From: a virus
Taxonomy: Duplodnaviria; Caudoviricetes
DNA: 30,359 nt
Strand: one strand, 5' to 3'
Virus record (IMG/VR): IMGVR_UViG_3300020043_003704
Coordinates: 1 to 30,359 of that record
Positions within the stretch are counted from its first letter, which is position 1; each line of letters starts with the position of its first letter. Positions 1-30,359 of this stretch are shown here, in pieces. Both the position numbers and the translations under genes were made by a program. Below the pieces are notes generated by a model. It did not search any database and was not told where the DNA came from. It was given only the letters and a program-made list of their open reading frames with translations.

Positions 1-121
1 TTCTCCAAAATTTCCTCCAAATTCAGTCCCTCCCTCGCTGCTTTGGCCTCCAAATGCAATAGGGTATTGCTCAACAATTCCTTGTTTAAAGTCCAAAAAA
101 AAAGCATCGAGCCAACCACAA
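1..121. repeat. Terminal direct repeat, left copy (circular assembly overlap)
   Basis: 1-121 is identical to 30239-30359, and a reading frame runs through the junction. Confidence 0.97.
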
Positions 122-581
122 TATCCATTGTGACATCCTTATAAAAATCAGCCTTGCTTTCGTCTCCGTCATACTCCTCAATCTCATAAAATTCTCCCGC
201 TTTGCGTTTAATAGGTCTATAAAGTACCGACATTAATAGCGGTATGTTTTCGTCAGTTCCGAGCAGCGTGTCAATTGTGGCATGTTCGCCGAGTGTAATC
301 TTATCAAAGTTTGGAATAAATCCGTAGTTAACGCCATTCATTTTGAACGTGCGAACGAGCTTCGGTTTTTGATCTAAAACTTTTGCAAGAGTCTCAATAA
401 TATCAGCAAAATCATTTACAGGAATTTTCATTACATCTGCAACAGTTAAGTTGCAAAATATTGCTACCATTTGAATGCAAACGAAGGTCTCATCGTCCTG
501 GTTGTCTTTTAATACCTTTTGGTAGCGTTGGTATTGCGACAACTTAATCTCGCTTAGCGATGTTGGAATAACTACTCTCAT
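1..581 (-). CDS. Putative tail assembly chaperone (gpG-like), 5' part; spans the contig junction, about 230 aa in total
   Basis: Missing from the ORF track. ATG at 581 opens MRVVIPTSLSEIKLSQYQRY...YGFIPNFDKITLGE...LMSVLYRPI...DIVVGSMLFFWTL, which is open to base 1 and in frame with ORF 30127..30357. A late-promoter motif lies immediately upstream. Confidence 0.8.
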   Translation of the reverse strand, partial: MRVVIPTSLSEIKLSQYQRYQKVLKDNQDDETFVCIQMVAIFCNLTVADVMKIPVNDFADIIETLAKVLDQKPKLVRTFKMNGVNYGFIPNFDKITLGEHATIDTLLGTDENIPLLMSVLYRPIKRKAGEFYEIEEYDGDESKADFYKDVTMDIVVGSMLFFWTLNKELLSNTLLHLEAKAAREGLNLEEILE

Positions 582-611
582 ACTTATATAACTGAAAAAT
601 GTTGTTTTGTT
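582..611 (-). promoter_or_regulatory. Putative late promoter 1 (ACAAA-N10-TCAGTTAT-N6-ATG)
   Basis: Minus strand reads aacaaaacaacatttttcagttatataagtATG; same motif and spacing at 20822-20850 and 23479-23508. Confidence 0.7.
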
Positions 612-651
612 TATTTTTTTAAGTGATAATCAATTTTTATAATTGATTTTC

Positions 652-745
652 ATACCCTCTCGGGTGTCATTTTCGGAAAAATTCATGCACTTATACCTTT
701 TAGGGTGTCCACTTATGTGCAAAATTTGGAAAAATTCATGCACTT
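652..745. repeat. Interleaved short repeats downstream of terL
   Basis: GGAAAAATTCATGCACTT at 675-692 and 728-745; ATACC-N5-GGGTGTC at 652-668 and 693-709. Confidence 0.8.
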
Positions 746-748
746 GGC

Positions 749-1912
749 CTACGTTATGATAACTTTTCTCGATTTTCTTATCGATAGGCCCATCATAGCA
801 AAATAGCGCATCGCATCGATGGCGTGATTGTATTCTCCGATTGGGACATTTAGTCGCTTGCCTGTTTTGTCGGTGTCCCAAGAGTAGTTGCGTAGCTCTT
901 TAATTAGATTGGTGCTATGCTTAGTAACTTTTAAGTTACGTTCCTGCAATACTGAGATCCCGAAATTGATTGAGTCGGCACCTTTTACGACTGGCTTGAT
1001 GTTAAAACCCGCTCGTCTAATCTCCTCAATTGATTTTGGCTCGGCTGAGTCCGCCCAAATCGGTAGGCGTTTGTCCTGTTTCATTAATCGAATTATGTCC
1101 GAGTTTAAAAGTGAGGTCGAGTAAATCATTTCGTCGGCTATTATTTTACCGTTATACTCGTATACGGCGATCATCGCCGTTGGATCGTTTGAGTACCCGA
1201 AATCGAGGCCACAACCTAAGAATTTTGCCTCAGCTGGGATTGTGTCTATTTGTTCCCAATTCGGGAACACAACGCCCTCAAGTGAGCCGAGTTGACCTAA
1301 GCCGTAAACGTTATACCAGTTCGCCCAAAAAGTAGAGGTCTTGGCTTTCTCTTTTGCTTTGAGAATAAAATTTAGGGCCGATTCGGGGCAAGCCTCGTTG
1401 TCCTCGTAGTTCACAATTAAAAAGTCAACGTCGTGGTCGTTCATTAAATCGGTGTGAAACCAAAACTCGTTGACAGGATTCCAATCCAAATAAACGCCTT
1501 TTTTTGTACGCGAGGCAAGTTCGGTATAAGCGTGGAAGGTCATATTATTTGCCTCGTTCATGTACAAATAATCACGACGCGCGCCTCGTAGTTTTGAGTC
1601 GTTCTCTGCGCTAAAAAATTCGATGGCTGAGTTGTTTGAGAAGCTATATTTAAAATCAGTCGCGTTCCATCGGTTTGGATTCCATCGACCTGTCAACACC
1701 ATAATTTTTTTGAAGTCTTTTATTGCCCCTCTTTTAAGGTGAGGTATCGACTCCGCTACAACCGAAATCTCGAGGAGTTCGGTCTTGCAGCATAAGTCAA
1801 TAAGTATAGGAAGGATTCCATAAGTTTTTCCAGCACTGGTGCCTCCTTGTATCCCTTTTGTAAATTTGGTCAGTCCTAAGACCTTATTTATTACTGTTGT
1901 CCGTACAAACAT
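749..1912 (-). CDS. terL: Terminase large subunit (PBSX-like)
   Basis: Walker A QGGTSAGKT, Walker B-like YMNEAN, WNP motif, nuclease motifs GLDFGYSNDPTA, WADSAEP and NHAIDAMRY. Start reassigned to ATG 1912 (MFVRTT), overlapping the terS end. Confidence 0.93.
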   Translation of the reverse strand: MFVRTTVINKVLGLTKFTKGIQGGTSAGKTYGILPILIDLCCKTELLEISVVAESIPHLKRGAIKDFKKIMVLTGRWNPNRWNATDFKYSFSNNSAIEFFSAENDSKLRGARRDYLYMNEANNMTFHAYTELASRTKKGVYLDWNPVNEFWFHTDLMNDHDVDFLIVNYEDNEACPESALNFILKAKEKAKTSTFWANWYNVYGLGQLGSLEGVVFPNWEQIDTIPAEAKFLGCGLDFGYSNDPTAMIAVYEYNGKIIADEMIYSTSLLNSDIIRLMKQDKRLPIWADSAEPKSIEEIRRAGFNIKPVVKGADSINFGISVLQERNLKVTKHSTNLIKELRNYSWDTDKTGKRLNVPIGEYNHAIDAMRYFAMMGLSIRKSRKVIIT

Positions 1913-2300
1913 CGGGAAATAGTGGTTGCTCTTGGTGCGTTGTGATGTCTTGATACACTCGGTCGGAGTACTTCTTTGGGTGCAATTTTGCAACGATCCA
2001 TTTTCTAGCGTCGATTTTTAAGCGGTCACGTTGCACTACATTAGCTCCAGTGAATGGGGTGTGGTCTTCGTTGGAGTGATCGGCAATGTCGATAATATCC
2101 TCAAAGATAACGTCAGCACGGATTTCGCACGCGCGCACGTATCTTTTTGCTTTGTTTTCGTCTGCTTCCAACCACTGATAAAACGTTGCAGTACTTGGGA
2201 ACTCTTTGCGTCTTAAAATTGAAATAAGTGAATTGCCTTGCTCAATCTCGGATAGGATATCGTTAAAAGTGTCTTCTATTTGTTGCTGTGAGTAAGCCAT
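1884..2300 (-). CDS. terS: Terminase small subunit (Sf6-like)
   Basis: HTH-like FPSTATFYQWL and 'RDRLKIDARKWIVAKLHPKKY' motif; directly upstream of terL. Confidence 0.85.
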   Translation of the reverse strand: MAYSQQQIEDTFNDILSEIEQGNSLISILRRKEFPSTATFYQWLEADENKAKRYVRACEIRADVIFEDIIDIADHSNEDHTPFTGANVVQRDRLKIDARKWIVAKLHPKKYSDRVYQDITTHQEQPLFPDVCTDNSNK

Positions 2301-2500
2301 TGTCCTATAATTACTTGGTTAACTGGTATATTTTCGTCGGTTAATATGTTAAAATCACGGTATTCCTTGAGTTTTAAAATATCAAATAGGTTTGGTGCAA
2401 GCCAAAGCTCGTTATGTGTAACGTCTTCGGGTTTGTTGTCGATTAATTTGTCTAAAAAATCAACCAACAAATAAAATTCCTCTTGCTTTTGTTTTTTCAT
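2276..2500 (-). CDS. Hypothetical protein
   Basis: Fills the gap between the HAD-like gene and terS; ATG 2500 (MKKQKQEEF) is the likely start. Confidence 0.55.
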   Translation of the reverse strand: MKKQKQEEFYLLVDFLDKLIDNKPEDVTHNELWLAPNLFDILKLKEYRDFNILTDENIPVNQVIIGQWLTHSNK

Positions 2501-2765
2501 TGATTTTGTCGACTTGCTCCTGGTTGTTGTCATAGTGTTCTTTAATGTTGTATTTGATAACAAACGACCATTTGTCTCGGCCGTTAGTGTAGTAGATTGT
2601 ATCAATACCTAAGTTTTCGGCGGTGGCCTCCAAGTCGCTATTATCGTCAGCAATATTGCGAGCAGTAAGTATACGAACGTCCTTGCCATCTGCTATAAAT
2701 TTATCGGCCATCTCCTTGCCTTTTTTGGTTGAGAGTGTCCCATCGTAATCAAAACTAATTGGCAT
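2460..2765 (-). CDS. Minimal HAD-superfamily protein
   Basis: Motif I SFDYDGTL, motif II ILTAR, motif III K, motif IV HYDNN. Confidence 0.75.
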   Translation of the reverse strand: MPISFDYDGTLSTKKGKEMADKFIADGKDVRILTARNIADDNSDLEATAENLGIDTIYYTNGRDKWSFVIKYNIKEHYDNNQEQVDKINEKTKARGILFVG

Positions 2766-3129
2766 AATTATACAATTTGTATAAATCTTTGATTATTTGC
2801 TCATGTACTTTGGAGCAGGTTGGGCAATTGCTATTGTCAAGACCGAAATAATTGAGATATAAGGCGTTCAAATAGGTCACGTCGTCCAAGTTTAACTCGG
2901 TACGCTTTGCATCGATTACACGTTGTCCTTTAAGCTCAAGGAACTCCTTAAACATTTCTTTGTCGGGTTGTGACATCTCACTTTTAACTCTTTTGAAGTT
3001 AAATAAACGATTCAGTCCGAATTGACGCTCTTTGCATCCTTGACAAGGCTCAATCCCAACTGAGTTGGTTATATTAGCGATAACATCGCCTAAACCTTGA
3101 GTTTCTTTTTTAGTCCTTCTTTTTGCCAT
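2755..3129 (-). CDS. Hypothetical protein with two CxxC motifs (possible Zn binding)
   Basis: GLGDVI...CQGC and CPTC; overlaps the sigma gene end. Confidence 0.7.
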   Translation of the reverse strand: MAKRRTKKETQGLGDVIANITNSVGIEPCQGCKERQFGLNRLFNFKRVKSEMSQPDKEMFKEFLELKGQRVIDAKRTELNLDDVTYLNALYLNYFGLDNSNCPTCSKVHEQIIKDLYKLYNYAN

Positions 3130-3535
3130 TGATTTTATTTTTTACTTTTTTGGAGATTCGATGTATTGTTTGGAGGGGTATTCCTGTTTGCCTTGCCATT
3201 TCACGCTGGCCGTATAAAGTTGAGACCTCAAACATTGTGCGCTCATACCAGGTGAAACCTTTTATCAATTCCTTGTAGTCGATTGGCTCAACGTATTCCG
3301 TGTCCTCAATCTCGATATTACTAAAATCTACTATTATATCCTTTTGAGTTTTAGTATAATCATAGAATAGGTTTCTTAGAACTGTATATATATACCCTTC
3401 TTTTATTAGATTGGTATTTTGATACAATTTAAGATACATTTCTTGTACTAACTCATCCGCTAAATCCTTGTCTTTGCATATTTGAAAAGCCATCTTGCGC
3501 CATTGGGCATCTTTTTTGGCTAATTCCTCGAGCAT
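3110..3535 (-). CDS. ECF-like sigma-70 factor
   Basis: Region 2 'DLADELVQEMYLKL...YIYTVLRNLFYD'; region 4 HTH 'QREMARQTGIPLQTIHR'. Confidence 0.85.
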   Translation of the reverse strand: MLEELAKKDAQWRKMAFQICKDKDLADELVQEMYLKLYQNTNLIKEGYIYTVLRNLFYDYTKTQKDIIVDFSNIEIEDTEYVEPIDYKELIKGFTWYERTMFEVSTLYGQREMARQTGIPLQTIHRISKKVKNKINGKKKD

Positions 3536-3768
3536 TACAGGGTCATAGGATTAAAATATTCCGATAAAAAAAGCAATAGGGCTTCGTTATTCTCGACATA
3601 GTAGACCGTCCCTTGCACTACAATACAAATCTCGCTTTCGTTCTCGATCCAGTAGCCGTTGATTGCGTCAACCATTACCCTAAACTCGACAAAGCTCCCG
3701 CCCATTCCAAGATCGTCGTCCTCTTGTTCAAGCCACATTTGTGTACTTATAGTGTGCGGTTTTACCAT
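3535..3768 (-). CDS. Hypothetical acidic protein
   Basis: ORF abutting the sigma gene start. Confidence 0.65.
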   Translation of the reverse strand: MVKPHTISTQMWLEQEDDDLGMGGSFVEFRVMVDAINGYWIENESEICIVVQGTVYYVENNEALLLFLSEYFNPMTL

Positions 3769-3772
3769 AACG

Positions 3773-3964
3773 CTACAAACCTAATAAATATTTCGATACC
3801 AAACTACTTTTTATCTCAATTATTTCTCCACTATCTATATAACGGCAAAAAGCGGTATTGTAACAAATTCCACTTATATAAAACTCACGCCCTTGCTTAT
3901 TCATGTGGATGGGTGCGTTTATTGGCACCTCAAGGCCTTTATATATTTTCGAGCCTGCTCTCAT
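3773..3964 (-). CDS. Hypothetical protein
   Basis: ATGA coupling to the upstream ORF. Confidence 0.6.
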   Translation of the reverse strand: MRAGSKIYKGLEVPINAPIHMNKQGREFYISGICYNTAFCRYIDSGEIIEIKSSLVSKYLLGL

Positions 3965-4170
3965 TGTTTGAATTTTTCGTTGTAGTAATGTTCAAAGCTT
4001 TCGTACTTTACCCAAAAATCTGTATTGCTTGTGGATTGACAAGCATCAATAATCTGCTGCTTCTCCATTTCTTTTGCTTGTTCAATAATTTTATTTATAT
4101 CAATTTTTGCATCATTAGTATTATTATTTGTTTCAAATAATTTTTGTAATAACCATTCTACTGCTGTCAT
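3961..4170 (-). CDS. Small hypothetical protein (TAVEWL...AKEMEKQQIIDA type)
   Basis: Tightly packed AT-rich ORF of a type I recall as recurrent in Bacteroidota phages. Confidence 0.7.
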   Translation of the reverse strand: MTAVEWLLQKLFETNNNTNDAKIDINKIIEQAKEMEKQQIIDACQSTSNTDFWVKYESFEHYYNEKFKQ

Positions 4171-4171
4171 A

Positions 4172-4411
4172 TTATTTAAATTTTAGTTTTGTCTCGTGGT
4201 GTATAATTTCGCGGTCGAGGTAGTGCATCGCTTTGCGTAGATCGTCAAGGTGTGCGCCTTTGCGTCTCGCTCTTACAATATATTTGACTGCATTTCCCTC
4301 GTTAAAGTTAAGGTCGTAGTCCTTAATGATGTCGATGACATCGTATTGCTGCTGGTTGTCGTAGTGTTTTGGTGTCATAGTCAATGCAGTTTTAGTTAAA
4401 ATCAGTTTCAA
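4172..4411 (-). CDS. DUF3310 / SaV-like protein
   Basis: PKHY...DVIDII...FNEGNAVKYIVRARRKG...DLRKAMHYL; start may be ATG 4378. Confidence 0.85.
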   Translation of the reverse strand: MKLILTKTALTMTPKHYDNQQQYDVIDIIKDYDLNFNEGNAVKYIVRARRKGAHLDDLRKAMHYLDREIIHHETKLKFK

Positions 4412-4646
4412 AGTCAGTCCAAATCTTTACAATCGCCCCTGCGGCTTTCAGTTCCTCGATGCGCAGCTCTTGAATTGGCGATAGCTTCCCGCCTTCGCGT
4501 TTAACTTCTATAAACATCGCCTTGCCGTATTTGATTGCCAGCAGGTCGGGGATGCCGTTGGTCGATGTCTTAATCAATTTCGTGACATACCAACCCCGCT
4601 CAATAAGTTTGCGTTTAATTTTCGTTTGTATCTGCTGCTCATTCAT
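4392..4646 (-). CDS. VRR-NUC domain nuclease (Holliday-junction resolvase-like)
   Basis: E..IQ, GIPDL, FIEVK, GKLSPIQ motifs; start ATG 4646. Confidence 0.88.
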   Translation of the reverse strand: MNEQQIQTKIKRKLIERGWYVTKLIKTSTNGIPDLLAIKYGKAMFIEVKREGGKLSPIQELRIEELKAAGAIVKIWTDFETDFN

Positions 4647-4659
4647 TTGTTTAAAAACA

Positions 4660-4727
4660 AACACCCCTCAATTGACCGCCAAGTGCAAAAGAAGGGTGTT
4701 GTTAGTTGTGTGTTTTCTCTTGGCGGT
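4660..4727 (-). promoter_or_regulatory. Putative structured leader RNA (loop-pairing element C)
   Basis: 5' ACCGCCAAG (4719-4727) is complementary to loop CUUGGCGGU (4675-4683) of hairpin AACACCCUUC/GAGGGGUGUU (4660-4700); TATATTTG at 4731-4738 lies just upstream. Confidence 0.6.
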
Positions 4728-4750
4728 GGTCAAATATACAAATTTATTTA

Positions 4751-5281
4751 TTATAGATATTTATTTTCAATATTATTTTTAAATTCAAATTCAATTCGCT
4801 TTTTATATGCGTCGATTTCATTTTCAAAAGATCCTAAATAAATTTGATTTCCATTAAAAATAATAGAAGCCTGCCATTTGTTTCTATTTTTTCTATAACA
4901 AACACCAGTATATTTACTTGATTTATTTAAAATCGATTTAGCGTGACAACAATTTTCTCTATTTGAAACCCATTCTAAATTTTCAATATTATTATTTAAT
5001 TTGTTGCCATCAATATGATTTATAAAAGGCAATTTTTTAGGATTTTCAATAAAACTAAAAGCGATCAATCGATGAACTTTAAAAGTTTTTCTCACATCTT
5101 CCTTTTTTAAATCAACTACATAATATCCTGTTTTAGATATATGCGTTTTTAACATTTTTTCTTTTAATGTTTTTTTAAACCCCGAGTGATTTTTTGCATG
5201 TCTACTTAAAGATTTAACATTTCCAAAATTGCTGATTTGATAAAAATTTTCAAAGCCAGCAATGTTTTCCCAAATTTCCAT
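4751..5281 (-). CDS. NUMOD4-HNH-AP2 homing endonuclease
   Basis: NUMOD4 EIWENIAGFENFYQISNFGNVKS; HNH VHRLIA...NHIDGNKLNNNIENLEWVS..EN; AP2 SKYTGV...KWQASI...YLGSFENEIDA. Visibly AT-rich; start ATG 5281. Confidence 0.92.
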   Translation of the reverse strand: MEIWENIAGFENFYQISNFGNVKSLSRHAKNHSGFKKTLKEKMLKTHISKTGYYVVDLKKEDVRKTFKVHRLIAFSFIENPKKLPFINHIDGNKLNNNIENLEWVSNRENCCHAKSILNKSSKYTGVCYRKNRNKWQASIIFNGNQIYLGSFENEIDAYKKRIEFEFKNNIENKYL

Positions 5282-5287
5282 AAACGT

Positions 5288-5366
5288 AAAAACCAGCACA
5301 TCAAAAGGTCGTCGTCTTTATCAATGCTGGAATTTTATAAAATTGTTATTGTAGCGACGACTCTAC
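5288..5366 (-). promoter_or_regulatory. Putative structured leader RNA (kissing-loop element B)
   Basis: Hairpin GUAG-AGUCGUCG-CUAC (5351-5366) and hairpin CCAGCA...AAAG-ACGACGAC-CUUU...UGCUGG (5293-5330); loops complementary over 7 nt. Confidence 0.65.
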
Positions 5367-6601
5367 TTTGACAAAGATAAGCAATTTTTTCTAAAGATTG
5401 CAAGTGTAAAGTCTTTTTTTTCAAGTACTGTTTTGTAAATATCATACTCAATTCCACCCTTAGAAAATACCCAAAACACCTCGTTATTTAAACGCTCTTT
5501 TGTAGTTAACCTCGCACGGCTTTGCCAGTAACTCGTTGCACTAAAATCGATGTTATAGTAAACGAGATACTTTGCGTTTTTTAAACTAACGCCCTCGCGT
5601 CCGCTTACTATTTGCAAAGCAATATTTTTATCGGTTGAGTCAAACTCCTCGACTGAATTTGTCAAGTAATCGGCTCCAAATACTTGCAGCAGCGCGTCCC
5701 ATTCGGCCTTAAATTTATAAAAGATTGCGATTTTTTCGCCTTGAAACTTCTCCTTTATAAACTTAGCCTTTGAGTCGTCAATTACTTTAGACGTGCCATC
5801 TTCGAATTTGCACGTACCGCTTGAAAGTTGGTGAACCTTGCCCATCATTTTTACACCAGAATCCCCTAAAATGACTTGTCCTTGTCCGTTGCGAACGATT
5901 AAATCCTTTTTAAGGCGTCGAATGACCTCGTAAGTGATTGGCTGCATCTCGCACTCCAGCACCATCTCGTTGACGCTTGTCGTAAAGCCTGCCTCCTTTT
6001 GTGTGAAAGTTATAATAAACGGTCGTGTACTTCTTCGTACTTGATTCTCTTTTGCGTTTGAGTAGTCCTTGACAACGCCATAGCCTAAACGTTTCTCTTT
6101 AATGTCAACGTACTCAGCGGCCCACTTATAAAAATTCGCATACTTATTATAAGGCGAGTGATCACTTACCCAAAATTGATGAAACCACTGCGAGTACGAT
6201 TCAGGCGTTGGCGTTCCGCTTAGGAATATCATAGGCAGTTTACTGAAACGCTTTTTAAATTCTTTGGCGGTTGCGTTGGGTTTAGGGAATGCACCGTATT
6301 TGTGATGCTCGTCTGAAATTACGATGTCGAAATCATTGTCGAGTATTTTATGCAGGCTTTCCGTGTTTATTATTACAATCTCAAAGTCAAATCCAAAATT
6401 AAAGTGATCACGCTCAATGCTTGAAACCGCCTTTTTTTTAGTTACAAATAAAACTTTTTTAGCACCAAATAGCCTACAAGTTTCCAAAGCAATTGCAGTT
6501 TTACCAATTCTAACTTCGCAGCAATAATAAACTATTTTTTTATTTCGTAAAATCTCAACGCCTTCCGTTGCTAATTTTAACTGGTAGTCGCGTAAAATCA
6601 T
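5363..6601 (-). CDS. Superfamily 2 (SNF2-like) helicase
   Basis: LRDYQ Q-motif, VRIGKT, DEHH, LSGTP, SGREGVSL, QSRAR. Confidence 0.9.
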   Translation of the reverse strand: MILRDYQLKLATEGVEILRNKKIVYYCCEVRIGKTAIALETCRLFGAKKVLFVTKKKAVSSIERDHFNFGFDFEIVIINTESLHKILDNDFDIVISDEHHKYGAFPKPNATAKEFKKRFSKLPMIFLSGTPTPESYSQWFHQFWVSDHSPYNKYANFYKWAAEYVDIKEKRLGYGVVKDYSNAKENQVRRSTRPFIITFTQKEAGFTTSVNEMVLECEMQPITYEVIRRLKKDLIVRNGQGQVILGDSGVKMMGKVHQLSSGTCKFEDGTSKVIDDSKAKFIKEKFQGEKIAIFYKFKAEWDALLQVFGADYLTNSVEEFDSTDKNIALQIVSGREGVSLKNAKYLVYYNIDFSATSYWQSRARLTTKERLNNEVFWVFSKGGIEYDIYKTVLEKKDFTLAIFRKNCLSLSK

Positions 6602-7206
6602 CTTAAAATATTTTGATTTACGTGCTTAGTAACTGCTCGAAGTTTACAATTCAAATTGTGAAAGCTGATAAAATCGTTTAAGATTTCATTATTAGTAAAG
6701 CTACTCGTTTGGTCTTGCACCTGGATGTTTTTTACCAATTCCTTTTTATTTTGTTTTTTAATCCATAGCTCAAACATTTCGCTAAATTTCAAATCGTAGT
6801 GATCAATATTGATATTTTCTTTTGTTAAAATCTCTCCCGAAATTGCGCATTTTGTAACGCCAAAAATTACATTTTTATTTCTAAAATCTAATATTTCGGG
6901 AAGGATTGCAGTTCGGCAAGATATTTTAATTCGTTCTAAATCGCTTTTATTTTTTCCCGCGATAGCAGTTAAGTAAGATATATCGACAACAGTATTGTCC
7001 ATTCGTTCTATAAAAAAACAACGGTGTTTGTAATTGTCCTGTCCTATAAAAATTCTCCTTCCTCCTACGCCTCGTTTTTCTATCCAATTAGGATGATTTT
7101 TAAATACTTCAATTAAAAATATTTTTTCATCTCCATTAATAAAATAATCCAAAGGATATTTATTTAAAATCTTTTTGCATTGTTCAGTTTGATATTTTTT
7201 TGTCAT
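6598..7206 (-). CDS. DCL/DUF3223-like protein with C-terminal HNH-like segment
   Basis: HPNWIEKRGVG...RCFFIERMDNTVVDISYLTAI resembles the DCL signature; C-terminal CAISG...NIDH...LRAV..HVN. Confidence 0.7.
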   Translation of the reverse strand: MTKKYQTEQCKKILNKYPLDYFINGDEKIFLIEVFKNHPNWIEKRGVGGRRIFIGQDNYKHRCFFIERMDNTVVDISYLTAIAGKNKSDLERIKISCRTAILPEILDFRNKNVIFGVTKCAISGEILTKENINIDHYDLKFSEMFELWIKKQNKKELVKNIQVQDQTSSFTNNEILNDFISFHNLNCKLRAVTKHVNQNILR

Positions 7207-7460
7207 TTTAGTAAAAATTTATTAGAAATTCCTTTCGCTAATTGTACGAGCCTGTCGGCTTCGATTGTTTTGCCAACTAATATTTCCTCGAGCTTGCTCA
7301 ATTGCTGCTCTAACCTCATCAATTCCTCGCTCTTTTTCACTTGGATTGATTTCTTTTTGTTGCTTTGCTTTGACAAGGTCTTGTATTTTTTGTCTAAGTT
7401 TTGAAATTCGTTCGTTAACCTTAACAATTTCGATTTCAATTCGTTCAATTTCTCGCTCAT
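7203..7460 (-). CDS. Coiled-coil hypothetical protein (overlapping frame A)
   Basis: ATG 7460 (MSEKLNELK); leucine heptads; stop coupled (ATGA) to the 7206 gene. Confidence 0.5.
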   Translation of the reverse strand: MSEKLNELKSKLLRLTNEFQNLDKKYKTLSKQSNKKKSIQVKKSEELMRLEQQLSKLEEILVGKTIEADRLVQLAKGISNKFLLK

Positions 7461-7497
7461 CCTGGGTTGATTTTCCGACGTCACTAAATGGATTCAT
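7222..7497 (-). CDS. Coiled-coil hypothetical protein (overlapping frame B)
   Basis: ATG 7497 follows an A-rich tract and overlaps the primase end by 14 nt; isoleucine heptads. Confidence 0.55.
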   Translation of the reverse strand: MNPFSDVGKSTQDEREIERIEIEIVKVNERISKLRQKIQDLVKAKQQKEINPSEKERGIDEVRAAIEQARGNISWQNNRSRQARTISERNF

Positions 7498-9763
7498 TTT
7501 TTAACTCTTTGATGTATTTATAAATCATTTGAAGTGATACACCCAACTGCTCCGAAACCTCTTTTTTGTTTAGGTCGGGATTTGCCTCAAATAAAATTTG
7601 GAATTTCTCCTTTGTCGATTTGTTTGAGTTTGATTTTATTACCGTTCTAATCTCAGCCACTTCAATCGAGTCAATTTTTACCTTCTTAGCCATAGCAATA
7701 AAATACTTTGACAACTTCTCAGCCTTTAAAATTGAGTCCTTTGATATCTCCTCAAAGTTGTAACTATCCAATCCAATAGCGTTAAACGTATGGAGCAAAA
7801 GTGCAAAGCGGGGAATGTATGATTTTTGCTTTGGCAACATTGATTTCATGTACTCATTTTCATCGTTTGAATTTTGAATATTTGTAATCTCGTTAAAAAT
7901 ACGCTTCCATTCAATTTTTGCCTCGGCTCCAAATCGAACTATTTTAGGCTCAATATTTCCGTCTTCGTCCCTTCTTATCATTCGATGCTTAACGGCCTCA
8001 AAAAAAGCAATTATAGTATCGCTATACCATTGGATTGTATTGCTATCCATTTCCCTATCATTATACTGCTCAATCGCTAACTCGGGAAACGATAAAAGCA
8101 TCCTATCCATAAATCCGTTGTCTTTGTTATCGTCAGTATAAAACGAGTTAAATATAGTCGGTTGTATTCCTCCAAGTACTGGGATAAGCGGCTTCGCTAC
8201 AAATGATCCTGCGCGAGTCATTCGGTTGAGGTTTACGGATTTCCCGCTCCAGGTTGAAAGCCAAAACTCGAGGTCGCTTCCTGCCTTATATTTGTTCATA
8301 TCCTTAAACCAACCCGCAAGCTCATCTTTGAAAACGCCAACCGATATATCGTTTTGTTGGTGCAAATCAACCAAAGCCTCAATTGTTATATCGTTGGCAA
8401 TAAATTGTTTTTTAGTTGGTTTCATTACCTCGGGATATTCCTCTTGCTCCTTCTTTGATAAGTTAGAATAAAACTCATATTTCTCGTATTCCTTAATAAA
8501 ATTCGCAATCTCTCGGTTGTTAATTTTCTCGATAGGGAATATTATATTTGAGATTGAAGGAGTTTTACCTATACCCGCTTTTCCAACAATCGCAACCCAA
8601 ATTGTCGCAAGCTCACGCCATCCTTTTTTTACCTCAATTTGCATCGCGTTGCCAATACTTAATGAAATCATCCAAAGAAGTGAGCAACCCATATAATCGA
8701 TGGAGCTATCCAAGGTCTCGGAGCATTCCAAAATATATGATTGAATTGGCTTCGGAAAAATATCAATTGGAAACTCGAGATCGGATTTATTAATTACAAT
8801 CTTTTCTTTCGGCTCGAGTGCTTTATTGACTATTCGAGATCCGTAACCTTCGGAGTATAATTTAGACGCCGCTGCTTTCATATCATCATGATGATATTTT
8901 CGAGCGTAGGCAGTAAACGGAGTATAAAGAGTTTCGTGTTTATATTGGCTGCCTGTTGAAAATAAATACATAAAGCCAGTATCTTTAAAAACATAACCTG
9001 AATGTGGAGAAGTTGCTCCATGGCGTTTGATTACATATTTTTTTGATAGGTTACCAACGATTGTAAATTCATCGCCTATGATTGAAAATATATCGTTGCG
9101 CTGGTTGAAGTCATCCCAAGTCGTTAAATCGGATTCAATATAAATTTTCTTATCTCGTTTGATTTCAATCGGCTGCTCATCGATATAATTATACATCTTT
9201 GAGAATGTCATTATAATCTCACGGTCATCGTCGGAAATGTAATCGATTTGATGGTAGTTCTTTTTAGAGACTTTATTCTCGGGATAGGTAAAAATATACC
9301 CGCCAATTCCGCGAGTTTCCAAAACGGCTTCCGTGTGGCCTTTAAGTCGCGCCAATTTAATATTTCCCTGAACTCGCTTTGATTTGTAAAGAATATGATA
9401 ACCCGCGTTTTTAGTTTTGTAGATTACAACCTTATCGTCAAAGTCGAGAATATTGTCCCTAAGGTAACCAGTGTACTCATCCCAAAAGTCCTTTTGCTCT
9501 TTTGCAGTTGAAAAAACTTTCAAATCAATATCGACACATTCGAGGTCATCAAAGCCTGTAACGATTCCAAAATTGGTAGTTGCAGGTATTTCGGTTTTAT
9601 CCTTCCTAAAAATACCGCCTTTATAATTGTAATGCCGCATGAATTTTTCATATTCAAGCCGCTCGGTTTGTTGTGCCTTCCATGGGAAATTTGGCACCTT
9701 GTCATCGCTAACCGTTATCAGCGAAAAGTTATCGTAAAATAACTTGAGTTTGTTTTGATCCAT
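7484..9763 (-). CDS. Prim-Pol primase fused to DUF3987/YfjI-like helicase with C-terminal HTH
   Basis: NFGIVTG...CVDID, GYHILY, ETRGIGGY (Prim-Pol); FPIDIFP, VGKAGIGKTP, FKDEL, GGIQP, NGFMDR (DUF3987); LNKKEVSEQLGVSLQMIYKY (HTH). Confidence 0.9.
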   Translation of the reverse strand: MDQNKLKLFYDNFSLITVSDDKVPNFPWKAQQTERLEYEKFMRHYNYKGGIFRKDKTEIPATTNFGIVTGFDDLECVDIDLKVFSTAKEQKDFWDEYTGYLRDNILDFDDKVVIYKTKNAGYHILYKSKRVQGNIKLARLKGHTEAVLETRGIGGYIFTYPENKVSKKNYHQIDYISDDDREIIMTFSKMYNYIDEQPIEIKRDKKIYIESDLTTWDDFNQRNDIFSIIGDEFTIVGNLSKKYVIKRHGATSPHSGYVFKDTGFMYLFSTGSQYKHETLYTPFTAYARKYHHDDMKAAASKLYSEGYGSRIVNKALEPKEKIVINKSDLEFPIDIFPKPIQSYILECSETLDSSIDYMGCSLLWMISLSIGNAMQIEVKKGWRELATIWVAIVGKAGIGKTPSISNIIFPIEKINNREIANFIKEYEKYEFYSNLSKKEQEEYPEVMKPTKKQFIANDITIEALVDLHQQNDISVGVFKDELAGWFKDMNKYKAGSDLEFWLSTWSGKSVNLNRMTRAGSFVAKPLIPVLGGIQPTIFNSFYTDDNKDNGFMDRMLLSFPELAIEQYNDREMDSNTIQWYSDTIIAFFEAVKHRMIRRDEDGNIEPKIVRFGAEAKIEWKRIFNEITNIQNSNDENEYMKSMLPKQKSYIPRFALLLHTFNAIGLDSYNFEEISKDSILKAEKLSKYFIAMAKKVKIDSIEVAEIRTVIKSNSNKSTKEKFQILFEANPDLNKKEVSEQLGVSLQMIYKYIKELKNESI

Positions 9764-10014
9764 TATTTTGTTGGTATTTGGTTTCTATTTAAAATGCGGT
9801 AAACATACTGAATTGATACGTTTTGTTTTTCGGCTATTTCTTTTATCGTGTAAGTTCTAAATAATTCTACGTATTCAGAGTCACTGATAAAACCTTTTTT
9901 AACTACAACGCCGTGCTTTTTTAAAACTCTATACACGTACTGGATAGAAACATTTTTAATTTTAGAGATTTCATCTACTGAGTGCTGCTCAAATAATTTT
10001 AAATATTCATTCAT
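9763..10014 (-). CDS. Tandem helix-turn-helix protein
   Basis: Two repeats, each containing NVSIQYVYR; start reassigned to ATG 10014; TAATG coupling to the primase. Confidence 0.75.
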   Translation of the reverse strand: MNEYLKLFEQHSVDEISKIKNVSIQYVYRVLKKHGVVVKKGFISDSEYVELFRTYTIKEIAEKQNVSIQYVYRILNRNQIPTK

Positions 10015-10027
10015 ATTATTAAAAAAT

Positions 10028-10117
10028 AAAATCCCTTGAGTTTCGTTGTGCAGGCAACTACTCCTCAAAGGATTTTCATTAAAATTCTTATATTATATTG
10101 TAGCCTGCATTACAATA
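10028..10117 (-). promoter_or_regulatory. Putative structured leader RNA (kissing-loop element A)
   Basis: Hairpin UAUUGUA-AUGCAGGC-UACAAUA (10096-10117) and long hairpin 10028-10076 with loop CCUGCA; loops complementary. Confidence 0.7.
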
Positions 10118-10122
10118 CGCAG

Positions 10123-10152
10123 CAAATATAACTATTTATTTGATATTTTAAA
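10123..10152 (-). promoter_or_regulatory. Bacteroidota sigmaA-type promoter
   Basis: TATATTTG at 10123-10130 matches TAnnTTTG; the -33 element is weak. Confidence 0.6.
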
Positions 10153-10174
10153 CTAATTTTAAATTATTTTTTTT

Positions 10175-10416
10175 CTTTAAACCATTTTAAAATATTTTAA
10201 ACCAAAAGTTTAAAGCTTTTTGTTGATTTTATTGGGCTGAGATACGTTTTTTTAAACCATTCAACCAAGTTTAAAACTTTTTTAGTAAAAAAAAATAAAT
10301 TAAAAATAAAAAAAATAAATACAATTATTAAAATTTTAAACTTTAAAGGTTTAAAGTGTTGATTTTTATATGTTTACGCGTGTTTTTAGTTTAAAATATT
10401 TTAAAATGGTTTAAAG
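10175..10416. repeat. AT-rich region with a perfect 28-bp inverted repeat; putative replication origin
   Basis: CTTTAAACCATTTTAAAATATTTTAAAC at 10175-10202 and its reverse complement at 10389-10416; many TTTAAA(C) units; largest non-coding gap, next to the primase operon. Confidence 0.7.
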
Positions 10417-10419
10417 CAT

Positions 10420-10446
10420 AAAAAAAGCGATCCGAAGACCGCTTTT
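10420..10446 (-). terminator. Intrinsic terminator after the SSB-like gene
   Basis: GCGGUC-UUCG-GAUCGC followed by U7. Confidence 0.85.
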
Positions 10447-10469
10447 CCAACTATTTAACCAAATCAAAA

Positions 10470-11144
10470 TCAAAAATCCAAATCTTCTGCATCAACATCA
10501 GCCTCAATTTCGGCCACTACTGGCTCCGATTTTGTGAGGTAACTTTTTAAATAAGCCTCTAAAGTGTTAAACGCTTCGTCGGCAAGGTCGGCCTCGGCTC
10601 CATCAAGTGAGCAAAGATAACCGAATACTGGTGTTGTGTATTTAACGCTGCCTTTTTTAGCCTCGTCAAATCCAACTACGCTTACCCACTCGTCAACCAA
10701 ACGGCTTTTACTCTTTGCGGTAAAATCGCCCCATGTTTGACAGGCTGCCCCTTTGAGTTGAATGTTTGCAATCTCGCCACCCTCGAGCATTATATAAATA
10801 CTCTTAACGTAGTGACCTCCTGCGGCCTTTGCTTTCTCTTTGATGTCTTTATAAAGACCTCGCGCAATCTCATTGCCTTTGAACTGCTTTACAATCATTT
10901 CATCCTTTGAGATATATTTTACCTCGTTGGAATAAATCCCGCTTTCGGTTGCATCGTTCCAACCTTTGACGGTGTGCAGTTCGTCGAGAACTAAGAATTT
11001 AAACGGAAGCTCAACGCTCACGTTTGTTTTGTTCTCTTTGTCGTAGTAAGCAAACGTTTTTTCGTTTGATTTCCACTCGAAAAATTTTGTTGCTGGGTTT
11101 GTTGTTGGCTGCGAGAATGCAGCGCGTCTGTTTGAATTACTCAT
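10470..11144 (-). CDS. Putative single-stranded DNA-binding protein
   Basis: Aromatic, beta-rich body; acidic tail ending ...EADVDAEDLDF; own promoter and terminator; located in the replication module. Confidence 0.6.
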   Translation of the reverse strand: MSNSNRRAAFSQPTTNPATKFFEWKSNEKTFAYYDKENKTNVSVELPFKFLVLDELHTVKGWNDATESGIYSNEVKYISKDEMIVKQFKGNEIARGLYKDIKEKAKAAGGHYVKSIYIMLEGGEIANIQLKGAACQTWGDFTAKSKSRLVDEWVSVVGFDEAKKGSVKYTTPVFGYLCSLDGAEADLADEAFNTLEAYLKSYLTKSEPVVAEIEADVDAEDLDF

Positions 11145-11210
11145 AATATTATTGTTTTTTGTGGCACGAAATGAAGCAGCTCGAGCCTTGCTGCGGTTAT
11201 TATGATAAGG

Positions 11211-11241
11211 CTAAATTACTGATTTATATTTATCTGACAAA
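11211..11241 (-). promoter_or_regulatory. Bacteroidota sigmaA-type promoter for the SSB-like gene
   Basis: TTTG (11238-11241)-N19-TAATTTAG (11211-11218); one mismatch to TAnnTTTG. Confidence 0.65.
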
Positions 11242-11342
11242 ATTTTTTTATATAAATCGTTAACTCGTTCCGAATTTACTCCTCGATTGTAGTAAAATCG
11301 CATTACTCTTTTGATTCTCGTTAAAGGTGTGATATTAGCCAT
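11211..11342 (-). CDS. Small basic hypothetical protein (43 aa)
   Basis: Not in the ORF track: MANITPLTRIKRVMRFYYNRGVNSERVNDLYKKILSDKYKSVI. Confidence 0.6.
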   Translation of the reverse strand: MANITPLTRIKRVMRFYYNRGVNSERVNDLYKKILSDKYKSVI

Positions 11343-11431
11343 CCTATTGCGGTTATGATTATTAAAAATGCAGCCGCCTCAATCGCAGCTCGCGTCACAA
11401 AGATAAGCTCCCTCTTGTTTTTTGCTTTCAT
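11321..11431 (-). CDS. Small membrane peptide (36 aa)
   Basis: Not in the ORF track: MKAKNKRELIFVTRAAIEAAAFLIIITAIGWLISHL. Confidence 0.55.
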   Translation of the reverse strand: MKAKNKRELIFVTRAAIEAAAFLIIITAIGWLISHL

Positions 11432-11804
11432 ATTCATTAATTAAATTAATAATTTGATTCATTAACTCCTCGTCCTCGATTGATTTGGCCTTTTTGACCA
11501 TTATAAAATAGGGTGAGTATTGGTTGATTAGTTGCAGGCGTAACTCCTCCAGGTCGGGTCTTCTATATCGCACATCATTATCGTATATTTTTACCATATA
11601 CAATACTGTTGCGTGATCGTATGGCCTTTTTTTGCGTATAATCTCCCGAATTTCAACCGATTTGTATCTTAAATCAACTCGTAAAACATAGCAAAATAAT
11701 GCTCGAGCGTCAACTATTTCAAGAGTCCTGCGCTTCTCAAAGACATTTACTTTTGTAACGTCTTTAATAATTTTAGCTATTTCAATAGGGCGACTATATT
11801 TCAT
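11379..11804 (-). CDS. DnaA C-terminal (domain IV)-like DNA-binding protein
   Basis: RRTLEIVDARALFCYVLR...EI...DHATVLY resembles the DnaA domain IV RDHTTV signature; no AAA+ domain; start ATG 11804. Confidence 0.75.
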   Translation of the reverse strand: MKYSRPIEIAKIIKDVTKVNVFEKRRTLEIVDARALFCYVLRVDLRYKSVEIREIIRKKRPYDHATVLYMVKIYDNDVRYRRPDLEELRLQLINQYSPYFIMVKKAKSIEDEELMNQIINLINEYESKKQEGAYLCDASCD

Positions 11805-12000
11805 AAAGGTCAATATATCGGTAACTATTTGTAAACCCGCCCCAATCAACCACGACTGGAAGCTCAAACGTTCGGCGTTTGTCTCTTGACTCGTTGCCTA
11901 TTTCTACAACCGTTCCATATTTATCGCGTGGGTTGTGTCGGTCTTCCAGTGCTACGAATATACTTGTCTCGCGCAATCTTACTTTTTGTCCTACTTCCAT
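11794..12000 (-). CDS. Hypothetical protein (SH3-like pattern)
   Basis: MEVGQKVRL...GTVVEI...VVVDW; start ATG 12000. Confidence 0.7.
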   Translation of the reverse strand: MEVGQKVRLRETSIFVALEDRHNPRDKYGTVVEIGNESRDKRRTFELPVVVDWGGFTNSYRYIDLYEI

Positions 12001-12004
12001 AATC

Positions 12005-12244
12005 TTATTTATTTTTAAATTGTTCAAACCATTCATTAATTTCATTACCATTTATTACAATGTTATGATGATATGCAAAGTGTCCTAAACACTCATATAG
12101 TTTAACTAATACTTCTTCCTCACTATACATTTTTTCTGCTTGCCATTTAGCACCATTTATAAAATCTTCAATAGCAAATTCATTTTGACTTACGAACTGT
12201 GAATTATATTTTTCAGCAGCTTCTTCAAGTGTTTCTTGTATCAT
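12005..12244 (-). CDS. Hypothetical protein (QETLEEAAE...GAKWQAEKMYSEEEV type)
   Basis: AT-rich, tightly packed ORF. Confidence 0.7.
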   Translation of the reverse strand: MIQETLEEAAEKYNSQFVSQNEFAIEDFINGAKWQAEKMYSEEEVLVKLYECLGHFAYHHNIVINGNEINEWFEQFKNK

Positions 12245-12246
12245 AA

Positions 12247-12696
12247 TTAAAATTTTAATGTTATACTTGATTTGCGTGGCGTTGTTGAGACTTTTGGCAC
12301 CTCGTTACCATACGCGTCGAAAATTGTTTGCATTTGTTTTAAAGCCAATTTAAGCAGCTCAACGCGCTGATCTAAATCGTTTTTTAATTGGCAGTAAATT
12401 GGATCCTCCGAGTAGTTTATAGTTTCGCCTCCGTTTACTGGTGTAAACTCGACACCGTAGCAAGTCATTTTTTCTTCGGGCAAGTGCTTACGCATTTCCG
12501 CGTCGGCTGAGTTAACTACCTCTTTAAGTCGGCAAATGTTCGCCATAAACATGTGCTTGTCGACGTCTCCGCTCTCGATTACATTGTCGACCATTCGCTT
12601 ACCTGTAAGTATTGCGTCTTTTTTTGTAAACGATGGCTCGTACATCGTTATAAGTTGCTCTGAATTTTCAAGGAATAGTTTTGCGTTTGCTCCCAT
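12247..12696 (-). CDS. Hypothetical protein
   Basis: 149-aa ORF in the early operon. Confidence 0.75.
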   Translation of the reverse strand: MGANAKLFLENSEQLITMYEPSFTKKDAILTGKRMVDNVIESGDVDKHMFMANICRLKEVVNSADAEMRKHLPEEKMTCYGVEFTPVNGGETINYSEDPIYCQLKNDLDQRVELLKLALKQMQTIFDAYGNEVPKVSTTPRKSSITLKF

Positions 12697-12697
12697 T

Positions 12698-12823
12698 TTA
12701 ATTTAATTTTAAGTATGCGTTAGTCATTTTTTTGTGATCGGAATAGTAAACCGATTTCACGGTTTTTTTCATCCATTTGTCGAATTTTTTAGCCTCTTTT
12801 AAGTTTATTTGTTTTTGCTCCAT
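12698..12823 (-). CDS. Small hypothetical protein (41 aa)
   Basis: Not in the ORF track: MEQKQINLKEAKKFDKWMKKTVKSVYYSDHKKMTNAYLKLN; fills the gap exactly. Confidence 0.6.
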   Translation of the reverse strand: MEQKQINLKEAKKFDKWMKKTVKSVYYSDHKKMTNAYLKLN

Positions 12824-12954
12824 TTTAGTGATATTATTTCAATTGATTTTTTAATTTCGTTTTCCGCGTCTACGGGGATTAATTTGTGGAGTATTTTTGT
12901 GGCTACTCCTTCACCAAATTTTGGCTTGCGCCCTGCGTTTCGTTCGTTTCTCAT
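12805..12954 (-). CDS. Small putative DNA-binding protein (49 aa)
   Basis: Not in the ORF track: MRNERNAGRKPKFGEGVATKILHKLIPVDAENEIKKSIEIISLKWSKNK; basic AGRKPK arm followed by a strand-helix pattern. Confidence 0.65.
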   Translation of the reverse strand: MRNERNAGRKPKFGEGVATKILHKLIPVDAENEIKKSIEIISLKWSKNK

Positions 12955-12957
12955 TTG

Positions 12958-13128
12958 TTATTTGTGTCTAAATGGTAACTCCTCAACGCGCCAAACGCGC
13001 TTACAAACTATTGAGGACTGATTGAAAATAAGTATTGCCTCAGCTATGCTGCTGGCTTCAATGTCGATGTCGTAATCGTAGCACTCATCGTACTGCTCGG
13101 TGTAATAATATAGTCTATAAGTTCTCAT
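12958..13128 (-). CDS. Hypothetical protein
   Basis: Start ATG 13128 (MRTYRLYYY). Confidence 0.6.
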   Translation of the reverse strand: MRTYRLYYYTEQYDECYDYDIDIEASSIAEAILIFNQSSIVCKRVWRVEELPFRHK

Positions 13129-13330
13129 ACATTCGGGCCAATCTAAGGCCGATATTAAAGTTAGCAATCATTCGTTGTTTGTTCCAGTCTTGCACATCCC
13201 AACCAAATAAACGCTCGTTGCGTTCGATTCGATTTTTGTGGTCGTTAAAGCGGCGGTCTGATTCTTTAAACGCCTCAAGTATTTTGATGGCGCGTTCGTG
13301 TTTTTTGATTTCAAGTTCTAAATTTTCCAT
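13115..13330 (-). CDS. Hypothetical protein
   Basis: Start ATG 13330 (MENLELEI), TAATG-coupled to the upstream peptide. Confidence 0.65.
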   Translation of the reverse strand: MENLELEIKKHERAIKILEAFKESDRRFNDHKNRIERNERLFGWDVQDWNKQRMIANFNIGLRLARMYENL

Positions 13331-13422
13331 TATGATCTTAAGATTAGTTGACCGATAAAATATGCGGCCATAATTAAACAAAAAATGTACTGTGGTTTGC
13401 GATGTTGTAAAAAGTATTTCAT
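13330..13422 (-). CDS. First early gene, small hydrophobic peptide (30 aa)
   Basis: Not in the ORF track: MKYFLQHRKPQYIFCLIMAAYFIGQLILRS; directly after the consensus promoter. Confidence 0.6.
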   Translation of the reverse strand: MKYFLQHRKPQYIFCLIMAAYFIGQLILRS

Positions 13423-13443
13423 AGTTGTTTGATTTTGTTGGAG

Positions 13444-13473
13444 CAAATATATAACAACAAATTAATTAAACAA
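13444..13473 (-). promoter_or_regulatory. Early promoter (Bacteroidota sigmaA consensus)
   Basis: TTG (13471-13473)-N19-TATATTTG (13444-13451). Confidence 0.8.
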
Positions 13474-13519
13474 CAAAAAATTAAACAAAGTTTGTTTTTA
13501 ATGCTTGTTTATATCAATT

Positions 13520-13975
13520 CTAAATAAAACGGGAGATAAAAAAGCGGCGGTAAATGTAGAGAATCACCGCAATAATAAGTAGTAACCAAATCCAACCGAA
13601 CGACTCTTTGCGCTCAACGTGTTTCTCGCTTGCTTTGGTCGATTGTGTCGCAGTTTTTTTAGTTTTGCGTGTATTGTGTACGCTTTGAGATTTAATCGCC
13701 TTAAATCGGCTTATTTGCGTTCGTTTCTTAATACGGCCGTTCTTAATTGTGGTCTTTTTGCCTTGCGAGTCTATAATAACAATCGGTTTGAGGGTGTCTA
13801 CTGGCGTGATCTCAAACTCATCGGTGTGTATATCCTCTTCGGATACCTCATTTGTATATACTTTTGTGGAATCAGTTACCGATATTTCGCTTTTTGTCTC
13901 GGTCTCGGTTGTGCTTTTGTTCACTTTACGCGCACCGCAGCTTGCCAATAATAGCAATATAAATAAATATCTCAT
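13520..13975 (-). CDS. Putative unimolecular spanin
   Basis: Lipoprotein signal MRYLFILLLLAS/C plus C-terminal TM FGWIWLLLIIAVILYIY followed by RR; last gene of the lysis cassette; start ATG 13975. Confidence 0.75.
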   Translation of the reverse strand: MRYLFILLLLASCGARKVNKSTTETETKSEISVTDSTKVYTNEVSEEDIHTDEFEITPVDTLKPIVIIDSQGKKTTIKNGRIKKRTQISRFKAIKSQSVHNTRKTKKTATQSTKASEKHVERKESFGWIWLLLIIAVILYIYRRFFISRFI

Positions 13976-13976
13976 T

Positions 13977-14978
13977 TTATCGGATTTTATTTTCGACAAT
14001 TCGCAAGTTGTTCACCTCATAATCGCCTGTTTTTTCAACGTGAATGTGGGCAAAGCCGTTGTTCCAAGAGTTGAAAGGCATATAATCCGGGCTTAATCCT
14101 GACAGGCAACCCACGCTCCAGGTGGTAGTAACGTCTCCGCTAAGATTAACCTCAGTATGTTCCGACGTTCTATGGTGGTGGCCTATAATACAAGACTCTT
14201 TTGCTTTCATATAAAGGCCACGCGCTGGGTTAACAGGTGGCGCAAAGCCGCTAAAAAATTCGTGTCCGTGCAATAGTGGCAATTTACCCGCTTTTGCGAT
14301 TTGTTTTGACTTGACTTCTTGCACTCCAAACTCGCCAAAGCGTAAAATCGTTGCAAGTTCAAAGTCTGGAATGCCTAACAATTCGGGAGCTTGCAATTTG
14401 AGGAAGTTTTGCCAGCGATCCTCATGATTACCAATCTTAAAATATATCGGGCATTGGAAATGGTCTTGTAAATTCTTTAAAAAGTTCCGAGTCATCTCAA
14501 GCTCGTCGGCCATATTACGCAAACGGCGATCTTTAATAAATCGAGATAGCATATACATGTCAATTGTGTCCCCATTTAAGTAAACGCAGTCCACGTTCTC
14601 AGCCTTGCCGTAGTCAATCGCCAATCTAAGCGCGTCGTTGTTTTGGTAGGGGAAGTGAATGTCCGTTAAAAACAAAATGTTTTTGTTCGGCACTATAACC
14701 GTGCCTTGCTTTTCGTAGTCGCTTTCGGGTAACTCAAACTCTTTACTCATAAATTGTTTTTTTTCTTTGTCCGTACGTTCGCCGACCGCGTCTTTTTGCT
14801 TCCTATCTCTTTTCTCGTTTCGGTGCAATCTTACAACATTTCGCGCATTGTCAACGCTTATAAAGTCAATCGGGTAATCCTGGTGCAATAGTCTTGAGAT
14901 TGCCATCGTTGATGACTTTGGAAACTTTGCTATATACTCTCGAGCGATTTCGCCCTTGTATGTGATTTTACTCTCCAA
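13977..14978 (-). CDS. Calcineurin-like metallophosphoesterase
   Basis: DIH, GDTID, GNHE, HGH and GHHH motifs. Confidence 0.9.
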   Translation of the reverse strand: MESKITYKGEIAREYIAKFPKSSTMAISRLLHQDYPIDFISVDNARNVVRLHRNEKRDRKQKDAVGERTDKEKKQFMSKEFELPESDYEKQGTVIVPNKNILFLTDIHFPYQNNDALRLAIDYGKAENVDCVYLNGDTIDMYMLSRFIKDRRLRNMADELEMTRNFLKNLQDHFQCPIYFKIGNHEDRWQNFLKLQAPELLGIPDFELATILRFGEFGVQEVKSKQIAKAGKLPLLHGHEFFSGFAPPVNPARGLYMKAKESCIIGHHHRTSEHTEVNLSGDVTTTWSVGCLSGLSPDYMPFNSWNNGFAHIHVEKTGDYEVNNLRIVENKIR

Positions 14979-15417
14979 AATATATGTCGGCTTCGGCTTT
15001 GCGTCTGATTGTAAGACCTTTTAAAACGTTTCCGCCCGCTTTATTCCATTTCAGGAACTCGGCCCGAATTGACGGATCAAAGTGGTTGAAGTTGACCTTA
15101 CGCAAAAGCGTGGATTTCTCGAAGTTGGCAGGGCCGATGTTGTACGTTAGTGAAACTAGCGCGTTGAATTGTCCTTGATCAAGCGGCGATGTAACTAATT
15201 TACTCACTCTTGCTGCGAATTTGTCAGCTATTACTTTAAACATCTCAAAGGCTTCCAGTTCCGTGATTGGCTTGTCCAATAGCGTGACTTTTTTGCCGTT
15301 TGTATAGTAACAATTACCGTAGCCAATCGTCGGCACTTTTGCGCTGCAAAGGTACGGCTTAGAGCTAAAACCCTCGAATTTACAAATCAATCGATATCCC
15401 GCGTTGTTTAGTTTCAT
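14968..15417 (-). CDS. Endolysin, GH24 phage lysozyme
   Basis: FEG...YLC...PTIGYG (E-x8-C-x5-T), QFNALVSLTYNIG, STLLRKVN, GLTIRRKAE. Confidence 0.93.
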   Translation of the reverse strand: MKLNNAGYRLICKFEGFSSKPYLCSAKVPTIGYGNCYYTNGKKVTLLDKPITELEAFEMFKVIADKFAARVSKLVTSPLDQGQFNALVSLTYNIGPANFEKSTLLRKVNFNHFDPSIRAEFLKWNKAGGNVLKGLTIRRKAEADIYFGE

Positions 15418-15707
15418 TTTGCAAATGCTTTGAATAATAATGTAATGAGCGCGGCGGTAAACGCTACGGCTATAACTTTGGCTTGTTTGATGTAAACCTT
15501 AAGCTCGGCGTCGTTTTCCTCTAAATCAATTACTCGGTTGTCGATGTCGGATATTTTCCAAACTAAACCACGAAAGCCGTTGAGGTCGTTACCCAAAAGA
15601 GCTTGTTTAATCTCTTTGATGTCGGCTGAGCGAATCTCGCTATCTTTTTTAATCTCTTTGATGTGCTGCTCTATTCGGTCAAGGCGTTCGCTTTCAATGT
15701 TGCTCAT
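15414..15707 (-). CDS. Coiled-coil protein with C-terminal TM (holin-associated)
   Basis: Single C-terminal hydrophobic helix; ATGA-coupled on both sides within the lysis cassette. Confidence 0.65.
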   Translation of the reverse strand: MSNIESERLDRIEQHIKEIKKDSEIRSADIKEIKQALLGNDLNGFRGLVWKISDIDNRVIDLEENDAELKVYIKQAKVIAVAFTAALITLLFKAFAK

Positions 15708-15901
15708 GAATTAAATTTGTTTGGCTGGGCGAGGTATAAACGAATCGCTCCCAAAGTAATAACTAAAATTTTAAGGATTGTTCCAAAATAATCGGGCAAT
15801 CCTAACTGACTAATTAAATCAACGAGCAAATGCGTTGTTTGGTCTAATATACCCAATACAATTAAAATAATCGGCAGGATGTGTTCCTTAATTTGTTTCA
15901 T
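15704..15901 (-). CDS. Putative holin (2 TM)
   Basis: 65 aa with two hydrophobic segments, upstream of the endolysin. Confidence 0.6.
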   Translation of the reverse strand: MKQIKEHILPIILIVLGILDQTTHLLVDLISQLGLPDYFGTILKILVITLGAIRLYLAQPNKFNS

Positions 15902-16025
15902 CTTCTTGCAATTTTGTCACTAATTTATCCAATATTTGGGACAAAGCAACCACATCAGCCATTTGATAAACTCCCGCTTTTACTGCAATTTCAATCGCTT
16001 GCTTAAGTACGTTTAATTCCTCCAT
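15888..16025 (-). CDS. Small hypothetical protein
   Basis: Start ATG 16025 (MEELNVLK). Confidence 0.6.
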   Translation of the reverse strand: MEELNVLKQAIEIAVKAGVYQMADVVALSQILDKLVTKLQEDETN

Positions 16026-16027
16026 TT

Positions 16028-16279
16028 TTAGTATGTTAAAATAGTAATGTTTTTGTCTTTTGCCACGCAAGTTTCAATCCAAGTGTTATCCTCGCCCCAC
16101 GCTGCAAACTCATCATCGGTTAGCGTGTAATTCCAATTTGCACACATTAACCCTTCTTCGGTTAAAAGTTCGTTGTAAGTCGTGCAAGTGTTCGCATCGG
16201 TTGGAAAGTTAAGAATTAAAACTTTTAGTTGTGTAGCTTCGCCTGTAAAGGGAAAATCAATCGGTTGAATTTGTGCCAT
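16028..16279 (-). CDS. Tail-fibre-associated small protein
   Basis: Immediately downstream of the tail fibre gene; function inferred from position. Confidence 0.6.
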   Translation of the reverse strand: MAQIQPIDFPFTGEATQLKVLILNFPTDANTCTTYNELLTEEGLMCANWNYTLTDDEFAAWGEDNTWIETCVAKDKNITILTY

Positions 16280-16285
16280 TTTTAT

Positions 16286-17698
16286 TTATATTGATGTTAT
16301 TGTTTCCCAACTTGAGGCCGTTCTTACGCATAATTTATTCAAAGTCGTATCGTAAACAACTAAGCCCGCAGCGGGTGTAGTAATTGCTAATTTTTGTGCA
16401 TTTGTCATTCTCGGTGGTAGGAATCCTAAAGTAGTTGATGTAATTTCCATTAATGCTGAAGCAGCAGATGGAGTTCCAACTGATAGTTTATTTGCAATTC
16501 TCGCCGTTCCGTTTACGTCTAATTTAAAACCTGCGTCGGTTGTGGTTCCAATTAGGACGTTGCCTGTTGAAGCTATTGTCATTCTTAAAGTTCCTGCTGA
16601 ACCAAAAGTTAATTGGTCTGTTTGATGCTTATAGCTTACATAACCTCTAAACGCTTCGTTACCTGTAACTCCATCGGCAAAAGCAAGGTAATTTGTTGAT
16701 GAAACTGTATTCGCTAAAATAGTAACACCATCCTCATCGGGACAGGCAACAACTAATTTTTTAGCATAGTATGCAGTTGGATTATTTGTTCCAATCCCTA
16801 AACGATTATTCGTGTCATCCCAAAATAGATTGCTATTGTCTTGCGCTATGGTCGTGCCATTTGAAAATAAAACGCTGCCGCTTGTTAGTGCGGGAAGTGT
16901 GAATTTGCCGTTCCAAGTTACTGCGCTTGCAATATAAGAATCTGCCAAGTCAGTAGTTAAATGCAACTCATCTAACTGCGTAACGCCACCTGTTACACTC
17001 ATTGCGTTACCGCTACCGCTTGTTTTGTTAATAGTCAACGCTTCGCCTGCTCCGCCCTTTGTAATTGAAGCCGCTACACCGTTGCCACTTGAATGGTTTA
17101 TAACTAAATCTTTTGCGCTTAAAGTATGTGTTCCTAAATCGACGTTAGACGTTGCACCTGTATATGGAACAAAGCCTGTTACTGGAGGTATATCGGCAGC
17201 AGTTATAAATGGATTTACACCATCGCTTCCGTCGTTTGTCAAATCACTCGTTGCAGTTGGGATTGTCGGCTTGTTTATTAAATCGTTATAACTGCCACTT
17301 GTTGCAACGGTTGCCAAAGTTGGCTTATTAAGTATTTGAGCAACGCCAGTGGTTGCGTCCCAATCCGAATTGACTTGAGCCGCAGGGATTGTAGGCTTGT
17401 TTAAAATCTCAGCCACGCCAGTAGTCGCATCCCAATCCGAATTGACTTGCGCAGCAGGAATGCTCGGCTTATTTTTAATATAGTCTGGAGCTTGGTTGTC
17501 CGTTTGTGTCCAATCCGACTGCACTTGCTCGCCAATAATTCGGTTGATATTTACAACGTAGTTATTTGGATTGGCTATAATTTGAACCTCATCGATATTT
17601 GTTTGTACGTTGATGTCGATTGTCTCAACTACAACCGCTGCATTTACGACGATCTCGTTGATCGTGTCTTGTACTATTATATTTACATTGTCAGCCAT
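16286..17698 (-). CDS. Tail fibre / receptor-binding protein
   Basis: QVNSDWDATTGVA.ILNKPT repeats, SGSYNDLINKP, RLGIGTNNP, GNVLIGTTTDAGFKLDVNG, GFLPPRMT; start ATG 17698. Confidence 0.85.
   Translation of the reverse strand: MADNVNIIVQDTINEIVVNAAVVVETIDINVQTNIDEVQIIANPNNYVVNINRIIGEQVQSDWTQTDNQAPDYIKNKPSIPAAQVNSDWDATTGVAEILNKPTIPAAQVNSDWDATTGVAQILNKPTLATVATSGSYNDLINKPTIPTATSDLTNDGSDGVNPFITAADIPPVTGFVPYTGATSNVDLGTHTLSAKDLVINHSSGNGVAASITKGGAGEALTINKTSGSGNAMSVTGGVTQLDELHLTTDLADSYIASAVTWNGKFTLPALTSGSVLFSNGTTIAQDNSNLFWDDTNNRLGIGTNNPTAYYAKKLVVACPDEDGVTILANTVSSTNYLAFADGVTGNEAFRGYVSYKHQTDQLTFGSAGTLRMTIASTGNVLIGTTTDAGFKLDVNGTARIANKLSVGTPSAASALMEITSTTLGFLPPRMTNAQKLAITTPAAGLVVYDTTLNKLCVRTASSWETITSI
17260..17527 (-). 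repeat. 72-bp (24-aa) coding tandem repeat in the tail fibre
   Basis: TCCCAATCCGAATTGACTTG at 17358-17377 and 17430-17449, with degenerate flanking copies. Confidence 0.85.
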
Positions 17699-17700
17699 GC

Positions 17701-18024
17701 TTATCGTGTAATGTCGTCGGTTACTGTAAATAATCCACTGATCCAAGTATCAACCTCGCCACTATCCTGAGTGATTTGAATGTCATATTTGTAGGTGCAA
17801 GCCTGTATGTCGATTATTTGCTCATCAATACAAAACTCGCCATTGGTAGCGTCAAAAATAGTAATTGGCACCTCAAGTGCAACCACTCCGCCTGCCTCTT
17901 TTCTGAGTTGCATTCTAACGTCTGCGCCTGTAAGGTTAAGAGCTTCGTCGTTAACGTTTATTTGGAAGTCCGTTTGTTTGAACGTGTCCCCTCTTTTGGT
18001 CGTAAAGTTTAGTGTCGATGCCAT
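17701..18024 (-). CDS. BppU N-terminal-like fibre attachment protein
   Basis: RGDTF...LNLTGADVRMQLR...NGEF...YKYDIQI...GLFTV..DIT pattern. Confidence 0.7.
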   Translation of the reverse strand: MASTLNFTTKRGDTFKQTDFQINVNDEALNLTGADVRMQLRKEAGGVVALEVPITIFDATNGEFCIDEQIIDIQACTYKYDIQITQDSGEVDTWISGLFTVTDDITR

Positions 18025-18085
18025 TTTTTAAAAATAGTTTTAATTTTTTGATGTTTTCCTCAGTTCGTTTGTCTACTTTTCTCAT
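17951..18085 (-). CDS. Small basic hypothetical protein (44 aa)
   Basis: Not in the ORF track: MRKVDKRTEENIKKLKLFLKNG...; starts 2 nt after the adaptor stop. Confidence 0.5.
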   Translation of the reverse strand: MRKVDKRTEENIKKLKLFLKNGIDTKLYDQKRGHVQTNGLPNKR

Positions 18086-18087
18086 AT

Positions 18088-18597
18088 TTAGTATGGTCGA
18101 TCAAGCCACCATTTGCCACAAATTAAACGCGAACGCAAAGGGTTGACGATGTTATTGGAATTACTTACATACTCAGGTAAGTGAAATTTATTAAGCCAGC
18201 GCAACATGCGGTCTTGATACATTTCGCTTTTTAATCGCATATTATTAACCAAATAATCAACTTCGGTTTTATCAATTGCCACCGAGTTGTCGGGTTGCGA
18301 CTTAAATATACCGTTATTGTTTACTTTATACGCCCCGATTAGGAGGTACTCAACCGCGCTTGCAGCGATTAAAAAAGGTTTGATGTAATCTTCGTACAAA
18401 ATTAAGTAATCGTCCACCAAATCGTCGTTATCGAAGTCGTCACAAATTTTATCGTATAATGTCTCGCCTAAAATCTCCTCCAATCGTGTGCGCTGCGCGT
18501 CTGCGATACAGGGTATATATAAATCGATGTCAATATTACCCCCAAGTAGGGTGTTTTTAGTAAGTTCGTTTTCTTTAAGTAGTATAATAGTTGCCAT
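18088..18597 (-). CDS. Putative head-tail adaptor
   Basis: Directly after the portal; helical protein with AQ...ILGETLY...YIKPFL pattern (DUF6712-like). Confidence 0.65.
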   Translation of the reverse strand: MATIILLKENELTKNTLLGGNIDIDLYIPCIADAQRTRLEEILGETLYDKICDDFDNDDLVDDYLILYEDYIKPFLIAASAVEYLLIGAYKVNNNGIFKSQPDNSVAIDKTEVDYLVNNMRLKSEMYQDRMLRWLNKFHLPEYVSNSNNIVNPLRSRLICGKWWLDRPY

Positions 18598-20508
18598 TTA
18601 TTGACGATAGTTTGGAGTTAATGACCAAAAATTGTTTGACTCTGACGCGGTTTGTGCAACCTCAGGCTCATTTTCTTGCCATCTCGCCATTGGTCGGTCG
18701 GCTGGATCGAGTTCTAAAATCATTTTTCGTGCCTCGTTTACGCTTATTTGTGTGTTATTTCGACGCAAATATATTTTTCTCATCCAAAAATGATTGCAAT
18801 TAACACCGCCTTTATAGAGCCAAATGCTATAATCGTCTGCACCTTGAGGCCCAAATCCTTTATTTACGCCTTTTGAGCCTGCAAGAGTGATGTCCTCTTT
18901 GCGATAAGTACGCCCTGCGCTTACCATTTTTTGACAAAAATCACGCTCGGCACCTAAACGGCCCTCGTATGAATAGCGGATTTTAAAAAGCATCGTGTCT
19001 TGTTCGCTAGTTACGTTTGGGAAACTTGCAAACGACTTAGCTAAGTTCAAAGTAATTTCATTAATCTCTAAATCGCCTCGCACTGGTATAGCGTCAACCT
19101 CAACCCATTCATTCTCGTCTACAATTTCGCCCATCTCGATAAGCGCGTCAGCAACTTCCGACAATCCGTTATCGTCTTTTGAGCAACAAACGTGTTGACT
19201 TAATTGCGTAACCGCTGCGGCTTGTTGCGAAAATAACGCTTGCGCTACTTGAGCTGGAATGTTTAAGAATTGAACAAGGAAAACAATCGCTTGCTCGGTT
19301 GTTAAAATACCCTCTTTTACTTTGGCGAATATGTCAATCGCTGACGCAATTTGCGCTCCGTTATAAGAAACCGCTGCGTCGTTTGTGCCTGTCATTACAT
19401 CAGCGGTTGTCGAGTCTGCGGTAACTAAATCCTCAGCTCTTAAACTTTCAAATTGTAAGTCCAAAGTAATTCCGTTCACGGCAAAAATCTCCATCAATCC
19501 GTCGAGTATAATCTCTTGCTTTGGTTTGATTACATTTATCATTAACTCCTCAAATCCAACTCGTATTTCGTCAGCCGTTGAGCTAAATCCTTTTGAGCTT
19601 GAAATCCCAACAAGCATTTGCGAAGTCAATTTGTGAGCCGTGCAAAGTTGTTGCCTTGCCTCTTCACTCAAATATGCATATTGTTGGTGCGCGTCGCTAA
19701 CTTCCAAAGCGGAGATTGTGATTTCGCTATCTTTATTGTCGTTCCAATTTAAAAAGAATGCGCCTGCATTTTGTGATCCTGTTAAGTGATTACGAATTTG
19801 GCGTGTATTCTCTTGGATTGTTTCAATTGACTCTTGCACTCCAGCGTTCATGTTAATAATATGGCCGAAGCTCAATCCTTTTTGAATGTGATTGATTGAA
19901 TAGTTGGAAATTTCCTCCTCCATTTTCGCCCAACTAATTCCCGACACATAACTCGGGTTAGAATAGTAAAATTGCCCAACTTGGTAATCGCGAATAATGT
20001 AAATTTCTGAGCGTTCGCCCATTCCTTCGCCATAACCAAACGCATCAATTCGCTCGGGTTTATATTTGTTTACGTTTGCAAAGTCGTAGCTATAATAATA
20101 TCCTGTAATATCCCCCTCCTCGTTTGCAACTTCGGGAGCGATGCGTTGTTTGGCTACATGAAAACAACGTTGGATTTTGCCATTTACATATTTGACCTCG
20201 ATTGAAGCCTCGCCAAACATCTCGAAATCCTTGCATATTTTACGCAAATCTTTTTTAGAAACGAGCGAAATGATTGCCGCCCATTCGCTTGGCTTGCGTG
20301 CTTTGTCTTTTGATGTCAATCCTTTACCATAAATGAACTGCGAATAGCTATCAATGATAGCCGAGTTTGTAGGCGATCCGTTATAGGCGTCAATAATGAC
20401 TTGATAAAACGAGTTTTTGTCTCCATTTAACACCCACTTTTTACCCGACACCTCTTTAATTTCGGGGCGAATGTAATTCGATAGGTTTATAATCTGTAAT
20501 TTTTCCAT
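18598..20508 (-). CDS. Portal protein with C-terminal extension
   Basis: SPTNSAII, FEMFGEA, YYSNPSY, LTGSQNAG, AHK..S..LVGI, VIKPKQ; followed by an extra domain of about 270 aa with RDFC and KGGVNCNHFW. Confidence 0.85.
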   Translation of the reverse strand: MEKLQIINLSNYIRPEIKEVSGKKWVLNGDKNSFYQVIIDAYNGSPTNSAIIDSYSQFIYGKGLTSKDKARKPSEWAAIISLVSKKDLRKICKDFEMFGEASIEVKYVNGKIQRCFHVAKQRIAPEVANEEGDITGYYYSYDFANVNKYKPERIDAFGYGEGMGERSEIYIIRDYQVGQFYYSNPSYVSGISWAKMEEEISNYSINHIQKGLSFGHIINMNAGVQESIETIQENTRQIRNHLTGSQNAGAFFLNWNDNKDSEITISALEVSDAHQQYAYLSEEARQQLCTAHKLTSQMLVGISSSKGFSSTADEIRVGFEELMINVIKPKQEIILDGLMEIFAVNGITLDLQFESLRAEDLVTADSTTADVMTGTNDAAVSYNGAQIASAIDIFAKVKEGILTTEQAIVFLVQFLNIPAQVAQALFSQQAAAVTQLSQHVCCSKDDNGLSEVADALIEMGEIVDENEWVEVDAIPVRGDLEINEITLNLAKSFASFPNVTSEQDTMLFKIRYSYEGRLGAERDFCQKMVSAGRTYRKEDITLAGSKGVNKGFGPQGADDYSIWLYKGGVNCNHFWMRKIYLRRNNTQISVNEARKMILELDPADRPMARWQENEPEVAQTASESNNFWSLTPNYRQ

Positions 20509-20512
20509 AAAA

Positions 20513-20821
20513 TTATACTTTTAAAACTCCTTTATTGAGTTCAAAATTTTCTAAGTCAGTCTGAGCCGTTGCGTAAGCCTTGCCTCTATAAATTAAATTG
20601 TCATCCTCGTTGATTGTAACCTCAAACGATTGGCCCTCCTTCATGATCGGCTCATCAAATACCAATACTAAAACATTGTTTTGGTAATATACGCCAGTTA
20701 CATCAATTTCGTGAGTGATGTCTCGCGTTTCATCACGCAATAAAAACGTGATTTCGCCACTATTGTAGCCTCTTGGAATGCATCTGAATTGATAAGGCGC
20801 AGTTAAATTGAATATCCACAT
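20513..20821 (-). CDS. Putative virion structural protein (head closure-like)
   Basis: Beta-rich, 102 aa; start reassigned to ATG 20821 using the late-promoter spacing. Confidence 0.6.
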   Translation of the reverse strand: MWIFNLTAPYQFRCIPRGYNSGEITFLLRDETRDITHEIDVTGVYYQNNVLVLVFDEPIMKEGQSFEVTINEDDNLIYRGKAYATAQTDLENFELNKGVLKV

Positions 20822-20850
20822 ACTATAATAACTGAAATTTGTTGTTTTGT
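20822..20850 (-). promoter_or_regulatory. Putative late promoter 2
   Basis: acaaaacaacaaatttcagttattatagtATG. Confidence 0.7.
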
Positions 20851-20852
20851 AA

Positions 20853-20879
20853 CAAAAAACGCCCCAATAAGGAGCGTTT
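20853..20879 (-). terminator. Intrinsic terminator after the tail tube gene
   Basis: AAACGCUCC-UUAUU-GGGGCGUUU followed by a U tract. Confidence 0.75.
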
Positions 20880-20901
20880 AATGACAAAACTATGAAAAGA
20901 A

Positions 20902-21426
20902 TTAAGAAACAACGTCTTCAGAAACTAACGCATAAAGCGCAGTTATCATCGCTGAATTTAAGAATGGAGATAAGTTAGACTCCTCAGCAGCGATGGTTAA
21001 AGTGTAACCGCTTAAATCGGCTCCTGCTCCTCCGCTTACTTTTGTGCAGTTTGACATAGTACCATTAGTAGCACCAATCAACATTATATTTCCGTTGTAG
21101 TCTTCAACGAAAACTTGAGGGCGTCCAGCGCAAATTAATTGGATTTGAGCTTGCAAGTCAGCACCTAATTTCGGAAGTGTAACGGCCAAAGATTGGGCGT
21201 TTAAAAATGTTCCGTTATCCTCTGAACTTGTACCAGTTTCGGTCAAGGCGTTTGTTGTAGCCTTTACCTCGTATTTGAAAACCTCAGCAAGGTCTCCAAG
21301 ATCGGTCAATACTTGAGCTGCAATCGTGTAACCATAATCAGCGTAATTTGCAAAATACAAATTTTTAATTCCGCCTCGTTGGTCTTTGCAACCTAATAAT
21401 TTACCCTTTGTTATTAAACACGACAT
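20902..21426 (-). CDS. Putative major tail (tube) protein
   Basis: MSC.ITKG...CKD..GGIK, SEDNGT, VEDYNG, DLSGYTLT; follows the capsid gene. Confidence 0.7.
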   Translation of the reverse strand: MSCLITKGKLLGCKDQRGGIKNLYFANYADYGYTIAAQVLTDLGDLAEVFKYEVKATTNALTETGTSSEDNGTFLNAQSLAVTLPKLGADLQAQIQLICAGRPQVFVEDYNGNIMLIGATNGTMSNCTKVSGGAGADLSGYTLTIAAEESNLSPFLNSAMITALYALVSEDVVS

Positions 21427-21441
21427 CCCGTTTTAGGTATT

Positions 21442-21467
21442 AAAACCGCCCGAGTTAACGAGCGGTA
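21442..21467 (-). terminator. Hairpin / partial terminator after the capsid gene
   Basis: ACCGCUCG-UUAACU-CGGGCGGU-UUUA. Confidence 0.6.
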
Positions 21468-21477
21468 TTGTTAGTAA

Positions 21478-22377
21478 TTAGTCTAAAGTCAAGTAAACAA
21501 TCTCCTCAGCGTTGTAATATCCAACACCAACGTTGTAAACTACTTTTCCGCGAACTTTACCAGTCAATAGACCGATTTCGTCTTCGTCAACTAAAGCAAC
21601 TTGGTTGTGGTCAGCAGTCAAACCAGTAGCGAAAACTAAGTTTTTACGCTCGTAGATTACTACGGTGTTTGCAGGCAATCCGTTTAATACAGTCATTGTG
21701 TGACGTCCGAAAGTTAAAGCGAAGTCGTTGTTACCATTTCCGTAAACAATACCTTGAGTTGACAAGTAAAAAGCGTAGTATTGAGCAACGTCAGGAGAAA
21801 CTGCGAAAATTAATTCTTTGTTTCTCAAAGCGATTGGCACAGCAGCCAAAGCTGGTTTCAAATACTTAGCCAAAACGTTTGCCTCAGTTACGGCAGCGTC
21901 AGCAGTTGGTTTGTTTACGTCAGCATCGTCAGCAAACAAAGTTAAGAAACCGTCAAAGTTTGTTGATGACTGCCAAATGTCAGTCTCCAATTTTTCTCCG
22001 ATAGCACCCAAAACCTCAGCTTGGATTGCATCCATAATGTCAGAAGGAGCAGTACCATTTGCAGCACCTGCGCCCATGATTCCATCAGACCAAGTAGCAC
22101 GGAAATCCTCTTTACAAACGTCAAAATCATTTTTGAATTTGAAAGGCTCGATTAAGTTTTCGTTTAATACAATTGTCCCAGCAGGAGCAAATCCGCAAGT
22201 GTATGCAGTTGTTCCGTCAGTGTAAGCGATTTTACGCAAAGACAATTTGTAGTTTACATTTTCAGCGATAGTTACCGCATTTTTTTCGATAGTGTCAATC
22301 GTTTTGAACGCTTGACCGATAATCATACCGGCATCTCTACCAGCATAATTTGAACTTACATTTGTAGTTGTAGCCAT
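21478..22377 (-). CDS. Major capsid protein
   Basis: 299 aa after the protease-scaffold; highly biased codons; CKEDF..TW, E.DIWQ....FDGF, NLVFATGL. Confidence 0.82.
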   Translation of the reverse strand: MATTTNVSSNYAGRDAGMIIGQAFKTIDTIEKNAVTIAENVNYKLSLRKIAYTDGTTAYTCGFAPAGTIVLNENLIEPFKFKNDFDVCKEDFRATWSDGIMGAGAANGTAPSDIMDAIQAEVLGAIGEKLETDIWQSSTNFDGFLTLFADDADVNKPTADAAVTEANVLAKYLKPALAAVPIALRNKELIFAVSPDVAQYYAFYLSTQGIVYGNGNNDFALTFGRHTMTVLNGLPANTVVIYERKNLVFATGLTADHNQVALVDEDEIGLLTGKVRGKVVYNVGVGYYNAEEIVYLTLD

Positions 22378-22380
22378 TTT

Positions 22381-23478
22381 TTAATTTAAGTTTTTAAGAT
22401 TATTTTGAATTTTTTGTGATCTTGTTAATTTCACGTTTGAGTTTGAAACCTCTTTAACTTCGGGTTTCGCTTTTGTTGAAGCCTTAACCTCAACTTGAGA
22501 AGTTTTTACCTCAGCGATTTGTGAGCTTAACTCAGTTCTTACCGCTTCGATTTGTTTAGCAACTTCAACGCTCATTGATGTAACGATTGATTTTACTAAC
22601 TCAGCGAATTGATTTTCGCTTGTCATTTCGATAGGAGCCTCTTCAACTTCTACCTCTTCAACTTCCATTTCTTTAATTTCGGCAATCATACCTTCCTCGG
22701 TAATTACCAAAACTCGTCCGTCTTCAAGTTCGTGTTCTCCAATTGGAGCTGGAACTTTGTCTCCGTTTTCAGCCACAATAAACACAGGCACGCCAGCGTC
22801 GAAAGATTCAGCTTCCAAAACGGTAACACCATCTTTGAGCATCATGGTAGCCATTGCAACTTCCACTTGCTCAGTCTCGCTTGATAACTTTACCGAAGCG
22901 AAACCGTCTTTTATCGCGTTAACGATTTCATTTAAATTCATACTATATTCACTTTTTAAATTTACTTTTTCCATATCAAAAACCCCATCAATTGAGAAGC
23001 CTTTGACTTTACCTGTCTTGACATAATTTGTCCAAATTTCATCGTTGTTTACTTTCATTGCAGCAAACCACGTCCCGATTGGCTCATTAAATCCGTAGTG
23101 TACCGACTTATCGTGTACCTCGTCTTCTTTTATCCACGTCTCAACAAATGTTACATCCTCGATTTGTGTACCAGAATGCTCAATCGTTGAATTGTTCTGA
23201 TATCCTTGACGGCTGAAATTTTGTTGTACTTGTTTTATCGTTTCGGCTGGGAATACGATGTTAAACTCGTGGCCGTCTTGGTTGCGATAAATAGGTTGGT
23301 TTGGTATCAATACCGCGCCCAATAAAATGCGCTGCTCTTCGTTTATAGTTGCGAGTTGTATCTCTTTTTGTTGTGACAAAGTGATAAACTGCACCCCAAT
23401 TGCTGGATCGGATACGAGTGAAACGGCATAAACGCCGTCGTTCTCCTCCTCATTAAACATTACTTTGTAAGTGTCCAT
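22381..23478 (-). CDS. Prohead serine protease (XkdF-like) fused to acidic scaffold
   Basis: AVSLVSDPAI, STIEH, VETWI, GTWF, VKGFSIDG; C-terminal APIGEHELEDG and Glu-rich coil. Confidence 0.85.
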   Translation of the reverse strand: MDTYKVMFNEEENDGVYAVSLVSDPAIGVQFITLSQQKEIQLATINEEQRILLGAVLIPNQPIYRNQDGHEFNIVFPAETIKQVQQNFSRQGYQNNSTIEHSGTQIEDVTFVETWIKEDEVHDKSVHYGFNEPIGTWFAAMKVNNDEIWTNYVKTGKVKGFSIDGVFDMEKVNLKSEYSMNLNEIVNAIKDGFASVKLSSETEQVEVAMATMMLKDGVTVLEAESFDAGVPVFIVAENGDKVPAPIGEHELEDGRVLVITEEGMIAEIKEMEVEEVEVEEAPIEMTSENQFAELVKSIVTSMSVEVAKQIEAVRTELSSQIAEVKTSQVEVKASTKAKPEVKEVSNSNVKLTRSQKIQNNLKNLN

Positions 23479-23508
23479 ACCCTAATAACTGATTTTTAAT
23501 TGTTTGTT
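23479..23508 (-). promoter_or_regulatory. Putative late promoter 3
   Basis: aacaaacaattaaaaatcagttattagggtATG. Confidence 0.68.
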
Positions 23509-23525
23509 ATAAACTTTTTTTCGTT

Positions 23526-23610
23526 TTCAATTTTTAAATTGAATATTTAACTCTTTTTTAAACCTATAACCTTAAAATTTTATAGTTTTTTAAGGTTATA
23601 ACCCTAAAAT
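23526..23610. repeat. AT-rich palindromes between the tape measure and protease genes
   Basis: TATAACCTTAAAA (23565-23577) inverted at 23588-23600; TTCAATTT/AAATTGAA at 23526-23543. Confidence 0.7.
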
Positions 23611-23611
23611 A

Positions 23612-25459
23612 TTACCCTCCAAGCGTTGCGCTCGATATGATGTTGCGATCTAAGGATTGGGCCGTTGTAACGTTATTGGCTACGACATAGGCTTGCACTG
23701 GTGTTTGTTCCTTTGCACCAATTGCACCCGCTAATTGATTGACACCAGTTGCGCCAACAACATTGAATTGAGGTGGCATTGTACCTCCTCCGCCTCCGCC
23801 TCCTAAATTTGGAGTACTCGATCCACTTGCGTCAGTTGAAAGTATTTTTTTAATTTGCAAAGCTGAGAATGCTCCAGCAAGTCCCGCTTGAATATAAGGG
23901 TATGCAGGAAATCCAATTGTAATCGGAGAGGCTTGAGCAGTTGTATACGCGCTTTGCACACCTTGATATCCGCTTATTGTAGCTTGAGCAACCGCTAAGG
24001 CCTTACCTACTGCTGAGCCTTTGCCTGCAATTTCTCCAATCAAAGCCATTGTATTTTGAGCTATATCGAGTTTGGCATTTGCTACTGCTCGATCACGTTC
24101 AAGCGATTGCTTTGCGATTTCATCGTCTTTCTTTTTTTGCTCCTCTTTTGTTAGGTTCTCTTGGTCTTGATATTTTTGAGCAATAGCAGTACGCTCAAGA
24201 GCAAAGGCGTCAGTTAATACCGTAGTGTCTTGACCTAATTTTGTAGCAAGTGCAATTTGGTCTTCATATTTTTTATCAATCGCCGCCGTTTCAATTTCTT
24301 GTTGAGTCATTGTTGACTCGGTAATTAATTTTTCAGCGTCTTGATTTGCCTTGTATAAGTTGTCAAAATCCTCTTGTATTTTTTCAGCTTTTATTTTTGC
24401 TAATTCTGCTAATTCCTCAGCCTCTTTTTGACGCGCTGCATATCGCTCTTCCGCAAGTTTTTTATCGATTGCTGCTTGTGTGTCGCTAATTTGTTTGCCA
24501 TGTGTAGCTCTTAAAACGCGCTCGTCTTGCAAGGCTTGGTCAAGTTTCTCTTGGTCATCCTTATATAATTTTTGTTTATTTTTTAGATTCTCAAGCTCTA
24601 AACTATAAGTATCTTTACCCGATGCTTTTAATACCGCTATTCGGTTTTCGTTGTCTTTTACCAATTTAGCTAATGCCTCAGCCGCTGCCGCATCTCTTTG
24701 GCTTTGTCGCTCTTTTGCTGCACCTTGCTCGTAGTTACCAACAACGTCAAAACCTTTTTTTATCTCCTCAATTGCACCTTTAAAATCGCCGCTAATCAAT
24801 TGCCCTAACGCTTTGAATGGTGCAAGGATGTAATTTTTAATTACATTACCCGCCCCGAAAGCGTACTCCTTTAATTTATTAAATACGTTTCCAATATTGT
24901 TAAGCGCAGGAAACGCCTCTTTTACTGAGGCTACAATTGCCTCCCAATTGGCAACGATTAACCCAAGTGATACAACCAAAAGACCTATCCCAGTCGCACC
25001 GATTCCCGCTTTAATTCCTTTGAGCGCATCGGTTGCAACGGCTTTGAGTTGCTTGAATGAGTCGCGGCTTTCTCCTAACGCTTGCAATCCTTGAGACAAA
25101 GCCATCGCGCTTTGCACTTTTAAAAGCGACTCCTCTAAGTTTTTATTTTCAACACCTGCCAAATTGAGCGCGCCTTGATAAGCTGAGAACCCAGCGGCAA
25201 CACCCGACAAAGACGAGGTTAAAGCCTTAAATTTAGCGTCGGGATTGAATGCGTCAGTCAACGCTTTGGCATCACCGATTCGATCCTTTAATTCTCCCGC
25301 ACGTTTGGCCGCATTAATCGCCTCCGCTGACGTTGCTCCAAATTTATCCGACAACGCGGCGACCTCAGCTTGCGCAGCTTTTAACTGCGAGCGTAAAGAG
25401 CCAACCGCCTCGTTGACGTTGCCTTGTACTTTTATGTCTATAACCTTCTCTATTGCCAT
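23612..25459 (-). CDS. Tape measure protein
   Basis: Ala/Lys-rich helical protein with KVQSAMALSQG, TGIGLLVV TM-like segment, long coiled coil and FNVVG/VQAYVV tail. Confidence 0.85.
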   Translation of the reverse strand: MAIEKVIDIKVQGNVNEAVGSLRSQLKAAQAEVAALSDKFGATSAEAINAAKRAGELKDRIGDAKALTDAFNPDAKFKALTSSLSGVAAGFSAYQGALNLAGVENKNLEESLLKVQSAMALSQGLQALGESRDSFKQLKAVATDALKGIKAGIGATGIGLLVVSLGLIVANWEAIVASVKEAFPALNNIGNVFNKLKEYAFGAGNVIKNYILAPFKALGQLISGDFKGAIEEIKKGFDVVGNYEQGAAKERQSQRDAAAAEALAKLVKDNENRIAVLKASGKDTYSLELENLKNKQKLYKDDQEKLDQALQDERVLRATHGKQISDTQAAIDKKLAEERYAARQKEAEELAELAKIKAEKIQEDFDNLYKANQDAEKLITESTMTQQEIETAAIDKKYEDQIALATKLGQDTTVLTDAFALERTAIAQKYQDQENLTKEEQKKKDDEIAKQSLERDRAVANAKLDIAQNTMALIGEIAGKGSAVGKALAVAQATISGYQGVQSAYTTAQASPITIGFPAYPYIQAGLAGAFSALQIKKILSTDASGSSTPNLGGGGGGGTMPPQFNVVGATGVNQLAGAIGAKEQTPVQAYVVANNVTTAQSLDRNIISSATLGG

Positions 25460-25587
25460 TTCAGTGCCTTTTTAAATAGTTGTAAATAGTTTTTTGTGTA
25501 CTCATATCGACCTTTGGCGATTGAGATTATTTCGTTTTTATCGTATTGCTCCGCTATTTTGAGCATTTGTAGTATATTATTAAGCAT
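25450..25587 (-). CDS. Small hypothetical protein (45 aa)
   Basis: Not in the ORF track: MLNNILQMLKIAEQYDKNEIISIAKGRYEYTKNYLQLFKKALKWQ; overlaps both neighbours by 8-10 nt. Confidence 0.65.
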   Translation of the reverse strand: MLNNILQMLKIAEQYDKNEIISIAKGRYEYTKNYLQLFKKALKWQ

Positions 25588-27994
25588 ATTGTAGGACTGG
25601 TAAAGTTATAATTGTTGAAACGCCTCCTCTAAAATATTCTAAAAATACCGCGTCAAGGCGATCCGCTGCCGTTGCATTTGCAGGAATAGTCACGTCGAGT
25701 AAAATATCGGTATCGTTATCAGTTGAAAGCGTATAGCTCAAAAAGTCGCTTGACAATTTTACGTCAAAAGTGTCGTAATCATTGCGGTAAATTATGTATT
25801 GAACCTCTTGAGCCGTGTTATCGACTTGTAAAGTTTGAATATTTGAAAAACGCAAGTAAGTTGTGTTTTGTCTTACATCTCTAAAATCGTTTATTAACTC
25901 CAAATTGACTTCACCTGTTGTAAGGTCGGTTGTCATCGTGTTGATTAAATAGCGTTTATTTGATAACGCAATTCGATCATTGATTTTAATCGATGTCAAT
26001 AATTGAGTGCCTAAATGCGCCTTAACTTTTAAAACGCGAGTTCGTTGGTTGTAAAGGTTATTTATATACTGGCTATAAAATTGTTGATACAATCCGTTTG
26101 GTGCAAATGATAAATTCCAAACTGAATTCTCAACGCCCCAATTTAACGTTTGAAGGTATGACAAGTCAGTTCCTGCAAGTTGTATTTCATTTGAAAAACG
26201 ACGGTATTTATTTGATAAAATATTTGCACCGCTTGAATTTTTAAAATATATCGAATTTGTTGAGGCACCCTCAAAAGTTTCGATACCATTGTCATACATT
26301 AAAATAGGTTTTGGAGTGTATGGTTGTAGGTTTTTATTCCACATGGTAGCGGTTAAAAAATCAGTTCCCGTAGTACGCTCCCACATTACATCCTCAAAAG
26401 GTGTTTTAACTTCGTATTTATCGGTAAAGGCTGAGTTTGGATTGTCAAAAAATAAATCGCCGTACTCAAGTGGCGGATTCATTTCCCTGTAGTTTGTGTT
26501 TAAAACGTTCTCCGATTTTTCGTGTTTGAAATCAATTCTTTTGAATAATTTAGGTTTATTAATTTCAATATCCTCAGCTTCGACGTACTCGGTCAAATCT
26601 ATATCAGCTCCGTTTTGATACCACATTTCTACAGGCACAAAATCAAATGTATCCTCAGCAGTTGGCACAATTACCATATTAAACATCTTAACCAATCCTG
26701 TGATAAAATCGCTAACTTTAATATCGGGAACTAAACTTGGAATGTTTAACTGTCCGCTTGTGGTTTGTGAAGAGGAAGTTGCATCTTCAGCAATTCCAAA
26801 ATATCCACCCGTAAAAGGTGTTTCTAATGTAGATAATTTATAACCGCTAAAAGATAATTGAGTATAAAAAGTTACTGCGCCAATATCTGAATTTATAAAA
26901 AATGTAAAATTATATGTTTCTGTAAATAAGCCAATACGCCAAAAAAAAGTATTTTGACTATTTCCATTTAAATTTAAAAAAGATAAATAAGGAACTCCAT
27001 TATTATAAACGTGAACGTTATAATTTGTTGAGCTTGTAACAACTCTCAGTTCATATTGTACACCATCAGGGAAAAAAGTATCGGGATCAGTATATGGATA
27101 TGGTGGGTATAAACTCGTAGTTATATTCCAATCCATTTCATATTGCCTATATTGTACATTTAAAGTGTTTGTTATAGGGTCTAAACCTGTAACACCAAAC
27201 GGTAAATCAACTTGCGTTAAATAACTTCTAAAAACCATTTTATCAGCATTTTTGCAATACAAAAACAATTTGCTGAAAGTCTGACTATTTAAAAATTCTC
27301 CTGTAAATGTAAGTCCGTATTTTGATTGGATATACTCAAATATTTTTGTCACACGAATAGCAGGGAATAAATCCTCATAATTAATCCCACCACTAAGCAA
27401 AGTCACATCGTCTGCGGTATCGCCTGTTTGATATTCATACCTCCTATCGTTTCCAATAATGGGGAAATAAACATCCGTTGCAGTTGTTGAGTTCATAGTT
27501 GCAACAACTGAAGCTAAATTGTAATCTAAATTTAACTCACTTAATCGAGGCAAACTTGCGAGCTTATCCTCTAAAAATTTGTCCTTGAGTTGCACCAAAT
27601 TACCTACAAAATTAATTGTATAGCTTTCGATAAACCCATTCTTTTTATTGGCTTTGTCCATTGTAAACTTACCATCTCGAAAGGGGATTGTATCAATCTC
27701 GATAAATCCGTAGTATTTTATCCTATGGTCAAAAGCTCCATCCACGTTAAGCGGATTTGATTCGCTCGTTTCCCCGACTGCCGATTCATACCAGTGGCGC
27801 AAAACTGCATTGTTATGTTTGCTCGCGGGGATTGTAAACGACTGCGAGTAGTCAGTAAATAACTTACCAATGTCGTTGAAGTTTTGAACGCTTGAGGTAA
27901 CGCTTATTTTTTCGTCGTTAAATAATTCAATCCGATGCGCAACAGGTACACCAAGAGCATCGTCAACATAAATGTAAAGTTGTACTGTCTGCAT
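25580..27994 (-). CDS. Putative tail tip / hub protein
   Basis: 804 aa, beta-rich; IELFNDEKIS..SSVQ, FTDYSQSFTIPAS, PAIRV, PDIKVSDFI.GL.KMFN. Confidence 0.72.
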   Translation of the reverse strand: MQTVQLYIYVDDALGVPVAHRIELFNDEKISVTSSVQNFNDIGKLFTDYSQSFTIPASKHNNAVLRHWYESAVGETSESNPLNVDGAFDHRIKYYGFIEIDTIPFRDGKFTMDKANKKNGFIESYTINFVGNLVQLKDKFLEDKLASLPRLSELNLDYNLASVVATMNSTTATDVYFPIIGNDRRYEYQTGDTADDVTLLSGGINYEDLFPAIRVTKIFEYIQSKYGLTFTGEFLNSQTFSKLFLYCKNADKMVFRSYLTQVDLPFGVTGLDPITNTLNVQYRQYEMDWNITTSLYPPYPYTDPDTFFPDGVQYELRVVTSSTNYNVHVYNNGVPYLSFLNLNGNSQNTFFWRIGLFTETYNFTFFINSDIGAVTFYTQLSFSGYKLSTLETPFTGGYFGIAEDATSSSQTTSGQLNIPSLVPDIKVSDFITGLVKMFNMVIVPTAEDTFDFVPVEMWYQNGADIDLTEYVEAEDIEINKPKLFKRIDFKHEKSENVLNTNYREMNPPLEYGDLFFDNPNSAFTDKYEVKTPFEDVMWERTTGTDFLTATMWNKNLQPYTPKPILMYDNGIETFEGASTNSIYFKNSSGANILSNKYRRFSNEIQLAGTDLSYLQTLNWGVENSVWNLSFAPNGLYQQFYSQYINNLYNQRTRVLKVKAHLGTQLLTSIKINDRIALSNKRYLINTMTTDLTTGEVNLELINDFRDVRQNTTYLRFSNIQTLQVDNTAQEVQYIIYRNDYDTFDVKLSSDFLSYTLSTDNDTDILLDVTIPANATAADRLDAVFLEYFRGGVSTIITLPVLQYA

Positions 27995-29094
27995 TATACG
28001 ACGTCATTTATAAGGTTATAAGAGTACTCAAAGTCAATTGTGTAATTAATGTTTTTATCCTTCAATCGCGTTTTGAGTGCAGTCGATTTGCTCTTTACGT
28101 TTACTGGTTTGTTATCCAATAGCACCGTTTCGCTCAACATTAAATCAGTAATCACGTTGGCGAAATTCTCATCAACCCATCCTGTATTCAAAGTGACTGA
28201 TTGCTTACCTTTAAAATTGAACGATTGAAACTGATTTCGCAGCGGATTGTAATCCCAATTGTCGGGCAATAGTTGAAAAGTAGAGTTTTCAACTTGCAAA
28301 CTATTTGTTTGAGCCTTGAAAAATGTAAGGAATTGCCAGCCCCCGTATCGATTTATAAACTCGCAAATCACAGGGGTGTATTTAGCCTCACAAATTGGTA
28401 AAAATGTGACTGTTGGTTGCATCGTTTCAATAAGTTCGCTCTCGATTGTTACATCGTTTCCGAAGTTATGGTCTGAAATTCCCGCGTCTTTTGCGGGTAT
28501 CATAAACATATAAGTGTCCGCAGGGAAACTATCGTCTAAAATTACTCGAGTGCTTGAGCTTAAAGTTCGTCGATTTGTCCATTTTACCTCAGTAAGTGAC
28601 TCGCCATCATGCTCAATTAATACGTTAAAATATGGCAAATCAATTTGAGGCAAATCCTCGTTATAATATTGCTTAATATCTGGATTTGTAAGGTAGACAA
28701 TTGGCCCGTTTGTAACTTGATTTGCGCCACCCATGTATGACGTAAACCCATTCACACCAATGTAGTTAATCTCACGAACTGGATACCAAGTTTTATCACC
28801 ATCAAGTTGGTAATTCCACTCAGCGTGAACGTATACCCAAACATCGTTTGACTCTTCGTGAGGAGCCACTCTTGGTTCCGCATCAATTGGCATGATTTTC
28901 TCAGCGATAAAAGAAGCGATGTTAAATACAATCGCAGGAGATGCATCCGAAACAATTTTTTTCTCAAGGGTGTATGTTGCATCAGTCGGCTCGGTTTCGC
29001 CTTTATGCCAAATCCACAATTTAACCTGCGCTGCAACTTGGTCGGTCTCATCGACTTCTATAAAATAAGGCGATCTAACGTTTAATATTTTCAT
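27994..29094 (-). CDS. Putative distal tail protein
   Basis: NVRSPY; C-terminal FINRYGGWQ...LNTGWV...LMLSE.V...INYTIDF. Confidence 0.65.
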   Translation of the reverse strand: MKILNVRSPYFIEVDETDQVAAQVKLWIWHKGETEPTDATYTLEKKIVSDASPAIVFNIASFIAEKIMPIDAEPRVAPHEESNDVWVYVHAEWNYQLDGDKTWYPVREINYIGVNGFTSYMGGANQVTNGPIVYLTNPDIKQYYNEDLPQIDLPYFNVLIEHDGESLTEVKWTNRRTLSSSTRVILDDSFPADTYMFMIPAKDAGISDHNFGNDVTIESELIETMQPTVTFLPICEAKYTPVICEFINRYGGWQFLTFFKAQTNSLQVENSTFQLLPDNWDYNPLRNQFQSFNFKGKQSVTLNTGWVDENFANVITDLMLSETVLLDNKPVNVKSKSTALKTRLKDKNINYTIDFEYSYNLINDVV

Positions 29095-29626
29095 TTACTA
29101 CATATTTTAAAAATGATTCCAAGTCTAAACCGTATTTTTCGGCTATAACTTGGTCAAAGTTTTGGTATTCTAAATCAAATGCCGAGCGGAAAAATTTAGT
29201 CTCGGGTGTTCCTTTCATGTAAATACTTCGGCTAATCATTGACACCATTTGCTTTCGCGTTGTGAAACGACCATCTTTTCCTCTTGTTCCTGCTAATCCT
29301 TTACGAACAACCCATTTATCAATAGAAGCTCTTAAACCTCCCTTTTTGCCTGTCCCACTTCCAAATTGATAAGGCGAGTTTGGTGCTTTATTTCCACTTA
29401 CTTTTCCTTTTACACCATAGTCAAGGAATTTCCAATACGACTCAGCAAAGAAATCAAACTCCAACGAGTTTGGGTTTATCTTTGTTTTAAAAGTAAGCGA
29501 CCTTGACAGGTTTCCGCTTGTATCGTGTGAACCATATTTGCCACCTTGTTTTAAATTGGCCTGCGCTCGCTGAACAACTAACGCGCCGAAATCATTTAGG
29601 GCCTGTTGAACTATTTTAGTTTCCAT
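29075..29626 (-). CDS. Putative neck / tail completion protein (HK97 gp10-like)
   Basis: Basic protein; TSGNLSRS, FLDYGV, ISRSIYMKG..ETKFF. Confidence 0.65.
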   Translation of the reverse strand: METKIVQQALNDFGALVVQRAQANLKQGGKYGSHDTSGNLSRSLTFKTKINPNSLEFDFFAESYWKFLDYGVKGKVSGNKAPNSPYQFGSGTGKKGGLRASIDKWVVRKGLAGTRGKDGRFTTRKQMVSMISRSIYMKGTPETKFFRSAFDLEYQNFDQVIAEKYGLDLESFLKYVVNENIKR

Positions 29627-30080
29627 CGCAGCACACGCTAAATTGGTCGTTTGGAACGCTTAACTCAATGTCACATTTCCAACCGTCTAAGGCATTTGTG
29701 AACGCCATAAATATCGGCTGTAAATTTGGCTCGTTCTGCAACTCGATGTCGTTATCGTTGCGTCTGAGCTGCATCTTTGTAATCATGTAGTTGAGTATCG
29801 CGTGGCAAGTGTTTAGGTTGTCGAGTTCGTTGTCGTTGCCTAAAAATTTGTCCTTGATTTGCACCTTTGACATATTGCGAATGTCAACCACCGCAACCTC
29901 AAAAGTGAAAGTCACAACGCCAGTACTAACGACTGACGATAGTACGTTGATGTGAGCTAAGGGAAATATATTTTTTTTTACGTTGTCGATTATGTCCGTG
30001 CCTTGAGTGATTGTGTTAAGGAGCGGCGCACTTTCGAGCGTGGTTTTTATGTAATCAATTGCTTGGTAAAATGTTCTCAT
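29616..30080 (-). CDS. Putative tail terminator
   Basis: Acidic, 154 aa; IFPLAHI, FTNALDGW. Confidence 0.6.
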   Translation of the reverse strand: MRTFYQAIDYIKTTLESAPLLNTITQGTDIIDNVKKNIFPLAHINVLSSVVSTGVVTFTFEVAVVDIRNMSKVQIKDKFLGNDNELDNLNTCHAILNYMITKMQLRRNDNDIELQNEPNLQPIFMAFTNALDGWKCDIELSVPNDQFSVCCDGN

Positions 30081-30334
30081 TTCATTTGTTTTTTAATTTG
30101 TCTCGCTTCCTCTGCCGACTCATCGATTAGGTAAGATAATAGCGTGAGTGATTCATGAATAGGCTCTTTTCCCACATCTCGAACGTGGATTCTAAGTTCA
30201 CGCGACAATCGAACAAAGCTTTGATACCAACCCCAGCGTTCTCCAAAATTTCCTCCAAATTCAGTCCCTCCCTCGCTGCTTTGGCCTCCAAATGCAATAG
30301 GGTATTGCTCAACAATTCCTTGTTTAAAGTCCAA
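30077..30334 (-). CDS. -1 frameshift extension of the tail chaperone (gpGT-like; fusion about 247 aa)
   Basis: The -1 frame ORF has only a TTG 'start' inside the T9 run (CTT TTT TTT TGG). It encodes LDFKQGIVEQYP...FGERWGWYQSF, and its TGA overlaps the ATG of the next gene (ATGA). Confidence 0.72.
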   Translation of the reverse strand: MDFKQGIVEQYPIAFGGQSSEGGTEFGGNFGERWGWYQSFVRLSRELRIHVRDVGKEPIHESLTLLSYLIDESAEEARQIKKQMK

Positions 30335-30359
30335 AAAAAAAGCATCGAGCCAACCACAA
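30127..30359 (-). CDS. Putative tail assembly chaperone, 3' part (0 frame)
   Basis: In-frame continuation of the 581 ORF across the repeat; stop TAA at 30127-30129. Confidence 0.8.
   Translation of the reverse strand, partial: VVGSMLFFWTLNKELLSNTLLHLEAKAAREGLNLEEILENAGVGIKALFDCRVNLESTFEMWEKSLFMNHSRYYLT
30239..30359. repeat. Terminal direct repeat, right copy
   Basis: Identical to 1-121. Confidence 0.97.

Follow-up and report, generated by a model that had tools for sequence, protein, structure and literature searches.

Element A is a leader RNA of about 90 bases in which a 5' hairpin (P1) and a terminator-like hairpin (P2) have complementary loops, an architecture confirmed here by folding and in homologs. 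Leaders of this kind form a widespread class in Bacteroidota phages. As the best explanation we favour, with somewhat better than even confidence, a ligand-free antitermination by this tethered loop-loop pair, or kiss, by analogy with the guanidine-IV riboswitch. Element A lies on the minus strand of the window, that is, the whole 30,359-base virus record analysed here, which has direct terminal repeats and carries almost all of its genes on that strand.

The first-pass annotation of this DNA had described for element A a first hairpin, an A/U spacer, a second hairpin with a loop complementary to the first, a U-run and an ATG; all of these parts are present by sequence and folding (Table 1). 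TAnnTTTG is the consensus of the Bacteroidota housekeeping promoter element, and we take TATATTTG to be the -7 box of this type. The box stands at the same place in every full-length family A homolog that has an exact upstream complement, and the early and middle promoters of the window share one common box type. Folded alone, P2 reaches -19.1 kcal/mol (z -4.4); it does not include the start codon, an ATG at 10014. The internal loop of P2 (10059-10063 / 10041-10044) is a candidate loop E/bulged-G-like motif, and in P2 of element B the internal loop (5320-5322 / 5301-5303) holds what we presume to be tandem G-A-like pairs; either loop could stiffen P2 or bind protein. That these loops are invariant among homologs (GAGUA/GAAA in A, tandem GA in B) follows from the search patterns and does not count as evidence.

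Table 1. Leader elements and neighbouring features, in window coordinates
Feature	Position	Strand	Details
Element A, promoter box TATATTTG	10123..10130	-	presumed Bacteroidota-type -7 box
Element A, P1 hairpin	10095..10118	-	stem GUAUUGUA/UACAAUAU, 8 bp including one G-U; 8-nt loop AUGCAGGC; from fold
Element A, key UGCAGG(C)	10103..10109	-	in P1 loop; from sequence and homologs
Element A, tether	10077..10094	-	unstructured, A/U, 18-19 nt; from fold
Element A, P2 hairpin	10028..10076	-	13 bp, GAGUA/GAAA 5x4 internal loop, 4-bp apical stem
Element A, anti-key (G)CCUGCA	10049..10055	-	P2 apical loop; exact complement of key; CCUGCA at 10054-10049
Element A, U-rich run	10021..10031	-	after last G-C pairs of P2
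Tandem HTH protein, 83 aa	9763..10014	-	Pfam HTH_23/HTH_28; optional first gene behind element A
Prim-Pol/DUF3987 primase-helicase	7484..9763	-	constant cargo of element A
Short canonical terminator	10421..10448	-	closes operon upstream of element A
Element B	5279..5379	-	box 5379-5372, P1 5366-5351, P2 5330-5293, U-run 5292-5288, ATG 5281
Element B, key GUCGUCG	5355..5361	-	in 4-bp P1; anti-key CGACGAC 5314-5308
NUMOD4-HNH-AP2 homing endonuclease	4751..5281	-	behind element B
Element C	4644..4738	-	box 4738-4731, no P1, P2 ~4701-4658, ATG 4646
Element C, key ACCGCCAAG	4719..4727	-	directly behind box; anti-key CUUGGCGGU 4683-4675
VRR-NUC nuclease	4392..4646	-	behind element C; relatives have other genes after C

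The same layout had been claimed for positions 5288-5366 and 4660-4727. Both of these elements, B and C, are real, but C, which has no P1, carries its key at the 5' end and is a pseudoknot, not a kiss between two hairpins. A detector that combines the box, a key, a complementary anti-key in a hairpin and a U-run gave four hits among the 51 boxes of the window, which are the three elements (C has two overlapping boxes). On 200 block-wise dinucleotide shuffles, the same detector gave no hit in 185, one in 14 and two in one; these 16 hits correspond to 0.08 per genome, and three were never reached. There is no cross-pairing among the three keys of the window. In element B, the 5' strand of P1 contains the helicase stop codon (5363-5365). 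A ribosome terminating there on upstream transcripts would cover the key, and such transcripts could thereby be made to halt at P2; this overlap is not general in family B. Behind the C leaders of four loci (L002, L008, L009 and L032), a stretch resembling a tRNA 5' end is found instead of a start codon. The idea of tRNAs behind these leaders was rejected, as ARAGORN calls none.

The pattern for family A, the homologs of element A, was written on the flanks of P2 with the loop left free, and it matched 35 distinct sequences. An exact complement of the loop is present upstream, in the P1 loop, in 27 of them; their anti-keys are CCACCA (23 sequences), CUGCCA (two) and CCUGCA (two), matched by the keys UGGUGG, UGGCAG and UGCAGG, respectively, giving three clear loop variants. 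The other eight matches comprise two that are cut off upstream, one (L259) with a 7-nt match recognized by eye, and five unrelated chance matches. With three near-duplicates excluded, 24 of the 27 sequences and L259 were aligned. In this alignment of 25 sequences, 90.5% of the cells are paired, and two-sided changes occur in 15 of the 30 pairs and in all four helices, including three of six pairs in the kiss helix and five of seven in P1, with compensatory changes in both stems of P2. None of 500 shuffles, which take no account of relatedness among the sequences, reaches this covariation. Within the family, the P1 stem is less conserved than the key. Among these homologs the replication operon keeps the leader at its start, although its first gene varies. 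By blastn, no homolog of element A was found among cultured phages.

Family B, also defined by a pattern on the P2 flanks only, comprises 93 distinct sequences, of which 92 extend far enough upstream for comparison, and has eight loop sequences. The exact complement of the loop is found upstream in 91 of the 92, and the remaining one has a single G-U. In the alignment (n=44), 98.6% of all cells and 100% of those in the kiss helix are paired; two-sided changes affect 12 of 22 pairs overall, and three of the seven kiss pairs change in a compensatory manner. At least four invariant T residues follow right behind the stem in all 44 aligned sequences, the T-run being outside the search pattern. The first-pass annotation had spoken of pairing that covaries within one genome. 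Three unrelated elements do not amount to strict covariation, but the homolog alignments do show it, and the check for loop-loop covariation that had been proposed thus turned out positive in both families, bearing out the view of a modular cis-acting RNA with loop-loop pairing.

The genes behind family B encode NUMOD4-HNH and GIY-YIG nucleases and a 79-aa protein without known function. At 84% identity, the family is found in 34 records of cultured Flavobacterium phages (Muminvirus, tooticki6-1 among them), which the available text of PMC7077304 presents as virulent isolates with cultured hosts. These phages carry a second scaffold besides family B, and their primase is annotated as a different type from that of the window. 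In tooticki6-1, which grows on Flavobacterium sp. LMO6, elements lie at about 11590-11689 and 12625-12730. When a covariance-type model of family B was applied, element A was the best non-family match (E ~0.01, from six sources and with rough E-values). The model found nothing in 151 host genomes; among 401 genomes from the G001 genus, four carried the family B pattern (control 2), and one of these cases, on the short contig L535, was inspected and is real. Thus, family B was not found as a chromosomal element in the host genomes searched. Two copies of B look to be decaying (L002 10296-10407 and L447 12276-12387); one has a damaged promoter box, and the other has a broken P1 and no ORF behind it.

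The class as a whole emerges from a de novo scan in which loci were oriented by their replication genes. In loci L001-L218 and the window, 115 distinct elements lie on the gene strand and six on the opposite one. All loci together yielded 227 elements, of which 223 were kept, with 92 key strings (a count inflated by variable trimming) and about 85-89 scaffold groups, as judged crudely by the six bases before the anti-key. From key end to anti-key start the median is 42 nt (IQR 40-45; 89 groups; search window 25-75), and from anti-key end to P2 end, taken as the last G-C pair, it is 15 nt (IQR 14-18); box to stem end spans 83 nt, and the tether has a median of 19.5 nt (IQR 17-22). P1 has at least 4 bp in 91 of 134 elements, and forms devoid of P1 carry a longer key at the 5' end, a median of 5 nt behind the box. 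The unconstrained fold of P2 leaves 87% of the anti-key unpaired, and pairing in the apical stem reaches 100% in families A and B. The ATG follows the last G-C pair at a median of 19 nt (range 9 to >30; 11-14 nt in most of family B), and for 17 of 214 elements no ORF of at least 40 aa starts within 45 nt, some of these being truncated loci, short ORFs or mis-set boundaries.

A family-blind sample, drawn from part of the collection by the box and a terminator-like ending only (110 distinct sequences), contains keys of at least 7 nt in 7 of 54 hairpin-forming cases, compared with 1.3% in swapped controls. Further elements precede replication genes in tooticki6-1 and in Polaribacter phage P12002L. 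The latter (L530) also has, at 13090-13184, a key and a hairpin with a 7-nt anti-key before an HNH gene of the structural region, without a U-run. The first 30 kb of Cellulophaga phi19:1, of L525 and of L526 yielded none, with a detector prone to false negatives, as it overlooked two elements of the window (B and C) and element B in tooticki6-1. Among 41 representative proteins encoded behind the class, a domain scan identified nucleases, primases, initiators, helicases, a nucleotide kinase and a few others, with 15 giving no match; homing endonucleases are among the genes behind class elements. For the window, domain hits bear out that all three leaders stand in front of genes whose products act on DNA.

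That element A precedes a DNA-binding gene holds in the window, where the HTH gene follows it; the tie, however, is to the start of the primase operon, and the HTH gene is optional, as in L008 and L016 it is missing and the leader directly adjoins the same primase. The HTH gene was met only together with the UGCAGG key (three sequences: the window, L146 and L061) and is absent from relatives whose primase is identical. The canonical terminator that closes the upstream operon is kept in L146, L008, L016, L061 and L003, and the primase operon therefore depends on the promoter of element A and on passage through P2. Between this terminator and the promoter lies an AT-rich region (10130-10420) with repeated GGTTTAAA motifs and a 41-nt inverted repeat of 93% (10167-10207 / 10384-10424), which is likely a replication origin; in L003, whose primase type differs, other repeats take its place. 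Elsewhere on the minus strand (11144-11405), a promoter-like box at 11405 is accompanied by a short hairpin, and the strings ATAACCGCA and GAGCTGC recur some 160-200 nt on, ahead of a PHROG 6706 gene; in L472, the counterpart of this gene stands behind a kissing leader instead. Relatives of the window primase come from Flavobacterium, Psychroflexus and other Bacteroidota MAG contigs (four loci) and number in the hundreds in IMG/VR. Among cultured phages, searches by primase and by helicase revealed no close relative of the window.

In the explanation that we favour, the starting point is the complementarity between a key of 6-10 nt near the predicted transcript start and the apical loop of the terminator-like P2, some 42 nt further on. 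P2 would be an intrinsic terminator, and the kiss, forming during transcription, would keep its base open and let RNA polymerase read into the replication or nuclease genes. About 14-15 nt of nascent RNA lie within RNA polymerase; with ~15 nt from anti-key to stem end, the anti-key should emerge just as the 3' arm of P2 completes, and the kiss would have to win within the U-run, its sole time window. The tether of ~19 nt, stretched along a stacked P1-kiss-P2 rod, would strain the basal pairs; assuming 2.8 A per bp and 6 A per nt, the rod/tether ratio has a median of 0.68. As there is no conserved ligand pocket, the read-through fraction would be set kinetically by polymerase speed, pausing, Mg and temperature. 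The leader could thus be a self-contained valve that doses the middle genes, those of DNA metabolism, and that a mobile endonuclease cassette may take along between unrelated phages. The presence of family B in Muminvirus, with its different primase type, argues for a device independent of phage factors.

One feature of intrinsic terminators, a G-C closed stem directly before the U-run, is present in A, B and family B. P2 of A, B and C all escaped a simple terminator scan, whose rules for loop and stem leave out bulged stems. Runs rich in T are generally found ahead of start codons in these phages, so the U-run could be there without serving as a terminator tail, and the P12002L candidate devoid of a U-run counts against the favoured explanation. 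Tether scaling, in which a longer P2 stem would go with a longer tether, was not seen (spacer versus 5' arm, rho -0.27, partly a boundary artefact), and for total distance on the 3' arm the slope is 0.31 (p 0.14). It also counts against the favoured explanation that a valve without input is an unusual design for a geometry so conserved. The direction of the effect, with the kiss as ON, is drawn by analogy only, and somewhat better than even is our confidence in the explanation as a whole.

The same pairing could instead act in trans: a terminated short RNA, or a P2 cut free in the tether, would occupy the keys of new transcripts and shut the operon. We regard this feedback as unlikely, although it survives best among the alternatives. 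It, too, would be self-contained, the number of key strings would suit it, and it has precedents in P4 CI RNA and Gifsy IsrK, which act in trans according to the available text of PMC4825925. The lack of cross-pairing within the window fits as well, as does the finding that the window and L008 have different keys (UGCAGG and UGGCAG) in front of a 100% identical primase. However, a second key copy downstream occurs at background level (3 of 89, versus 2.3 by chance), antisense boxes are not in excess (3 of 85, versus 4.4 expected), and keys are not hypervariable, 23 of 27 family A sequences sharing one while the P1 stems vary. Moreover, the L402 contig holds two B elements with the same key, which makes one of seven co-resident B pairs with identical keys where 2.0 would be expected. 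In this small sample, then, the orthogonal loop codes of the first-pass annotation are not upheld as a selected property, though a weak avoidance of shared keys may have escaped notice. A second comparison, in which none of 106 co-resident pairs had at least 7 cross-complementary bases, against 4.8% of random pairs, was set aside, its control being confounded by orthologs and the L402 pair having been missed. In the trans version, expression would come as a burst once infection begins, and later phages would be excluded if they shared the key, an equally doubtful prospect. With no better chance, cis and trans action might combine into an RNA-only timer and immunity lock, the cis kiss opening the genes at entry and short RNA with the same key accumulating and closing them later, both in that phage and in any subsequent phage that shares the key; loop letters would then be addressable exclusion codes among Bacteroidota phages and selfish nucleases.

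Almost as unlikely is a kiss that stabilizes the terminator, or caps the RNA 5' end against decay, and holds toxic nucleases and initiators to low, leak-through expression. The kiss is compatible with both hairpins, as shown by the unpaired anti-key and the paired apical stem, and P1-less leaders of the C type carry the key at the very 5' end. On the other hand, P1 already shields the 5' end in most elements, the sole characterized RNA with such a topology is an ON switch, and an essential primase sits behind element A. We give little credence to a phage or host protein that would recognize the kissing complex by its shape and serve as a shared switch from early to middle expression. Rop recognizes the kissing complex of ColE1, and a fixed geometry with free sequence, cargo made up of DNA-metabolism genes and one box for early and middle promoters would all agree with such a reader; yet no candidate protein has emerged, and family B crosses unrelated phage genera with its sequence intact.

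Both attenuation and translational control had been proposed at the outset, and the data favour the former. A kiss that changes ribosome access to the A/U-rich initiation region behind P2 would be in keeping with the closeness of the ATG, but the start codon is never in P2, its distance varies widely, and the 17 elements not followed by an ORF also speak against this reading, which we consider quite improbable. Chance or DNA-level structure, conceivable in AT-rich DNA and with element A adjoining the origin-like repeats, is very improbable indeed given the shuffle control, the strand asymmetry, the compensatory and G-U changes and the fixed distance from the promoter box.

These results define a large class of cis-regulatory RNAs in phages that is not tied to sequence and that catalogues built on sequence profiles miss because only shape and spacing are conserved. 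Antitermination by the tethered kiss would make the guanidine-IV mechanism, in which a terminator-loop kiss opposes termination, a general ligand-free device, and the class offers dozens of natural variants for testing the still unproven 'stretched linker' model. It may also explain the staging or dosing of replication genes in small lytic Bacteroidota phages that have a single promoter type, as well as the self-limitation of homing endonucleases. Since family B and a second scaffold occur in cultured Muminvirus phages of cultured Flavobacterium hosts, these proposals are directly testable. Keys that do not cross-pair could be ready parts for RNA-programmable terminators in Bacteroidota.

Rfam gave no match in the window at E<=1, none on the strand of element A at E<=10 and none at the gathering threshold in 12 homolog loci, in line with the expectation of no described family. 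Several known systems share part of the design. In T-even phages, hairpins hide the ribosome site of homing endonuclease genes (I-TevI/II/III, mobE), and a late promoter inside bypasses them. There, as here, RNA structure limits expression of a selfish nuclease; the present leaders differ in having the promoter upstream of the whole structure, the ATG outside P2 and a loop-loop pair. The ZTP riboswitch and other ON switches that set a pseudoknot against a terminator are ligand-bound, have a conserved core and form the terminator by strand displacement. They resemble the phage leaders in that a co-transcriptional, long-linker pseudoknot opposes termination, and differ in their ligand, conserved core and strand-displacement terminator. 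Pseudoknot ON switches of the ZTP type are named in the available text of PMC11611296.

P4 CI/seqA-seqC, P1 C4 and Gifsy-1 IsrK are likewise promoter-proximal short phage RNAs that combine loop pairing with a terminator and control replication or toxic genes (PMC4825925; for C4, PMC2864571; available text of each). They have target copies on both sides and act in trans (PMC4825925), in contrast to the single cis key here, and no match to the Rfam C4 or IsrK models was obtained. Closer to family B is DNAVirus_8377 of Fremin 2023 (PMC10690425), which in the available tables has 105 nt, 88 mostly freshwater sequences, a Bacteroidetes host, 'yes' for an RNIE terminator and HNH_3/NUMOD4/AP2/GIY-YIG genes downstream. 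It is an anonymous table entry for which the available files give no pseudoknot, class or mechanism (PMC10690425). Family B, compared by table description only, may be this motif, catalogued without interpretation; six short motifs were not present in the Fremin 2023 files searched (PMC10690425). Nothing similar appears in the main text of Weinberg 2017 (PMC5737381) and Weinberg 2010, the 2017 motifs being otherwise covered via Rfam, and a search of literature outside subscription papers returned no description of the class.

The family had been called unrecognized, which holds in so far as it is absent from Rfam, but a close architectural precedent had been missed, the guanidine-IV riboswitch (GGAM-1/mepA). 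According to the available text of PMC7736828 and PMC11611296, the loop of its 5' hairpin kisses the terminator loop over a linker and promotes read-through, for which stretching of the linker has been proposed. The terminator stem stays in the structure, and position in the 5' UTR and length are similar. The phage leaders differ in having no conserved ligand nucleotides, their 92 key strings being flanked by no conserved base (85 groups); in preceding nucleases, primases, initiators, helicases and unknowns rather than sugE or guanidine-related genes; in residing in phages rather than the chromosome; and in lacking an Rfam match and including a P1-less subtype. Taken together, the class is undescribed, and it is guanidine-IV-like in its proposed working while being no member of guanidine-IV.
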